DNA of 63,372 nucleotides, filler included, from a bacterium (lineage in GTDB: Bacteria > JAJRZV01): assembly GCA_024275095.1 (NCBI GenBank). It is 8 parts of 7 records of this genome, joined end to end, with 100 filler letters (N's around TTAATTAATTAA, not from the genome) between each part and the next. Parts side by side here need not be neighbours in the genome. Positions count along the whole stretch, not along the records: positions 50,331 to 53,340 come from JAJRZV010000049.1; 7 more parts are not named here. One strand, written 5' to 3'. Within the stretch, counting starts at the first letter, position 1. Every line of letters begins with the position of its first letter. Positions 1 through 63,372 of the stretch are shown here, one piece after another. Below the pieces are notes generated by a model. That model was not told the origin of the DNA. It made no database searches and worked only from the letters and a program-made list of their open reading frames with translations. The position numbers were made by a program, and so were the translations under genes.

Positions 1-764
1 ATGTAATCAGGTGGAACGGCATTCATCGCATAGTCCGCTTCCCCTCGCATTAAATGAAGTACGCGGGACACATCGTTTTCCACGATAATAAATTCAACGC
101 AGGAAGGCCTTGATCCATCTCCGGTAAACACGGGACTACTTTTAAGCAAAAGGTCTTCTCCAGGAGTCCACTTTTCCAACACATAGGCTCCGGCACCCGG
201 GGGAGGTTCTGTACGTGGATATGAACATCGGGAAGGGTCTGGAACAATGTACAGCGTAAGTGCAAGTGTCTGAAACGGCACATACGGTTTTTTCAGCACA
301 AATTCCACCCGATATGGACCCGTGACATTTACACTTTCCAATGGCTCCAGTACTCCTGCAGCCGGAGAGGCATGAGCCGGGTTTTTCATCCACCTGTAGG
401 TATATGCCACATCATCGGCGGTAAGCGTGCAACCGTTGTAAAAGCGAACATTCTGTTTGAGATGCACCACATATCTTCGGCCGCTATCTTTTACCTCCAT
501 ATAAGAGGCAAGATCAGGACGAAGTTTCAGTTCTTCATCAAGACGAAACAATGAACGATATAAAAGCCCGTCAATGCGAACAGAATAAGCATCTCGTGCA
601 GTTCGGGGATCAAGGTCTGAGGGATTTCCTTCTATTAGCACGCGCAAACAATGTCTGGAATTTTGGTTTCTCTCGCATGACAAGTTGGTAAAACACGCAC
701 ATATAAGAGCAAAGGCAATCAATACAATTGGCCATCTTCTGTGTTTTCTACGAATTGTTCCCAT
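1..764 (-). CDS. ABC transporter peptide/nickel substrate-binding protein (family 5), 3'-truncated by window edge
   Basis: Not in the ORF track. Manual translation from ATG at 764 gives MGTIRRKHRRWPIVLIAFALICACF...IEGNPSDLDPR...LRPDLAS...NVRFYNGCTLTADDVAYTY...GAGAYVLEKWTPGE, open to position 1. LDP, PDLA, F-x-NG-x-x-LTADDV are SBP_bac_5 hallmarks. Confidence 0.88.
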   Translation of the reverse strand, partial: MGTIRRKHRRWPIVLIAFALICACFTNLSCERNQNSRHCLRVLIEGNPSDLDPRTARDAYSVRIDGLLYRSLFRLDEELKLRPDLASYMEVKDSGRRYVVHLKQNVRFYNGCTLTADDVAYTYRWMKNPAHASPAAGVLEPLESVNVTGPYRVEFVLKKPYVPFQTLALTLYIVPDPSRCSYPRTEPPPGAGAYVLEKWTPGEDLLLKSSPVFTGDGSRPSCVEFIIVENDVSRVLHLMRGEADYAMNAVPPDY

Positions 765-801
765 ACGTTCTCTGGTGCTATGGTGAATTTTAACCTCTCA
801 C

Positions 802-830
802 TCTTTACAGTGGGCCACGTGTGGTGTCAA
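802..830 (-). promoter_or_regulatory. Putative sigma70 promoter for the SBP gene
   Basis: TTGACA (830-825), 17-nt spacer, TAAAGA (807-802); the -10 is weak. Confidence 0.4.
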
Positions 831-921
831 GACAGCATCGAAAATGTTTATCACACCTGTGAAAAACTCTAAATAACAATTTCAACCGAGAAGAAAAGAG
901 CCTTTAAGGCGGATAATGTTA

Positions 922-947
922 CTCGTGCCGAAGGGGGGACTCGAACC
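922..947 (-). repeat. 26-bp direct repeat of the tRNA-Leu 3' end (att-like)
   Basis: ctcgtgccgaaggggggactcgaacc at 922-947 is identical to 1156-1181. Confidence 0.9.
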
Positions 948-1044
948 GCACTCGCTCGCTACCACCACCATCAATAATACCCGCAAAATACAACCAGAAT
1001 ATGCATCCACTCTCTTCTAAAAAACTACACCCGCTCCTTCATAT

Positions 1045-1080
1045 GCCCTGCTCCGCAGGGCCCACGGCTAACGCCGTGGG
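1045..1080. repeat. Two abutting GC-rich hairpins (REP-like)
   Basis: GCCCTGC-tcc-GCAGGGC (1045-1061) and CCCACGGC-taac-GCCGTGGG (1061-1080), both perfect stems. Confidence 0.7.
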
Positions 1081-1159
1081 GCTTCGAGCCTCCCTTTTAT
1101 ACCACTACACCATAAAACCTGTCTTTACGCTTATCCCTCTTTAACGGAAGTACATCTCG

Positions 1160-1243
1160 TGCCGAAGGGGGGACTCGAACCCCCACACCCTTACGGGTAC
1201 CACCCCCTCAAGATGGCGTGTCTACCAATTCCACCACTTCGGC
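1160..1243 (-). tRNA. tRNA-Leu(GAG), CCA not encoded
   Basis: Reverse complement starts GCCGAAGTGGTGGAATTGGTAGACACG, has anticodon arm CCATC-TTGAGGG-GGTGG, a long variable arm, a GGTTCGAGTCC T-arm and ends CTTCGGCA. It follows secG, a common synteny. Confidence 0.96.
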
Positions 1244-1298
1244 AATCGGCCTACATTATGCATTATAATTTGCATTTATAAAGTTAACCAAGTTGGAA

Positions 1299-1628
1299 TT
1301 ACTTTTCAACACCAGTGGGAGCCTGTGGAAATACACCTGCAGGGGGAGCCTCCTGCTTCTCTATTTTTCTTTCAACAGGAGCCTTATCAAATACGCTCTC
1401 ACGGTGCGTGGCCATGTAGGCGAGTATGCCAGACGTCAACATAAAAATAGCAGCAAGTACAATGGTAACCTTCTCCAGTACAGTGGGCGCAGAACTTCCA
1501 AACACAGCCTGCGTGGATGTACCTCCAAACACAGCTCCTATTTCCGAACCTCTTCCAAATTGAAGAAGCACAATTACTATAAGAAGTACCGATACAACCA
1601 CGTGGATAATCTTCAAAAGCACAATCAT
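1299..1628 (-). CDS. secG: Preprotein translocase subunit SecG
   Basis: VLLQ.GRG.EIGAVFGG...FGS, two TM segments, downstream of tpiA. Confidence 0.95.
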   Translation of the reverse strand: MIVLLKIIHVVVSVLLIVIVLLQFGRGSEIGAVFGGTSTQAVFGSSAPTVLEKVTIVLAAIFMLTSGILAYMATHRESVFDKAPVERKIEKQEAPPAGVFPQAPTGVEK

Positions 1629-1632
1629 CGTT

Positions 1633-2418
1633 TCACCTCAATTGCTTCACCATAAGGGTTTTCTCAATTATATCCGCAAAAGTTTCTGTTTCCAAGGAAG
1701 CACCTCCAACGAGAAAGCCGTCTATATCTTCCACAGAGGCCAATTCTTCTACGTTGGACGGTTTTACACTTCCACCGTATTGAACGGTCACCTGTGTACC
1801 TGTCCCTGCACCGTACCTTTCATCAATCACCTCGCGTATAAAAGCGTGCATTTCTCCCGCCTGCCCGGGAGTGGCATTACGTCCCGTTCCAATAGCCCAT
1901 ACAGGCTCATATGCAATTGTTATTCGTTCAACAATTTCATCGCGTGTGACATCACCCAGCGAAGCGTTCAACATCTCAGAAACCACTTCTTTTTCTCGAC
2001 CCTGTTCCCTTTCTTCCAGTGTTTCTCCAACACAAAGTACCACCTCCAAACCCGCCTGAAGAGCAGCACGTAATTTTTTCGCTATGAAAAAGCTATCTTC
2101 ACCAAAAAGGAGTCTCCTTTCCGAATGTCCAAGAATTACAAAATGCACCCCCATTTCTTTGAGCATAAAAGCGGAAATCTCTCCTGTAAACGCGCCTTTC
2201 TCTTCAAAGTGACAATTCTGTGCCCCTAGCTTCAATCCTTTCTCTTTGGCCAGATGCACCAACGGTACAAGCGATACGAATGGAGGAGCAATTCCGCATT
2301 CGCAGCGATTTCCTGCTGGAGGGAGGGACCACTTCTGAAAAAAATCCAGAGCCTCTTCGGGTCCCTTGTGCATCTTCCAGTTACCATAAATTCTTACAGT
2401 ACGCCTCCCGGTCATCAC
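1633..2418 (-). CDS. tpiA: Triosephosphate isomerase
   Basis: GNWKMH, GHSERR, AYEPVWAIGTG, LVGGASL motifs. Confidence 0.98.
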   Translation of the reverse strand: MMTGRRTVRIYGNWKMHKGPEEALDFFQKWSLPPAGNRCECGIAPPFVSLVPLVHLAKEKGLKLGAQNCHFEEKGAFTGEISAFMLKEMGVHFVILGHSERRLLFGEDSFFIAKKLRAALQAGLEVVLCVGETLEEREQGREKEVVSEMLNASLGDVTRDEIVERITIAYEPVWAIGTGRNATPGQAGEMHAFIREVIDERYGAGTGTQVTVQYGGSVKPSNVEELASVEDIDGFLVGGASLETETFADIIEKTLMVKQLR

Positions 2419-2419
2419 A

Positions 2420-3607
2420 TCACCTCAGAGCACGAATTCCCGGCAGTTCCCTGCCCTCGAGAAGATGTATAAACGCACCACCACCTGTAGAAATATATGA
2501 AATATTAGCCCACTCTCCCGCCCGGTGAATGGCAACGTCCGTATCACCGCCACCCACAATGGTCATGGCATACGAACGTGCAAGCGTTGAAACCATCGCC
2601 AGTGTGCCGCGAGCAAACGGCTCAACCTCGAATATACCCATCGGGCCGTTCCATACAATCGTCCGTGCATCACGCAGCGCCTCTGCAAAAAGCGTAACTG
2701 TGGCCGGACCGATATCCACTCCATACCATTTCTCGGGAATTTCCTGAGAAGGCACTACTTCTACTTTTGCACTTTCGTGAACTTTATCAGCCACGACACA
2801 GTCAACCGGCAGATAAATTTTCACATTGTTACGATGCGCTTTGGTAAGTATGCGGCGTGCCAGTGGTACAGCCTTCTCTTCCACAAGAGACTGACCAGTA
2901 GGAAAGCCCATTGCCCTGAGAAATGTAAATGACATTCCTCCGCCGATAAGGAGTTTGTCCACCATACCCACGAGATGTTCTATGGCCCGGATCTTGCTGG
3001 CCACTTTACCCCCTCCGATAATCGCACAGAAGGGCCGCCGCGGGTTATCAAGAGCGCGCTTGAAATAGTTGATTTCTTTTCGCATGAGAAAACCGGCACC
3101 CCTTTCCTTCACAAAACGCGGGACAGAAACAATGGAAGCATGCTCCCTGTGACTCACGGCAAACGCATCATTTATGTATACATCCCCCAATGACGCCAGA
3201 GCCTTTGCAAACGCCGTGCTGTTGTCTGTTTCTCCTTTGTAAAATCGCAAATTCTCCAAACAGAGCACCTCTCCTTCCTTCATGCGCCTGACCGCCCTTT
3301 CCACACCAGGCCCTATACAATCGCTTACAAATTTCACATCTCGAGAAATATACCTTGCCAACCTTTTGGCCACGTTTCTCAGTGAATACCTCTTGACACG
3401 TTTTCCACCGGGACGGTCCATGTGGGACATAATGATGACTTTTGCCTCCTCGTCGAGACAATAATTGACGGTAGGAGCAATTCTGCGGATGCGGGTATCA
3501 TCAAGAATATTACCGTCAGCATCAACGGGAACGTTCAGGTCCACTCGCAATAACACCCGCTTTCCTCGTATGGCTATCTGGTCGAGATATCGGATCTGGG
3601 AATCCAC
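2420..3607 (-). CDS. pgk: Phosphoglycerate kinase
   Basis: RVDLNVP, LENLRF, WNGPMG.FE, GGGDT, STGGGA motifs. Confidence 0.98.
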   Translation of the reverse strand: MDSQIRYLDQIAIRGKRVLLRVDLNVPVDADGNILDDTRIRRIAPTVNYCLDEEAKVIIMSHMDRPGGKRVKRYSLRNVAKRLARYISRDVKFVSDCIGPGVERAVRRMKEGEVLCLENLRFYKGETDNSTAFAKALASLGDVYINDAFAVSHREHASIVSVPRFVKERGAGFLMRKEINYFKRALDNPRRPFCAIIGGGKVASKIRAIEHLVGMVDKLLIGGGMSFTFLRAMGFPTGQSLVEEKAVPLARRILTKAHRNNVKIYLPVDCVVADKVHESAKVEVVPSQEIPEKWYGVDIGPATVTLFAEALRDARTIVWNGPMGIFEVEPFARGTLAMVSTLARSYAMTIVGGGDTDVAIHRAGEWANISYISTGGGAFIHLLEGRELPGIRALR

Positions 3608-3609
3608 GG

Positions 3610-4662
<1,053 letters not shown>

Positions 4663-4674
4663 TTATCTTTCAAG

Positions 4675-5628
4675 TCAATCAAGTAGCCCCTCTGCCTCAG
4701 CATTGTAATAAGCACCTTTAAGACCGGCCTGATAGCCCACTCTTGAGCGCACAATCCTCACCTTAGAAATAAGCTCGGGATAAACCCTGTGCTTCAGTTC
4801 CTGCATAAAATATCCTTTAAAAAGCACCCACGATTTCGCCAAGCCTCCGCCTATGACCACTGCTTCGGGAGCAAGGGTGTTAATCAGACTCCCAACGCCC
4901 GCCGCGAGATAATACGAAAATCGCTTAACAATTCGCCGGGCCTTCGCATTACCTTCAGACATTAAAACAAACACGTCCTTTGCTTCCTTTACCTGAGACA
5001 AACCCTCTTCCTCGGCATCAATCATAATCCCCTCTGACGAAGCGTATCTCTCCATACATCCACGGTTACCGCAATTACAGGGACGACCTTCCGGCTCCAC
5101 GGTAATGTGGCCCACCTCCCCCGCCGTCCCCAAACCTCCCCTAAGGAGTTTCCCATCAATAATAACTGCACCGCCGATTCCTGTACCAAGAGTTAACATG
5201 ATAAATGATGAATATTTTTGACCGACCCCGTCTCTGGCTTCAGCAAGACCATGGAGGTTGGCATCATTTTCAATAATGACGGGAATGTTCACTGAACTGG
5301 CAAGTCGTTCTGCCAGCTGAAAATTTTTCCATTGAGGGAAATGTGGTGATTTATACACGGTGCCTGTCCTTTTATTGACAAGCCCGGGAATTCCTGCAGA
5401 AACGCCCCGTACATCTACAGAGGGAGTGGCTTGGATTACCTCCCTCGCAGCATCTGAAAGAAAAGTAACGATTGCCTTTTCATTTCTTTTCTCCGGAACA
5501 GGGATCGTGAACACACGTGATATTTTGACACCTTTTGCAAAAAAAGCCGCTTTGAGATAGGTACCGCCCAGGTCCAGACAAACAACACCTTCTTGACGTT
5601 TTGCAGAACCTTTTTTTTGTGTATTCAT
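4675..5628 (-). CDS. ROK family sugar kinase (glucokinase-like)
   Basis: DLGGT, ENDAN, LGTGIGG, GEVGH, CNCGNRGCME. Confidence 0.92.
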   Translation of the reverse strand: MNTQKKGSAKRQEGVVCLDLGGTYLKAAFFAKGVKISRVFTIPVPEKRNEKAIVTFLSDAAREVIQATPSVDVRGVSAGIPGLVNKRTGTVYKSPHFPQWKNFQLAERLASSVNIPVIIENDANLHGLAEARDGVGQKYSSFIMLTLGTGIGGAVIIDGKLLRGGLGTAGEVGHITVEPEGRPCNCGNRGCMERYASSEGIMIDAEEEGLSQVKEAKDVFVLMSEGNAKARRIVKRFSYYLAAGVGSLINTLAPEAVVIGGGLAKSWVLFKGYFMQELKHRVYPELISKVRIVRSRVGYQAGLKGAYYNAEAEGLLD

Positions 5629-5632
5629 AAGC

Positions 5633-6397
5633 TTACCGGAGAAAGGAAAGCAATCGTTCTGCGCTTTCTGAAAGATCTGTCTCTGGTACTAACTCCACCA
5701 CCTTTTTGAGATGTTCCCTGGCTTTCTTCTTCATATTGAGCTTCAAATACGCGCGCCCGAGGTTATAGTGAGCTTCTGCATAAAGTGGCGCATACTCCAC
5801 AGCCTTCTCAAGTTCTTTAACCCCTTCTTTGTACCGTTTTTGCTCCATATACACGAGACCGAGAAAATTTCTCGCCATGGCAAGCCTGGGGGCGAGGTTC
5901 AATGCCTCACGCAGTGCCCGCTCTGCTTCCTTGAAGCGGCCGAGCCTGTAATATGCTATGCCGAGATTGGTATAAGCCCTTTCAGGCGTGGGATAAAGAA
6001 CATCTGAAAGAGCTTTTTGACACACCTCAATCGCCTCTTCGTATCGAGCCGCAGCAACGTACACAGCGCATAGATTATTGTAGTACTCGCCCATCACCTT
6101 GTCCCCAGAGAGGTGAATGGCCTGTTTAAGGTGATCTACGGCCCTGTCTAAACGCCCAAGTGCATAATACGTAAGGCCCAGCATGTTGTGCACCTCCGGA
6201 TTGTCAGGGGCAAACTGCTGGGCTCTGGAGAATTCATTAAGCGCTCTTATCACATCACCCTGAGCAAAGTAGGAGAGACCGAGTTTGTAATGAGTTTCAT
6301 ACTTCTTCGCTGTGTTCGCGCATCCGGCGAACATGAGTATGGCAAATATCATCGGCCAAACACTTTTCACCGGAAACAGAGGTTCAATTTTTCTCAT
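5633..6397 (-). CDS. TPR lipoprotein, PilF/PilW/Tgl-like (type IV pilus secretin pilotin)
   Basis: Lipobox FAGC, tandem TPRs, LYPTPE.AY.NLG motif typical of PilF/Tgl. Confidence 0.75.
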   Translation of the reverse strand: MRKIEPLFPVKSVWPMIFAILMFAGCANTAKKYETHYKLGLSYFAQGDVIRALNEFSRAQQFAPDNPEVHNMLGLTYYALGRLDRAVDHLKQAIHLSGDKVMGEYYNNLCAVYVAAARYEEAIEVCQKALSDVLYPTPERAYTNLGIAYYRLGRFKEAERALREALNLAPRLAMARNFLGLVYMEQKRYKEGVKELEKAVEYAPLYAEAHYNLGRAYLKLNMKKKAREHLKKVVELVPETDLSESAERLLSFLR

Positions 6398-7103
6398 TGT
6401 TATCTCCATCAATAATTTTGTACTTCTTCAGCAAATTTTTAAGCGAACCGTTTCTGGAGTCGTCTTTACCTTTCTCACGATGATTTTCTTCATCATCAGG
6501 AGCTTCTTCCACAAGTTCGATCGCGTTTTCCTCACCTTGATCAAATGTTTCTTCATCTTCCTCGATTTCTTCAGTAAGTTCTATATCTTCCTCGATCTCC
6601 TCTGTAAGTTCAATATGAGAGTCCTCATCCACCTCTTCCTCAAGTTCTAAGGTCCCATCATCCTCGCTTCCCTCGACTTCTTCTTGGAGTGTGATCTCCC
6701 CACCAGTGGCTTCTATGAACTCTTCAATGCTTGAATAAAAAAGTGGGCACTGTTCTACAATCTCTGCATCTTCAGCGTCTTTCAAACGACTAACCTTTAT
6801 TTCTTCCATTACAAAACCCATGGACTCACAAAACTCTACAGCACGCTCGAGCGCTTTATGCACATCTCCAGGAGCTACAGGTCCCGGAGGGGTGTAAAAT
6901 TCAAGTGACATCACATCAGGAAGGAAAAACACGATGTCAACTTCTACGCCCTTACCCGCCTTTTGAGCAATTACAAAAGCCCTGGCACGCTGGGCCCCAC
7001 TGGTTTGAGACACAATATCAGGTTCATTAACAGACATGTAAAAAGCCATAAGTTCCTCTCGGTTTATTTTTTTGTGTTTTAACCGAGAATTGTATTTAAA
7101 CAT
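6384..7103 (-). CDS. Conserved hypothetical protein with acidic low-complexity tail
   Basis: A.EFCESMGF.M motif resembles proteins next to tgl in Deltaproteobacteria (recalled, unverified); E/D-rich C-terminus. Confidence 0.7.
   Translation of the reverse strand: MFKYNSRLKHKKINREELMAFYMSVNEPDIVSQTSGAQRARAFVIAQKAGKGVEVDIVFFLPDVMSLEFYTPPGPVAPGDVHKALERAVEFCESMGFVMEEIKVSRLKDAEDAEIVEQCPLFYSSIEEFIEATGGEITLQEEVEGSEDDGTLELEEEVDEDSHIELTEEIEEDIELTEEIEEDEETFDQGEENAIELVEEAPDDEENHREKGKDDSRNGSLKNLLKKYKIIDGDNNEKN
6555..6614 (-). repeat. 2 x 30-bp tandem coding repeat (IELTEEIEED x2)
   Basis: atcttcctcgatttcttcagtaagttctat followed by atcttcctcgatctcctctgtaagttcaat. Confidence 0.8.
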
Positions 7104-8045
7104 TTACCCTCTCAGTGAACTCTTTTCGAGGGGTTCAAAATCTGTCATCTTTCTGAACAGAGAAAAGCGACGATAGAGTTCCTCATCGCTCATTGAAATA
7201 AGACCTTTCACACTGAACTCTTCTACAGTAAATGATGCAACAACACTCCCCATTACCACTGCCTGCCTGAACGTTACAGGATCTACAGCACCCGAAGAAT
7301 CAAGATGCCTGTCCAACCAGCCCAGCACACCCCCCGCAAAAGAATCTCCTGCGCCCGTAGGATCTTTGACGGTGTCGAGCGGAAACGCCGGTACAAAGAA
7401 CACGCCTTCTTTTGAAAAGCAAATGGCACCATATTCACCGCGCTTTACAATAAGGGTTTCGACCCCCCTGGCCTGAAGTTTTTTGTAAGCCCTGACCAGA
7501 TTGGGCTCTTCTGTAAGAAAACGCAATTCTCCTTCATTCATAAATACAATATCACATCGTTCCATCACCTTGAAAACACTGTCGCGTTTGGAAGAAATCC
7601 AGAAATCCATGGTGTCACATGCTTTAATGGAAGCACCTTCGCACGCTGAAAGAACTTTCATTTGAAGGTCAGGGTCAATATTGGCAAGAAATACGATATC
7701 GTATTTTTGACCATCCATTTTCGTTCCGGGATCAAATTTTTCAAACACGTTCAACTGTGTGTCGAGTGTATGGGCAGTGTTCATATCATACTCGTACCGT
7801 CCGACCCATCTAAAGGTCTGTCCTTCTGCCACTTTCACGTACTCCAGTGAAATACCGAGCTCCTCGAGAAGGCGCCTGTCATCATCCCGAAAGTCTGTGC
7901 CAACCACACTTATTGGAATCACACGTGTGAATCGAGAAGCGGCAATGGAGAAATATACTGCAGAACCACCCAGTGCTTCCTTTACACGGCCAAAAGGGGT
8001 TTCGATCGTATCATAAGCAATACTCCCTGTAACAAGAATACTCAT
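7104..8045 (-). CDS. PfkB family carbohydrate/nucleoside kinase
   Basis: GSIAYD, LGGSA.YF, DPTGAGDSFAGG. Confidence 0.93.
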   Translation of the reverse strand: MSILVTGSIAYDTIETPFGRVKEALGGSAVYFSIAASRFTRVIPISVVGTDFRDDDRRLLEELGISLEYVKVAEGQTFRWVGRYEYDMNTAHTLDTQLNVFEKFDPGTKMDGQKYDIVFLANIDPDLQMKVLSACEGASIKACDTMDFWISSKRDSVFKVMERCDIVFMNEGELRFLTEEPNLVRAYKKLQARGVETLIVKRGEYGAICFSKEGVFFVPAFPLDTVKDPTGAGDSFAGGVLGWLDRHLDSSGAVDPVTFRQAVVMGSVVASFTVEEFSVKGLISMSDEELYRRFSLFRKMTDFEPLEKSSLRG

Positions 8046-8899
8046 GAGATGTACCTGGAAATAATTATTTTCAATTTTTCCTTAACATCCCCAGATATTA
8101 CAGAAGGTGATGTAATAATGGCATCTTTTAATGCACTCGCGCAGCCACATTCTGCAGTAAGTTCGTTCACATGAGCTGCAACCTCAAGTGCCACCTTCCG
8201 GGCTTTGTGAACGTTTTCATTCATTGTTTTAATAATTTCTTCCACGGTTACAACCTCGCTGGATATACGCCAGCAATCATAATCCGTCACAAGCGCAAGA
8301 GTGGCATAACATATTTCTGCTTCCCGTGCCAGTTTCGCTTCTGTTGCATTGGTCATGCCTATAACGTCCACTCCCCACGAGCGATATGTTAAAGATTCTG
8401 CTCTGGAAGAAAACTGGGGCCCTTCAATACATACATACGTACCACGCGAAACTTTCCCGGTAACCCTGCGAACACTTTCTTCCAGCAATGCTGAAAGTTG
8501 TGGGCAAACCGGATCTGCCATCGATACATGCGCTACAATTCCATTTTCAAAAAAAGTGCTCTTACGCCTATACGTCCGATCAATAAACTGTTCAACCACC
8601 ACAAGGTCCCCTGGCTTCACTTCTTCCTTCATACTTCCCACGGCACTGACGGAAAGAATTCTGTCGACACCAACACTTTTCAAAGCATAAATGTTCGCCT
8701 GATAATTAATATCCGATGGACTGTAACAGTGTCCACGCCCGTGACGAGAGAGAAATACCACATCGCTCCCCCCCAATCTCCCAAAGATGAGTGCATCTGA
8801 TGGATCACCAAATGGAGTTTTAACAGTTCTCTCTTCCAGCACCTCCAGTTCTTCCATTTGATACAAACCACTCCCTCCAATGATTCCCAAAAGTCCCAT
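8042..8899 (-). CDS. mtnP: S-methyl-5'-thioadenosine phosphorylase
   Basis: GIIGGSG, RHGRGH, EGPQFS.RAES, VIGMT, VTDYDCW. Confidence 0.95.
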   Translation of the reverse strand: MGLLGIIGGSGLYQMEELEVLEERTVKTPFGDPSDALIFGRLGGSDVVFLSRHGRGHCYSPSDINYQANIYALKSVGVDRILSVSAVGSMKEEVKPGDLVVVEQFIDRTYRRKSTFFENGIVAHVSMADPVCPQLSALLEESVRRVTGKVSRGTYVCIEGPQFSSRAESLTYRSWGVDVIGMTNATEAKLAREAEICYATLALVTDYDCWRISSEVVTVEEIIKTMNENVHKARKVALEVAAHVNELTAECGCASALKDAIITSPSVISGDVKEKLKIIISRYIS

Positions 8900-8956
8900 T
8901 ATCACCTCCCTCGTACTGAAAGATTCAACTGGCCGGCACCTCTGCCAAAAGGAATT

Positions 8957-10042
8957 TTATCGTGACGCCCTCTCTCCTTCAATAAAAGGAGTTTTGCCCT
9001 GAAGATAGGTGATACCAAGCTGTCCACAGGCCGCTTTTACTCCCTTCGCCTTGCTTTCCCGCACAGTAGTAAGTATGCTCCTGTCAAGAAGTTGTTTTTG
9101 AAAAACTCTCACACGTTCCGGGCTGGGTCTCTTCCACTGAGAACCTGGTATTTCATTATACGGAATAAGGTTAACCTTACACCTGAAAGTAATCAGTGAT
9201 GCCAGAGTGCTGGCATCTTCTGCGCTATCGTTAAAGTTTTCAATCAGAAGATATTCCAGGGTAATCAACCGCCGTACCCTGGAAGCAAGTTCCTTTAATG
9301 TTTTGAAAATATCGTCCAGTGGAGCTGCTTCAGCTGCCCGTGGCATTATCGCCCGGCGGCGGTTTTCATCTGGAGCATGGAGAGAAACGGCCAGGTTGGC
9401 ACTACATTGCTCAACAAACTTTTTCATTTTATCAGGCAGACCTATTGTGCTTACTGTAATGCGTCTGGGAGAAATCTGAAACCCCTCTTCCGCTGATATC
9501 GTCCCGATAGCCTGAATTACCTCTTTCATATTCAACAACGGTTCTCCCATTCCCATAAACACCACATTGGTTATTCCTTTATTCCACCTGTTCAGGGCGT
9601 ACCGGTGCATCCATATCAGTTGTTCGAGAATTTCGCCTGAAGAAAGATTTCTGAAAAGGCCAATGCGTCCCGTGGCGCAGAATGTACAGGCAAGCGCACA
9701 TCCTGATTGAGACGAAACACAAGCCGTGATACGGTCACCATCCGGCATCAACACACTTTCAATGGGGTATCCTTCAACAGTGGCGAAAAGGAACTTCGCG
9801 CTTCCGTCATCGTCTTTGACAATTCCTTTCAGGTGGAGAGAACCCAAAACAAAAAATTCCTCCAGCACAGAAGCAGCAACCTTACCAAGTCCTTTAACCG
9901 CCGCAAACGAATCTACTGCTCGTTTGTAAAGGAACTGAAAAACCAGCTTTGCTTTAAAAGGCTGTATCTTTTTCTCCAGTAAAAATTCCGAGAGCTCTTT
10001 TAAAGAAATTTCATAAATATTTTTTTTACCGGCACCGCTCAT
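8957..10042 (-). CDS. rlmN: Dual-specificity rRNA/tRNA methyltransferase RlmN (radical SAM)
   Basis: SQSGCALACTFCATG, MGMGEPL, SLHA, AACGQL; follows ndk. Confidence 0.95.
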   Translation of the reverse strand: MSGAGKKNIYEISLKELSEFLLEKKIQPFKAKLVFQFLYKRAVDSFAAVKGLGKVAASVLEEFFVLGSLHLKGIVKDDDGSAKFLFATVEGYPIESVLMPDGDRITACVSSQSGCALACTFCATGRIGLFRNLSSGEILEQLIWMHRYALNRWNKGITNVVFMGMGEPLLNMKEVIQAIGTISAEEGFQISPRRITVSTIGLPDKMKKFVEQCSANLAVSLHAPDENRRRAIMPRAAEAAPLDDIFKTLKELASRVRRLITLEYLLIENFNDSAEDASTLASLITFRCKVNLIPYNEIPGSQWKRPSPERVRVFQKQLLDRSILTTVRESKAKGVKAACGQLGITYLQGKTPFIEGERASR

Positions 10043-10257
10043 CACGGTGTTTCTATTTCAGGAAAAAAGAATCTTATTTCCAGCTTCGCGTTCTCAACTG
10101 AATCAGACCCGTGAATAGCGTTTTTCTCCACATCCGTGGCGTAAAGTTTACGCAAAGTACCCGGCTCGGCCTTCGCCGGATCCGTCGCTCCCATAATATC
10201 CCTGACCCTTTTAACAGCATTTTCTCCTTCCAGAACCGCTGCTATACAGGGCCCGGA
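10042..10257 (-). CDS. ndk: Nucleoside diphosphate kinase, C-terminal part (5' cut by contig end)
   Basis: Not in the ORF track. Manual translation: [71 protein letters not shown]. Confidence 0.96.
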
Positions 10258-10357
10258 NNNNNNNNNNNNNNNNNNNNNNNNNNNNNNNNNNNNNNNNNNN
10301 NTTAATTAATTAANNNNNNNNNNNNNNNNNNNNNNNNNNNNNNNNNNNNNNNNNNNN
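10258..10357. other. Artificial contig linker
   Basis: N-run + TTAATTAATTAA (stop in six frames) + N-run. Confidence 0.98.
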
Positions 10358-11511
10358 ATCATCATATAACCTCCTGGGCAAGAGGATGAAAAGTATCAGA
10401 AAATACAAATTCAAAACCAGGAAGTTTCCTTTTTGAGATTTTCTCACCCCATCCAGGAATATGAGAAAAAGGATTTTATCTGCATTTTCTTCATCAGGCA
10501 GGATTTCCATCACTTTGAGCCTGCGTTTTACTTCTTCGAACAGTCTTTCAAGCTGATTTATGGTGTAGATGAATCTCCTCGTCTCAAGGGGGAATTCAAG
10601 GAATCTGAGGAGATCATCAAAATTTTCCTCCCATAGCTTCACCACCTTCGGATAAATGCGCTGAAATTTGATTTTGAAATCCTCAAGAGCCTGTTTTGCT
10701 TTTTCTTTGTTTTCTGCCCGGTAAATCCTCTTGAGCATAAAAGACACTTTAGCCCTGTCACATACCCTTACCCTGGAAAGTGTGTATCTTATCGCATGCA
10801 TTACGCATCTTTGATACTTCGAAGACGGAAAATGCCTCAATACCCGTTCTTTGAGCCCTTTAAGAACGTCTCAGACAAAAAGATGAACGTGCTTAACGCC
10901 TCTTTCCTTAAGCTCCTCAAGTATCTCATCCCATATCCCGGCACTTTCTCCCTCACTTCCTCCAAGCCACCACCCCAGTATTTCTCTACCCCCATCTTCT
11001 TTTATCCCCAAAGCCACATATATGGGCTCCTTTGATATTTTTGCCCTCCTCAGCGAAAAATACGTGGCATCAAGAAATATCACTGCGTATCTCTCCTCAA
11101 GAGGTCTCTTTCTCCATTTTTCCACCTCCTCCAAACCCACCTCTGCCATCCTGCTTATGGTAGATGCTGATAGTTTCGCCCCATATAATATCTCAAGCAC
11201 TTCTGCCAGTTTCCGCTGCGATATGCCTGCTATGAAAAGTGCCTTTATCACTTCTTCTACGTCTGCCGTATATTTCTTCCTGTAGGGCAAAATCACGCTC
11301 CTGAAGTTCCCATCCCTCGTCCTCGGCACCCTCAGGTCCTCTATCCCCATAAGCCCGGCCCGAAGCTCCCTCGTGTAACATCCGTTACCTTTCGTCCCAG
11401 GATGATTCTTTAAGTATTCTTCCCTCTCCTCCAACATCATCTCCTCAAGTGCCTTCTTTACCATCTCCTTCGGAGTTATATAATTTCCTTACCATTTAGT
11501 TCTCTCTTCAT
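10358..11511 (-). pseudogene. IS256 transposase pseudogene
   Basis: Premature TGA at 10873-10871 (LFV*DVLKG), a frameshift near 10842, another near 10430, and a disrupted 5' end after ATG 11511. Confidence 0.85.
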
Positions 11512-11649
11512 TTTTCACCTCCTGGGTTTTTGGTCTTTCTCTCGCCCAGGAGGTTATTTTATTTTCTATATAGGGGTTTTCCGCGGGTATGTTCCTGGCA
11601 CCCGTTACCTTCATGCTATCTCCCCAGACACAATTCATAATACACAACC
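10358..11649 (-). mobile_element. IS256-family insertion sequence, degenerate, right end cut by contig
   Basis: Transposase motifs NG.Y.R, L.VPRTRDG.F, FLDA, YVALGI..DG.REILG, QRC..H, IYT.N.LER...EVKRR. Left-end-like sequence GGTTGTGTATTATGAATTGTGTCTGGGG at 11649-11622. Confidence 0.9.
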
Positions 11650-11715
11650 AAAAACATCTAATATTTTTTGTTTATATAGTTTTTAATGCATTCCCTCTCG
11701 TTTGGCGTGCTGGCC

Positions 11716-11731
11716 TGTGATCTTCGTCACA
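11716..11731. promoter_or_regulatory. CRP/FNR-family consensus operator
   Basis: TGTGA-tcttcg-TCACA, a perfect TGTGA-N6-TCACA, in intergenic DNA. Confidence 0.5.
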
Positions 11732-11813
11732 CCAGTCCGGTAAAAAGCAGCGTAATTTGTTGCTGTATAAATAAATTGTTCGTCAATAAATATATTTATC
11801 TCCTTTTATATGA

Positions 11814-11843
11814 TTGACACGCAGGGCGAATACAAGATAACAT
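11814..11843 (+). promoter_or_regulatory. Putative sigma70 promoter
   Basis: TTGACA, 18-nt spacer, TAACAT, just upstream of GTG 11853. Confidence 0.45.
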
Positions 11844-11852
11844 ATTTACATC

Positions 11853-14800
11853 GTGGGGCGTGCCCGAGGGAGCAAATATTTTTATCTGGCTGTTACATTA
11901 TCCATTCTAAATCTCCTGGGGTGTACACAGAAGGACCGTTTTGTTCCTCTTCCCAGGGAGGTGCAACCGTCCCTGGTTTATACCGACGAAGCCACGAATA
12001 TTGAGGTTCGAGGCGATAATTTCCTGCCGTCATTCTTGGTCAACCCCGCTGCAAGCGCTGCGGTAAGGACTGTTGAATATCCGGCAGTTGAACTGAACCA
12101 TTTTGACAAAGAGCTTACACAGCCGGTTCGCCTCTCCCTCGTTCAATGGAATTCTTCCGAACACATGATAGTACGTGTCCCTGCTGGCATGCCTGAAGGA
12201 TACTATGACTTGTACGTGATTAATCCGGATGGAAGTCGGGGTGTTCTTGAAAAAGCCCTGCGGGTTTCCCGGTTCAAAGAGGTTGTTATGGATGATGCAA
12301 TACCGGGTGAAATTTCCAACTCGGCCACTACCACCGTGGAAATCACCGGTGATAATTTTGTCGAAGGCCTCACGGTGGTGATCGGAAATCAGGTCTTTTA
12401 TCCCGAGGTGATCTCACAGCAGGTCATTAAAATTACCATCCCCGAGGGTTTCCCTGCAGGTGAGTATTTGCTGTATGTTTATACCCCGGAAGAAGAACCA
12501 CAGGTATTTGTTTCCTCGTTCAGACTCACGGTTCTGGAGGGAGCCTCTGTAAGTGTGGTTTCAATAAGCAATCCCGCCTCAGTATCACAGGGTCAAAATG
12601 ATGTGAAAGTGGAGGTTGTACTTTCTAATCCGGGTGAGGCGCCGCTTCGCGTTACTGAAATCAACCTGATTTTTCAGATGGACGGGGTTGACCTTGCTGA
12701 CGATTATACGGTCGCGCCCGATGAAGATAACCCGGTGATAATAGCGGGTGGAGGCACTGGTGTATTTCTCTTCAGTGTGAATGTAGCACCCGATGCTTTA
12801 ACCGGCCATGTTGATATTGGAGTGAGAGTGTACGGCGCAGATGTGCTTTCGGAAACACCGGTAAGCGATGAACGATTGCTATCTGGGTGGAGGGTTGATG
12901 TACCTCCCAGTCTCGTATACGTGCCGAATACGCTTTCTCCATCGCAGGTATGGCAGGGAGATCTGGTCGCATTTACATTGCAGGTGACAAATACCGGTGG
13001 TGTGGGTGTAACCTTCACCCAGGGGACAGTAATGTATTTCGGAGACGGCAGTGTCACATTTTCCGCCGTGATTACAGCCACCACCGGGGGTGACCTTTTT
13101 GTGGATGCCGGTGTCACGGAAACAATATTTTTTTCGAGCGAACTCATTCCTGGCACCATTATTCCAGACTCATATCCTGTTAATGTGACCTTTTCAGGAA
13201 CCGACACGAACGAGAGTTCTTATGTCAGCACTTACTCGCTGGGTACAAGTGGTACCGTGACCATTCTTGCAGATACAACTCCACCGGATACTTTCATCGA
13301 TTCAAGCCCTCCAAGCGTGACAAGTGATACCTCGGCGACATTCGCATTTTCGTGTAATGAAGCCTCGTGTACCTTCGAATGCGACCTGGATAGCGGGGGA
13401 TGGTCCGCGTGTACTTCTCCTCTCACGTACACCGCACTTGCTGATGGTTCTCACACCTTCTCCGTGAGGGCCATAGACGCCTCCCTCAATGTGGACCCGA
13501 CCCCTGCAACCTACGTGTGGGTAATTGATACTATTGCACCTGATACGTCACTTCTGTCTTATCCCGCTGATCCCACTTACGTGACCTCGGCCACATTCAC
13601 ATTTTCCTGTAATGAGGCATCATGCACATTTGAGTGTGATTTGGATGGTGCAGGATATACGTCCTGCAGTTCTCCTCAGACATACGATAATCTTTCCTAC
13701 GGCACCCATACCTTCTCTGTCCGGGCTATCGACGAGGCGGGGAATGTGGACACTTCACCGGCAGCTTATACCTGGACAATAAAAAGAAGGGCGGTGCTCA
13801 GCATAAACACGGTATTCACCACGCCTGAGTACGTATCCCAGGGACAGGAAAACATCCCCGTAACCATCACCGTAAGCAACCTTGGGGATGCTGACGCAAA
13901 TATTACCTACGTTGCGCTTACTTTTACAGGGACGGCAGATCGAACCTCTGAGTATACTGTCGTTCCGGATCCTTCCAATCCTTCGGTGATTACAGGTGGA
14001 AGTGAGGAAACATTTACATTTTCCGTAACTGTTTCTTCTTCTGCAACCACAGGGGAAATAATTGTGATAGATGCCGTCATTTACGGCACAGACGTGGATT
14101 TTGGAAATGTGGTTACTGATGATTCGGCAACGACCACCGATTCGTGGATAGTTCAGGTGCCGTGTACACTTGATGTGACCCTGTGGGCGTATCCAGCCAC
14201 CGTCTCAGTTACCCACTCGTTTGTGGTGTCCATGACCGCGACCAATACAGGGGAAGCGTCCTGCCTCCAGGTAACACCCCTGGACCTCTTTGTTACAGGC
14301 ACAGGAAGTGTGGTGCTCAGCTCTGGTCCTGATCCCCCGTCTGTAAATACTCTCACGGGCGGGTATTCTGCTTCGTTCACCTGGGTTTATGTGGCAAAGG
14401 CGACAGGATATGTCAATTTTATCGGGGCCGCGGCTGGCTACGATGCCAATACCGGTGAACTCGAGCTTTCTCCGTACGAGCAATCCAACAGCGTAACCAT
14501 TACCCTTGCTGAAACGGCTTATTTAGTGACTTACGTATACGCCGTTCCGTTTTTCGTGTTTTCGGGTGAGAGGATTTACATTGATGTGCGCGTGGAAAAC
14601 CAGGGAAGCAACAGCGCGACGAATGTGACGCCTTCTCCAGTTACCTATATCGGTTCCGGCAGCGCGGTGTTTGAAGCCGGACCTTTTCCATCCTCTGCCA
14701 CCATTGCACCTGGAGGGGTCACGGAATTCATCTTTTATTTCAGGGGAGAATCTCCTGTAAGCGTGACGTTTTTTGCCAGTGCCTCGGGATATGATTCTGT

Positions 14801-15968
14801 CACGGGAGACTACACTGCATCCAGCACGGCGCGGTCCAACGAGGTTGGTATATCTGAAACAACTGACTGTATCTCCAACGAGGTCATCGCTGATGCAGGA
14901 GAGAACCAGGCCATTACCTGCGGTGGATGTGCTGTTATCGGCGGTTCACCCGCGGCGTCCGGTGGAGTGGGGCCGTATCTCTATCGCTGGAGTCCGGCGG
15001 AAGGACTTGATGACCCGACTGCCCCGAATCCGAATGCATGTCCTGCTCAGGACACTGTGTACACCCTTATAGTCATAGACTCCCGTGGATGCAGAAGCCG
15101 GGAACGTTCCACGGTGCTTGTGGATGTTACAGATGCTCCTGTTGCCAGCATTTCCACCACGCCTGACCCACCGGTGGTGTGCACAGGCGATCCCATAACG
15201 TTCGATGCCTCGGGCTCTACAGGCGGCACAGCGTATTACTGGGATTTTGAGGGTGACGGCATTATAGACTCCACAGACCCTGTAACCACTTATGCCTATA
15301 CATCCACAGGGATTTACACAGCGCACCTTTACGTTTCTTCTGAAGGCGGTTGTGTGGACGAGGCGAGTGTGGATGTTTACGTGGGTGAGCCGGGTGGTCC
15401 TGTGGGGCCCGTGACACTGACAGCCTCGCCCGGGAGCATCACGGCCGACGGATTGAGCACCTCCACCATCACATCCAGCGACATCGTGGACTGCACCGGT
15501 GCTCCTGTTGCAGCCACCGTGTACGTCACCATAATGGCGGACAAGGGCGTTATCACCACACCTGATGCACTCACAGGCACTCCGGGCATTCAGGTGTACG
15601 TGAACACGGGCAGTGTCTCTTTCACGCTTCGTTCGGATAAATTCGAAGGTGAAGCAGGCGTGCATCTGGTTTCTCAAAACATGCTGGCACGGGGCTACAC
15701 ATCCGTGACGTTCACGCCTCCTTCAAGCAGTCCGCCGGTGGTGCTGGAATTTTATCCCTCTGGCTGGACGGACGAAGAAGTTGAGAGTGTCACTGTGAGA
15801 TTCAATAAGCCCATGCAGGCCTCTACCGTCGAGAATTCCAGCAACTTCCAGGTGTTGAGAGATGGTGTTAGCTCCGTGACCGGAACGAGAAGGTACTATC
15901 CTTCCCATTACACGGCAGTATTTATTCCGTCAGAGCCACTTAACACGAGGTCAAATTTTTACAAGGTG
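11853..15968 (+). CDS. Large multi-Ig-domain surface lipoprotein (IPT/TIG-, PKD-, Big_5-like modules), 3'-truncated
   Basis: Lipobox LLGC; T/S/V-rich beta repeats; PKD-like FDASGS..YYWDF.GDG; C-terminal V.FNKPM Big_5-like module; >1370 aa open to the contig end. Confidence 0.85.
13272..13781 (+). repeat. Two tandem 85-aa (255-bp) Cys-containing Ig-like repeats
   Basis: DT.PPDT...SATF.FSCNEASCTFECDLD...C.SP.TY..L..G.HTFSVRAID...NVD..PA.Y.W starting at 13272 and 13527. Confidence 0.9.
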
Positions 15969-16068
15969 NNNNNNNNNNNNNNNNNNNNNNNNNNNNNNNN
16001 NNNNNNNNNNNNTTAATTAATTAANNNNNNNNNNNNNNNNNNNNNNNNNNNNNNNNNNNNNNNNNNNN
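15969..16068. other. Artificial contig linker
   Basis: N-run + TTAATTAATTAA + N-run. Confidence 0.98.
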
Positions 16069-16158
16069 CGTAAATATATCAATACTGTTTCAATATGTCA
16101 CTGTGGTTGGAGTGTGGCTCTCAACATCTCTATAACATCAAGGTTTTTAATTTATTAC

Positions 16159-16186
16159 TTGACTATTAAATCTTTCATAATATAGT
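16159..16186 (+). promoter_or_regulatory. Putative sigma70 promoter (possibly leaderless transcript)
   Basis: TTGACT, 16-nt spacer, TATAGT; ATG 10 nt downstream and no obvious SD. Confidence 0.45.
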
Positions 16187-16195
16187 GTCACTTTC

Positions 16196-16813
16196 ATGGG
16201 GAAGCCTAAGAAGGCAACCAAGAAAAAAGTGAGCGTGAAGGAAGTGGAAGCCATTGTCAGCGAACTGCGTATTGGTGAAGTCATCAAGCGCCTGCGCAGA
16301 GCCAATCGGTGGTCACGAAGAGAACTGGCCCGGGCTGCAGGCATTTCTCCTGCCGCGGTGTACAAGATCGAAAACGACCAGATGGTGCCTACAGTGGCCA
16401 CAATTGTGAAAATTGCCCGTGCACTTAGAAAAAATATCCAGGATATCCTTTCTATTGATGCACACGAGGAATTTACTGTTGTAAAAAGCGGGGAGCGTCT
16501 TCGATTTAATACCCCGGAATTTCCCATGACTGTGGAACGGATTTCCGGTGAACTGGCAGGACGCCGACTGGAAGCGGGGATTATCGTGTTGAAGAAGGGA
16601 TCTCCTGTGGCCAAGAAACCCATGATCCACGAAGGAGAAGAAATACATTTCATACTCAAGGGGAAGGTCTCGTACACCATAGGTGGTCAGACAGTTGAAC
16701 TTTCCAGAGGGGATAGCATTCACTTTTTCGCCCGCAACCCTCACACCTGGAAAAACGTGGGAGAGGGCGAGGCTGAGGTTCTCGTTGTGATTACACCTTC
16801 CCCCTTCGTGTAA
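16196..16813 (+). CDS. XRE-family HTH plus cupin transcriptional regulator
   Basis: IGEVIKRLR...ELARAAGIS...KIEN...PTV.TI.KIA.AL; cupin HEGEE...G.V...GDSIHF....PH.W.N. Confidence 0.93.
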   Translation: MGKPKKATKKKVSVKEVEAIVSELRIGEVIKRLRRANRWSRRELARAAGISPAAVYKIENDQMVPTVATIVKIARALRKNIQDILSIDAHEEFTVVKSGERLRFNTPEFPMTVERISGELAGRRLEAGIIVLKKGSPVAKKPMIHEGEEIHFILKGKVSYTIGGQTVELSRGDSIHFFARNPHTWKNVGEGEAEVLVVITPSPFV

Positions 16814-16833
16814 AAAGCTGATATAAAAGCTTC

Positions 16834-17553
16834 ATGTCTTCTGAGTGGCGGATTGTTTATGCTGCCGAGGGGGTTGCTGTATTCGAGGCCTATAACATTG
16901 TACAGAAAGCACCGTCTCATCTAAGGGAATGGAAGCATGATTTTTCGTTTGCCACGTGCATGGTCACCAGGCACCGCTCTTCATCCTGGCTTTCGCGCGT
17001 GATTACCACCCTGAAAAGAGGGAAGGGCCGCTTTGTTGCACGCACTTACAGGAAACTTTGCGATAACGGTATACCGGTACCTTCTCTTTTTTTTGTAATT
17101 GAACAATGGCGGGGAGGCTTTTATAAAGGCGCCTGTATGGGCTGGCATTTTATTTTTTCTTATATCAATTTGCGGGACTGTCTCGGAATAAAAGAGTGGT
17201 GGAAACATTATATTCCTTCTGCTGCCGGGTTGCTGAAAAAGATCCATGACAGAGGCTTTTTCCACGGTGATTTTAACACGGCGAACATCCTCTTTGACGA
17301 AAGAGGTCGGGTATATGTAATCGATATTTTGAGGACAAGGCGACTTACGTTTCCTTCTCTTATGTGGCGTGTCATTGATATGCTGAGCCTGGAGCTCACG
17401 CACGAACAATATCGTTTGTTTCTTTTTCATTACGGGTGGAGATCCCGTTTGGCTGCTACAGGAGTTTATATTCTTTCTCTCGTGCGACGCGCGTATAAAA
17501 TTTCACTGCGGTCCTTCAAGTGGGCGCTGGAAAGGTACATTTTTACCTGGTAG
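16834..17553 (+). CDS. Lipopolysaccharide kinase (Kdo/WaaP/InaA)-like protein
   Basis: KIHDRGFFHGDFNTANILF...YVID kinase-like motifs. Confidence 0.7.
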   Translation: MSSEWRIVYAAEGVAVFEAYNIVQKAPSHLREWKHDFSFATCMVTRHRSSSWLSRVITTLKRGKGRFVARTYRKLCDNGIPVPSLFFVIEQWRGGFYKGACMGWHFIFSYINLRDCLGIKEWWKHYIPSAAGLLKKIHDRGFFHGDFNTANILFDERGRVYVIDILRTRRLTFPSLMWRVIDMLSLELTHEQYRLFLFHYGWRSRLAATGVYILSLVRRAYKISLRSFKWALERYIFTW

Positions 17554-17565
17554 AATGTCTATACA

Positions 17566-18975
17566 GTGCGGTCTTTTCTAATTCTCATAGCGACAGGCCT
17601 TTTTGGAACATGGTGGATCACTTCTTGTGCCCATGTTCTGCCTTCTTCGGGACCTGAGAAAAGGAAAGAAACCTCTGTTGAAGCATACGGGGAATCACAA
17701 ACATACACAGAAGAGCTGACCGGCGATATTATTGGAATACTTGAGAGTGTTGAGCTCGCAGAAGAGGCTGAAAAGTCCGTTCCTTTGGAGGAGCAGTTTG
17801 ATATTCCTGTTGCTCTTAATGAGAAAGTTCAGTTTTTCATTAATTATTTCACCGGGAAAGGACGCTCAATTTTTTCGCGCTGGCTCCAGCGCTCCACCCA
17901 GTATATGGATTTGATGAAGTCCATTCTCCGCGAAAATGGGCTTCCGGAAGATCTCGTTTACATGGCTCTTATCGAAAGCGGGTTTAATCCTCATGCGTAT
18001 TCTCGTGCACGGGCTGCAGGACCCTGGCAGTTTATGAAGGCCACTGCGCGACGCTATGGTTTGAGAGTGGATTTCTGGGTGGATGAGAGGCGTGATCCCA
18101 TTAAATCCACCATTGCAGCTGCAAAGTACCTGAAGGACCTTTACGAAACGTTTGGCCACTGGTTTTTGGCAGCGGCTGGATACAATGCCGGTGAACGAAG
18201 GGTTCTGAGGGCGATGAGGGTGACGGGCAACCGGGATTTCTGGTATCTGGCCCGGACACGCTATTTAAAACGCGAGACCCGTGAGTATGTTCCCAAGCTC
18301 ATTGCTGCAGCACTCATCGCAAAAAATCCGGAAAAGTATGGATTTAAGATAGACCCTCTTCCTCCGTTTGAATTTGATGTGGTGAATGTCGAAGGTGTTG
18401 TTGACCTCGCTGTTGTGAGTCGCGTTTGTGGGATCAGATTTAAACAAATTCGCAGGTTGAATCCCGCGTTGAGGAGATGGTTCACCCCGCCCGACGTGAA
18501 GGTTTATCCCCTGCGAGTGCCCAAGGGAAAGGGAGAGAGCTGTCAGCGTGCGCTCAAGCGTGTGCCCAGGAAAAAGTGGGTTCAGTTCAAAAAGCACAGG
18601 CTTCGCCGGGGTGATACGTTGTGGGAGCTGGCGCTTAAATACAGGACATCTGTCCGCGAAATTATGCGCCTCAATGGTTTGAGAAATCCGAGGCGAATTC
18701 GCCCGGGTATGACTATTGTTTTACCTGTAAGAAAGGATGCCAGACCACGTCGTATATACCTGGGAAGAGGACGTAAGTTGTATGTGACAACCAAAGCGCC
18801 CGGACGCAAGGCCGTATTTTACAAAGTAAGACCCGGAGACACACTGTGGGATATTTCCAATCGTTTTGGAGTGAGCATCAGGGATCTCAAGCGCTGGAAT
18901 CGCATTCCCCGTCGCAACCTGCTCAGGCCCAACGATACGCTCGTCATTTTTTTAAGAACGGACAGGGAAGGATAA
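17566..18975 (+). CDS. mltD: MltD-like lytic murein transglycosylase with LysM domains
   Basis: IESGFN...SRA.AAGPWQFM, DERRDP..ST.AA, YNAGE, ETR.YVPK; two C-terminal LysM (GDTLW) repeats; lipobox TSC. Confidence 0.9.
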   Translation: MRSFLILIATGLFGTWWITSCAHVLPSSGPEKRKETSVEAYGESQTYTEELTGDIIGILESVELAEEAEKSVPLEEQFDIPVALNEKVQFFINYFTGKGRSIFSRWLQRSTQYMDLMKSILRENGLPEDLVYMALIESGFNPHAYSRARAAGPWQFMKATARRYGLRVDFWVDERRDPIKSTIAAAKYLKDLYETFGHWFLAAAGYNAGERRVLRAMRVTGNRDFWYLARTRYLKRETREYVPKLIAAALIAKNPEKYGFKIDPLPPFEFDVVNVEGVVDLAVVSRVCGIRFKQIRRLNPALRRWFTPPDVKVYPLRVPKGKGESCQRALKRVPRKKWVQFKKHRLRRGDTLWELALKYRTSVREIMRLNGLRNPRRIRPGMTIVLPVRKDARPRRIYLGRGRKLYVTTKAPGRKAVFYKVRPGDTLWDISNRFGVSIRDLKRWNRIPRRNLLRPNDTLVIFLRTDREG

Positions 18976-19010
18976 TTCAATTATAAAAAACAATTTTTAA
19001 GGAGGGATTT

Positions 19011-20054
19011 ATGGCAGGACCATCTCCCAGTGTTAAAGATCTTCTTGTTTTGGAGAGCCCGGAGGCGGAAAGACCCGGGCGCGGGGTTTTTCGTTTTTCC
19101 GACCGCTACTCAGTGTTTGACTGGGGTGAAATGCCCGATCACATAGAGGATAAAGGCCGGAGTCTGTGTGTTGTAGGAGCATATTTCTTTGAAAAAATGA
19201 AGGAAGCGGGCATTCGTACCCATTATAATGGTGTTCGGGTGGGAGGAAAATGTGTCAACTTGAATTCAGCGACTTCTCCTCCGGAAGAGATGGAGGTTAC
19301 GCTGGTGCGTGTCATTCCTCCGCAATTGAAGAACGGCCGTTACGACTATTCAGCATATAAGGATGTTCACCGCAATTACCTTATTCCTCTGGAGGTGATT
19401 TACAGAAATGCCTTGCCACATGGTTCAAGCGTGTTTCGGCGCCTGGAAAAAGGCGTTTTAAAGCCCGAAGATCTTGGAATTGATCATTTCCCTGAGCCAG
19501 GTGAACGCCTTCCTCAGCCCTATTTTGATCTTTCGACAAAGCTGGAAAGCACCGATCGTTACATTACCTGGAAAGAAGCCGCGGAAATTGCTGGGATTAC
19601 TGATGAAGCACTTGAAGAGATAAAACAGGTGCTATTTTCCGTGAACAATTTGATTACAGAGGAAGTGGAGAAGCTGGGACTGATCAATGAAGACGGAAAA
19701 ATAGAGCTGGCATATGATGGCGAAGGTCGTCTTATGGTTGTGGATGTGGTGGGAACCATGGACGAGTGTCGTTTTTCATACAGGGGTTTTGCTGTATCAA
19801 AGGAAATTCTGCGGATTTACTATCGTAAAACTCCGTGGTACCAGAAGGTGGAAGAGGCGAAAAAGAAGGACCCTGTCAACTGGAAGAATTTTGTTGATGA
19901 AGAGCCGCCTCATCTCCCCCCGGAAGTTAAAAAGGCAATAGAAGATACCTACCGGGCCTTTGCCAATGACTTGACGGGTCGTTCCTGGTTTGAGAATGTA
20001 CCTTCCTTCGCTGAAGCGGTGGAACACCTCCGGCAGGTAATGAAAGAGGCCTGA
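19011..20054 (+). CDS. purC: SAICAR synthetase, long archaeal-type
   Basis: SVKDL, FSDRYSVFDWG.MPD, IPLEVIYRN, STKLE..DR, DGKIE, DVVGT.DE.RF, SKE.LR. Confidence 0.88.
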   Translation: MAGPSPSVKDLLVLESPEAERPGRGVFRFSDRYSVFDWGEMPDHIEDKGRSLCVVGAYFFEKMKEAGIRTHYNGVRVGGKCVNLNSATSPPEEMEVTLVRVIPPQLKNGRYDYSAYKDVHRNYLIPLEVIYRNALPHGSSVFRRLEKGVLKPEDLGIDHFPEPGERLPQPYFDLSTKLESTDRYITWKEAAEIAGITDEALEEIKQVLFSVNNLITEEVEKLGLINEDGKIELAYDGEGRLMVVDVVGTMDECRFSYRGFAVSKEILRIYYRKTPWYQKVEEAKKKDPVNWKNFVDEEPPHLPPEVKKAIEDTYRAFANDLTGRSWFENVPSFAEAVEHLRQVMKEA

Positions 20055-20061
20055 AAAGGCT

Positions 20062-21882
20062 TTATTCTACAGTTACGCTTTTTGCCAGATTGCGGGGCTG
20101 GTCCACGTCGGTGCCTCTCAACACAGCAACGTGATAAGCGAAGAGCTGAAGAAGAGGTGAAAGCGCGAAGGGCGAGATGAGAGCCTCTTCAAGATGCACG
20201 GTAATAATGTCATCTGCAAGTGCAGCCAGTTTTTCACTGGTAAAGGTTGAAAAGGCGATGATTTTACCTTCTCGTGCCTTAATTTCTTCCATGTTACTCA
20301 TGGTTTTGACGGCAGTGTGGTCGTTATGTAAAAAGAACACTGAGGGCATGTTTTCATCGACCAGGGCTAAGGGACCGTGCTTCATTTCTCCGGCTGCGTA
20401 GGCTTCTGCGTGAATATAGGAGATTTCCTTAAGTTTTAATGCTCCTTCCATTGCTACCGGCCAGGAAAGTCCCCTTCCCAGGAATAAAAAGTTCTGGTAT
20501 CTGAAGTATCGTCGCGCGACCTCTTCTATGTGGCTTTCCTCCTCAAGTGCTCTGTGAACAGTACGGGGTATTTCCAGCACGTGCTGGGTGATGTCCTTGA
20601 GGGCGGGTTTGTCCAAACGTCCCTTATGCCAGCCCAGTGCCAGTGCTAATAGAAGCAACGCTGCCACCTGTGCTGTGAAGGTTTTGGTAGAAGCCACTCC
20701 TATTTCAGGTCCTGCCCAGGTGAAAAGCGTGTGTTGCGCCTCCCGGGTGATGGTGCTCCCCACCACGTTGGTTATAGCAAGCACCGTGGCACCCCGCCTG
20801 CGAGCCTCCCTTACGCTTTCCAGGGTATCGGCTGTCTCTCCTGATTGGGACACGGCCACCACAAGCGTGTTTTCATCTATGGGGGTGGTGCCGTAGCGAA
20901 ACTCGGACGCGAGTTCCACCCACGAAGGAATACCGGCAAGCCCTTCCATGTACACACGTCCCAGCAGGCATGCATGCCACGATGTTCCACATGCTACAAA
21001 CACGATGCGGTTTGAGCGTGCAAGTTCCCGAGCCGGGAGGTCGTCGAGGGTAATGTAAGGTTCGTGTTGAAGAATTCGGGGTCGTATGGTGTTGGAAAGG
21101 GCTTCCGGCTGCTCATGAATTTCCTTGAGCATGAAGTGCTTATAACCGCCTTTTTCCGCCATGGCCGGTGTCCAGTCGAGATGGCGCTGTTCGCGGTGGA
21201 CCATCATCCCCTCGCTGTCGAAGATTTCCACATTGTTGTTTTTCACAACAGCGACGTCACCATCTTCCAGAAAGGTCACATTGCGTGTGAAGGGAAGCAG
21301 TGCGGTGACATCCGAGGCGAGGAAATGTTCTTTTTCTCCGTGACCCACGACGAGCGGAGCACCCCTGCGTGCACCTATTAATATATTGCGGTCTTCAAAC
21401 AAAGCAACAATGGCGTACGAGCCCTCTACGTTTTTAAGAGCTTTTGTTACAGCTTCACAGGGGTCGCCGCAACGGGCATATTCTCGGGCTACCAGATGCG
21501 ATATGACTTCTGTGTCTGTTTCGGAAATGCACCTGATGCCTTCTCTCTCCAGTTCTTCCCTCAGTTCACGGTAATTTTCTACAATTCCGTTGTGTACGAT
21601 GGCCACAGCCCCCGAAACGTGAGGATGGGCGTTGATATCTGAAGGCTTACCGTGGGTGGCCCAGCGGGTGTGACCAATGCCGATAGAGCCGTTTACACTC
21701 TCCTGCTGAACAAGTGTTTCCAAATGAGAGATTTTTCCCCGGGTTTTGATGACTTTGACTTTCCCGTTTTCCCGTACTGCGATACCCGCAGAATCGTAAC
21801 CTCTGTACTCAAGCCTCCGCAACCCTTCGATGAGAACTTCAGCTGCTTTTCTTTCACCCACGTATCCTACGATTCCACACAT
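20062..21882 (-). CDS. glmS: Glutamine--fructose-6-phosphate transaminase (isomerizing)
   Basis: MCGIVGY, LEYRGYDSAG, GHTRWATHG, SQSGETADT, C-terminal PRNLAKSVTVE. Confidence 0.98.
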   Translation of the reverse strand: MCGIVGYVGERKAAEVLIEGLRRLEYRGYDSAGIAVRENGKVKVIKTRGKISHLETLVQQESVNGSIGIGHTRWATHGKPSDINAHPHVSGAVAIVHNGIVENYRELREELEREGIRCISETDTEVISHLVAREYARCGDPCEAVTKALKNVEGSYAIVALFEDRNILIGARRGAPLVVGHGEKEHFLASDVTALLPFTRNVTFLEDGDVAVVKNNNVEIFDSEGMMVHREQRHLDWTPAMAEKGGYKHFMLKEIHEQPEALSNTIRPRILQHEPYITLDDLPARELARSNRIVFVACGTSWHACLLGRVYMEGLAGIPSWVELASEFRYGTTPIDENTLVVAVSQSGETADTLESVREARRRGATVLAITNVVGSTITREAQHTLFTWAGPEIGVASTKTFTAQVAALLLLALALGWHKGRLDKPALKDITQHVLEIPRTVHRALEEESHIEEVARRYFRYQNFLFLGRGLSWPVAMEGALKLKEISYIHAEAYAAGEMKHGPLALVDENMPSVFFLHNDHTAVKTMSNMEEIKAREGKIIAFSTFTSEKLAALADDIITVHLEEALISPFALSPLLQLFAYHVAVLRGTDVDQPRNLAKSVTVE

Positions 21883-23258
21883 CAGGACCCCTTTTTTCGT
21901 TTTTTTCGCGCATATCCTTCAATGTTCTTTTGAGGAGCTCGTGAAATGCCAAGGGCCCCGGGAGGTACGTCTTTTGTAATGGTGGACCCTGCACCAATGT
22001 AAGCACCCTGACCTATTTTCACAGGAGCGACAAGTTGACAGTCACTGCCGATAAACGCTCCGTCACCGATAAAAGTGGGATGTTTTTTTACCCCATCGTA
22101 ATTACACGTAATCACTCCCGCACCCACGTTTACACCTTTTCCCACGGTTGCATCACCGAGATAGGTGAGATGATTCGCCTTGGAACCTTGGCCGAAAGTG
22201 GTGTTTTTCATTTCCACGAAATTGCCCACCCGGGCCCCCGAATCCACGCGCGTTCCCGGCCTCAGGCGTGCGTACGGTCCGATAAGACACTCCCGGCCGA
22301 TCCGAACCCCTTCCAGATGGGTAAAGGCGAGGATTTGAGTAAAGGCACCTATAGAAGAGTTTTCCACATATACATGTGGGCCGATAATTGCACCTGCCGA
22401 AATTTTTGATTTGCCAAGGATAAACGTGTACGGAAAGATTTCCACACCTTTTTCCACACGCGCATCCGGGGAAATCCAGGTGCTTTCAGGATGGTGAATG
22501 ATGACTCCTCGGTTCATGAGTTGTTCGTTAATTTCACGTTGCAAGGTGGTGAGGCAGAAATGAAAGTCAGCAGGAGTGTTGACGCCTGAGAAAGGGATCA
22601 TGGATGAAAATTTGATCACTTCTACTTTTAATCCCTGGGAAGCCATTATGCCTGGCACATCGGTAAGGTAGTACTCACTTGTGCTTGAAAGTTTGAGTTT
22701 TTCGAGAAAGGGCCACACCTCAGGGGCTTGAAATGCATAAACTCCGGTATTGACCTCTTTAATGTTTTGTTCCTTAGGACTGAGGTGCCGAGCTTCTTTG
22801 ATTTCTACAAAAGAATCATCCGCATCTCTTATGATACGTCCGTAGTGTCCGGGACTGTCCAGATGAGCAGATGCTACTGCACACAAAGCCGATGTGCGAA
22901 CCAATCGTCGGAGGAGAGAGCCTTTGAGAAGAGGTGTATCACCCATGAGTACCAGTACAGTACCCTGGAATCCTTTGAGTGCATCGCGGGCTGTGAGAAA
23001 TGCGTGACCTGTTCCCAGCCTTTTTTCCTGAACCACTACGTGGGCGTTATATTCCCGGGTGATTGATGTTACTTTTTCCTTGTCCTTTCCCACGACAACC
23101 ACTACTTTTTGGGGTTTAAGAGAAACGGCAGCATTGAGCACGTATGAAAGAAGTGGCTTTCCCAGAAGTTGCAGCAGTGCTTTGGAACGCACTCCACCCA
23201 TGCGGGTGCTTTCTCCTGCTGCGAGAATTACGACAGCCAGTTGCTTTTTCTCTTTCAT
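21882..23258 (-). CDS. glmU: Bifunctional UDP-GlcNAc pyrophosphorylase/acetyltransferase
   Basis: LAAG.STRM, Q..RLGTGHA, EYYLTD, GNFVE.K, HLTYLGDA, TCNYDG. Confidence 0.97.
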   Translation of the reverse strand: MKEKKQLAVVILAAGESTRMGGVRSKALLQLLGKPLLSYVLNAAVSLKPQKVVVVVGKDKEKVTSITREYNAHVVVQEKRLGTGHAFLTARDALKGFQGTVLVLMGDTPLLKGSLLRRLVRTSALCAVASAHLDSPGHYGRIIRDADDSFVEIKEARHLSPKEQNIKEVNTGVYAFQAPEVWPFLEKLKLSSTSEYYLTDVPGIMASQGLKVEVIKFSSMIPFSGVNTPADFHFCLTTLQREINEQLMNRGVIIHHPESTWISPDARVEKGVEIFPYTFILGKSKISAGAIIGPHVYVENSSIGAFTQILAFTHLEGVRIGRECLIGPYARLRPGTRVDSGARVGNFVEMKNTTFGQGSKANHLTYLGDATVGKGVNVGAGVITCNYDGVKKHPTFIGDGAFIGSDCQLVAPVKIGQGAYIGAGSTITKDVPPGALGISRAPQKNIEGYARKKRKKGS

Positions 23259-24007
23259 TTGCGCAAAGGTGTTCTTTCGCTCCAGAGCGGCAGGTAAGAG
23301 TCCATTTTTTCAAAAATCCTCACCTCAAGACTCCGGAGGGATTTTAGCACCTTTTGCAGGTCTTTTGATACACCATCCTCGCCCAGCTCAAGCGTACCTG
23401 CTCCTCTTTTGCGGTAACGGCGTATCTGACTGGTTGCTGGAATGGTTGTTTTGAGGAGATGGTCATCTTTAATAGAGTAAGTGACCAGGTTCTGTCTTTC
23501 TTCAGCAAGGCGAGCTCTCCGCGCTTCCGGCGATACGCTGAGAGTGAGAATGTGATGCCCTTCTCTGGAAAGCTTGCTTTCAAAACCGTTTTCATTCCAC
23601 TCAAAGGTGATCTCTGCCACAAATTTCGGGTATCCCCAAATTTCCAGGCCTCCAGCATAGGCGATTTCTGTAGTAACAGGAAGGTGCCAGATGTAGTACC
23701 CGAGATTTTTATAGTATTTTTCGAACACTGCCGGCAGAAGAGGAAGATTAATAATGGGCTTGAAAAGCACAGGGAATACCACTCCCAATTCGTTGTAAGG
23801 GCCAATGGTGGTGTCTGTGTAACGGAACACGACTATTCCACATACTGCGGTAGAAGGTGTAAGCAGTACAGGCTTTAAAGGGGGCGGAAGTATCTGTCGC
23901 ACGGCATTCGCCCGGGCAGGAAATGCGCACATCACAGCTTCAGTATTTCTGTACTCAATAGGAAGTGTTATAGAACCTGCGGAAGTTTTAACTTCCTGTT
24001 TTTCCAT
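23255..24007 (-). CDS. Acetoacetate decarboxylase-like family protein
   Basis: Y.DT.IGPYNE, LPVTT..A..GG.EIWGYPK; start chosen after GGAGGTG. Confidence 0.8.
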   Translation of the reverse strand: MEKQEVKTSAGSITLPIEYRNTEAVMCAFPARANAVRQILPPPLKPVLLTPSTAVCGIVVFRYTDTTIGPYNELGVVFPVLFKPIINLPLLPAVFEKYYKNLGYYIWHLPVTTEIAYAGGLEIWGYPKFVAEITFEWNENGFESKLSREGHHILTLSVSPEARRARLAEERQNLVTYSIKDDHLLKTTIPATSQIRRYRKRGAGTLELGEDGVSKDLQKVLKSLRSLEVRIFEKMDSYLPLWSERTPLRK

Positions 24008-24039
24008 GATGAACACCTCCGCACATTTTTGAGGTTGCT

Positions 24040-24912
24040 TCAAAGAGATTTTTTTAACTGGTCCTCCTGGCGATGATATCCCTCCCAGTCCACGTCGTAA
24101 GCATAGTGTTTTAGCGTTTTGTTTACAATTGTTGTGTAAGGCGGGGTTTCAAAGTAATGAACGAGTCTTGGCGAGATTGCAAGGACCATTTCTTCTGCTT
24201 TCCAGGAGATACGGTGAGTGGAGCCATTGTGGTGTTCGATAATAAATCCACCGGAAAAAGCAAATGAAACATCGCACAGGTCGTATTTGTTCAGGTCTCT
24301 CATCATCGCTCTGAACCGCCCCTCGGATAAAGGAGACAGAAATTTGAAAAAGTGAGAATAAAGAACACTGTTATGATAAAATTCTGGAAACGCGACAATG
24401 GCATCCATCCCCATGTCTCTTGCCATATCTACGAGGGCGTGGAGTACCTGACGGCCTATACCAAGACCTGGCCTGCGCTGTCCAGGAAAACGATGCCTGG
24501 TCCTTTCCCAGTGAGCCTCTGGATGCTCCAGCATGAGCCATTCGACCACCAGTGCAGTGAACGGCTCAGACAGTCCTGCGTTGATGACCTCTTTTCCTTT
24601 TACGTGGTAACGTTGTATGTTGAGGATAATTTCACCAATGCGTTTTCCCTTCCAGAGGAGCAGAACTTTTTGATGATAAGGGTCTGCAGTATCAATTTCC
24701 ACGGTTACGGGAGAAAGTCCTTTGTGTTCAAGTACTTCCATAAGGCCAACCCGTCGGAGTTCTCCAAAAATTGCATCCTTGGTGTATCGTCCGAGAAGAA
24801 GTTGAGGTCCTTCCTTGAGAAACAGCTGATGAGCTATTTCTTCCTCTTCCATCTCCAGCGTACCGGATGAAAGAATGTGATGAGAGAGAAGTCTGGAGCG
24901 TCGGGGTTTCAT
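24040..24912 (-). CDS. Conserved hypothetical protein (possible GNAT-like fold)
   Basis: EWL.LEHP, FPGQRRPGLG.G, P..YHN..LY, F..P..EGRF.A..RDL motifs. Confidence 0.7.
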   Translation of the reverse strand: MKPRRSRLLSHHILSSGTLEMEEEEIAHQLFLKEGPQLLLGRYTKDAIFGELRRVGLMEVLEHKGLSPVTVEIDTADPYHQKVLLLWKGKRIGEIILNIQRYHVKGKEVINAGLSEPFTALVVEWLMLEHPEAHWERTRHRFPGQRRPGLGIGRQVLHALVDMARDMGMDAIVAFPEFYHNSVLYSHFFKFLSPLSEGRFRAMMRDLNKYDLCDVSFAFSGGFIIEHHNGSTHRISWKAEEMVLAISPRLVHYFETPPYTTIVNKTLKHYAYDVDWEGYHRQEDQLKKSL

Positions 24913-25000
24913 ACGAACATTTTAGCATTGAAAGACTTCAGGTGTTTAATGTTAATTGATATGATTATGATGTTTTTAGAGGTGCTCAGGAGGTGAGAGA

Positions 25001-26491
25001 ATGAAACGAATTTTGTGTGTGCTGGTGGTGGGGCTATTTTGCATCAGTGCTTATGCAGGGAAAAAACGGCCTGTGTGGGTTGAAAAAGGTTATCATCCCC
25101 GATACAGCGACAAGTTATATTTTATAGGCATAGGTATTGCCCGGTCGACAGGGGACCGCGAGAAGGATATGCGCAGAGCCGATGATAGTGCGAGGGCGGA
25201 AATTGCCAAGCAGATTCGTGTCCACGTGACAGAAAGTATCAGAGATATTCTCAAACAGGCGGGTTCGAAAGGAGATGTCGCCACAGACATAGAAGTCCGG
25301 TCGCGGTCTCAGGTGGACATGGTTCTGGAGGGTGTGAGGATTGCTGAGAGATATTACGACAAAAAAGAAAAGGTTTATTATTCCCTTGCTGTGCTTAACC
25401 GGGAATCTGCCGCATCTGGTATTTTTGATGACCTGAAGTCGCTTTCAAAGCAGATGAAAAATCTTTTAAGGGTTGGAATGAAAAAAGCGCGTTCAGGAAG
25501 GTGCTGGAGAGGTCTTTCAGATATTGGGAGGGCTGCAACGCTTCTGGGCGAGATACGCGGTAAGGAAGCCATTCTCAAGGTGGTAGCAGCCAGTCCCATG
25601 CTCATGGAATACCAGAGACCTCCTGAAAGACCGGATTTCAGTGAAGTGAAAAATCAAGTAGATAGTGTACTTTCTCTGATGCGCCTGGAGAAGGTTTCCG
25701 GTGACAATCAGGTGGCTGAGGTGGGAATGCCTCTTCAGGATCCTCTTGTTGTGAGGGTTACGTGCGGAGGCCGGGGAGAGGCCGGTGTGCCCCTGAATGC
25801 TTCTTTCAAAAGAGGCAAAGGGATAATAGATGAACACGTGCGCACAAATCGTAGCGGACTTGCGCGTATTAAAGTTCACGAAGTCCGGTCTGCAGATGTG
25901 GAGGAAAACACAATCGTTGTTTCTTACGATGTGGACAGGCTCAAAAAAGTGGACACCTACTACGTCCCCGATGCCCTTCTGGATATTCTATCGGCCAAGG
26001 TTGTGACCTTTCGGTATACCATACCCACCAAGAGGGTTCTTTCGTTTGTTGTCCTGGTGGAGGAAACAAACATCGAAGATCCGGTAGACCCTCCTGTGCT
26101 GAAACCTCTTATAGAGGAGGCTCTCGCGGCACGAAATTTTAAAGTTATTGCCAACTCGGCAATTGCCGACCATCTTGGAGAGGTGGACATTGACTACGCG
26201 CGTCCTCAAGCCGGTGACATTGCTCGCTCCTTTCGAAATGTCGCTGATGTGGTGATCATAGGTCGCCTGAAATCTTCATTTTCTTCCAAGGTAATGGAGG
26301 GTTTTTACTTTGCTCGTGCTGAGGGGGTTGTAAAAGCCATCAGGGTTCGGGATGGGAAAGTAATTCTCACCCGGCGGGTGAGTGATAAAGGCGCGGGCAA
26401 TACCGTGGAAAAGGCAGGGCTTAAAGCGCTGGAGAGCACGGCTCGGAGGCTGGCGGATTCTTTTGCACAGGCCCTGGACGAAACTTTCTAA
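25001..26491 (+). CDS. Secreted LPP20-domain protein with Ig-like and C-terminal domains
   Basis: Signal peptide; P.WV..YF.G.G.A..AD..ARAEIAKQI.V.V LPP20-like; KVSGDNQ..G.PL..PLVVRV Big_1-like. Confidence 0.7.
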   Translation: MKRILCVLVVGLFCISAYAGKKRPVWVEKGYHPRYSDKLYFIGIGIARSTGDREKDMRRADDSARAEIAKQIRVHVTESIRDILKQAGSKGDVATDIEVRSRSQVDMVLEGVRIAERYYDKKEKVYYSLAVLNRESAASGIFDDLKSLSKQMKNLLRVGMKKARSGRCWRGLSDIGRAATLLGEIRGKEAILKVVAASPMLMEYQRPPERPDFSEVKNQVDSVLSLMRLEKVSGDNQVAEVGMPLQDPLVVRVTCGGRGEAGVPLNASFKRGKGIIDEHVRTNRSGLARIKVHEVRSADVEENTIVVSYDVDRLKKVDTYYVPDALLDILSAKVVTFRYTIPTKRVLSFVVLVEETNIEDPVDPPVLKPLIEEALAARNFKVIANSAIADHLGEVDIDYARPQAGDIARSFRNVADVVIIGRLKSSFSSKVMEGFYFARAEGVVKAIRVRDGKVILTRRVSDKGAGNTVEKAGLKALESTARRLADSFAQALDETF

Positions 26492-26512
26492 ATAAACTGA
26501 TATTACCAATCA

Positions 26513-29080
26513 ATGAAAGAACTTCCCCTTCCTGTAAAAATTTTTTTACTCGCTGTATGGGGTGCGTCTCTTTATTACGCATCCACCAGCGCACTGAAAA
26601 TGCGGTTTCAGCCGGATCCTATGGCTTTCATGCCTCCTGAAAGCCCGGAGGCGTCTGCCATTAAGGAGATCCAGGAGGATTTCGGGTTCGGAGACACGGG
26701 CATTGTTCTCATCACATTTCCCCATCCCGTCGGCAGGGAAGAAATTTTGCTCGAAAGGGAGATTACCCGTTTTATATCCCGTTATCCAGGGGTTTTGCGT
26801 GTGATGAGCCTTGACGATATCCCACGCCCTATTGTCAGGGCTTCCGAGCTGGAGGTTTATGAGTACACCCAACTTCTCGTGGATGGAACGGAGACTCCTT
26901 CTCAGTTTCAGGAAGCTGTGCGTTCTGATTCCAACATTTACGGCAACTTTGTCTCGAAGGATCTGAAAACTCTTTCTGTTTACGTAAGTTTTGAAAAAAA
27001 TGCTGTGCCAGATAGTGCTCATGATCTTGCGGCCGAGCTAAGAGAAAAATTTGGCGAAAAGGTGGATTTTCATTTTACCGGTTCGCCTTTTCTTCTTTAC
27101 TTTCTCAGCGACGAACTTCAGAAGACATTTAAAATTTCTCTTCCTGTGGCAACACTCTTTTTCTTTATCAGCTTTTTCGCTGTGAAAATGACTGCTTTCA
27201 GTATTTATACCGTTCTTGCTCTGGGAACAGCGATTTTGTGGACTCTGGGTTTTATGAGTCACTTTACTTTAAAACTGGATTTTGTAACAGGCGCGATTCC
27301 TTCTATTCTTTTTGCTGCGGGGGCCAGTTATGTTGCGCACATTTTAATCAAAGGTTTTCGTAAAACACTTACTCCCGTATTGCTTTCCGCATTTACCACG
27401 GCCGCAGGATTTGCGGCGATCGTGGTTCTTGGCATTCCACCGTTGACAACCTTTGGACTTGTTACCGCTGTGGGCGTGATTTTTGTGGCGCTTGCTGCGT
27501 TTATTATCACCATGCTTTTTCGACGGGAGTCTCCCGAAGAAAAAATCATTGTTTTGCTCGGACGGCCGGTTTTTTATCTCACAGAGGCGGCGGCCGGTGC
27601 GCCGGTGCCAGCTCTGGGCCTTACCGTAATTATTACCCTTGTGGGCTTAATTCGGATTCTCTCCGCTCCCGTGGATGTAAGCATGGCCTCTCTTTTTGCC
27701 GAGGGTAGCAGTGTTCGACAGCATGTAGAAGAGAGCGAGAAGATTCTCCCGGGAGGCGATTTCTTTTTCCTTCTGGTGCGGGCTCCCTACAACGATCCGG
27801 CAGTTCTTCGGGCTGTGGATGAATTTGAGCTGGCGGCCAGACATGATAATTGTGCGTACTGGAGCCAGTCACCCGCACAGGTGATCAAACAATCAGCCGG
27901 GTATCTTGCAGGAATTCCCCGTATCCCACTGAACGAAGGCAAGTTCGGCGAAATTCTGTTTCTCGTTGAGCCTGAGCAGGGTTTCCAGCAGATGGTCACA
28001 GAAAAGGGAAAGTTTATCGCCATGCTCCGCACGGCGTCTCAGCGCTGGAGAGAATGCAACGATATTAATACCGACCTGGCGCGGCAAATTTTTAAGAAAC
28101 GATGGCTTTTGACCGAAGCGACTGAGCCCTCTGAGGATGAAATCAAGTACCTTGCACGTGTACTTTCTTTTTACGGAGATGTGGCGGAGCCAGATGTTAA
28201 AGCAGTGGTGAACCGTTTTCCTTCTTACCTTTTACCCCAGCAGTTAGCTGAACGCATTCGGCACCGCTTGAGAGAATGGGGTTTTGATTCACTTCCACCT
28301 GAAAAACTGGAGAAACTGTTGTCCTTTGCTCGCAGTGACGGCGTGCTTGATAAAAAGGGTGTACTTGCTGCACTTTCGGATTCATTATCCGTACGGGCGG
28401 CACTTGAGATTGTACTGGAAGCCAGGGCGGAGGCCAGGGCGGCGGCCCTTGGGCTTTCAGGAATAAAAGACGTGGTGGGCTATCTCTTGGACCTTGAGGA
28501 CGGCCTGACGCTTAAGAAAGGAAAGAAACCCGTGGAGCACGTGCTGACAGGCTCAAATACCGCTTTTATGGAAGTGGATAAGGCTGTGAAAAGGGGGCAG
28601 ATCCTGGCGACGCTTCTCACGTTCGTACTCGTATTTTTGTGCGTGGCGCTTATTTCTGAAGAAAGAAGGCTGGCGTACCTGTGTGCCGGCGCATTTTCAC
28701 CGCTGATTGCGGTGGTGGTCTCTCTGGCTGCGGTCACTTACATTACACGAACTTTTGATGTGGGTACGGCAATGGCGTCCAGTGCATTGCTGGGCATGGG
28801 AGCAGATTTTGCACTTCACTTTGTGTGGAGTCTTCGCGAAAAGGGAGTCCAGGGAGCCATCGAAGAGGAGGCACCAGCTCAATTTTTCTCCATTCTTCTT
28901 ACCACCGCCGGTTTTGCACCCCTTCTTACATCCCAGATTACCGCCATGGCGAATTTCGCGTCGGTGATGATTATCGGCTCCCTGTGTGCCTCGTTGTTTT
29001 CAATGGGGCTTATCAGTGCCGTGCATGTACTTCTCAAAGGAAATGTGCCACCATTATCACATAACAGTGATACAGAGTAA
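26513..29080 (+). CDS. MMPL/RND-family transporter
   Basis: Two membrane halves; PVLLSAFTTAAGF, GMGADFALHF, TTAGFAPLLTS. Confidence 0.85.
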   Translation: MKELPLPVKIFLLAVWGASLYYASTSALKMRFQPDPMAFMPPESPEASAIKEIQEDFGFGDTGIVLITFPHPVGREEILLEREITRFISRYPGVLRVMSLDDIPRPIVRASELEVYEYTQLLVDGTETPSQFQEAVRSDSNIYGNFVSKDLKTLSVYVSFEKNAVPDSAHDLAAELREKFGEKVDFHFTGSPFLLYFLSDELQKTFKISLPVATLFFFISFFAVKMTAFSIYTVLALGTAILWTLGFMSHFTLKLDFVTGAIPSILFAAGASYVAHILIKGFRKTLTPVLLSAFTTAAGFAAIVVLGIPPLTTFGLVTAVGVIFVALAAFIITMLFRRESPEEKIIVLLGRPVFYLTEAAAGAPVPALGLTVIITLVGLIRILSAPVDVSMASLFAEGSSVRQHVEESEKILPGGDFFFLLVRAPYNDPAVLRAVDEFELAARHDNCAYWSQSPAQVIKQSAGYLAGIPRIPLNEGKFGEILFLVEPEQGFQQMVTEKGKFIAMLRTASQRWRECNDINTDLARQIFKKRWLLTEATEPSEDEIKYLARVLSFYGDVAEPDVKAVVNRFPSYLLPQQLAERIRHRLREWGFDSLPPEKLEKLLSFARSDGVLDKKGVLAALSDSLSVRAALEIVLEARAEARAAALGLSGIKDVVGYLLDLEDGLTLKKGKKPVEHVLTGSNTAFMEVDKAVKRGQILATLLTFVLVFLCVALISEERRLAYLCAGAFSPLIAVVVSLAAVTYITRTFDVGTAMASSALLGMGADFALHFVWSLREKGVQGAIEEEAPAQFFSILLTTAGFAPLLTSQITAMANFASVMIIGSLCASLFSMGLISAVHVLLKGNVPPLSHNSDTE

Positions 29081-29110
29081 GTCAACTAAGGAGCGGGAAG
29101 GAGGTGAGTC

Positions 29111-29665
29111 ATGACAACGTCCGCACTTGTGTTTACCCTTGCCCTGCTTTCTCTTTCTCCTCAGGAGGTTCTTGAGAAAGCGGATAAAACCTACATGGAT
29201 TTTAAAAATCTTGTGCAGACCATGACTCTGGTTACGTATGCAGAGGAGGGTGCACCTGGTCGGCGCATGACAATGAAACTCTGGCAGTCTGGAGATGGAA
29301 AGCGTCTTATCCGATTTCTCGAACCACCCAATGCGAAGGGAATGAGCATTCTCGTGGAGTCGCCCACCACAATCTACGTGTACCTGCCACAGTATCACCG
29401 CGTGAGACGAGTTGCCTCGCACGCGAGGCGCCAGACGTTTATGGGTACGGACTTTTCGTACGATGATATGAGCATCATGCAATACGGAGATTTATTTGTT
29501 CCTCAGCAGATGCATGAAGAAGGAAGATTTTATGTGCTCAAGGTTGTTCGAAAACCGGGTGCAGAGATCGGATACGGCGGAATTGTTCTTTACATTGATA
29601 AGGAGAAATTCACCATTCACCGCCTGGAATACCTCGATGAAGACCTGAAGCCGGTAAAAATTGAA
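29111..29665 (+). CDS. Outer-membrane lipoprotein-sorting (LolA-like) protein, 3'-truncated
   Basis: LIRF.EP...KG..L, YVYLP...VRR.A...FMGTDFSYDD; follows MMPL as is typical. Confidence 0.88.
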
Positions 29666-29765
29666 NNNNNNNNNNNNNNNNNNNNNNNNNNNNNNNNNNN
29701 NNNNNNNNNTTAATTAATTAANNNNNNNNNNNNNNNNNNNNNNNNNNNNNNNNNNNNNNNNNNNN
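29666..29765. other. Artificial contig linker
   Basis: N-run + TTAATTAATTAA + N-run. Confidence 0.98.
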
Positions 29766-30603
29766 CGAGCCCGGCCATCCATGCCTCGCGGGACCCTGCA
29801 ATGGAACCTGTGTGAGAAGAGGCGGCTCTTACGCCTGCTTCGCTGACGCCTCCACGGAGTATGAATATCGGTTTATGTACTGCCAGCTTGGATGCTGCTT
29901 CCACAAGTTCCCTTCCACGCGCGGCTGATTCCACGTACATGGCCACCGCTTTTGTTTCCTCGTGTTCCGCGAAGAATTTAAGAAGCTCAACCTCGTCCAG
30001 GTCCATGCCGTTGCCGATGGAAAACATCATGCTGAAGCCCGCCCCTGTTTTAAGGCTCCAGTCTATGGCGGACGTGATAAGCGCTCCTGATTGACTGATA
30101 AAGGCAATGCCGCCCTTCATGGGCATGGCCGGTGCAAATGATGCGTTGATGGGAAGGTACGTGTTTATAAAGCCCAGGCAGTTGGGGCCAAGGACGCGAA
30201 GGCTATAGCGCCGTGCTGTTCGCAGCATTGTTTTTTCCAGCCTGGCACCCGCAGGACCTGTCTCGCGGAAACCCGCCGTGAGAACTATCGCGAGTTTCAC
30301 GCCTGCTGTGCCGCACTCTTCTATCACTGACGGTACAAGCTTTGAGGGTACAGCCACTATGGCAGCATCAACCGGTTCCGGAACGTCGCTTATAGAGGGA
30401 TAACAGCGCTTTTCGAGTACCTCAGATGCTGCGGGATTGACGGGGAATATTGCTCCGGGATATCCGGAAATAATAATGTTTTTGAGAACCTCGTGACCTA
30501 CCTTCCCCGCGGTTCGGGATGCGCCGATAACAGCAATTGAGCGGGGATTGAAAAGCGCTCTTTCGGAGGAAGCATCAAATTCATATTGAGGGTTTTTCAC
30601 CAT
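29766..30603 (-). CDS. Acetate/acyl--CoA ligase (ADP-forming) alpha-type, 3'-truncated
   Basis: FNPRSIAVIGAS, GPNCLG, FISQSGA, AASSHTGS (phospho-His motif). Confidence 0.9.
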
Positions 30604-31862
30604 TTTCCTTTTTCCTTACCGATAAGCATATACGAGGCATAGGGTATAATGCACGTGTTGTCGGCAATATTTGGGGGCAGATGATCAACAAACGATTCCA
30701 CGTTCTCAACAATTTCAAATCCAAACAGCTTTGCCACCTCCCTGCCCTTTTCACAGGTGTAGAGCATGAGTCGCTCCGGCCGCGCGACCACGAAATCCCA
30801 CAGGCGGTAGAGAAGAATACACGCGAATGATTCCATGCTGCCGGAAAGCATGATTTTTATCAGGTCTTCCCGGCGCTGGATTTTCCCCTTTTGTATGGCA
30901 CTTACCAGATCTTCCATTTCCTCCCAGTTGAGTCCCCTCGGCATGGATGCGCACAGGAGAAGCCTGCCGTTTTGTGAAAGCACCTTGTTTGCCGTGTAGA
31001 CGGCTTTTGCTGCCTGCACGAAATCGATGTCTTCTCTTCCCCCGGGAGCGGCGATGACAAGCTTGAAGCGTCCGGGAAAGGGAACCTGATATATTTCTCG
31101 AACAAGTCGGTGTGAGGCATCTGCAATTTCTTCAGGAGGGCCGACGAATACGTCCATGACCGGACTTTCATTTTCCCAGCCCAGTACAAAATCCACCACA
31201 ACCTTTAACCCTCCTATGCGGGCACAGTCCTGGATGTCCTCATACACCGGATTCCCTCGAGCTACCCCAGCTTCTGCAAAGGGTGAAAGGTACCTGAGAT
31301 GGTTAAAATTAATGGTGATGTAATGGGCGACTCCCGGCACGAGAATTTTTCCGCCACCGGTGAAGCCCGCTATTTCAGACGGAAACACGGACCCCATGCC
31401 CATTATAAAGGCACATTCGGCGACCTCCCTGTTAATCCATACAGGTGTGCCAGCGCGTGATATCCCTGCAAACACATGGGCGTCATGGTCGAAGGCATCG
31501 TGATATACCACCTTTACCTTTTTGAGAGTTTCAGGGGGGATCTTCTTTTCGATGTCTGCGCGTTCGTAATTATGCGTTCCAGGTGCGTAGGCGATCACCA
31601 CTTCTGTGAAGCGTTGAAGGAGTAATTCAACTACCGGAGGCACGTAAATGTGGGTGGGAGTCGGTCGTGTATGATCATCCACGATAAGGCAGGCCTTTTC
31701 TCCGTTTGATGGAAGAATGGCGGATAGCTTTTCTATAATTTTTTGCTCGACCGCTTCCTTGGGGAGGGTTTCTTTTTTATTAGGAAGAATAAGGCGTGCA
31801 CCCTCGGGCAGGCGAATGTGCACAGCCTTCTGGCCCATATGAAAAGGCAGTGAGATGTTCAT
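30597..31862 (-). CDS. LarA-family nickel-pincer racemase/epimerase homolog
   Basis: DDHTRPTP, A.GTH, HDA, GTPV.IN, AGFTGGGK.LVPG, NH, GNPV.ED. Confidence 0.85.
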   Translation of the reverse strand: MNISLPFHMGQKAVHIRLPEGARLILPNKKETLPKEAVEQKIIEKLSAILPSNGEKACLIVDDHTRPTPTHIYVPPVVELLLQRFTEVVIAYAPGTHNYERADIEKKIPPETLKKVKVVYHDAFDHDAHVFAGISRAGTPVWINREVAECAFIMGMGSVFPSEIAGFTGGGKILVPGVAHYITINFNHLRYLSPFAEAGVARGNPVYEDIQDCARIGGLKVVVDFVLGWENESPVMDVFVGPPEEIADASHRLVREIYQVPFPGRFKLVIAAPGGREDIDFVQAAKAVYTANKVLSQNGRLLLCASMPRGLNWEEMEDLVSAIQKGKIQRREDLIKIMLSGSMESFACILLYRLWDFVVARPERLMLYTCEKGREVAKLFGFEIVENVESFVDHLPPNIADNTCIIPYASYMLIGKEKGKW

Positions 31863-31868
31863 AAATGT

Positions 31869-32282
31869 TCAGGGCTTTTCGCGTACGGATTGATAAATGA
31901 GAAGAATGCTTCCTGCCAGTATAAGAAGAGAAAGAAACAGGGCGTAAAGAGATACGTGGAATCCCATGAATATTGGGGATAGACATTCCACGTTACCGGT
32001 ACAGATGGGAGAGGGAAAGTAATCGTTTCGCACGAGAATAGATGAGGCTACCAGGGCGGGTATTGAAACAAGAGTTATTCCACCAACAACCCATAGACTA
32101 TCGTAGTAAAGCGAAGAGGCAGCAAGTATGGCCACGACAATCATTGATATGCGCGCTATCCAGCAGTACACGCAAGGGGTATTGCCCGTGATACTGAGCA
32201 TGAAGCTTCCACCCACACCCAACAGCGCCAGTCCAAGAATGCATGCTTTCACCACTCTGGAATTTGTAATGTGGACGTTCAT
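31869..32282 (-). CDS. DsbB-family disulfide bond formation protein
   Basis: Four TM segments, PCVYCW.AR motif, second Cys pair (ICTGNVEC). Confidence 0.75.
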
Positions 32283-32710
32283 TTTTCCAAGCCCTCCAGG
32301 CGTGGAATGCGCCCTGTGTTTTTGAACTTGAAATAATCTTTTAATATTTTTCCATGGTCAAAGGCAAGGGGGGTGGGGAGAGAGTTTTCTGAGCACACAA
32401 TTGCTTCTGCGGCATCGTCTGCAGGTTTTAAAACTCCTTGGCCTTTTGCAATATAAACCGTTGTTACTGTATGCCGGCGTGGATCGCGATGTGGATTCGA
32501 ATATGTAAAAAACTGCATGGTGAGTTCTACATCAAGTCCGGTTTCTTCTCTGGCTTCCCGTATGGCTGCCTCTTCAAGAGACTCTCCATACTCCACGAAT
32601 CCTCCCGGGATGGCCCACCCGAGCGGCGGGTACTTTCGCTTGATAAGAACAACGCCGTTTTTGTATTCGATGATAATATCCACGGTGAGTAATGGACCTT
32701 TTCTTTCCAT
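32279..32710 (-). CDS. NUDIX hydrolase (ADP-ribose pyrophosphatase-like)
   Basis: [24 protein letters not shown] Nudix box; RDPR, DDA, LAFDH. Confidence 0.93.
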
Positions 32711-32840
32711 GGTTCTGCCTCATTATAAAAGTTTGTACTCAGGATTTGCACCTAAAAGACACTGGTTGGTTGCGTCCGTAAAATAGATGATATAATTCAA
32801 AAATATTTTTTCTGTGTGAATCATAATAAGGGAGCAAGCA

Positions 32841-33749
32841 ATGGTTGGAAAATTTAAAGATTTTGTCCAGGTAAGCCGTTTTAAAATCCAGCTCGCCAGT
32901 CTCCCACACGCCACTCTCGGGGTCTTCATGGCTGTTTCAAAATTTGAGGAACTTGTAACGCCTCTCACGGGAGCCTATGTCATTCTTACCTTCCTTCTCA
33001 TTACCTATTCGTGTCACATCAACTGTCTTTATGATGTGGATGTGGACCTCAAATATAAACGGTATCTGGCAGAAGCCGTGCTGAGGCTCGGACGTCCTTT
33101 CATGTGGAAACTGATTGCTGCAGATACGCTCCTGGCCGGGTTGATTCTTCTCTATATCGCTTTTTCTGGAAGGTGGGTCACCGCGATACTGGGTGCTGCT
33201 GGCATGGTTCTGGCCTGGATTTACTCGAGTCCTCCCCTGAGGGTAAAAGCGAGGGGCGCGGTCAGTTTTATTCCGGTACTCGTGGGATTGTATTCTTTCC
33301 CCATACTGGGTGGGTGGTTCCTGTTTCGGGATGACCTTACGGTGGAAATTGTGCTTTTCACCCTCTTTTATGCAATGATGAACGAGGGAATCACTTTTGT
33401 TAACACGGCGGAGGATTACCGTGAAGACCTTGACGAAGGTATAACAACACTTGCACACGTGATAGGTATCAGAAACCTGCTTGTGCTTGCAGCTTTCCTC
33501 ACGGTTTGTGGATCAACAGGCGCAACGGTTCTGTTGCTGAAACACTCTTATCACATGGACCGCTTTGTTTTTGCAGCTGTGGCAGTGCTTTCTATTTTTG
33601 TCAGCATCGCAATCGGCATAAGAATGCTCGGGGGTTCCCTCGCTCCTGATCCTGAGAAAGAGGCCAAGCTTCTGGGTCCCAAAATGGGGCCCTGGTTTAT
33701 GGTCGTGAGGTACCCGTTGTTTCTGGGCGCTCTCCTCATGGTGGTATAA
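32841..33749 (+). CDS. UbiA-family prenyltransferase
   Basis: IN.LYDVDVD, YSSPPLRVK, NTAEDYREDLDEGITT; polytopic. Confidence 0.85.
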   Translation: MVGKFKDFVQVSRFKIQLASLPHATLGVFMAVSKFEELVTPLTGAYVILTFLLITYSCHINCLYDVDVDLKYKRYLAEAVLRLGRPFMWKLIAADTLLAGLILLYIAFSGRWVTAILGAAGMVLAWIYSSPPLRVKARGAVSFIPVLVGLYSFPILGGWFLFRDDLTVEIVLFTLFYAMMNEGITFVNTAEDYREDLDEGITTLAHVIGIRNLLVLAAFLTVCGSTGATVLLLKHSYHMDRFVFAAVAVLSIFVSIAIGIRMLGGSLAPDPEKEAKLLGPKMGPWFMVVRYPLFLGALLMVV

Positions 33750-33751
33750 GC

Positions 33752-34975
33752 GTGAAGAGGCTTCTTTATATTCTTGTGACCGTTTGTCTCTCTGCCGCAG
33801 CCTCGGCCGTGCTTTTGTACGCGGGTGTGGCTCCTGAACAGGCATTTCTTTTTCCACTGACCATTTCGCTTGCAGGAGTTCTTTCCTTTTCCCCGGGGTT
33901 AAAAAATACGGTGCTGATGGGTGTACCACTGGTGGTTTTGATTGCAGAAGGTGTGTTGAGCGCATCGTTACGTCCCGATGAGTACACCTTCACCCTGGTG
34001 GCGTGGTCAGCGGTGATGGTACTGGCGGGTGTTTTCGAGAAAAAGGTTTTTCCTGCTTTTGTCGCCGGCGCGGCGGTGGTATGGGCCTTTTTGCTCGTTC
34101 CCGAACTGGGAGCGTGGATTCCTCCGGTGCTTACTGCGTTTATGCTTTATTTCTGGCTCGTTGAGGAAGGATGGTTCCGGGGCAGCATCCGTGTGTTTCC
34201 TTCGCTGCATTTTCCTGTTCTGGTAATGGCGGGCTGGTATTTTGCACGGCATGATTTACCTGTTGAAGCGTTAATACCTGCTCTTGCTTTTATGGCGGCA
34301 TGGCATTACGCAGTGGCCATAAACGATATTTACGATAGAGAGATAGACGCTGTATCAAATCCACACAGACCCCTTGTTTCGGGCCTGGCCTCTGAAAAGC
34401 AGTATCATGAAATGTACATGTCCTGTGCACTTCTGGCAGCGGTTCTGGGTGTTGCGGGAAAGGTTCCGGTGCACGTGTTGATTTTTATTTTTCTTGCGTA
34501 CGTATACTCAACTCCTCCAGCGAGGCTGAAGAGGTTCCCGGTGGGAAGTGTTTTCGTGGCCGCGGGAAGCGTCATTGCATTTCATGCAGGTCTGGTGTCT
34601 TCTGGAGCGCGGGCTTTTACAGGAGAGCTTGTTCGAGTTCTCCTGGTGATGTTTCTCGCTTTTTCAGCAGGAATTGTGATCAAGGATCTGAAAGATGTGG
34701 AAGGAGATAAACGCGCGGGTGTGGCAACGCTTTTTACCACGCTGGGAGTGAAGAGAGGACTCGTGGTGGCGACCCTTCTTCTGGCCATAGCATTTTTTTC
34801 TCCTCTTTTTCTCATTTTTTCCCTGTATGACGTGGTAGTTTTTGCTGTTCTTTACGTAATAACATGTGTGGTATTGTGGATGAGTCATCGTCCTTTTGCT
34901 GTTTTCCCCCTTTATTTCGTGGAATTTCTCTACGTGCTTTTGCGATACACCGGTTACATTTCTTATGCCCGGTAA
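33752..34975 (+). CDS. UbiA-family prenyltransferase (DGGGPS/chlorophyll-synthase-like motifs) with extra N-terminal TM domain
   Basis: NDIYDREID..SNPHRPL.SG, YSTPP.RLK, KDLKDVEGD..AGV.TL. Confidence 0.85.
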   Translation: MKRLLYILVTVCLSAAASAVLLYAGVAPEQAFLFPLTISLAGVLSFSPGLKNTVLMGVPLVVLIAEGVLSASLRPDEYTFTLVAWSAVMVLAGVFEKKVFPAFVAGAAVVWAFLLVPELGAWIPPVLTAFMLYFWLVEEGWFRGSIRVFPSLHFPVLVMAGWYFARHDLPVEALIPALAFMAAWHYAVAINDIYDREIDAVSNPHRPLVSGLASEKQYHEMYMSCALLAAVLGVAGKVPVHVLIFIFLAYVYSTPPARLKRFPVGSVFVAAGSVIAFHAGLVSSGARAFTGELVRVLLVMFLAFSAGIVIKDLKDVEGDKRAGVATLFTTLGVKRGLVVATLLLAIAFFSPLFLIFSLYDVVVFAVLYVITCVVLWMSHRPFAVFPLYFVEFLYVLLRYTGYISYAR

Positions 34976-35014
34976 AATATTTTAAGTTCTCCCGAACCTT
35001 TTTCATGTTTAGGG

Positions 35015-35043
35015 TTGCCAAATACCTTCCCCCGTCTTAACCT
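35015..35043 (+). promoter_or_regulatory. Putative sigma70 promoter
   Basis: TTGCCA, 17-nt spacer, TAACCT, upstream of the AGGAGG SD and ATG 35090. Confidence 0.45.
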
Positions 35044-35089
35044 TTGAATAAGAAAAAAGAAGGGCTTGGTCCCGAAACAGGAGGTAGAC

Positions 35090-35737
35090 ATGGCATTTAT
35101 TAATCCAGTGGACAGAAAGAAACTGGAGGAGGAGTTCAACAAGTTACCGGAGCCCGTAGAAATTATCCTCTTCACCCAGGCCATCAACTGTGAATATTGC
35201 GGCGACACGGAATTGCTTCTCAAAGAACTGGCTGAGATCTCGGACAAGGTAAATCTCACAGTGAAAAATTTTACGATTGATAAAGAGGATGTTGAGCGTT
35301 ATGGGATTGACCGCGTTCCTGCCATAGTGGTGCGCAATGCTGAAAAGGACTACGGCATCAGGTTTTTCGGAATTCCTGCAGGATACGAGTTTGCTTCGCT
35401 GATCGAGGCCATCCGGCTCGTCTCCTACAAGATGACAGTTCTCGATGAGGAACTTCGCAACAGGGTGAAAGAGGTGGATAAACCCCTGCTTATTCAGGTG
35501 TTTGTAACACCGACATGTCCTTATTGTCCCCGTGCCGTTTTGACCGCATATCAGATTGCCATGGAGAATGATAATGTAACGGCTCACGCGGTTGAGGTTT
35601 CTGAGTACCCTGAACTGGCAAATAAATACGCTGTCACCGGAGTGCCCAAGACTGTGGTGGATGACAGAGTGGAGTTCGTGGGTGCTGTGCCTGACCACGT
35701 GTTTGTGGAAAACGTGCTCAAGGCGGTGAACTTGTAA
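35090..35737 (+). CDS. Protein disulfide oxidoreductase (PDO, two thioredoxin folds)
   Basis: CEYC and CPYC motifs; GIPAGYEF.SL; VFVTPTCPYC. Confidence 0.9.
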   Translation: MAFINPVDRKKLEEEFNKLPEPVEIILFTQAINCEYCGDTELLLKELAEISDKVNLTVKNFTIDKEDVERYGIDRVPAIVVRNAEKDYGIRFFGIPAGYEFASLIEAIRLVSYKMTVLDEELRNRVKEVDKPLLIQVFVTPTCPYCPRAVLTAYQIAMENDNVTAHAVEVSEYPELANKYAVTGVPKTVVDDRVEFVGAVPDHVFVENVLKAVNL

Positions 35738-35840
35738 GGATAGCAGCTTTGTTTGAGTCATAAACTCGGCGATTCTCTTGGTGAGGGCGGATGGTATAAT
35801 TTCCATATAGTATTGCATCCTTTGTTGCGAGAGGCCGAAC

Positions 35841-37277
35841 ATGGCCGGGATTAAACTTCAAAAAGCAGGTGAGGCGCGCTGGCGGATTCCGCGTGAAGGT
35901 TCCATGCAGGTCGAAGGAGTGGTTTACGCCACGGATGAACTGCTGAAGACAATCCGGGATGACGAGTCGCTCAGGCAGGTTGTCAACGTGGCGCAGCTCC
36001 CGGGTATTGTGAAGGCGAGCATTGCCATGCCCGATATTCACTATGGTTACGGTTTCCCCATTGGAGGGGTGGCTGCATTTCCCGCGGAGGATGGAATCGT
36101 ATCGCCAGGAGGTGTTGGTTACGACATCAATTGTGGCGTTCGCGTGCTTCGGCTTCCCCTGCAAAAAGAAGATGTGGAAAAGGAGATTCACCGTATAGTG
36201 GACGCACTTTTCAGCCATGTGCCTGCAGGCCTGGGTCGTGGAGGACCTCTTAAACTTTCAAAAAAAGATTTGAAAAAGGTGGCACGGGAGGGTGCTGTAT
36301 GGGTGATAAACCGGGGAATGGGACTTTCCGATGATCTTGAGTCTATTGAGGATGGCGGGCGGATAGATGGTGCGGACCCTGATGCAGTGTCTGACAGGGC
36401 TTATGATAGAGGTAGTGATCAGCTGGGCACAGTTGGATCTGGAAATCATTTCGTAGAAATAGGGTATGTGGACAAGGTGTACGATCCTGAAATTGCACGG
36501 CTTTTCGGTCTCGAAGAGGGGACGGCAACGGTGCTTATTCATTCGGGATCGCGCGGCTTTGGTCATCAAATATGTGATGATACCATAAGAGCTCTTCAGT
36601 CTTATGTGACCCGTAAGAACATAAATCTGCCCGACAGGCAGCTGGTTTATGCTCGTGTAAATGACCCTGAGGGACGCAAATACCTGGGAGCGATGAAATC
36701 AGCTATTAACTATGCCTTTGCCAACAGAGCAATCATTGCACATTTTGTCAGGGAAGTTCTGAAAAAAGTGCTTAAAATCCCTTATGACCAGATCGCGCTG
36801 GTCTACGATGTGGGTCACAACATTGCGAAAGAGGAAGAACACGTGGTGGACGGCGAGCGCATCAAACTCATTGTACACAGAAAGGGGGCTACAAGAGGTC
36901 TTCCTGCAGGAGATTCTCGCCTTCCTTTGCGTTATCGTGGTACCGGCCAGCCCGTTATCATTCCCGGGGACATGGGACGCGCGTCTTACATTTTAGTGGC
37001 TGAATCCAGAGCCCTTGAGGAAACGTTCGGTACGGTTTGCCATGGTGCAGGTCGGAACCTGTCGCGTGCTCAGGCCAAAAAGAGAGCCCGCGGTCGGCAA
37101 ATTGACCAGGAATTGAAAAGAGACGGCGTGGTGGTGAGGTCCCACTCCCGGGCAACGCTTGCGGAAGAAATGCCCGAAGCGTACAAGGATGTCTCTGAAG
37201 TGGTTCACGCAGTGGAGGCAGCGGGACTTGCCCGGGCGGTGGCCCGCTTGAAGCCACTGGGTGTGATTAAAGGATGA
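35841..37277 (+). CDS. rtcB: RNA-splicing ligase RtcB (archaeal/eukaryote-like clade)
   Basis: MPDIH.GYGFPIGGV, GYDINCG, GSGNHF, HSGSRG, HN.AK, HRKGATR, HGAGR, EE.P.AYK. Confidence 0.96.
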   Translation: MAGIKLQKAGEARWRIPREGSMQVEGVVYATDELLKTIRDDESLRQVVNVAQLPGIVKASIAMPDIHYGYGFPIGGVAAFPAEDGIVSPGGVGYDINCGVRVLRLPLQKEDVEKEIHRIVDALFSHVPAGLGRGGPLKLSKKDLKKVAREGAVWVINRGMGLSDDLESIEDGGRIDGADPDAVSDRAYDRGSDQLGTVGSGNHFVEIGYVDKVYDPEIARLFGLEEGTATVLIHSGSRGFGHQICDDTIRALQSYVTRKNINLPDRQLVYARVNDPEGRKYLGAMKSAINYAFANRAIIAHFVREVLKKVLKIPYDQIALVYDVGHNIAKEEEHVVDGERIKLIVHRKGATRGLPAGDSRLPLRYRGTGQPVIIPGDMGRASYILVAESRALEETFGTVCHGAGRNLSRAQAKKRARGRQIDQELKRDGVVVRSHSRATLAEEMPEAYKDVSEVVHAVEAAGLARAVARLKPLGVIKG

Positions 37278-37374
37278 GCCCGACCAGTTGGTTGAAGGCA
37301 TGTGCTTTTTGCTCATGCCGGCCAGGCAGGTGTGATACCATAATCACAAAAGTTTCCGGTGAAGGAGGTGCAGT

Positions 37375-37896
37375 ATGAGAAAAATTGTCGTGGTACTGGC
37401 CGTAATCCTTGCAGGTTCCGTTGTTGCGAATGCTGCAGAAGAAGGAAAGGTGAGTTTCGGCACCGGGCTGGATGTTGCGCTGATGAGCTATTCGGACACA
37501 GCAGTTGCGGGTTCGAATACCGCCGTGATCGGTGCTGACTTTTTTGCACTGGGCATTCGGCTTGCCGGAGAGTACGGAATCAGCAGCATGATTTCTTCAG
37601 GTGTTGAGATTGTTCCCTGGATTGAACTGAAGGAAGCGCAGGACCTGGAGTCCATGGATTTTGTGTTTTACGGGAAATCCCAGGCCGGTCCCGGCTACGG
37701 TAAAATCGGGCTGGTGCTTTCCTACAATAAGGCTGCCAGCGACATGGATGTGGGCATTAATCTGGGCTTCGGAATTACGCGGGAAATTTCTCCCAATGCA
37801 GAACTGGAGGTGGGTGTGGAAATAACCCCCTTTTTCCGCCTTGCCAATCTCATCCTCCCCATTGCCCTCAGGCTGGGCGTGAACTTCGGCCTGTAA
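37375..37896 (+). CDS. Small outer-membrane beta-barrel protein
   Basis: Signal peptide ending ANA; alternating hydrophobic strands; ends LGVNFGL. Confidence 0.65.
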   Translation: MRKIVVVLAVILAGSVVANAAEEGKVSFGTGLDVALMSYSDTAVAGSNTAVIGADFFALGIRLAGEYGISSMISSGVEIVPWIELKEAQDLESMDFVFYGKSQAGPGYGKIGLVLSYNKAASDMDVGINLGFGITREISPNAELEVGVEITPFFRLANLILPIALRLGVNFGL

Positions 37897-37907
37897 TTGA
37901 ACAACTG

Positions 37908-37946
37908 AAGAACCGGAGGGGAGAGCTCTCCCCTCCGGTTCTTTTT
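37908..37946 (+). terminator. Rho-independent terminator (perfect palindrome plus T-tract)
   Basis: aagaaccggaggggagag|ctctcccctccggttctt followed by ttt. Confidence 0.85.
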
Positions 37947-38106
37947 AATTTTCCTGATCAAAAAGTTGAAAAAATAAAGTTTTTGTAAATGTTCTGTTGC
38001 ATAAAAATCTCTGCTTCGAAATGTTGAAAAATCAAACGTTTTTATGAAAAATGGAAGGCAGTAACCTTCACCTGAAGAAGATTTTTCTGCGATTGGAGGT
38101 GCGGCA

Positions 38107-38499
38107 ATGGAATTTCCGGAGGGCCTTTTATACACAAAGGAACACGAGTGGGTCCTGGTGGAAAACGGGGAGGCCACGGTGGGTATTACCGCGTATGCTG
38201 TGGACCAGCTCGGGGATATCGTGTACGTGGAACTTCCAGCCGTTGGTGCTTCTTTTAAACAGATGGAAACGTTTGGAGTGGTGGAGAGCGTGAAGGCGGT
38301 GGCAGACCTTTACTGTCCGCTTTCAGGAGAGGTCGTTGAGGTTAACGAGGCTCTGGAAGAGCATCCCGAATGGGTCAACCAGGATCCTTATGATAAAGGC
38401 TGGATGATACGGATTAAACTCCATAATCCTGATGAAACCGGTGCGCTTCTGTCTGCACAGGACTACAGGAGATATGTGGAAGAAGAAAAGTCCGGGTAA
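38107..38499 (+). CDS. gcvH: Glycine cleavage system H protein (lipoyl carrier)
   Basis: YTKEHEW, GIT.YA..QLGDIVYVELP, VESVKA (lipoyl Lys), N.DPY..GW. Confidence 0.96.
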   Translation: MEFPEGLLYTKEHEWVLVENGEATVGITAYAVDQLGDIVYVELPAVGASFKQMETFGVVESVKAVADLYCPLSGEVVEVNEALEEHPEWVNQDPYDKGWMIRIKLHNPDETGALLSAQDYRRYVEEEKSG

Positions 38500-39533
38500 T
38501 GCCTTCTCTTCCCTTTCATCCTTTGATAATCGTAGCCGGCATTCTCGTTGCAGGGGTTGTCTCCGGCGTATTGCTGGAGTGGCTGCTCAGAAGGTATGTG
38601 CTTCGTCTTGTGGAAAAAACGGAAGGGTTGTTTGACGACAGGGTGGCTCGAGCATTCCGTGGCATTCTCTTCCTCTGGTGTGTGCTCGCTGCTGTGTCTC
38701 TGAGCCTTAAAATTTTTCCATTTCCCCCGGAGCTTGGGGGCACCTTTGAAAAGATAATCACCATCCTTTTTATTGTTTCCTTTACAGTTGTGGGTGCGAG
38801 GGTGGCCGGGGGACTTATTGAGACCTATGCGGGTCGTATGGCTGCTCCCCTTACGTCCACATCTATTTTCAGAAACATTGCTTACACAGTGATTTACCTG
38901 CTGGGTCTCCTGATGGTTTTCCACGCCCTTGGCATATCCATCACCCCACTTATCACAGCCATGGGCGTGGGTGGGCTGGCCGTGGCACTCGCGCTGCAGG
39001 AGACACTTTCCAACCTTTTTGCGGGATTGCACATTATCGCCTCACGTCAGGTGAGGGTGGGTGATTACGTGAAGCTGGATACAGGTGAAGAGGGCTACGT
39101 GGTGGATATTACCTGGCGCAACACCACGATCCGGGCCTTGCCGAACAATCTTATCATCGTGCCCAACTCGCGCATGGCCTCGGCAGTGGTTCTCAATTAC
39201 AACCTCCCACAGCGGGAGATGTCTGTGATTGTTCAGGTGGGGGTATCCTATGATAGTGATCTGGAGAAGGTGGAGAAGGTCACTATTGAAGTGGCCACGG
39301 ATGTGATGAGAGAAGTACCCGGAGGTGTGCCAGAATTTCAGCCGTTTATTCGTTATCATACTTTTGGAGATTCGAGCATCAATTTCAGTGTGATATTGAG
39401 AGCCAAGGAATTTGTGGACCAGTACCTCATCAAGCACGAATTTATCAAGCGGCTTCACGCCCGGTACAGGGAAGAAGGGATAGAGATTCCCTTCCCCATC
39501 AGGACTGTTCACATGAAAAATCCCCCTTCCTGA
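38499..39533 (+). CDS. MscS-family mechanosensitive channel
   Basis: GVGGLAVALALQETLSN.FAG, GD.V, I.WR.T, VPNS, GIEIPFP. Confidence 0.93.
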   Translation: MPSLPFHPLIIVAGILVAGVVSGVLLEWLLRRYVLRLVEKTEGLFDDRVARAFRGILFLWCVLAAVSLSLKIFPFPPELGGTFEKIITILFIVSFTVVGARVAGGLIETYAGRMAAPLTSTSIFRNIAYTVIYLLGLLMVFHALGISITPLITAMGVGGLAVALALQETLSNLFAGLHIIASRQVRVGDYVKLDTGEEGYVVDITWRNTTIRALPNNLIIVPNSRMASAVVLNYNLPQREMSVIVQVGVSYDSDLEKVEKVTIEVATDVMREVPGGVPEFQPFIRYHTFGDSSINFSVILRAKEFVDQYLIKHEFIKRLHARYREEGIEIPFPIRTVHMKNPPS

Positions 39534-40875
39534 ATTTTTCATACTCTTCTTTCAGCACCTGGACGGCTTTTTCTTTGTTATCAGGTGAAAGAACGCCGTC
39601 CACAACCATTTCTTCCAGGCGCTTTTTTAAAAATCCCACCGCCGGACCGGGTTGAATGTTCAGTATCTCCATGATTTCGTATCCGTTAAGTGGTGACTTC
39701 ATTTCACCGGCACTTGTCTCTTCCAGGAGTTTTTCAACACGATGCTTGAGTTCGCTCAGTGCCTGGATCGATTCGGCTTTTGCTAAATCCGAACGCGAGA
39801 TGATGTCTGCTTCTACCAGACAGTAGAGGTCCTCGCGGAAACCTTCCGTACGCTTGATAAAGCGCCTTACAGCCCTGTCTGTCCATTCGGGCGTGTAAAT
39901 AAGCATGTGGTGACGGATCAGTGATTCCACAGTTTTTCTCGTATTTCGTGGAAATCCCCAGCGCAAAAGCGCCCTTGCCGCCAGCTTTGCACTGATGTGT
40001 TCGTGGCCTGGAAAAGAAAGCCGCCTTTCTTTTTTTACGGCAGCATGTGGTTTGCCAGCATCGTGAAAGAGAGCGGCTGCTCTCAAGGCCAGCTTTGGTG
40101 GTACGAGCCCTGTTACCCGTGCAGCGTGAGAAAAAACGTTTTCGAAGTGATAGGGAGTTTGCTGGTCGAAATCCACACTCGGAAGCAGTTCAGGAAGTAC
40201 GTATTCTACGAGCCGGGCTTTTTTTAGAGCCAATAGCACAGGATGCACCCGGGGGGAGAGAAGAATTTTTCTCATTTCTTCGCCGATACGCTCGGATCGC
40301 AGCGTCCTCAACCACCCCTTCATACGAAGGGCAGCAGCAGCCACGTCGTGATGGGGTGAAATGTCCAGTTCCGTGGAAATGCGCACCATGCGCACGATGC
40401 GTCCGGGATCTTCGTAAAAGGTTTTTTCAGGTATGTCACAGGTTTTACATATGCCGGAGAATAAATCTTTGATCCCGCCCAGGGGGTCTTCTGCGTCAAA
40501 CTCTGGAAGCGTGATGTAAAAGGCATTTACGGTGAAGTCTCTGCAACGTGCATCTTCTTCAAGTGTGGGACCTTTTGATTCCACGAGATCGACAAAGTAT
40601 TTACCATGTTTAAACCTCAGTACTTCCTTGTTCCGAATGGTCTGCGGTTCTCCAAGGATGCGGGTAAGGGTCCGTGCAAGCCGATGGCGTGAATGCTCAT
40701 CGAGCGTTAGCACGTCAATATCTTCTGGTACTTTTTTACCGGTGAGAAGAAATATAGAGAATCCTCCAACGATATATGCTTTGACACCGGTGGCACGGAC
40801 ACTTTCCAGAAGAATGTCGACGCATTCACGCAACTGCTGGGGGAGGGTTTCAAGTTTTAAGGGAGGTCCAGACAT
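39499..40875 (-). CDS. Class II tRNA nucleotidyltransferase with HD domain (probable CC-adding)
   Basis: VGG..DID, RDFTVNA, DPLGG..DL, EDPGR, ERI.EE, HD motif (LFHDAGKP), C-terminal PGP.VG. Confidence 0.85.
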   Translation of the reverse strand: MSGPPLKLETLPQQLRECVDILLESVRATGVKAYIVGGFSIFLLTGKKVPEDIDVLTLDEHSRHRLARTLTRILGEPQTIRNKEVLRFKHGKYFVDLVESKGPTLEEDARCRDFTVNAFYITLPEFDAEDPLGGIKDLFSGICKTCDIPEKTFYEDPGRIVRMVRISTELDISPHHDVAAAALRMKGWLRTLRSERIGEEMRKILLSPRVHPVLLALKKARLVEYVLPELLPSVDFDQQTPYHFENVFSHAARVTGLVPPKLALRAAALFHDAGKPHAAVKKERRLSFPGHEHISAKLAARALLRWGFPRNTRKTVESLIRHHMLIYTPEWTDRAVRRFIKRTEGFREDLYCLVEADIISRSDLAKAESIQALSELKHRVEKLLEETSAGEMKSPLNGYEIMEILNIQPGPAVGFLKKRLEEMVVDGVLSPDNKEKAVQVLKEEYEKFRKGDFSCEQS

Positions 40876-41579
40876 TTGTGTACCTGTGGAATCACGCGTA
40901 CGTGTGTTAAGTGTTCGCATGCAATTCGGTAAAAACTCATCAGCAAGTCATAAGGTATTTTTTCAACAGGTTGAATAAAAAAAGGCACCTGTTCACCGTG
41001 AATGCGTGCCGTGAGCTCTGCCGCGCGTTTGACCTCTTCTGGTTCTTCCTGCCCGGAGACAACTGCTTTAACAGAGAGACTTGAGGACGAGACATTAATC
41101 AGTGCCTCCTGAAAAATGTCCCAGCCGTTCCGAATCCCTGAGGAACGGGGGAATTTTACATCGAGGGAGACGTGGACGTTGGCGTCTGATATTTCTTTCA
41201 GCACTGATGGATACACCCCCGCTGTTTCAAGAACCACAGGTGCATCGGCTAATGCGACAAGGCCCTTCAAAAATTCTTTCTGGTAAGTGGGCTCTCCGCC
41301 GGTAATGCACATACGCGAGAACGGTGCATGTTCTGTCAGGGATTTGACAGCGTCTTTGACGAATTCGACCGTTACAGGGTTGGAAAACAATTTTGTTGTC
41401 ATTTCAGGAAAGAGAATTTTTCCCTGCCGGCGAGGTGTAAGACCTTCAGGCGTGTCGCAATACCTGCACCTCAGCGGACAACCACCCATGCGCACGAAAG
41501 CATGGACTTCTCCAACGAACAGGCCCTCACCCTGGACAGAGAGAAATATTTCATGGACAAATCCCTTCAGGAAACCCAT
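40857..41579 (-). CDS. queE: 7-carboxy-7-deazaguanine synthase (radical SAM)
   Basis: EIF.SVQGEG..VG, GCPLRCRYCDT, TGGEP, LET.G, IPQ.HK. Confidence 0.9.
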   Translation of the reverse strand: MGFLKGFVHEIFLSVQGEGLFVGEVHAFVRMGGCPLRCRYCDTPEGLTPRRQGKILFPEMTTKLFSNPVTVEFVKDAVKSLTEHAPFSRMCITGGEPTYQKEFLKGLVALADAPVVLETAGVYPSVLKEISDANVHVSLDVKFPRSSGIRNGWDIFQEALINVSSSSLSVKAVVSGQEEPEEVKRAAELTARIHGEQVPFFIQPVEKIPYDLLMSFYRIACEHLTHVRVIPQVHKCLDLP

Positions 41580-42118
41580 CGTACTTTGGTGCAGGCTTCA
41601 ACGGCACTGACATATTCCCTGCAGAAGCGTTGTGCAATTTTATCTGCAAGTTGGCGTGGCTCTGGACGAGCAGGCAGCGTGGCTGCGGTCACAGGAGCAC
41701 CTTTTGCATCAATGTTCAGTCCCAGATGTATAAGTCCTGACACGGGTGAGACAGTGGCAATGGATACAGAAAGCTTGCCTTCATTTACAAAAAGGTCGTC
41801 ACCATCGCGGTGAAGCCCCGGCATGAAGGATTGGAGGATTTCTGCTGTTATGGCGACAAGCAGACGCTGGGCTAGTACTGCCTCGAGTATGGATACTCTA
41901 AAAATTTCCACAATAAAGTGGAGCATTTTGCGCGCACGAATGATGTGTCCTTTTTCAATGTCTTCTACATCTACCATGCGTGCAGGTTCCACATCGCAGC
42001 TACCCATGAATGCAATGATCGCATCACCTTGAATCCCGGTATTGTGGCGTATCCAGTGGCTGCTGAGCTGGGAACCGTCGTAGTGGATGTGCCTGTTAAT
42101 CCATTCGTACTTCACCAA
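41567..42118 (-). CDS. DUF366-family protein (BPL/LplA-like fold)
   Basis: YDGSQL..HW, GD.I.AF.G.C.V....MVD.ED, MLHFIVE.F, QRLL, R.GDDL....KLSVSIA, IH.G.N, A..KVR. Confidence 0.85.
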   Translation of the reverse strand: MVKYEWINRHIHYDGSQLSSHWIRHNTGIQGDAIIAFMGSCDVEPARMVDVEDIEKGHIIRARKMLHFIVEIFRVSILEAVLAQRLLVAITAEILQSFMPGLHRDGDDLFVNEGKLSVSIATVSPVSGLIHLGLNIDAKGAPVTAATLPARPEPRQLADKIAQRFCREYVSAVEACTKVRWVS

Positions 42119-42785
42119 ACGCCTCCCTGAGCGCTTCTGTCAGTCCCGCATCCTGGAATCCCCTGATAAAGCGGGTGCAGGACTCACATCGGAAACATGG
42201 AAAAATACCGTTACGATAGCAGAACCAGAGGTGCTGAAGGGGAATTTTTCTTTTTACAGCTTCTGAAGCGATGTCTTTTTTTCTCATGTGAAGCAAAGGT
42301 GTCCACAGTGCAACCCGACCTGCGGTGCCAAAGTAAAGCGTGCGAGAAAGTGCCTCCACAAAACTCGGCGAGTTGTCGGGAAAGGTTTCGCCTTCTTCAG
42401 CGTTGAACCCGGCTGCTACAGCGCCACCCCCGCGTGATTCCACGAAGGCTGCGGCTACGGAGACAAACACCAGGTTTCGGGCAGGTACCCATACAGCCTG
42501 TGCTGTTTGTTCCGGATGCCAACGCTTTTCAATGTCAGGTATTTCTGAAGGACCGACAAGGGCTGAAGCCTGACTCCATTCCTTGAGCCAGGGAAGTTCT
42601 ATGGTGAGGTGTTCTACGTTGAAATGAGATGCCAGAAGTGATGCTTTCTCCAGCTCCCTGCGCGCTTTTTGACCGTAGTCCACAGTGAGAGCCCATACAT
42701 TGTCAAACTCCTCTATTGCACGTGAGAGCACGACTGCAGAGTCCAGACCACTGGATAAAAGTACAACTGCTACATGATGGGGCAT
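42096..42785 (-). CDS. queC: 7-cyano-7-deazaguanine synthase
   Basis: LSSGLDS (SGGxDS variant), DYGQ, WVPARN, FPDNS, C-terminal C..CxxCxxC zinc motif. Confidence 0.92.
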   Translation of the reverse strand: MPHHVAVVLLSSGLDSAVVLSRAIEEFDNVWALTVDYGQKARRELEKASLLASHFNVEHLTIELPWLKEWSQASALVGPSEIPDIEKRWHPEQTAQAVWVPARNLVFVSVAAAFVESRGGGAVAAGFNAEEGETFPDNSPSFVEALSRTLYFGTAGRVALWTPLLHMRKKDIASEAVKRKIPLQHLWFCYRNGIFPCFRCESCTRFIRGFQDAGLTEALREAFGEVRMD

Positions 42786-42814
42786 AACGTGCCTCCGCTG
42801 GCTACTGTCAAAAG

Positions 42815-43222
42815 TTACTTCAGTCGAGGTTTCAAGGCTTTTTTAAGCTTAATTCGTGCCACCGGTTTGCCGTGGTAGTTTTTGACGATGATGCGGGTTT
42901 CACCCTGGATGTTATTGAGAATTTCTCCGGTAATACACGTGTAATATCCGAAAGTTTTACCGGTCCTGTCCCCTGTTGCCAAGGGCTCTATTGTACCGAG
43001 ATATACAATGCCCTCGTCTGTTCGAATTTCGAAAGACCTGGGCATGCCTTTACGAAATCTGATTTTGTATGGAGGACGCAGAATGCGCCCGTCCACATAC
43101 ACGCGTGCTCCTTCAGGACAGGGCATGATGAGATAGAAAAAATCTTTAACCGGTTTCGAAATCCCTGGCACGGGCATTGTTAATATTCCGCAAATAAAGC
43201 TGACTATCAACAACTTTTTCAT
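42815..43222 (-). CDS. Secreted hypothetical protein (PEGA-like start)
   Basis: Signal peptide; PEGARVYVDG. Confidence 0.6.
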   Translation of the reverse strand: MKKLLIVSFICGILTMPVPGISKPVKDFFYLIMPCPEGARVYVDGRILRPPYKIRFRKGMPRSFEIRTDEGIVYLGTIEPLATGDRTGKTFGYYTCITGEILNNIQGETRIIVKNYHGKPVARIKLKKALKPRLK

Positions 43223-43227
43223 AGCAC

Positions 43228-43440
43228 TTACTCCTTTAAGGTGATGGTATTTATTTTATTCGTTTCCCATGCGTATGCCAACTCTGCGCCCCAGAATAGA
43301 ACGCCGAATGAGAAATATATCCATAGAACCCCGATAATAAGAGCACCGAACGAGCCGTAAATAATGTTAACACGTGTAATGTGGGTCATGTACCAGTTGA
43401 AGATGGCGCGCCCTACTTCCCATACCACAGCAGCGCTGGC
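43228..43440 (-). CDS. YihY/BrkB-family membrane protein, C-terminal fragment
   Basis: WE.GR..F.WY...IYGSFGA.I...LWIY.S...L.GAEL. Confidence 0.85.
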   Translation of the reverse strand, partial: ASAAVVWEVGRAIFNWYMTHITRVNIIYGSFGALIIGVLWIYFSFGVLFWGAELAYAWETNKINTITLKE

Positions 43441-43540
43441 NNNNNNNNNNNNNNNNNNNNNNNNNNNNNNNNNNNNNNNNNNNNTTAATTAATTAANNNN
43501 NNNNNNNNNNNNNNNNNNNNNNNNNNNNNNNNNNNNNNNN
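43441..43540. other. Artificial contig linker
   Basis: N-run + TTAATTAATTAA + N-run. Confidence 0.98.
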
Positions 43541-44164
43541 CAGGATTTTATGCACTGCGTTTTTTAACGCATTTTCATGGCCCCCAAAAAAGTGGTCTGC
43601 TCCTTCAATCACTTCCAGGACTTTTCTTTTATGTACCTTTCCCATTATTTCCTTCAGGATTTCTTCTGAGCAAAAAACATCGTTGCCGCCCCGTACCACA
43701 CCCACTGGCTTGTGGCACTTCTCAAGGAAGGAAAAATCAAAAATGCTCACAGGTGGTGCCACAGCAATGAGCAAATCCACATCAGGCAAACTCACACCCG
43801 CACGCAGTCCCACCCAGGCACCAAAGGAGTACCCGGCAACAGCCAGGCGGCTCCAGCCTTTCTCTTTCAAAAAGTAAAGGCACGCGGTTACGTCTCTGAG
43901 TTCGCCCTCCCCGTCAGAATATTTTCCCTCTGAGCGCCCCACCCCCCGGAAGTTAAAACGCAACACAGGGTGTCCCCTCTCCAGCAAAGCCTCCGCAACA
44001 GCCATGACCACGTTGTTGTACATATCTCCACCGTAGAGGGGGTGAGGGTGACATACCACCCAGGCAGGAAGCACACCTTCACCCTTATCCAGCAAGCCTT
44101 CTAACCGGCACTCACCTTCTACGAAAAGTTCGCTGGGTCCGGACACGCAGGACTCATACACCAC
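43541..44164 (-). CDS. Alpha/beta hydrolase, 3' end cut
   Basis: CHPHPLYGG.M.N.VV, RFNFRGVG.S.G, GYSFG, G..D, GADHFF. Confidence 0.9.
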
Positions 44165-44190
44165 GTGTTTTTCTCTTTTACAAAATCCCG

Positions 44191-44949
44191 TTACGACCGG
44201 ATTATGGGACTGTCCATGGTGTAGAGGCTCCCATAAGGTCTGTGTGTAACAGGTATGAGCTTGGTAAATTCTGCGTCAAGGATCTCTTCAGCATTTAATT
44301 CGAATTCCCGTGCAAAGTCCTTGATGGTTTCGCGCAGGAAACGACGATCCTCTTCCGTAAGTGGCACCTCCCCTACCTCTTTCCCCATAAAATGCCTATC
44401 CACACGCCCCCTGAGAAAAATAGAACCTCCGTGCATACCCGTTGCCAGGTAATCACCGGTAAGCACGCCCGGAGTACGGCCGAACATACCCAGCACAATC
44501 ACACGACCGCCAGCCATGTACTCGCACAGAAATTCCCCTGCTGTACCGCCGATAACAATGGTGGGAATGAGGTGTTTGTAGCCCTTCATGTGGATACCCA
44601 CGCGATAACCGCAATCACGCAAAATATACAGTTTGCCTCCACGCATGCCGTAACCGCATACATCACCTGCCATGCCGTGAACCACAATTTTTCCGCCGTT
44701 CATGGTATTGCCGGCCCCATCCTGAGCATTACCGTAAACAGTAATGCGCGGGCCATTCATGAAAGCCCCAAGGTCACCTCCTGCAACACCATAAATATCA
44801 ATCTTCACCTCCCGGGTAATGCCGTCGCCGATATAACGCTGGCCGTTCACGTTGCGAAGCACGATGTGGTCTTCACCCCGATCAACAAGTTCCCTGATGC
44901 GGTCATTGAGAACGCGATAATGAATACCTTTTGCGTCAATTTCCACCAT
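44191..44949 (-). CDS. Glutamate synthase GXGXG (domain 3) stand-alone subunit
   Basis: NV.GQRYIG, GNAQDG.GNTM..G, GYGMRGG, EYMAGG, GMHGG. Confidence 0.9.
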   Translation of the reverse strand: MVEIDAKGIHYRVLNDRIRELVDRGEDHIVLRNVNGQRYIGDGITREVKIDIYGVAGGDLGAFMNGPRITVYGNAQDGAGNTMNGGKIVVHGMAGDVCGYGMRGGKLYILRDCGYRVGIHMKGYKHLIPTIVIGGTAGEFLCEYMAGGRVIVLGMFGRTPGVLTGDYLATGMHGGSIFLRGRVDRHFMGKEVGEVPLTEEDRRFLRETIKDFAREFELNAEEILDAEFTKLIPVTHRPYGSLYTMDSPIIRS

Positions 44950-46027
44950 CTTCCAGCTCCACAATAGTGGGTTCTCCAGCCTTGGGCATCCAGACCTCAT
45001 CGGGGTCCGGTATCACCTCGTGTATGGCGGCATTTTCACTGGCAAGCACGTGAATATCGCCTTTATAGCCTGCCACCAGCGGCCTGAGCTTGATACGGTC
45101 GTTGAGACCCATGATACCCCTTTCATAAGCAAGCACAATGGCAAACGGCCCATTGAGGGCTGCACTTCCGTAAATCATGCGCAAGCGGGTGTAAAATTCA
45201 CGCTTTTCCTCTTCCATGCGGTCTATATCCTTCCAGAACGGCGGAGCAAGCACCGAAGCCGCAACATCCAGCGAAAGCCCATGACGTCGAATGAGCAGGT
45301 CACACAGATATGCCACAACCTCTGTATCTGTCAGAAGTGTACACTTGTACCCGAACATCTCGAGATAGCGTTTATTGATGCCGTAAGAAGAAATTTCACC
45401 GTTATGCACAATGCTCCAGTCCAAAAGCGCAAAGGGATGAGCGCCACCCCACCACCCGGGGGTATTGGTGGGGAAGCGTGTGTGCGCACTCCAGATATGG
45501 GCCTTGTACTCGTCAATCCGGAAAAAGTCTGCAATCTCATCCGGCTGACCCACACCCTTGAACACGCCCATATCTTTACCGCTGGAAACCACGTATGCAC
45601 CATCCACCTCTGCATTGATGGCCATGACCACCTTCACCACATAATCGTCGTCGTTGAGGTCCACCATATCGTGAGGGCGTCCCTGCGCGAGAGGTTTGAC
45701 AAAATACCTTCGGAAGATGGGTGTAGCGCCCAAGGAAAGAACACGACGCGTGGGGATCTGTTCCGAGTGTTCCACCTGCATTGTGTTCATGAGAATTTCC
45801 TCAGCACGACCAATGGCCGTTTCGTTATCGTACATGATGTGAAATGCGTAAAAATCTCTATAATCCGGATATATCCCGTAAGCTGCAAACCCAGCTCCAA
45901 GGCCGTTTCCGCGCTCTTCCATGTTGCAGATGGCGCAAATAACCTTTTCACCTTCAATGAGCTTCTTTTTCCGGTGAATAATACCCACCAGACCACAACC
46001 TGAGATGCTTCGCGACCACCAGCTCAT
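44936..46027 (-). CDS. Glutamate synthase glutamine amidotransferase (domain 1) stand-alone subunit
   Basis: SGCG, ERGNGLGAGFA.YG, H.RFPTNTPGWWGGAHPF, VHNGEISSYG, TDTEV, DRIKLRP. Confidence 0.9.
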   Translation of the reverse strand: MSWWSRSISGCGLVGIIHRKKKLIEGEKVICAICNMEERGNGLGAGFAAYGIYPDYRDFYAFHIMYDNETAIGRAEEILMNTMQVEHSEQIPTRRVLSLGATPIFRRYFVKPLAQGRPHDMVDLNDDDYVVKVVMAINAEVDGAYVVSSGKDMGVFKGVGQPDEIADFFRIDEYKAHIWSAHTRFPTNTPGWWGGAHPFALLDWSIVHNGEISSYGINKRYLEMFGYKCTLLTDTEVVAYLCDLLIRRHGLSLDVAASVLAPPFWKDIDRMEEEKREFYTRLRMIYGSAALNGPFAIVLAYERGIMGLNDRIKLRPLVAGYKGDIHVLASENAAIHEVIPDPDEVWMPKAGEPTIVELEDGGN

Positions 46028-47292
46028 GCCCTTACCTCAAGCAACGACTTTCTCAGCTTTTCGGGAAATTTATGAAAGTGAAACCGACTCTCTGAAAGAG
46101 CATGAACCATGTCCCCCAGTTCTACGCGGTTCCTGATGAGAGCTGTGTACACTCCTGCATTTTCCACATCTCTTGTAAGCACGTAACCCGCAAGACGCCC
46201 GCCAGAGACAATAAATTTTTTGTACAGGCGCTTCTCCTCTTCAACATAGGTAATGACTTCATCTCCCTCCTCGGGCGTGAGTTTACCGGCAGAAATAATC
46301 TCCAGTTCTCCAAAATGAAAAGAGTTCATGCTGAGGGCTCCTGGATAGGTCCGGGACTTACCCGCCATGTTAAACCCCGCGATTTTTCCCTGTTCGGTAG
46401 CCACTGGAATAATGGGAATCACCTGCTTCTCGCCTGTGAGAACCTCAGGAGCCTGAGCCACATCTCCAGCAGCAAAAACGTCTTCAACGCTCGTTCTCAT
46501 GTGCTCGTCCACCAGTACACCACGATCCACCTTTACGGAAGAAGACCTCAGAAAGTCCACGTTTGGCCTCACACCGATAGCCACAACGAGTATATCAGGC
46601 TCAAGTACATCCCCACTTTTCAGCTTCACGGACTTGAGCCTGCCATCTGCTGAAATGACCTCTTCCACCGTGTCGGAAAGCCGGACGGAAATGCCCTCTT
46701 TGTGAAATTCCTCCTCGATCCACCCCGCCACTTTCGAGTCCACTGCACGCGGCAGCACCTGATTCTCCAGTTCCACGATGGTGACCTTCACACCCCGGGC
46801 TGCCAATCCTTCAGCACACTGGGTTCCGATAAGACCCGCTCCAATAACAACGGCAGATCTCACCTCCCCCGCATCCACGCGGTCTTTAATGCGCATGGCA
46901 TCGCCCCAGGTTGTAAACGTATAAACATCTCTGCACTCATCAACACCCTTTATTGGAGGAACAAACGGCACGCCACCTGTAGCAATGAGCAGCCGGTCGT
47001 AGGTAAACTTTTCACCACTCTCCAGAACTACTATTTTAGCGACATCGTTGACCTCTACAACAGGAGACCCGAGCCCCGGCTTTACCTTCATGCGCTCGTA
47101 CCAGTGTTCACCTCGATAATACATATGATGTTCGGTAAAACGCATGGACACGTAATCCTGAAGAAGGGCCTTGGCGTAAGGTCGAAATTTTTCAGCCGAA
47201 ATCATAAACACTTCACCATCAGCATCCACGCGCCTGATAGCCTCAGCTGCCCATACAGCTGAATACGAATTACCAACGAGCACGTACTTCAT
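46024..47292 (-). CDS. FAD-dependent pyridine nucleotide-disulfide oxidoreductase
   Basis: LLIATGG.PF.PP, VIGAGLIG, AIGVRPN, FAAGDVA. Confidence 0.9.
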   Translation of the reverse strand: MKYVLVGNSYSAVWAAEAIRRVDADGEVFMISAEKFRPYAKALLQDYVSMRFTEHHMYYRGEHWYERMKVKPGLGSPVVEVNDVAKIVVLESGEKFTYDRLLIATGGVPFVPPIKGVDECRDVYTFTTWGDAMRIKDRVDAGEVRSAVVIGAGLIGTQCAEGLAARGVKVTIVELENQVLPRAVDSKVAGWIEEEFHKEGISVRLSDTVEEVISADGRLKSVKLKSGDVLEPDILVVAIGVRPNVDFLRSSSVKVDRGVLVDEHMRTSVEDVFAAGDVAQAPEVLTGEKQVIPIIPVATEQGKIAGFNMAGKSRTYPGALSMNSFHFGELEIISAGKLTPEEGDEVITYVEEEKRLYKKFIVSGGRLAGYVLTRDVENAGVYTALIRNRVELGDMVHALSESRFHFHKFPEKLRKSLLEVRA

Positions 47293-47743
47293 CGTTCCTC
47301 TCACCCCGATCTTCGAACAAAAGAGCGCCGTTAGGACATGCCCTCACACATGCAGGGATTTCACTCTCAGGACACAGATCACATTTGTGCGCAATTCGCC
47401 GGGTCTCAAGCTGCCTTCTTTTTATGACGCCGTAAGGACATGCCATGATGCACATCCAGCAACCAACACACTTTTCAGGATTAACGAGAACCCTCCCTTC
47501 CTCGTCCCGGTAGAGCGTACCATTTTTACACGCTTCTAGGCATTCGGGTTCTGTGCAGTGCCTGCACATGAGGGAAAAACTTACAGGTCCCTCGGCGTAC
47601 ACGGAGCACCGTTCTGTAAACCTGAGGTTTTCTCTGAAATATGCATTGATAACGTTCTTTGACTGCGAATGTTCCACCACGCACGCTACCTGGCACAGGT
47701 AACACTGAACGCAGAAGTCTTCTCTTGGATAAACAACCTTCAC
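47270..47743 (-). CDS. 4Fe-4S dicluster ferredoxin-like subunit
   Basis: CVQCYLCQVAC, CRHC..P.C..AC, CVGCWMCIMACP, KCDLC...P.CV..CP. Confidence 0.92.
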   Translation of the reverse strand: MKVVYPREDFCVQCYLCQVACVVEHSQSKNVINAYFRENLRFTERCSVYAEGPVSFSLMCRHCTEPECLEACKNGTLYRDEEGRVLVNPEKCVGCWMCIMACPYGVIKRRQLETRRIAHKCDLCPESEIPACVRACPNGALLFEDRGERNDEVRARW

Positions 47744-47744
47744 T

Positions 47745-49268
47745 TCACGCTCCTGCCGGCTTGATTCCCAGTATTTCCAGCTCCCAGTCCTCCAGGCCCA
47801 CGCCCCTCAATCGGTCTCTATTACCGCGGAGACTCTCTATGGCATTGATGCCCATCAACCCCAGCATCTCCTGGATCTCATGGGCCCACGCCTTGAGAAG
47901 ATTTGCAGCCCGCTCAGCTCCAATATCAGGGTTCACACGCTTCATGAGTTTGGGATCATTGGTTGTAATTCCCCACGCGCATTTTCCCGTGGGACACTGC
48001 ATGCAAAGCGTGCATCCCATGGTCATGAGTGCAGGTGTGCCGATGTACACAGCATCGGCACCGAGAGCAATGGCTTTGATCACGTCGCTGCTATCGCGAA
48101 ATCCTCCAGCTGCCACCAGTGCTGCATGATTCCGAATTCCTTCCTCGCGCAACCGCTGATCCACAGCAGCAATGGCCAGCTCAATGGGAATTCCCACGTT
48201 ATCGCGGATAACCTTAGGTGCAGCACCTGTACCACCCCGAAATCCATCAAGTACCACTATGTCCGCACCGGCTCTGACAATTCCACTGGCAATGGCTGCC
48301 GAGTTGTGCACTGCCGCAATTTTGACAGCCACAGGCTTTTCATAGCGTGTCGCTTCCTTGAGAGCGTAAATGAGCTGGCGTAGATCCTCGATGGAGTAGA
48401 TGTCGTGGTGAGGCGCAGGAGAAAGGGCATCGCTACCTTCAGGAATCATGCGTGTTTCAGATATACGCTTGAGCACCTTGTTCCCCGGCAGGTGACCTCC
48501 GATACCCGGCTTGGCTCCCTGCCCGATCTTAATCTCGATGGCGGCACCTGCATTGAGATATTCGGGAGAAACCCCGAAACGGCCGGAAGCGCATTGCACG
48601 ATGGTGCGGTGCCCGTACTGGTAGAGTGAGCGTGGCAGTCCGCCTTCTCCTGTATTCCAGTAAGTACCCACCTCCACGGCAGCCCTGGCCAGTGACTCAC
48701 ACACGTAATAATTGATGGAACCGTAGGACATGGCTGTAAACATCACAGGTACTTCCAGGATGAGCTGTGGTCCAAGCGTTGTCTTCAGGGAAGCCTTTGC
48801 TCTGGGATCAATGGCGTTGATGTTGTCAGGCTTGCGTCCCAGATACGTGCGGAGTTCCATGGGTTCACGCAGAGGGTCAATGGACGGGTTGGTTACCTGG
48901 CACGCATCCAGTACGATATGGTCCCAGTAATTCTTAAAGGGTTTATTGTTACCCATACCTGTAACGATGATGGCTCCGGTGGATGCCTGTTTATAAAGTG
49001 CCTTGACATGGACAGGAGACCAGTTGTTATTGGGTCTTACATTTCTTTCAGTGGGTCTTACAGTAATACAATCGGTGGGGCAAAAAGCATCACAGCGGTG
49101 ACATCCCACACAGTGGTCATCCAGAGTGTACACCAGGTCCCTTTCCTCATCGTACCGCGTGGCTTCATAGCTGCACTGAGTGACACAGGCGAGACAACGA
49201 ATGCACCTGTCGTAATCCCTCTCAACCGTGAAGTCGTAGTACCAGTCATATGGACTATTATAAAGCAA
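47745..49268 (-). CDS. Glutamate synthase FMN-binding (domain 2) subunit with N-terminal ferredoxin
   Basis: Two CxxCxxC motifs, QVTNPSIDPLREP, MSYGS, NTGEGG, EIKIGQGAKPG.GGHLPG, SPAPHHDIYSIEDL, C..C..C.TG.C.WG. Confidence 0.93.
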   Translation of the reverse strand: MLYNSPYDWYYDFTVERDYDRCIRCLACVTQCSYEATRYDEERDLVYTLDDHCVGCHRCDAFCPTDCITVRPTERNVRPNNNWSPVHVKALYKQASTGAIIVTGMGNNKPFKNYWDHIVLDACQVTNPSIDPLREPMELRTYLGRKPDNINAIDPRAKASLKTTLGPQLILEVPVMFTAMSYGSINYYVCESLARAAVEVGTYWNTGEGGLPRSLYQYGHRTIVQCASGRFGVSPEYLNAGAAIEIKIGQGAKPGIGGHLPGNKVLKRISETRMIPEGSDALSPAPHHDIYSIEDLRQLIYALKEATRYEKPVAVKIAAVHNSAAIASGIVRAGADIVVLDGFRGGTGAAPKVIRDNVGIPIELAIAAVDQRLREEGIRNHAALVAAGGFRDSSDVIKAIALGADAVYIGTPALMTMGCTLCMQCPTGKCAWGITTNDPKLMKRVNPDIGAERAANLLKAWAHEIQEMLGLMGINAIESLRGNRDRLRGVGLEDWELEILGIKPAGA

Positions 49269-49297
49269 TACCCCTCACCTCCTACCAAAGGGCCGTG

Positions 49298-49327
49298 ATT
49301 TTAGCGAGCAGTGACAATTATTGTCAA
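49298..49327 (-). promoter_or_regulatory. sigma70 promoter of the glutamate synthase operon with an overlapping palindromic operator
   Basis: TTGACA (49327-49322), 18-nt spacer, TAAAAT (49303-49298); TGACAA-tta-TTGTCA palindrome at 49312-49326; GGAGGTGA SD before TTG 49268. Confidence 0.65.
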
Positions 49328-49347
49328 ATCCATTCCACATCGCTATT

Positions 49348-50230
49348 TCACACTCCATTTGTAAACCTGTTGGTAATGGGAAATCTCCGGTCCTTACCAA
49401 AGGCTCGTGGTGTGATTTTTACACCAGGAGGAGCCTGGCGCCGTTTATATTCATTCTTATCCACCATTTTTATAATCTTACGCACGATTTTCATGTCAAA
49501 CCCCGTGGCTGCAATATCTTCCACTGTTCGATCCTCTTCAACATAAGCTCTAAGTATAGGGTCAAGAATTCTGTAAGGTGGGAGCTCATCCTCATCCTTC
49601 TGGCCAGGTCGCAATTCAGCGGTGGGTGGTCTTTCAATGACGCTGCGGGGGATCACTTCCCTGCCCCACCGGCGGTTAATAAAATCTGCCAGTTCATACA
49701 CAAGGGTTTTAGGAACATCCTTAATTACAGCAAAGCCTCCAACCATATCACCGTAAAGTGTGCAATATCCAACTGCCAGTTCACTTTTGTTACCTGTAGA
49801 AAGCACCAGATAGCCAAATTTATTGGAAATAGCCATGAGAATAGACCCCCTGATACGGGCCTGAAGATTTTCCTCGGTAATATCCATGGGGCGGTCGCCA
49901 AAAACAGGATGGAGAGCCTCCAAAAACGCTTTGAAGACAGGTTCAATGGGCACCACGTGGAATTCAATGCCCAGATTCTCTGCAAGGCATCTCGCATCAT
50001 CCTGAGTTTCAGAAGATGAATACCGCGACGGCATCGATACACCAACAACATTTCCAGGGCCCACAGCATCCACTGCGATACATGCTGTCACGGATGAATC
50101 AATGCCCCCGCTGAGGCCAATCACTGCTTTTTTAAACCGATTTTTGCGCAAATAATCACGTGTACCCAGCACCAGGGCCCGGTACACCTCCTCAACACGC
50201 TCCATTTCCTCCGGCGGACGAGGTTCTACA
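49348..50230 (-). CDS. nadE: NAD+ synthetase (likely glutamine-dependent; N-terminal part cut)
   Basis: [47 protein letters not shown]; frame open to the contig end. Confidence 0.95.
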
Positions 50231-50330
50231 NNNNNNNNNNNNNNNNNNNNNNNNNNNNNNNNNNNNNNNNNNNNTTAATTAATTAANNNNNNNNNNNNNN
50301 NNNNNNNNNNNNNNNNNNNNNNNNNNNNNN
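50231..50330. other. Artificial contig linker
   Basis: N-run + TTAATTAATTAA + N-run. Confidence 0.98.
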
Positions 50331-50337
50331 AAGAACC

Positions 50338-51153
50338 ATGGAAAAGAGAATGAGGGAGCCTTCGGTTGCCGGATACTTTTATCCCGGTAGTAAAACCGAG
50401 CTGGAAAAAACCGTAAGGTCATATCTCGCTCGCGCGGGCAGTACCTATCAGGATGTTAAAGGAATTTTATCTCCCCATGCAGGATACATGTATTCAGGTC
50501 CTGTGGCAGGTAAGGTTATTGGTTCAGTCCACATTCCCGAGTTTGTCATCATCCTGGGCCCCAATCATACAGGACTCGGAGCATCAGTCGCCGTCTATCC
50601 ACCGGGGATATGGCAGATGCCGGGTTTCGAAGTTCCAGTGGACGAAAACCTTTCTGCGCTCATCATGGACGGGTGGGAAAATGCCCGATGGGATGAACTC
50701 GCTCATCTCAAAGAACATTCACTGGAGGTCCAGGTACCGTTCCTGTACTACCGCAACCCGCGTGTAAAAATTGCTGCAGTGTGTCTTGGTTTTCACGATT
50801 TAAACGAAGCACGTGAGGGAGGACTTGCCCTTGCACGTGCAATTACCAGTTTCAACAAACCGTGTTTGATAGTTGCATCGAGCGACATGACCCATTATGA
50901 ACCGGACGGTGTGGCCAGGAAAAAAGACAACATTGCCATCGAATGCATGACAGCGCTTGATGAAAAGGGACTCTACGAAAAAGTCAACGCGTACGACATC
51001 AGCATGTGCGGCGTCATGCCCGCTATTGTGACCCTGGTGGCTGCAAAAGAACTCGGCGCTCGGGAAGGCCTGCTGGTCGAGTACATGACTTCCGGAGACA
51101 CCGGCGGCGGTCGAGCGCAGGTCGTTGGGTATGCAGGAATGGTGTTCCGGTGA
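50338..51153 (+). CDS. amrB: MEMO1-family protein (AmmeMemoRadiSam system protein B)
   Basis: R.P.VAG.FYP, PHAGY.YSG, GPNH, EHSLEVQ.PF, ASSD.THY, SMCG, VVGYAG. Confidence 0.92.
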   Translation: MEKRMREPSVAGYFYPGSKTELEKTVRSYLARAGSTYQDVKGILSPHAGYMYSGPVAGKVIGSVHIPEFVIILGPNHTGLGASVAVYPPGIWQMPGFEVPVDENLSALIMDGWENARWDELAHLKEHSLEVQVPFLYYRNPRVKIAAVCLGFHDLNEAREGGLALARAITSFNKPCLIVASSDMTHYEPDGVARKKDNIAIECMTALDEKGLYEKVNAYDISMCGVMPAIVTLVAAKELGAREGLLVEYMTSGDTGGGRAQVVGYAGMVFR

Positions 51154-51362
51154 AACGTACAGGTAAGGCTTCTGTCAAATACCGTAACCGCCGGTTAGAA
51201 GTGGACGCCCCTGTAAGGGTAAAAGATATTCTGCGCATACTCGACCTTTTGCCTGAGTATGTGGTGGTGTCCATCAACGGACAGATGGTGACTGAAAAAG
51301 ACATTGTCCAACCAGGTGATGAAGTCATTGTGGTTTCGGCCATCTCCGGAGGAGCTGAGTGA
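51150..51362 (+). CDS. ThiS/MoaD/TtuB-like ubiquitin-fold sulfur carrier
   Basis: GTG 51150 gives MKRTGK...VVVSINGQMV....V..GDEV.VVSAISGGAE*; overlaps both amrB and ttuA. Confidence 0.85.
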   Translation: MKRTGKASVKYRNRRLEVDAPVRVKDILRILDLLPEYVVVSINGQMVTEKDIVQPGDEVIVVSAISGGAE

Positions 51363-52381
51363 AGTGTCGGCGCTGCGGTGCACGCGCGGTGGCTCACCTG
51401 CGCCACCATAACCTCGCCCTTTGCGAGGAGTGCTACAGTCCATGGCTCCAGAGACGGGTTCGGGAAACAATTAAAAGATTCCACCTTTTCGACAGGAAAG
51501 CAAAAATTCTGGTAGCGGTTTCAGGAGGCAAGGATTCGCTTGCACTCTGGATGATTCTCACAAAACTCGGATATGAAGCAGACGGGCTTTATATTGATCT
51601 CGGGATTGATACAGAGAAATACAGCCAGCGTTCGCTTCAATACTCCAGGGCCATGGCCGAACGCCTGGAACGCACGCTCCATGTAATTACACTGCAAGAA
51701 ACTATCGGTAAAACCATTCCTGAGCTCCCTGCCGCCCGCGGGACGTGTTCTGTGTGTGGTCTGGTAAAACGACATTACATGAACACGTGGGCGATAGAAC
51801 ACGGGTATGATGTGACTGTAACAGGACACAATCTCGATGATGAAGCTGCAACTCTTTTGAGTAACGTTCTCAACTGGCAGCTGGGATACCTGGAAAGGCA
51901 AGCCCCCTGCCTCGATGAAAGAGAAGGATTTATCAGGAAGGCTAAGCCACTGGTTCTGTGCACGGAGAAAGAAATGCTCATTTACTGCATGTTAAACAAC
52001 ATAGAATACATCCAGGACGAATGCCCTTACTCAGTGAATGCAACTTCCATTTTTTACAAGGAGATTCTCAATCGTATAGAGCACGAAATCCCGGGAGCGA
52101 AACTGCGCTTTTACAGTGAATTCATCAAGGTAAAACACGGAATATTTAAAGGCTTCAGGAAGGAAAGGCTTACACCCTGTAAAATCTGCAAAACCCCTAC
52201 CACGGGGGAAATTTGTGCCTTCTGCAAAATCTGTATTGCCCCGCCCAAACCACAACATTCGATAAGGGAGACCTCAAGGGCCAGTTCAGGGCCCGTCAGG
52301 GCTAAAATAGAAAAATCTGGCAGGAATTCGATCAGCTCAAAAAACATGGAAATAAAGACAGGTTCAAAGAAGGAAGTGTAA
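51359..52381 (+). CDS. ttuA: tRNA 2-thiolation protein TtuA/Ncs6-type, with a foreign C-terminal extension
   Basis: N-terminal CxxC..LC..C, SGGKDS PP-loop, CSVCG..KR, TGHNLDDE, ECPY, C-terminal CKIC..CAFC. Confidence 0.88.
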   Translation: MKCRRCGARAVAHLRHHNLALCEECYSPWLQRRVRETIKRFHLFDRKAKILVAVSGGKDSLALWMILTKLGYEADGLYIDLGIDTEKYSQRSLQYSRAMAERLERTLHVITLQETIGKTIPELPAARGTCSVCGLVKRHYMNTWAIEHGYDVTVTGHNLDDEAATLLSNVLNWQLGYLERQAPCLDEREGFIRKAKPLVLCTEKEMLIYCMLNNIEYIQDECPYSVNATSIFYKEILNRIEHEIPGAKLRFYSEFIKVKHGIFKGFRKERLTPCKICKTPTTGEICAFCKICIAPPKPQHSIRETSRASSGPVRAKIEKSGRNSISSKNMEIKTGSKKEV

Positions 52382-52624
52382 GGGAGAGAGGAGAGAGCAT
52401 AAGTCCATCGGAGCAAAAACACTGGCAGTGCTTGCAGTACTTGAGGGAGGCTGTCAGTAAAAGGAGCGAAGATAAGATCTTCAGACAACGTAGATATTAT
52501 AACCGGCAAAGACCCGACTCAAGGCATCAGGACTCAGAACCCTGGCAAAAGTTTATTCTCAAATAAATCTTTTCACGAGATCAGGAAATTGAGCTTTGAC
52601 TCAGGTGTTACGGGATATAAAACA
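52232..52624 (+). mobile_element. Internally deleted IS481-like remnant
   Basis: Starts TGTATTGCCCCGCCCAAACCACAACA and ends ...GGGATATAAAACA (TGT...ACA termini). Frame-broken integrase-core tail YYNRQRP..QGIRT near 52495-52540. No clear target duplication. Confidence 0.5.
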
Positions 52625-52783
52625 TCCATCCAGGAGATGCACGCATGAGAAGAAGCTGTCTCGTATTGTATTCCTCTCTAAATTCACCTCAAACTCGTGA
52701 ACCTCCCGCCACCGCCTCTTGCCCATGCTCGTCCTCCCGTATGCCAGATACAGGTTACTGAAACTCGCTATTTTCTCAAACAT
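52625..52783 (-). pseudogene. Reverse transcriptase N-terminal fragment (DGR-like)
   Basis: FEKIASFSNLYLAY...GKR....V..FE.NLE.N matches the RT0 region of DGR/group II-like RTs; it then jumps to IRDSFFSC, similar to FIxDSYxC. Confidence 0.65.
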
Positions 52784-52811
52784 TTAAATTACCACGTCCA
52801 TTTCTTGAATC

Positions 52812-53340
52812 TTGAGAGCTCTACGATCCTTCTCTTCTTACAAACAGTTCATTAAATTTGCAGGTCTCAACCTGGTCTACTCCCAGTCTGGTAATTATTC
52901 AACTCCTCCGCACATTTCCAAACGTGGTCATCCTGAACCGAGAGAAGCATTGTATTTTTCTGCTACGAGAGTGATTAAATTCAGCCCTCATTTTAAAAAT
53001 TTCTACACCAGAGCATGTATACGCTACAGGTCTAAAAAATCAGCTCTTGTGGTTACATCTAAAAAAACTTGCCAGGGTAATATTTGCGCTTGTTAAGCAT
53101 CGTTCATTCTTTGACGAATCTCGTCTTGAAGGAGTTTAAAATGTACTTTACGGGGCGAGGTGACCACCCGGGTCGGGTTCGAGGAGCCTTTAAAAAGGTT
53201 ACCTCCCTCTTGAGAGTTGTGGCATCTCGCCCCTCATTTAACCCCTCTGAGCTCCCATGCTGCACCTTCGGGCTTCAAAGCCCCCAATTACCAGATTTGA
53301 GCCAGAGGGATTTTTTCCACTTGCCCCAACTAACATCCAT
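52812..53340 (+). mobile_element. IS110-family element, 3' remnant (recombinase C-terminal domain plus long non-coding right end)
   Basis: FSSYKQ..KFAGL.....QSG......ISKRG.P..R.ALY..A motif with the catalytic SG. After a frameshift in the A-run near 53061 it continues KKLARVIFALVKHRSFFDESRLEGV* to 53139. About 200 nt of non-coding DNA follow. Confidence 0.85.
53152..53316 (+). ncRNA. Putative IS110 bridge/seek RNA
   Basis: Two consecutive stem / symmetric internal loop / hairpin modules (53152-53233 and 53243-53309), then a U-tract, directly downstream of the IS110 recombinase stop. Confidence 0.65.
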
Positions 53341-53440
53341 NNNNNNNNNNNNNNNNNNNNNNNNNNNNNNNNNNNNNNNNNNNNTTAATTAATTAANNNN
53401 NNNNNNNNNNNNNNNNNNNNNNNNNNNNNNNNNNNNNNNN
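53341..53440. other. Artificial contig linker
   Basis: N-run + TTAATTAATTAA + N-run. Confidence 0.98.
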
Positions 53441-53581
53441 GAGATGGTGATGCCTGGTGATAATGTGAACATGGAGGTTGAGTTGATGTATCCTGTGGCG
53501 ATGGAGAGGGGAATGCGGTTTGCGATACGTGAGGGGGGGCGTACGGTTGGAGCTGGAGTAGTAACGGAGGTGCTGGAGTAA
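53441..53581 (+). CDS. tuf: Elongation factor Tu, C-terminal fragment
   Basis: Not in the ORF track: [41 protein letters not shown]. Confidence 0.97.
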
Positions 53582-53587
53582 AAGACA

Positions 53588-53911
53588 ATGACTGAAAACA
53601 GAGAAGATCAGAAAATCAGGATAAAGCTCAAGTCGTTCGATCACCGGCTCATTGACAAGTCGGTGAGAGAAATAGTTGATACGGTTCGGAGAACAGGAGC
53701 GAGGATAGTGGGTCCTGTCCCATTGCCCACCAAGATTTCACGGTGGACGGTTCTCAGGTCTCCTCACACTGATAAAAAATCTCGTGAGCAGTTTGAGATG
53801 CGCGTTCACAAGAGGCTGATTGAAATCCGTGACTGGTCTCAGGCGACCATTGACGCTCTGATGAGACTCGACCTGCCTGCCGGTGTCGAAGTTGATATTA
53901 AGGTATTGTGA
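53588..53911 (+). CDS. rpsJ: 30S ribosomal protein S10
   Basis: [34 protein letters not shown]. Confidence 0.98.
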
Positions 53912-53920
53912 GGTGTGTGA

Positions 53921-54562
53921 GTGAAGGTTAAAGGGCTTCTGGGTCTCAAACTGGGTACAACGCGGATATTTAACGATGAAGGTTTAAGTATTCCTGTTAC
54001 AGTGGTGCAGGCTGGTCCCTGCACTGTTATTGCGATCCGGACCAAGGACAAAGATGGATATGACGCGGTGCTTCTTGGATTTCAGGAAGTAAAACTGAAC
54101 AAGCTGACAAAACCAATGCGGGGTGTTTTTGAAAAACTTAATCTGGAAACCGGGTTCCGGTATCTCAAAGAGATGCCTGTTGAGCCGGGAGATTAAAATG
54201 AGTTGAAGCCCGGAATGGTGCTCAGCGCAGGTGACGTGTTTACTCCTGCTATGAGAGTGGACGTAAGAGGGAAATCCAAAGGGAGAGGGTTTCAGGGAGT
54301 TGTAAAACGTTGGGGTTTCGCAGGTGGACCTGATAGCCATGGTTCGAGTCTTTTTCACAGAAGACCGGGTTCCATCGGAACATCAACTTTTCCAGGTCGC
54401 GTTCTGAAAGGGAAAAAGATGGCAGGTCATATGGGTGATAAATGGGTTACGATCGTGAACCTTCAGGTTGTGGATGTCACCGATGACAACCTGGTCCTTA
54501 TCAAGGGAGCTGTGCCCGGTCACAAAGGAGGCCTTTTGCTCATAAGGGAGAGCAAACGATGA
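53921..54562 (+). CDS. rplC: 50S ribosomal protein L3, interrupted by one in-frame TAA (54194-54196)
   Basis: N-half G.KLG.T..F...G..IPVTV..GY.AV and C-half [29 protein letters not shown] are in the same frame. Confidence 0.93.
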
Positions 54563-55042
54563 AGTACCCGGTAATCAGTCTTGTTGGCAAGGATGTTTCA
54601 GAGGTGGAGTTGCCTGATGAAATTTTTGATGCTCCTGTAAGAAAGGATATTTTGTGGTTCGTGGTTCGTTGGCAACAGGCCAGGAAGAGGAGAGGTACTC
54701 ACTGTACTAAGACACGGTCAGAGGTTAGGGGCGGCGGACGTAAACCATGGAGACAAAAGCATACAGGTCGCGCTCGACAGGGAAGCATCAGGGCTGCTCA
54801 ATGGCGCGGTGGTTATACTGTGCATGGTCCCAGGCCTCGTTCATACGAATTCAAAGTAAACAAAAAGGTTCGTAAATTCGCTGTAAGAAGTGCGCTTTCG
54901 TATAAAGCAAAACATCAAATGTTGAAGCTGGTGGATGGTTTCCCCTCTCTTGATAAACCCAGCACAAAAAAAGGAAAAGAGATATTGAAGACTCTCGGAC
55001 TTGAAGAAGAAAAGGCACTCATTGTGCTTTCGAATGGAGAGC
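54559..55042 (+). CDS. rplD: 50S ribosomal protein L4, 3'-truncated
   Basis: [35 protein letters not shown]. Confidence 0.97.
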
Positions 55043-55142
55043 NNNNNNNNNNNNNNNNNNNNNNNNNNNNNNNNNNNNNNNNNNNNTTAATTAATTAANN
55101 NNNNNNNNNNNNNNNNNNNNNNNNNNNNNNNNNNNNNNNNNN
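55043..55142. other. Artificial contig linker
   Basis: N-run + TTAATTAATTAA + N-run. Confidence 0.98.
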
Positions 55143-55697
55143 GGTGTTGGAAACTGGGAAGGAACTGTAGAGGTGGGGTTCGCTTCGGGTGATGCCAATC
55201 CAGGAGGAGGGAAACTGACAGCGTTTACCTTCAACCCTGATTACAATGTCGGCATTCTTATGTTCGAAGAAACGCTGGCCTACCTCACAGCTCATACTGC
55301 GGAGAGGGTCCTGGCAAATACTGCTTCAAGTCCAGAGATCAAATTGTTTAACACCAGGGGTGGTGTAACTAACGCGATTTACGTAAATCCACGGGTTGTG
55401 TGGAATGCACTTTCCGGAAGATTGTGCATAAAAGGAGGCCTGCTGTACGCCTACGCACCGGTGGAAATGGTGGATCCTTACACGAGCCTTATCCTCAGCG
55501 GTGGTTCGGCAACAACATTTGATGGCTCTCCGGCAGGTCGAAACTACGGGTATGAGGTGGACCTTGCCGTCCGCTGGAATATTGCAAAGGGTTGGTGGGT
55601 GGAAGGTGAAGGAGGCCTGTTCTTTCCCGGAGACCTTTTCGGTGAGAACCCGGAGGCAGTTTCCGGTGTAAATTTTTACGCAGTTCTCGAGTTTTGA
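55143..55697 (+). CDS. Outer-membrane beta-barrel protein, C-terminal fragment
   Basis: Frame open from the contig start; E.GFASGD, F.FNPDYNV..L.FE, YG.EVD, G.FFPG; ends in Phe. Confidence 0.75.
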   Translation, partial: GVGNWEGTVEVGFASGDANPGGGKLTAFTFNPDYNVGILMFEETLAYLTAHTAERVLANTASSPEIKLFNTRGGVTNAIYVNPRVVWNALSGRLCIKGGLLYAYAPVEMVDPYTSLILSGGSATTFDGSPAGRNYGYEVDLAVRWNIAKGWWVEGEGGLFFPGDLFGENPEAVSGVNFYAVLEF

Positions 55698-56710
55698 TGA
55701 GGACGCTTTTTTATTACCACCCGGATTTCCTGGAACACAATCCTGGACGTGGCCATCCTGAAAGGCCCGAGCGTTTGCGTGCAATTATTGATGGTCTAAA
55801 GGACAGCTCGCTGGATCAGCAGGTTGAGTGGGTGGAGCCCCAGACAGTGGATCCGTCATATTTAAAAGGTATTCATAGTGATGAATATGTAGAGCGCATT
55901 CTCGCCCTTGACGGTTGCAGTACAGCTCTTGACCCTGATACTGTCGTTTCTCCTGGAAGTGTCCGCGCGGCTCTCAGGGCTGCTGGTGCTGCCGTTGAAG
56001 CGGCGAAGGCTGTGCTGAGCTCCTCCCGGACTGTAGCATTTTGTGCGGTGAGGCCTCCAGGGCACCATGCCGAACGAAATCGGGCCATGGGATTCTGCCT
56101 GTTCAATAATGTGGCGATTGCTGCGGATCGCGTGATTACAGAGGGACTTGCCAGGCGTGTGGTTATTTTTGATCCTGATCTTCACCACGGTAACGGTACT
56201 CAAAATGCCTTTTACAGGCGCAATGATGTTTTTTATATTTCCATTCACAGGTATCCTTACTACCCTGGTACTGGAGCTATTTCTGAAACAGGAGAAGGGG
56301 AAGGGCAGGGTTTCACTGCCAACGTACCTTTGCCCGGAGGGATGGGTGACGATGATTATATGTTTGTTGTCATGGAGCTTGTATTACCTGTGATGGAGAG
56401 TTTCAGGCCCGAACTTTTACTTGTCTCGGCAGGCTTTGACGCGCACGTATCGGATCCGCTTGGTGATATGAGTGTAACCGAAAGCGGATTTGTCGGCATG
56501 TATTCTCGTATCATGACGAAAGCGCTGGAGAAAAACATAAAGTGTGCCTTTATTTTAGAAGGCGGCTACGACCTTTACGCCCTGCGAAGCAGCGTCTCGT
56601 CGATACTCGAGACTCTTATCGAAGAAAAGTTTGAACACTCACACGAAATACGCCCCTGCCAGGAGGTTCAGGAAATTGTAGATTTTGTGATTGAACGTCT
56701 CCGCATTTGA
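55697..56710 (+). CDS. Histone deacetylase-family (class II-like) deacylase
   Basis: HPERPERL, RPPGHHA, GFCLFNN, D.D.HHGNGTQ, YPGTG, SAGFD...DPL, LEGGY. Confidence 0.95.
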   Translation: MRTLFYYHPDFLEHNPGRGHPERPERLRAIIDGLKDSSLDQQVEWVEPQTVDPSYLKGIHSDEYVERILALDGCSTALDPDTVVSPGSVRAALRAAGAAVEAAKAVLSSSRTVAFCAVRPPGHHAERNRAMGFCLFNNVAIAADRVITEGLARRVVIFDPDLHHGNGTQNAFYRRNDVFYISIHRYPYYPGTGAISETGEGEGQGFTANVPLPGGMGDDDYMFVVMELVLPVMESFRPELLLVSAGFDAHVSDPLGDMSVTESGFVGMYSRIMTKALEKNIKCAFILEGGYDLYALRSSVSSILETLIEEKFEHSHEIRPCQEVQEIVDFVIERLRI

Positions 56711-56724
56711 ACCCAGGAGAAGCT

Positions 56725-57141
56725 ATGGGTCGCTGGGAGGAAATACCGGTAACAGCCGATGTTGCTGTGGAAGTGGAAGGGGAAAACCTGAAGGATCTTC
56801 TTCTTACCGCTGCAGAAGCAATGATATCCCTGATGTTTGGTCACCCTGCCGTGGCTGAAGACAGGTCAGAAGTATTTGATACATCAGGTGAAGATATGGA
56901 GGCCCTGCTCGTAAATTTTCTCTCTGATCTTCTTTACGTTGTGGAGACGAAATCACTGGTGCCGGCAAAAATAGAACTGGTAAACACGGGGCGGTTCTCT
57001 TTTCGTGCGAAAGTTACAGGTGAAAGATTCGATCCTGAAAAACACACTCTGGAATGTGAAATCAAGGCTCCTACATATCATAATTTATTTGTTAAAAAAG
57101 AAAACGGTCGGCTCAGGTGCCGCATACTTTTTGATGTGTGA
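56725..57141 (+). CDS. Archease
   Basis: TADV, LL..FL..LL, GE.FD...H....EIKA.TYH, C-terminal FDV. Confidence 0.9.
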   Translation: MGRWEEIPVTADVAVEVEGENLKDLLLTAAEAMISLMFGHPAVAEDRSEVFDTSGEDMEALLVNFLSDLLYVVETKSLVPAKIELVNTGRFSFRAKVTGERFDPEKHTLECEIKAPTYHNLFVKKENGRLRCRILFDV

Positions 57142-57241
57142 GCTCTCTTGATAACCCTGCTGGTAGATGATAAAAAGCCTTTGTTAGCTTTTGGGAGAGA
57201 AGGGTGAGCAAATTTTACAGAGATCTTTAAAGGAGTGAGTC

Positions 57242-58837
57242 ATGCTTGACGTTGTAAGGCGGTATGCCAGTTCATGGGGGGTGAAGATTCTTTACCTTCT
57301 TATTGCTGTATCTTTCTTCATAGGATTCGGCATTCTTTCTTCCGCGCGCTCCTGTTTTTATGGTGGCGGCGGAGTCGTTGCTGTTGTGGACGGCGAGGTG
57401 ATCAGCGTACGGGATTTCACCCGGGCCTTTTACCGGTACATTGAACAATTGCAGAAAAAGAAGGGGTCCGAACTCAGTAAAGAGGAGGTGGAAGATCTAA
57501 AAATGCGGGTGGTGAACGTGCTCGTGAATAGAAATCTTCTGAAGCACTATGCCATGAAACTCGGTATTACCGTCAGTGACGACGAGCTGGCGAACTTTAT
57601 TGCCAGAACCTTCAATTTTTTTGATGCACAGGGACGTTTCGACAGGCGCCGGTATTTACTTGTACTGCGTGAAAACCGCCTCTATCCCGACGAATTTGAG
57701 AATCAGGTGAGAGAGGAACTGTTCATTCAAAAGCTTGATCGATTCCTCGCTGCATCACTTGAGCCGACTGACGCGGAACTCTGGCTTTATTATAAGCGCG
57801 AAAATGAAGCCGTGAACCTTGGATTTGTCGCTTTCAATCCTTCTGACTATCGCAAGCGTGTACGCGTTACCCGGAAGGAGCTGAAAACGTTTTACGAGAG
57901 CAACCTGGAGAAATATCGTTACGCGCCGCGGCGGGTGGTGAAATTTGTCCTGTTTCCCTGGAAGCGGTACACGGAGGGAATAAAACTCACAGACAAGGAT
58001 ATACGCAAGTACTATGAGGATAATTATTCTCGTTACAACGAAGCTTTCATGTCTGTGAAAGAAAAGGTGCGTGCAGATGTGTTGAAAGAGCGCGCTCTGA
58101 AAAAAGCCTTCGAGGAGGCCACACGAGCCCGCACGATGATAGAGGAAGGAAAAGATTTTAACGAAGTGGTGAACGCCTTGGGGCTGGAGCTGAAATATAC
58201 GGTACCCTTCCAGATACCGCCTGCGGAGGACATTCCTGGCATAGAAGATGATGCCTCATTTGCAGAGAAGTTCAAAGACCTGAAAGAAGGGGAAGTTGCG
58301 CCGGTGTTCAGACTCGGGGATGCTTACTATCTCTCGGCAGTGGATCATATTCTTCCCGAAGAGACGGCACCGTTTGAAAATGTCATTAACAGGGTTAAGG
58401 AAGATTACATTATTACAAGGTCAAAAGAACTCGCAGAAAACAGCGCGAGAAAGTTTATAGAGTACGCACGTGCAAAAGGTTTGAAACGTGCACTTCGCCG
58501 TTTCAGGCTCAAACCTTCTGAAACAGGCGAATTCGACGTGAACGCCTTTTCAATCCCCGGCATTGGTATTTCGACGGAGATATTCAGTGCAGCTTTTATC
58601 AGTCAGGACAAAGGCAAGCCCCTCCAGAAGCCCTTTTATGCAGGAGGCACTTACTATGTGGTGTGGATAAAGGAACGCAAAAGAGCAAACCGACTGGACT
58701 TTGAAAAGAATAAAGAGGAATATCGCTCAAAACTTTTGCAATTCAAGCTCAACATGGCAAGGATGACCCTGCTGTATCAATTGAGACAGCGTGGCAAGTA
58801 CACGATTTACAGTGATGTGCTTGAAAAGATTTCTTAG
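57242..58837 (+). CDS. PpiD/SurA N-terminal domain periplasmic chaperone
   Basis: ML...R, N-terminal TM, VA.VDGE.I, VSD.EL, G.FD...Y...L, FE...R. Confidence 0.85.
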   Translation: MLDVVRRYASSWGVKILYLLIAVSFFIGFGILSSARSCFYGGGGVVAVVDGEVISVRDFTRAFYRYIEQLQKKKGSELSKEEVEDLKMRVVNVLVNRNLLKHYAMKLGITVSDDELANFIARTFNFFDAQGRFDRRRYLLVLRENRLYPDEFENQVREELFIQKLDRFLAASLEPTDAELWLYYKRENEAVNLGFVAFNPSDYRKRVRVTRKELKTFYESNLEKYRYAPRRVVKFVLFPWKRYTEGIKLTDKDIRKYYEDNYSRYNEAFMSVKEKVRADVLKERALKKAFEEATRARTMIEEGKDFNEVVNALGLELKYTVPFQIPPAEDIPGIEDDASFAEKFKDLKEGEVAPVFRLGDAYYLSAVDHILPEETAPFENVINRVKEDYIITRSKELAENSARKFIEYARAKGLKRALRRFRLKPSETGEFDVNAFSIPGIGISTEIFSAAFISQDKGKPLQKPFYAGGTYYVVWIKERKRANRLDFEKNKEEYRSKLLQFKLNMARMTLLYQLRQRGKYTIYSDVLEKIS

Positions 58838-59492
58838 TCTTGCGTGCTTTTTAGTTTTTCTTGTTCCCCTGTGCGTTCAGGGTGGGGAAAACGATGATGC
58901 CGCACTCCTTTACAAACGTGCAATCGAGAAACTCTATGGCAAGAAATTGCTTAACGTGCTCCCTGCAGAGGACCCGGACGGTGCCATCAGGCTTTTTGAG
59001 CGCATCATAGACAACTACCCCTCATCGGAATATGCACCACTTGCAGAACTCGGCATAGCGGAAGCGTACCTCAGGAAAAGTGATCCTTACATGGCCATTG
59101 AAAAATTCAAGGAATTTATAGAGAGGCGTCCGGGACACCCCCGTTATCCATACGCCCTTTGCAAGATAGCCGAAGCCTACCAGTCTCTTCTATCTTCCAT
59201 TGACCGTGACCTCACACCTGCCGAGAATGCACTTTTTTACCTGAGGGAATTGAAGGTCAAGTATCCCACCTATACCGAATGTGGTGATGTTGATAAAAAG
59301 ATAACCCGCCTGCGTTCAGTGCTTGCTTCACGTGAGGTTTATGTGGCCAGGTTTTATCTCAAAAGAGGAAACATCCTTGCTGCACGAATACGCCTGCGGG
59401 GCGTAATTGAAAATTACAGCGATACACCCCTCAAAAAGGAAGCTGAAAAATTATTGCGGGAGATAGAAAAGAAGTTGGCTCGAGTAAAGTAA
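58815..59492 (+). CDS. bamD: Outer membrane protein assembly factor BamD-like
   Basis: YP.S.YA..A.L, F....P.HP...YA, IDRD, LA.RE..VARFY.K, A..R...VI..Y.DT. Confidence 0.85.
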   Translation: MCLKRFLSLACFLVFLVPLCVQGGENDDAALLYKRAIEKLYGKKLLNVLPAEDPDGAIRLFERIIDNYPSSEYAPLAELGIAEAYLRKSDPYMAIEKFKEFIERRPGHPRYPYALCKIAEAYQSLLSSIDRDLTPAENALFYLRELKVKYPTYTECGDVDKKITRLRSVLASREVYVARFYLKRGNILAARIRLRGVIENYSDTPLKKEAEKLLREIEKKLARVK

Positions 59493-59583
59493 CCCTCGTG
59501 GCAAACCTGTGGACATTTCACGAGAGCGATTTCCGGGGGATTCTATCGTTGTTGGGGTGTTTTTTGTTCTGGTGCAGTAAGAA

Positions 59584-60894
59584 ATGCATAAAGCGAGATT
59601 TTCGATGAAGAGGCCGACTGAAAAACTTGGCCTCAAGGAACTGGTGGCCATGGGTGTGGGGGGGATGGTCGGAGGGGGTATATTTTCGGTCTTGGGACTT
59701 TCTGCGGTACTGGCAGGGCATGCTGCTCCTGTGGCGTTTGCAATCGGGGGATTTATTGCGCTCCTTACCGGTGTATCATATGCACACCTGGGTGTAAGCT
59801 TTAAATCGGATGGAGGGAGCTTTACCTATTTCGAATACGCTTTCCACAACAGAAACGTCGCCGGAATAGGGGGCTGGCTTCTCGTATGTGGTTATATGGG
59901 CACCCTTGCTCTTTATGCCTATACGTTTGGAGCTTATGGCAGCGCCATGCTGGGATTGGGCAGGGAGAGTCTCATCCTCCATATTTTTGCTTCGGGAATA
60001 TTGCTGGTGTTTTTGGGGATCAACCTTTACGGAGTCAGGGCTGCGGGAGGGACTGAAGACATTATAGTTGCTGTAAAAGTGTTGATATTGCTGGTATTTT
60101 GTGGTGCAGGTTTGTTCTCGCTGAAAGCAGGAAATCTTAAACCTTTCTTTAATCGAGATGCGGAAAATCTCCTGATGGGCGCAGCGCTCGTTTTTGTGGC
60201 GTATGAAGGATTTGAACTGATACCGAATGCTGTCAATGAAACCCGTAATCCAGCGCACGACCTTCCCAGGTCAATAATCATTTCGATTGGCATCACAACG
60301 CTTCTTTACATTCTCGTTTCACTTGTTGCTGTTGGAAATCTCACGTCAGCGGACATTCAGAAATACAAGGAGTATGCCCTTGCAGTCGCTGCGCGTCCAG
60401 CACTTGGAAAGAGGGGGTTTATGCTCATCAGCCTGGGCGCTTTGCTCTCAACAGCTTCGGCTATTAATGCAACACTATTTGGAACAGCCCGGCTGGGAAA
60501 GGTGATGGCTACTGAAGAATCGCTGCCCCGTGTTTTTTCCCATTCTGAGCGCACTCGCGATGTACCGTGGGTAAGCCTGGTGGTGATTACGTTATTTACC
60601 ATGGCCTTCGTAAATACTGGTAACCTGACCGTTATTTCTTCATTTGCAAGCTCTACATTTTTGCTGATATTTGCCGGAGTGAACATGGCGGCGTGGAAGC
60701 TCAGAAAACGTGTGAAAGTTAATGCGTTTGCGTCCCTCCTGGGATTTTTGCTTGCACTTGTATCGTGGGGTGTGCTCATGATGTACCTGTGGAGATCTGA
60801 TAGACAGAGCCTTTTGTGGATTGGCGTATCTTACTCGGCCATCGCTTTGGCGGAATTTCTCTTCAGCGAGAGGCGGGTTGTATTAAGTAGATAA
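59584..60894 (+). CDS. APC-family amino acid permease
   Basis: GVGGMVGGGIF, F.AYEGFE, SAINATLFG; about 12 TM segments. Confidence 0.92.
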   Translation: MHKARFSMKRPTEKLGLKELVAMGVGGMVGGGIFSVLGLSAVLAGHAAPVAFAIGGFIALLTGVSYAHLGVSFKSDGGSFTYFEYAFHNRNVAGIGGWLLVCGYMGTLALYAYTFGAYGSAMLGLGRESLILHIFASGILLVFLGINLYGVRAAGGTEDIIVAVKVLILLVFCGAGLFSLKAGNLKPFFNRDAENLLMGAALVFVAYEGFELIPNAVNETRNPAHDLPRSIIISIGITTLLYILVSLVAVGNLTSADIQKYKEYALAVAARPALGKRGFMLISLGALLSTASAINATLFGTARLGKVMATEESLPRVFSHSERTRDVPWVSLVVITLFTMAFVNTGNLTVISSFASSTFLLIFAGVNMAAWKLRKRVKVNAFASLLGFLLALVSWGVLMMYLWRSDRQSLLWIGVSYSAIALAEFLFSERRVVLSR

Positions 60895-61084
60895 ATGATT
60901 ACCGTTGTCATGTTCTCTCAGCCTGCTTTAGAGGGCCTGATTTTTACCGAACGCAACCAGGAACGCTTCTGTCGAAACTTTCCCGGGTGACTTTTTACTT
61001 GGTTAGGAATGCAAATTTGTTTTTGGAAGATATATGGTATACAATCGACCGCGTTGTAGAAAAATCGTGTCCAGGGAGGTTGCC

Positions 61085-61462
61085 GTGGCAAAAAGAGCTC
61101 AAATTTTCAAATGCGAGGTATGTGGACACATCGTTGAAATACTTCATTCAGGAAAGGGAACCCTGGTGTGTTGCAACCAACCCATGAAACTTTATGAAGA
61201 AAACGTAATAGATGCCGCAGTAGAAAAGCACGTACCTGTGGTGGAGGAGGTGGAGGGTGGCATCAGGGTAAAAGTGGGCAGCAGTCCGCACCCCATGGAA
61301 AGCAAGCACTATATCGAGTGGATAGAGGTGTTGTCTGGTACCGAGGTATGGAGGAGGCACCTGCATCCGGGAGAGTCTCCGGAAGCGGAATTTCACGTGG
61401 ATCCGGCGGCGGAATTTACTGTGAGAGCATATTGCAACATACACGGACTATGGAGGGGATAA
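61085..61462 (+). CDS. dfx: Desulfoferrodoxin (2Fe superoxide reductase)
   Basis: KCEVCG...LVCC..PM, EKHVP, HPM...HYIEWI, YCN.HGLW; GTG start after GGAGG. Confidence 0.95.
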
Positions 61463-61463
61463 A

Positions 61464-61979
61464 ATGCTGCGAGAAAAAGTTGAAGAAGCACTTAATGAAC
61501 AGTTGAAATGGGAGTTGTACTCGGCCTATCTTTATCTTTCCATGGCTGCCTATTTCGAAAACCTGGACCTGAACGGTTTTGCCCACTGGATGAAGATGCA
61601 GGCCCAGGAAGAGCTCATCCACGCCATGAAATTTTTTGACTTCATCAGCGGCAGAGGAGGCAAGGTGAGACTTCAGCCGATAAAAGGACCGGAGACCGAA
61701 TGGGAGTCACCGCTTGCAGCCTTTGAACACGTTTACACGCATGAAACCCACGTAACGGATAGAATCAACAGCCTCCTGGAACTGGCCATGAATGAAAATG
61801 ACCATGCAACCGTCGCGTTTCTTCAGTGGTTCATCAGCGAGCAGGTGGAGGAAGAAGCCTCTGCGGACAGCATTGTAAAGAGGTTAAAAATAGCAGGCGG
61901 TTCCGGAGAGGGCCTGTTGCTTCTGGACAGAGAGCTGGCTCAACGTCCCGCGCCACAGGTGCCGGTAGAAAAAAAATGA
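61464..61979 (+). CDS. ftnA: Non-heme ferritin
   Basis: E.YSAY.Y, Q..EE..HAMK, HE..VT..I, FLQWF..EQVEEE. Confidence 0.93.
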   Translation: MLREKVEEALNEQLKWELYSAYLYLSMAAYFENLDLNGFAHWMKMQAQEELIHAMKFFDFISGRGGKVRLQPIKGPETEWESPLAAFEHVYTHETHVTDRINSLLELAMNENDHATVAFLQWFISEQVEEEASADSIVKRLKIAGGSGEGLLLLDRELAQRPAPQVPVEKK

Positions 61980-62060
61980 TCCTGCGCGGTTTTTATCGGT
62001 AAAAATTCGCGAAGCAATTCCAGACAACGGAAGATCAATGTTCTGAAGAGACGAAAATTA

Positions 62061-63372
62061 TCACTCCAGTATTTTTGCATCCACGCGCATGAGAAGAGGT
62101 GTTTTGCCAGCCCTTTCAGCGCGGATGATCACGTAGCCCGCATCGCCTGGAATTTCAATTACCCCTTCAAATGCTTTTCCCCTGCGGGTCAACGGCACGG
62201 TATCAATGTATAAATTGGCATTTTTATCCCCCTCGACGTAAAGGCGGAACCGGTGCACGATGCTTTCGAGGGGATTCGTGTAAGTTCTTTTGATAAACCG
62301 TTTACCGAGAAAGACGAGGTATTTCACCTCCAGCTTAGGAAAAAAGAGCCGGTACTTCCATACGCGACGGCCGGCTTTTACTTCGATTTGTAATTTTTTC
62401 GGGGGCGTTTTCATGGAAAATGTTGTGCCTTGAACGATTTTTTGGCCGTTGACCTTCAGCCATTTTATGGAAGATCCGCCTTTCCCACCGATGTACCTGG
62501 TGCCGTTTACGTAGAAATAGCGTCTGTCACGGTCCACACCCACGTTTATTATGTACCGTCGCGAGATGGTGGCATAGATTCCCATGATTTCAGGACAACC
62601 GTCAACGTCGTTAACATCGTTGAAGGTTTCCTTTTTGTAAGGACAGTCGTCGCGCTCGTCGGGGATACTGTCAGCATCAGCATCGACCTCGGGACAACCA
62701 TCGTCATCAGCCACGGCATCACGATCTTCGGAGAGACGGTAACACTTGTCGTTTACATCGGGTATGCCATCGTGGTCAGTGTCCTTGAGCGAGAAGGAAA
62801 CAAATGAAATACCCATTCCGGCTCTCTGCCGGGGAGAACCCACGCCTTCTCCAAGCCCCACACCGTAAAAGAATTCTGCAATCCAGTTGCGGGCAAACCG
62901 GTACCTCAATCCAATGAGCAGTTCACTGTAGGTGTTCCACCGGGTGAACATTTTTCCCAGGTAGGTTTCTGCAATGATACCCACCGAGGCCGTGAATCCC
63001 CAGCTTTCGCGACCTGCAAGAATTTCGGCCGCAAGCCTTAATGAGTCGTCGTATACGGCGTTCAGAAGTTTCTCCTTTTTTCTCAGGCGCACGCCGCTTG
63101 ATCCCACGAATTTCAGGATGGAATTGACACCATACCCTGCGTACACATCCAGGCCGCCTGAAACTCCATAGTCACCGATGAGGAGTGAATCGTCTCCCGG
63201 GTTCAAAAAGACGGGTATTCCACCGTAAAGCTCAAAACGCCTGCCCCTGGAGTGCCAGAGTGTAAAGATGGGCTTAAACTCCATTGCCCCGGGTGAAAAT
63301 TTCTTTTTTTCTTCGGAGTTGTAAGGATACATGCTTCCGAAATAAAACGGTGCTGCAACGGAAAGAGAAACA
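62061..63372 (-). CDS. Beta-barrel plus thrombospondin type-3 repeat protein, 5' end beyond window
   Basis: Frame open to the window edge; G.G...GVGSP..R barrel end, D.D.DGIPD..D.C and ED.D...D.DGCPE repeats; unknown C-terminal domain. Confidence 0.75.
   Translation of the reverse strand, partial: VSLSVAAPFYFGSMYPYNSEEKKKFSPGAMEFKPIFTLWHSRGRRFELYGGIPVFLNPGDDSLLIGDYGVSGGLDVYAGYGVNSILKFVGSSGVRLRKKEKLLNAVYDDSLRLAAEILAGRESWGFTASVGIIAETYLGKMFTRWNTYSELLIGLRYRFARNWIAEFFYGVGLGEGVGSPRQRAGMGISFVSFSLKDTDHDGIPDVNDKCYRLSEDRDAVADDDGCPEVDADADSIPDERDDCPYKKETFNDVNDVDGCPEIMGIYATISRRYIINVGVDRDRRYFYVNGTRYIGGKGGSSIKWLKVNGQKIVQGTTFSMKTPPKKLQIEVKAGRRVWKYRLFFPKLEVKYLVFLGKRFIKRTYTNPLESIVHRFRLYVEGDKNANLYIDTVPLTRRGKAFEGVIEIPGDAGYVIIRAERAGKTPLLMRVDAKILE

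What the first reader, a model, noticed from the sequence alone, without database searches (positions are those of the whole stretch)
53140..53340. Bridge/seek-RNA-like two-loop structure in the non-coding right end of an IS110 element
Seen: right after the IS110 recombinase stop, the DNA folds by eye into two matching modules. Module 1: GGGGCGAG-GTG-a-CCAC (53152-53167) pairs with GTGG-CAT-CTCGCCCC (53219-53233), enclosing a 13x13-nt internal loop (ccgggtcgggttc / cctcttgagagtt) capped by hairpin 53181-53205. Module 2: CCCTCTG-a-GCTC (53243-53254) pairs with GAGC-CAGAGGG (53299-53309), enclosing a 15x15-nt loop (ccatgctgcaccttc / ccaattaccagattt) capped by GGGCT-tcaa-AGCCC, then a U-tract. 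Both left loop strands start CC and end TTC, and both right strands start CC. A -35-like TTGCCC lies about 20 nt before the contig end. Established: IS110/IS1111 elements encode a non-coding guide RNA with target- and donor-binding loops and can form a promoter at the circle junction. Inference: this is such a guide RNA, its loop sequences would define a recombination specificity, and it looks better preserved than the frameshifted recombinase.
Basis: partly seen in the sequence, partly recalled or inferred. Interest (0 to 1): 0.8.

Follow-up and report, generated by a model that had tools for sequence, protein, structure and literature searches.

The report
Guide RNA of a truncated IS110 element
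The folded stretch is a real, conserved guide ("bridge" or "seek") RNA gene of an IS110-family jumping gene, here left behind next to a broken recombinase gene; it is a new example of a mechanism already described in 2024.

Summary
Observation confirmed, interpretation supported. Window 53148-53330 (+) folds into the two modules described (MFE -76.4 kcal/mol, z -4.74).

A covariance model built only from relatives finds it as the only hit in the window (52.8 bits, E 1e-13). The same RNA follows the recombinase stop codon in 35 of 55 related metagenome loci and 17 of 80 genome loci. Covariation is strong: 97.6% of cells paired, 35 of 35 pairs changed on both sides, slid controls 44-55%.

In intact relatives the module-1 loop strands match the flanks at both junctions, so module 1 binds the target. 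The module-2 strands match the element's own ends, so module 2 binds the donor.

The window's copy is defective. Only the last quarter of the recombinase remains, with one frameshift, and the contig ends before the right end. A 9-base match to the left-target guide sits exactly at the truncation point.

This is a new member of a known kind (Durrant 2024; Siddiquee 2024).

The parts
52810..52818 (+). TCTTGAGAG. It is identical to the central 9 nt of loop strand L1b, the left-target guide plus core. It lies exactly where recombinase homology begins, so it is the probable retained left target half-site.
   Evidence: the 9-mer occurs only twice in the 63-kb window on both strands, here and in L1b; the profile alignment starts at 52812.
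52812..53069 (+). C-terminal remnant of an IS110-family recombinase (Transposase_20 part, family-profile positions 306-391 of 418). There is no DEDD domain and no helix-hairpin-helix region upstream.
   Evidence: PF02371, E 1.8e-12; hmmsearch 73.7 bits, positions 306-391, nothing upstream in any frame with stops read as X; tblastn gives the same boundary.
53061..53067 (+). A7 run in or next to which the reading frame shifts. The tail continues in the next frame.
   Evidence: translations; profile positions 381-410 align in the other frame, 53038-53127.
53059..53139 (+). Recombinase tail in the shifted frame (…KKLARVIFALVKHRSFFDESRLEGV), ending at stop TAA 53137-53139.
53152..53233 (+). Module 1, the target-binding module. 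Stem P1 is 53152-53167 paired with 53219-53233. Loop strand L1a is 53168-53180 (CCGGGTCGGGTTC), the cap hairpin is 53181-53205, and loop strand L1b is 53206-53218 (CCTCTTGAGAGTT).
   Evidence: fold. (covariation); in relatives L1a is complementary to core plus right flank, and L1b is identical to left flank plus core.
53243..53309 (+). Module 2, the donor-binding module. Stem P2 is 53243-53254 paired with 53299-53309. Loop strand L2a is 53255-53269 (CCATGCTGCACCTTC), the cap is 53270-53283, and loop strand L2b is 53284-53298 (CCAATTACCAGATTT).
   Evidence: in relatives L2b equals right-end terminus plus core, and L2a is complementary to the left-end start. ACCAG is conserved across the family.
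53311..53316 (+). T6 run after P2. It is absent from most relatives, and the terminator scan did not call it.
53321..53328 (+). CTTGCCCC can pair with GGGGCGAG (53152-53159). This is the window's version of a closing helix P0 that is conserved, with different sequences, in relatives.
   Evidence: a run of 6 bp or more in 24 of 26 distinct relatives plus window, and p<0.05 against shuffles in 18 of 26. The window alone gives 8 bp, p 0.07.
53341..53440 (.). N spacer marking the end of the contig. The rest of the right end (subterminal repeat, -35, terminus, right target flank) is not in the data.

Best explanation
Window 53148-53330 (+) is the guide-RNA gene (bridge RNA / seekRNA) of an IS110-family insertion sequence organised like the IS1111 group. 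Such elements have a short left end, a recombinase of about 415 aa, the RNA 8-12 nt after the stop codon, and a long right end with a subterminal inverted repeat.

The RNA has two stem / internal-loop / hairpin modules.
- Module 1 is the target-binding loop. Its 5' strand pairs with the top strand of core plus right target flank. Its 3' strand has the sequence of left target flank plus core, so it pairs with the bottom strand.
- Module 2 is the donor-binding loop. Its 3' strand has the sequence of the right-end terminus plus core. Its 5' strand is complementary to the start of the left end.
- All four guides meet at a short core (GA in this copy), which is why both 5' loop strands end in TC.

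Shown:
- the fold
- its membership of a conserved, covarying RNA family that always follows this recombinase
- the guide-to-junction matches in intact relatives

Inferred:
- the RNA is made and used by the recombinase in the way shown experimentally for IS621, ISEc11 and others
- this copy's predicted specificity is left target TCTTGA-GA, right target ACCCGACCC, and donor ends …ATTACCA-GA and GA-AGGTGCAGC…

The copy in the window is a remnant. About 300 codons of the recombinase and the whole left end are gone and one frameshift remains. By itself it cannot move. At most it could supply RNA to intact copies elsewhere.
For: Fold: z -4.74, 0 of 200 shuffles as good.

Family membership:
- Model R1 (window only) hits 26 of 55 related loci, all on the + strand just after the stop.
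- Model R2 (15 relatives, window excluded) hits the window once, at 53148-53334 (52.8 bits, E 1e-13). It also hits 35 of 55 metagenome loci and 17 of 80 genome loci.
- In 32 of those 35 loci the hit starts -2 to +12 nt after the stop. The window's gap is 8 nt.

Covariation:
- Alignment A4 has 95.2% of cells paired, 33 of 41 pairs changed on both sides, 0 of 500 shuffles as high, and slid controls at 39-56%.
- Alignment A7 has 97.6% paired, 35 of 35 pairs changed on both sides, and slid controls at 44-55%.
- RNAalifold on a plain MAFFT alignment of relatives recovers both modules de novo.

Guides in relatives:
- The longest exact run between cognate L1b and the left junction averages 7.5 nt. 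It is 8 nt or more in 9 of 17 junctions, against mean 4.4 and 3.2% of 371 non-cognate pairs.
- For the reverse complement of L1a against the right junction the mean is 8.1 nt. It is 8 nt or more in 9 of 15, against mean 5.1 and 7.3% of 314 non-cognate pairs.
- Variable bases covary between subgroups: AAAT/ATTT, ACAT/ATGT, AGCC/GGCT, GGACGTCC.
- In 12 further, more divergent loci searched without anchors, 6 of the 9 with enough upstream sequence have an L1b run of 7 nt or more abutting the left-end motif TGCTATA. The L2a complement overlaps that run by 1 nt.
- In the same loci the L1a complement abuts the right-end …AAACCAG, and L2b overlaps it by 2-3 nt.

Relatives' proteins are NF033542 'IS110 family RNA-guided transposase' (211-224 bits, cutoff 140) with PF01548 plus PF02371.

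Window: L1b's 9-mer lies at the truncation boundary and nowhere else in 63 kb.

Published mechanism: Durrant 2024, PMC11208160 (passages on IS1111 read). Siddiquee 2024, PMC11187229 (abstract and sections 6 and 9 read). The seekRNA strand order reported there for IS1111 types, with the top-strand complement 5' of the bottom-strand complement, is the order seen here.
Against: Evidence against, and limits:
- There are no expression data. No sequencing run was listed for this DNA, and no + strand promoter-like site was found in 52382-53340.
- The window's own right junction, left end and donor sequences are missing, so three of its four guides cannot be checked against its own DNA.
- The predicted target is absent from the 63-kb window (0 matches at up to 3 mismatches).
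- No close relative exists. The best protein identity is about 40% among 1.84 billion representatives, and nothing was found with the window's own peptides. The window's RNA is therefore the most divergent member of its family.
- Some relatives fit imperfectly: L003, L018 and L013 on the left, L010, L027 and L054 on the right.
- Alignments A4 and A7 were fitted to the model, which inflates pair counts. The MAFFT/RNAalifold control recovers the architecture but not the inner 4 bp of P2.
- The recombinases are about 415 aa, longer than the 330-350 aa given for IS1111 proper.
Confidence: 0.85

Rival explanations
1. It is the same RNA gene by descent but still in use. The recombinase-less remnant supplies guide RNA in trans to full-length copies elsewhere in the genome, or is itself mobilised by them as a module, as reported for ssr9 of ISPpu9.
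For: All 41 model pairs are intact. The family-conserved loop bases are kept: GGGTC in L1a, ACCAGA in L2b, GCA in L2a. Its R2 score of 52.8 bits is in the range of intact divergent members, 41-61 bits. The contig breaks inside the element, which often signals repeats. The ISPpu9 paper (PMC12288879, abstract read) reports solo copies and circles holding the RNA gene alone.
Against: No other copy lies in the 63-kb window, and no whole genome or reads could be examined. The left end needed for circle formation is absent. The retained gene fragment is about as well preserved as the RNA, so no selection on the RNA can be inferred. No promoter-like site was found.
Confidence: 0.25
2. It is an unrelated structured element, such as a terminator, a 3' UTR stabiliser or a REP-like repeat, that merely sits behind the recombinase gene.
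For: A T6 run follows the second stem. No Rfam family matches.
Against: The T run is absent in most relatives and the terminator scan calls nothing. The unpaired loop strands, not only the stems, track the junction sequences of each relative, which a terminator or stabiliser would not do.
Confidence: 0.03
3. It is a chance fold in GC-rich non-coding DNA.
For: None beyond the fact that single-sequence folds can mislead.
Against: z is -4.74. An independent model hits it at E 1e-13. 35 of 35 pairs covary.
Confidence: 0.01

Closest known systems
IS1111-group bridge RNA / seekRNA (ISEc11, ISKpn4, ISPa11; Siddiquee et al. 2024, PMC11187229; Durrant et al. 2024, PMC11208160)
   Same: The RNA is encoded downstream of the recombinase in a long right end, with a short left end. 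Subterminal inverted repeats are present (9 bp, TAACCCAGT / ACTGGGTTA, covarying with TAACCAAGT / ACTTGGTTA). The guide complementary to the top strand lies 5' of the guide complementary to the bottom strand. A -35 in the right end and a -10 in the left end come 17 nt apart when the ends are joined (motifs read).
   Different: The recombinases are about 415 aa, against the 330-350 aa stated for IS1111, and carry AGLNL instead of the usual GL-P motif. Both guide pairs sit in simple symmetric internal loops, whereas Durrant et al. note that many IS1111 orthologues place the donor guides in a multi-loop. Phylogenetic placement against IS1111 itself was not tested. Those papers' supplementary lists of elements could not be seen, so this clade may or may not be covered there.
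IS621 / IS110-group bridge RNA (Durrant 2024; Hiraizumi 2024, PMC11208158, search listing only)
   Same: It has a two-loop architecture with a target-binding and a donor-binding internal loop. Each loop has a left and a right guide that overlap at a dinucleotide core. The recombinase has DEDD plus Transposase_20 domains.
   Different: The IS621 RNA is encoded in the left end, upstream of the gene, and its guide strand order is reversed (Siddiquee abstract). No sequence similarity is detectable, and Rfam 15 gives no match.
ISPpu9 / Ssr9 of Pseudomonas putida (PMC12288879, abstract read)
   Same: It is an IS110-family element with a small-RNA gene downstream of the transposase gene, and copies of the RNA gene occur without the transposase.
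   Different: [quoted passage not shown] Here the loops match target and donor, as for a true guide, and the solo state is explained by truncation.

Membership tests
IS110-family guide RNA (bridge RNA / seekRNA) | Encoded in a non-coding end of an element that encodes a DEDD plus Transposase_20 recombinase | tested here: met
   Window: the RNA starts 8-12 nt after the stop of a Transposase_20 remnant. Relatives: full-length NF033542 / PF01548 plus PF02371 proteins, with the RNA -2 to +12 nt after the stop in 32 of 35 loci. The DEDD domain itself is missing in the window.
IS110-family guide RNA (bridge RNA / seekRNA) | Conserved secondary structure with two internal loops | tested here: met
   97.6% of cells are paired, 35 of 35 pairs are changed on both sides, and slid controls give 44-55%.
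IS110-family guide RNA (bridge RNA / seekRNA) | One loop carries two guides matching opposite strands of the target on either side of a core | tested here: met
   Relatives: (cognate against non-cognate runs, covarying variable bases). Window: the left guide matches 9 of 9 at 52810-52818. The right guide is untestable because the contig ends.
IS110-family guide RNA (bridge RNA / seekRNA) | The other loop carries two guides matching the element's own left and right termini (the donor) | tested here: met
   Relatives only. L2b ACCAGAAT equals right terminus plus core plus the first left-end bases, and the L2a complement AATGCT equals the left-end start. Both covary in subgroup H (ACCTGG, AGTGCT) and in divergent members (CTTGCT, ATCAGG, TAAATTAGC). 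The window's own termini are absent.
IS110-family guide RNA (bridge RNA / seekRNA) | The RNA is transcribed, binds the recombinase and is required for and programs recombination | not testable with these tools
   No run was listed.
IS1111 group of the IS110 family | Subterminal inverted repeats of 7-17 bp, a long right end and a short left end | tested here: met
   Relatives: a 9-bp repeat lies 6-7 nt inside each end. The left end is about 76-100 nt and the right end about 266 nt. This cannot be tested in the window.
IS1111 group of the IS110 family | Transposase of 330-350 aa related over its full length to that of IS1111 (Siddiquee 2024) | tested here: not met
   Length only. Relatives are 395-460 aa, mostly 416-417. 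Relatedness to IS1111 itself was not tested because no reference sequence was on hand. The element is therefore filed as 'IS110 family, IS1111-like organisation', not as IS1111 group.
Any Rfam 15 family | A match at or near the gathering score | tested here: not met
   There is no hit at E<=1 in window 52300-53341 and none at gathering score in 8 relatives.

The most novel reading that the evidence does not exclude
The remnant was made by the element's own RNA-guided recombinase. A recombination between the left junction (left target half-site plus core, still present at 52810-52818) and a pseudo-site inside the recombinase gene removed the left end and about 300 codons. This left a recombinase-less 'guide-RNA module'.

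The family RNA also carries a conserved pair of mutually exclusive helices: P0, which closes both modules, against the outer half of P1. These could switch the target loop on and off.

Either point would add self-inflicted, guide-directed deletions or a conformational switch to the known biology of bridge RNAs.
Probability: 0.15. Interest if true: 0.6.

Novelty: new member of a known kind. Interest (0 to 1): 0.4.

Why it matters
It shows that a reader working from sequence alone can spot a bridge/seek RNA.

It also defines a coherent clade that Rfam does not hold. The recombinases are about 415 aa and the RNA is about 180 nt and encoded 3' of the gene. Members occur in NC10, Syntrophales, Dehalococcoidales, Atribacterota, WOR-3 and Bacillota MAGs.

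The target and donor code of this clade can be read directly from natural insertions. The guides sit in clean symmetric loops, which could interest people mining programmable recombinases.

For the biology of this genome the locus is a dead remnant.

Tried and rejected
Searches that found nothing:
- Rfam gave no match.
- The whole genome is not held.
- Sequencing runs: none was listed, and no RNA holder was listed.
- There is no other copy in the window.
- Earlier scan notes held nothing relevant.
- Searches with the window's own 94-aa ORF found no close relatives. The word search among longer proteins gave none at E<=0.001. Neither did metagenome contigs or genome contigs.
- The plasmid DNA search gave no match. 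The plasmid tblastn with a relative gave at most 37.6% identity and generic names only.

Readings considered and rejected:
- I first read 52382-52811 as a decayed upstream part of the recombinase with in-frame stops (two long tblastn alignments). The family profile, with stops read as X and filters off, aligns nothing before 52812, so I rejected that reading.
- An apparent left junction at 52715-52729 (7-mers of L1b and L2a side by side) does not fit the family register. Single 7-mers are expected by chance.
- The 10-nt complement of L2b at 52887-52896, inside the SG-motif codons, has no counterpart in 11 relatives. I take it as chance.
- The second truncated copy, L031 (profile positions 303-410), has no left-guide match at its boundary. 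A recurrent guide-directed truncation is therefore not supported.
- L1a is 12 of 13 identical to the right-end repeat of the L038-type relatives. The flanks do not fit a target, so this stays a curiosity.

Narrower alignments were used instead.

Full report
WHAT IS IN THE WINDOW

The window is a chain of contigs joined by N44-TTAATTAATTAA-N44 spacers. The finding lies at the right end of a 3,010-bp contig, 50331-53340.

That contig carries an AmmeMemoRadiSam-B/MEMO1 gene (50338-51153) and a TtuA-like tRNA sulfurtransferase gene (51359-52381). About 430 nt of unassigned DNA follow, and then an IS110-family remnant.

ORF 52812-53096 matches Pfam Transposase_20 (E 1.8e-12). I built a profile from 42 full-length relatives. 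It aligns its positions 306-391 of 418 to 52812-53069. Positions 381-410 align in the next frame, up to the TAA at 53137-53139. Nothing aligns upstream in any frame, with stops read as X and all filters off. tblastn with 150 library representatives and 16 locus-derived proteins gives the same picture.

So the left end and roughly 300 codons of the recombinase are missing. The frame also shifts in or beside the A7 run at 53061-53067. The retained 320 nt have no in-frame stop.

THE OBSERVATION

The MFE is -76.4 kcal/mol against -55.2 +/- 4.5 for shuffles (z -4.74, 0 of 200 as good). The opposite strand gives z -2.43.

RELATIVES

The ORF has no close relative.
- The best of 247 hits among 1.84 billion representatives is about 40% identical.
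- The word search among longer proteins gave none.
- Scans of metagenome and genome contigs with the ORF's own peptides found none.

The top hits that share its unusual AGLNL motif form a coherent clade of proteins of about 415 aa. An alignment of 12 of them fetched 55 metagenome loci. A second alignment fetched 80 genome loci. The closest of those are in an NC10 MAG. More distant ones are in Syntrophales, deltaproteobacterial, Dehalococcoidales, Atribacterota, WOR-3 and Bacillota MAGs, and in cultured Paenibacillus and Coriobacteriia.

Three relatives tested are NF033542 'IS110 family RNA-guided transposase' (211-224 bits, cutoff 140) with PF01548 plus PF02371.

THE RNA IS A CONSERVED FAMILY

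A covariance model made from the window's sequence alone (R1, 41 pairs) hit 26 of the 55 loci. Every hit was on the + strand, immediately after the recombinase stop.

To remove circularity I built R2 from 15 relatives without the window.
- R2 finds the window's RNA as the only hit in 63 kb: 53148-53334, 52.8 bits, E 1e-13.
- It hits 35 of 55 metagenome loci. Adding L038 and L054, which R1 found, makes 37 of 55.
- It hits 17 of 80 genome loci.
- In 32 of the 35 loci the hit starts -2 to +12 nt after the stop codon. The window's gap is 8 nt.

Pair counts:
- On A4 (23 distinct rows) 95.2% of cells are paired, 33 of 41 pairs are changed on both sides, 0 of 500 shuffles are as high, and slid controls give 39-56%.
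- On A7 (34 distinct rows) 97.6% are paired, 35 of 35 pairs are changed on both sides, and slid controls give 44-55%.

Both alignments were fitted to a model, which favours the structure. As a control, RNAalifold on a plain MAFFT alignment of 18 relatives predicts P1, both cap hairpins and the outer P2 de novo. It misses the inner 4 bp of P2.

Rfam 15 has no match in the window or in 8 relatives.

WHAT THE LOOPS DO, READ FROM INTACT RELATIVES

Near-identical copies in different contexts define an element of about 1,635 bp. The pairs used were L011/L013 (99.5% identical), L005/L006/L007 and L023/L024. Its parts are:
- a left end of 76-100 nt
- the recombinase gene
- the RNA
- a right end of about 266 nt
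- a 9-bp subterminal inverted repeat, TAACCCAGT / ACTGGGTTA, which covaries with TAACCAAGT / ACTTGGTTA

Joining the right terminus (…AAACC-AGA) to the left start (ATGCTATAAC…) would place TTGACT and TATAAC 17 nt apart. That is the junction promoter known for this family. This comes from my reading of the motifs and was not run as a scan.

Module 1:
- The reverse complement of its 5' strand (L1a) matches the right junction from the core into the flank. Examples are AGATTTGACCC, 11 of 11, in L005/L007/L015, and GATGTGACCCC in L011.
- Its 3' strand (L1b) equals the left flank plus core. Examples are GAATAAAGAA in L005/L009, TGTCAAGAA in L004/L008, TTTTATGAG in L028 and CGGGGAGAG in L038.
- Over 17 distinct left junctions the longest exact run averages 7.5 nt and is 8 nt or more in 9. 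Non-cognate guide/junction pairs give mean 4.4, with 3.2% of 371 reaching 8 nt.
- Over 15 right junctions the mean is 8.1 nt, with 9 at 8 nt or more. Non-cognate pairs give mean 5.1 and 7.3% of 314.
- Misfits are listed there: L003, L013 and L018 on the left, and L010, L027 and L054 on the right.

Twelve further, more divergent loci were searched without any anchor motif.
- In 6 of the 9 with enough upstream DNA, the best L1b run (7-9 nt) lies directly against the left-end motif TGCTATA.
- The best run of the L2a complement (6 nt) overlaps it by one base.
- On the right, the L1a complement abuts …AAACCA(G), and the L2b run overlaps it by 2-3 nt.

Module 2 strands are conserved wherever the element ends are conserved: AGCA in L2a and ACCAG in L2b. 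They change with the ends in subgroup H: ACCTGG, and AGCACT for AGTGCT.

This is the published logic of a target-binding and a donor-binding loop. The strand order matches what Siddiquee et al. report for IS1111-type seekRNAs.

BACK TO THE WINDOW

By the family register, the guides predict this specificity:

| Guide | Sequence | Predicts |
|---|---|---|
| L1b | CCTCTTGAGAGTT | left target TCTTGA plus core GA |
| L1a | CCGGGTCGGGTTC | core GA plus right target ACCCGACCC |
| L2b | CCAATTACCAGATTT | right terminus …ATTACCA-GA |
| L2a | CCATGCTGCACCTTC | left end starting GA-AGGTGCAGC |

That TC is the complement of the GA core.

Only one of these predictions can be checked. TCTTGAGAG occurs at 52810-52818, exactly where recombinase homology begins, and nowhere else in the window except in L1b itself. 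The chance of such a 9-mer within 20 nt of that point is below about 1e-4. After allowing for the other guides and registers I would have accepted, my estimate is about 0.002-0.003.

I read it as the retained left target half-site. The DNA to its left would then be the original flank, and the deletion removed the element's left kilobase up to the junction.

Whether the element's own recombinase made that deletion is open. Half-site-driven events are reported for IS621 in a 2026 preprint whose abstract I read. The other truncated copy I found (L031, profile positions 303-410) shows no such match.

The predicted full target is not in the window.

THE 3' TAIL

The T6 run is not a family feature. 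CTTGCCCC (53321-53328) can pair with GGGGCGAG (53152-53159). An equivalent helix joins the 5' flank plus the first 6 nt of P1 to a segment about 16 nt beyond P2.
- It is present as a run of 6 bp or more in 24 of 26 distinct sequences, with unrelated sequences in different subgroups.
- It beats shuffles at p<0.05 in 18 of 26. The window alone gives p 0.07.

In relatives the real -35 lies next to the subterminal repeat, beyond where this contig stops.

P0 and the outer half of P1 use the same 5' strand, and both covary. I did not resolve what that means.

VERDICT

This is a genuine guide-RNA gene of an IS110-family element with IS1111-like organisation. Structurally it is intact, but it sits in a dead, 5'-truncated copy at a contig end.

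The kind is known since 2024. The clade and its RNA are not in Rfam. I could not see the supplementary catalogues of the two founding papers, so 'new member of a known kind' is the safest label.

No expression data could be obtained. No + strand promoter-like site was seen.

Noticed in passing
window 53152-53159 with 53321-53328; relatives, e.g. L011 2141-2152 with the segment about 16 nt after P2: A closing helix P0 is conserved across the RNA family with different sequences in different subgroups. It shares its 5' strand with the outer half of P1, so the two helices are mutually exclusive. This may be a conformational switch or a feature of a longer precursor.
   Followed up: partly
L013 2571-2698: Directly after the right end of the L013 element lies a second, 5'-truncated copy of the RNA, starting inside loop strand L2a (R2 67.6 bits). 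It is preceded by a CT-rich run similar to the one at the truncation point of L031.
   Followed up: no
L015 about 222-240 (left flank), compared with L009 48-120: L015 and L009 share the same left flank. L015 carries an extra 15 nt there that reads like an uninterrupted target site (left half, core, right half TTTGACC) just before the occupied one. The targets may be short tandemly repeated motifs.
   Followed up: no
L018 about 1868-1890: The left junction of this copy reads like right terminus plus core (TAAACCAGA) fused to the left end. That is a donor-like rather than target-like flank. It fits an insertion next to a donor-like half-site or a footprint of a tandem copy.
   Followed up: no
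window 53168-53180, compared with L038 about 1580-1600 and L054 about 2040-2055: The window's L1a (CCGGGTCGGGTTC) is 12 of 13 identical to the right-end subterminal repeat region of the L038/L054-type relatives. The neighbouring bases do not fit a target, so the meaning is unknown.
   Followed up: partly
window 52887-52896: A 10-nt perfect complement of L2b (TCTGGTAATT) lies inside the codons of the catalytic SG motif. No counterpart was seen in 11 relatives, so it is probably chance.
   Followed up: yes
L027 nt 1 (equals L028 nt 1618); L035 nt 2; L031 about 2975-2983; window 52812: Two contig starts (L027 and L035) and two true truncations (L031 and the window) all fall at profile positions 303-311 of the recombinase. 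Four more fall at 260-269 (L029, L036, L049, L052). This could be a breakpoint hot spot, or an effect of how the loci were found, since all had to contain positions about 306-391.
   Followed up: no
P0001 (934 aa): The best-scoring library protein has nine matched stretches to residues 45-84 of the query, that is, a repeated Transposase_20 segment in one long protein. It was not examined.
   Followed up: no
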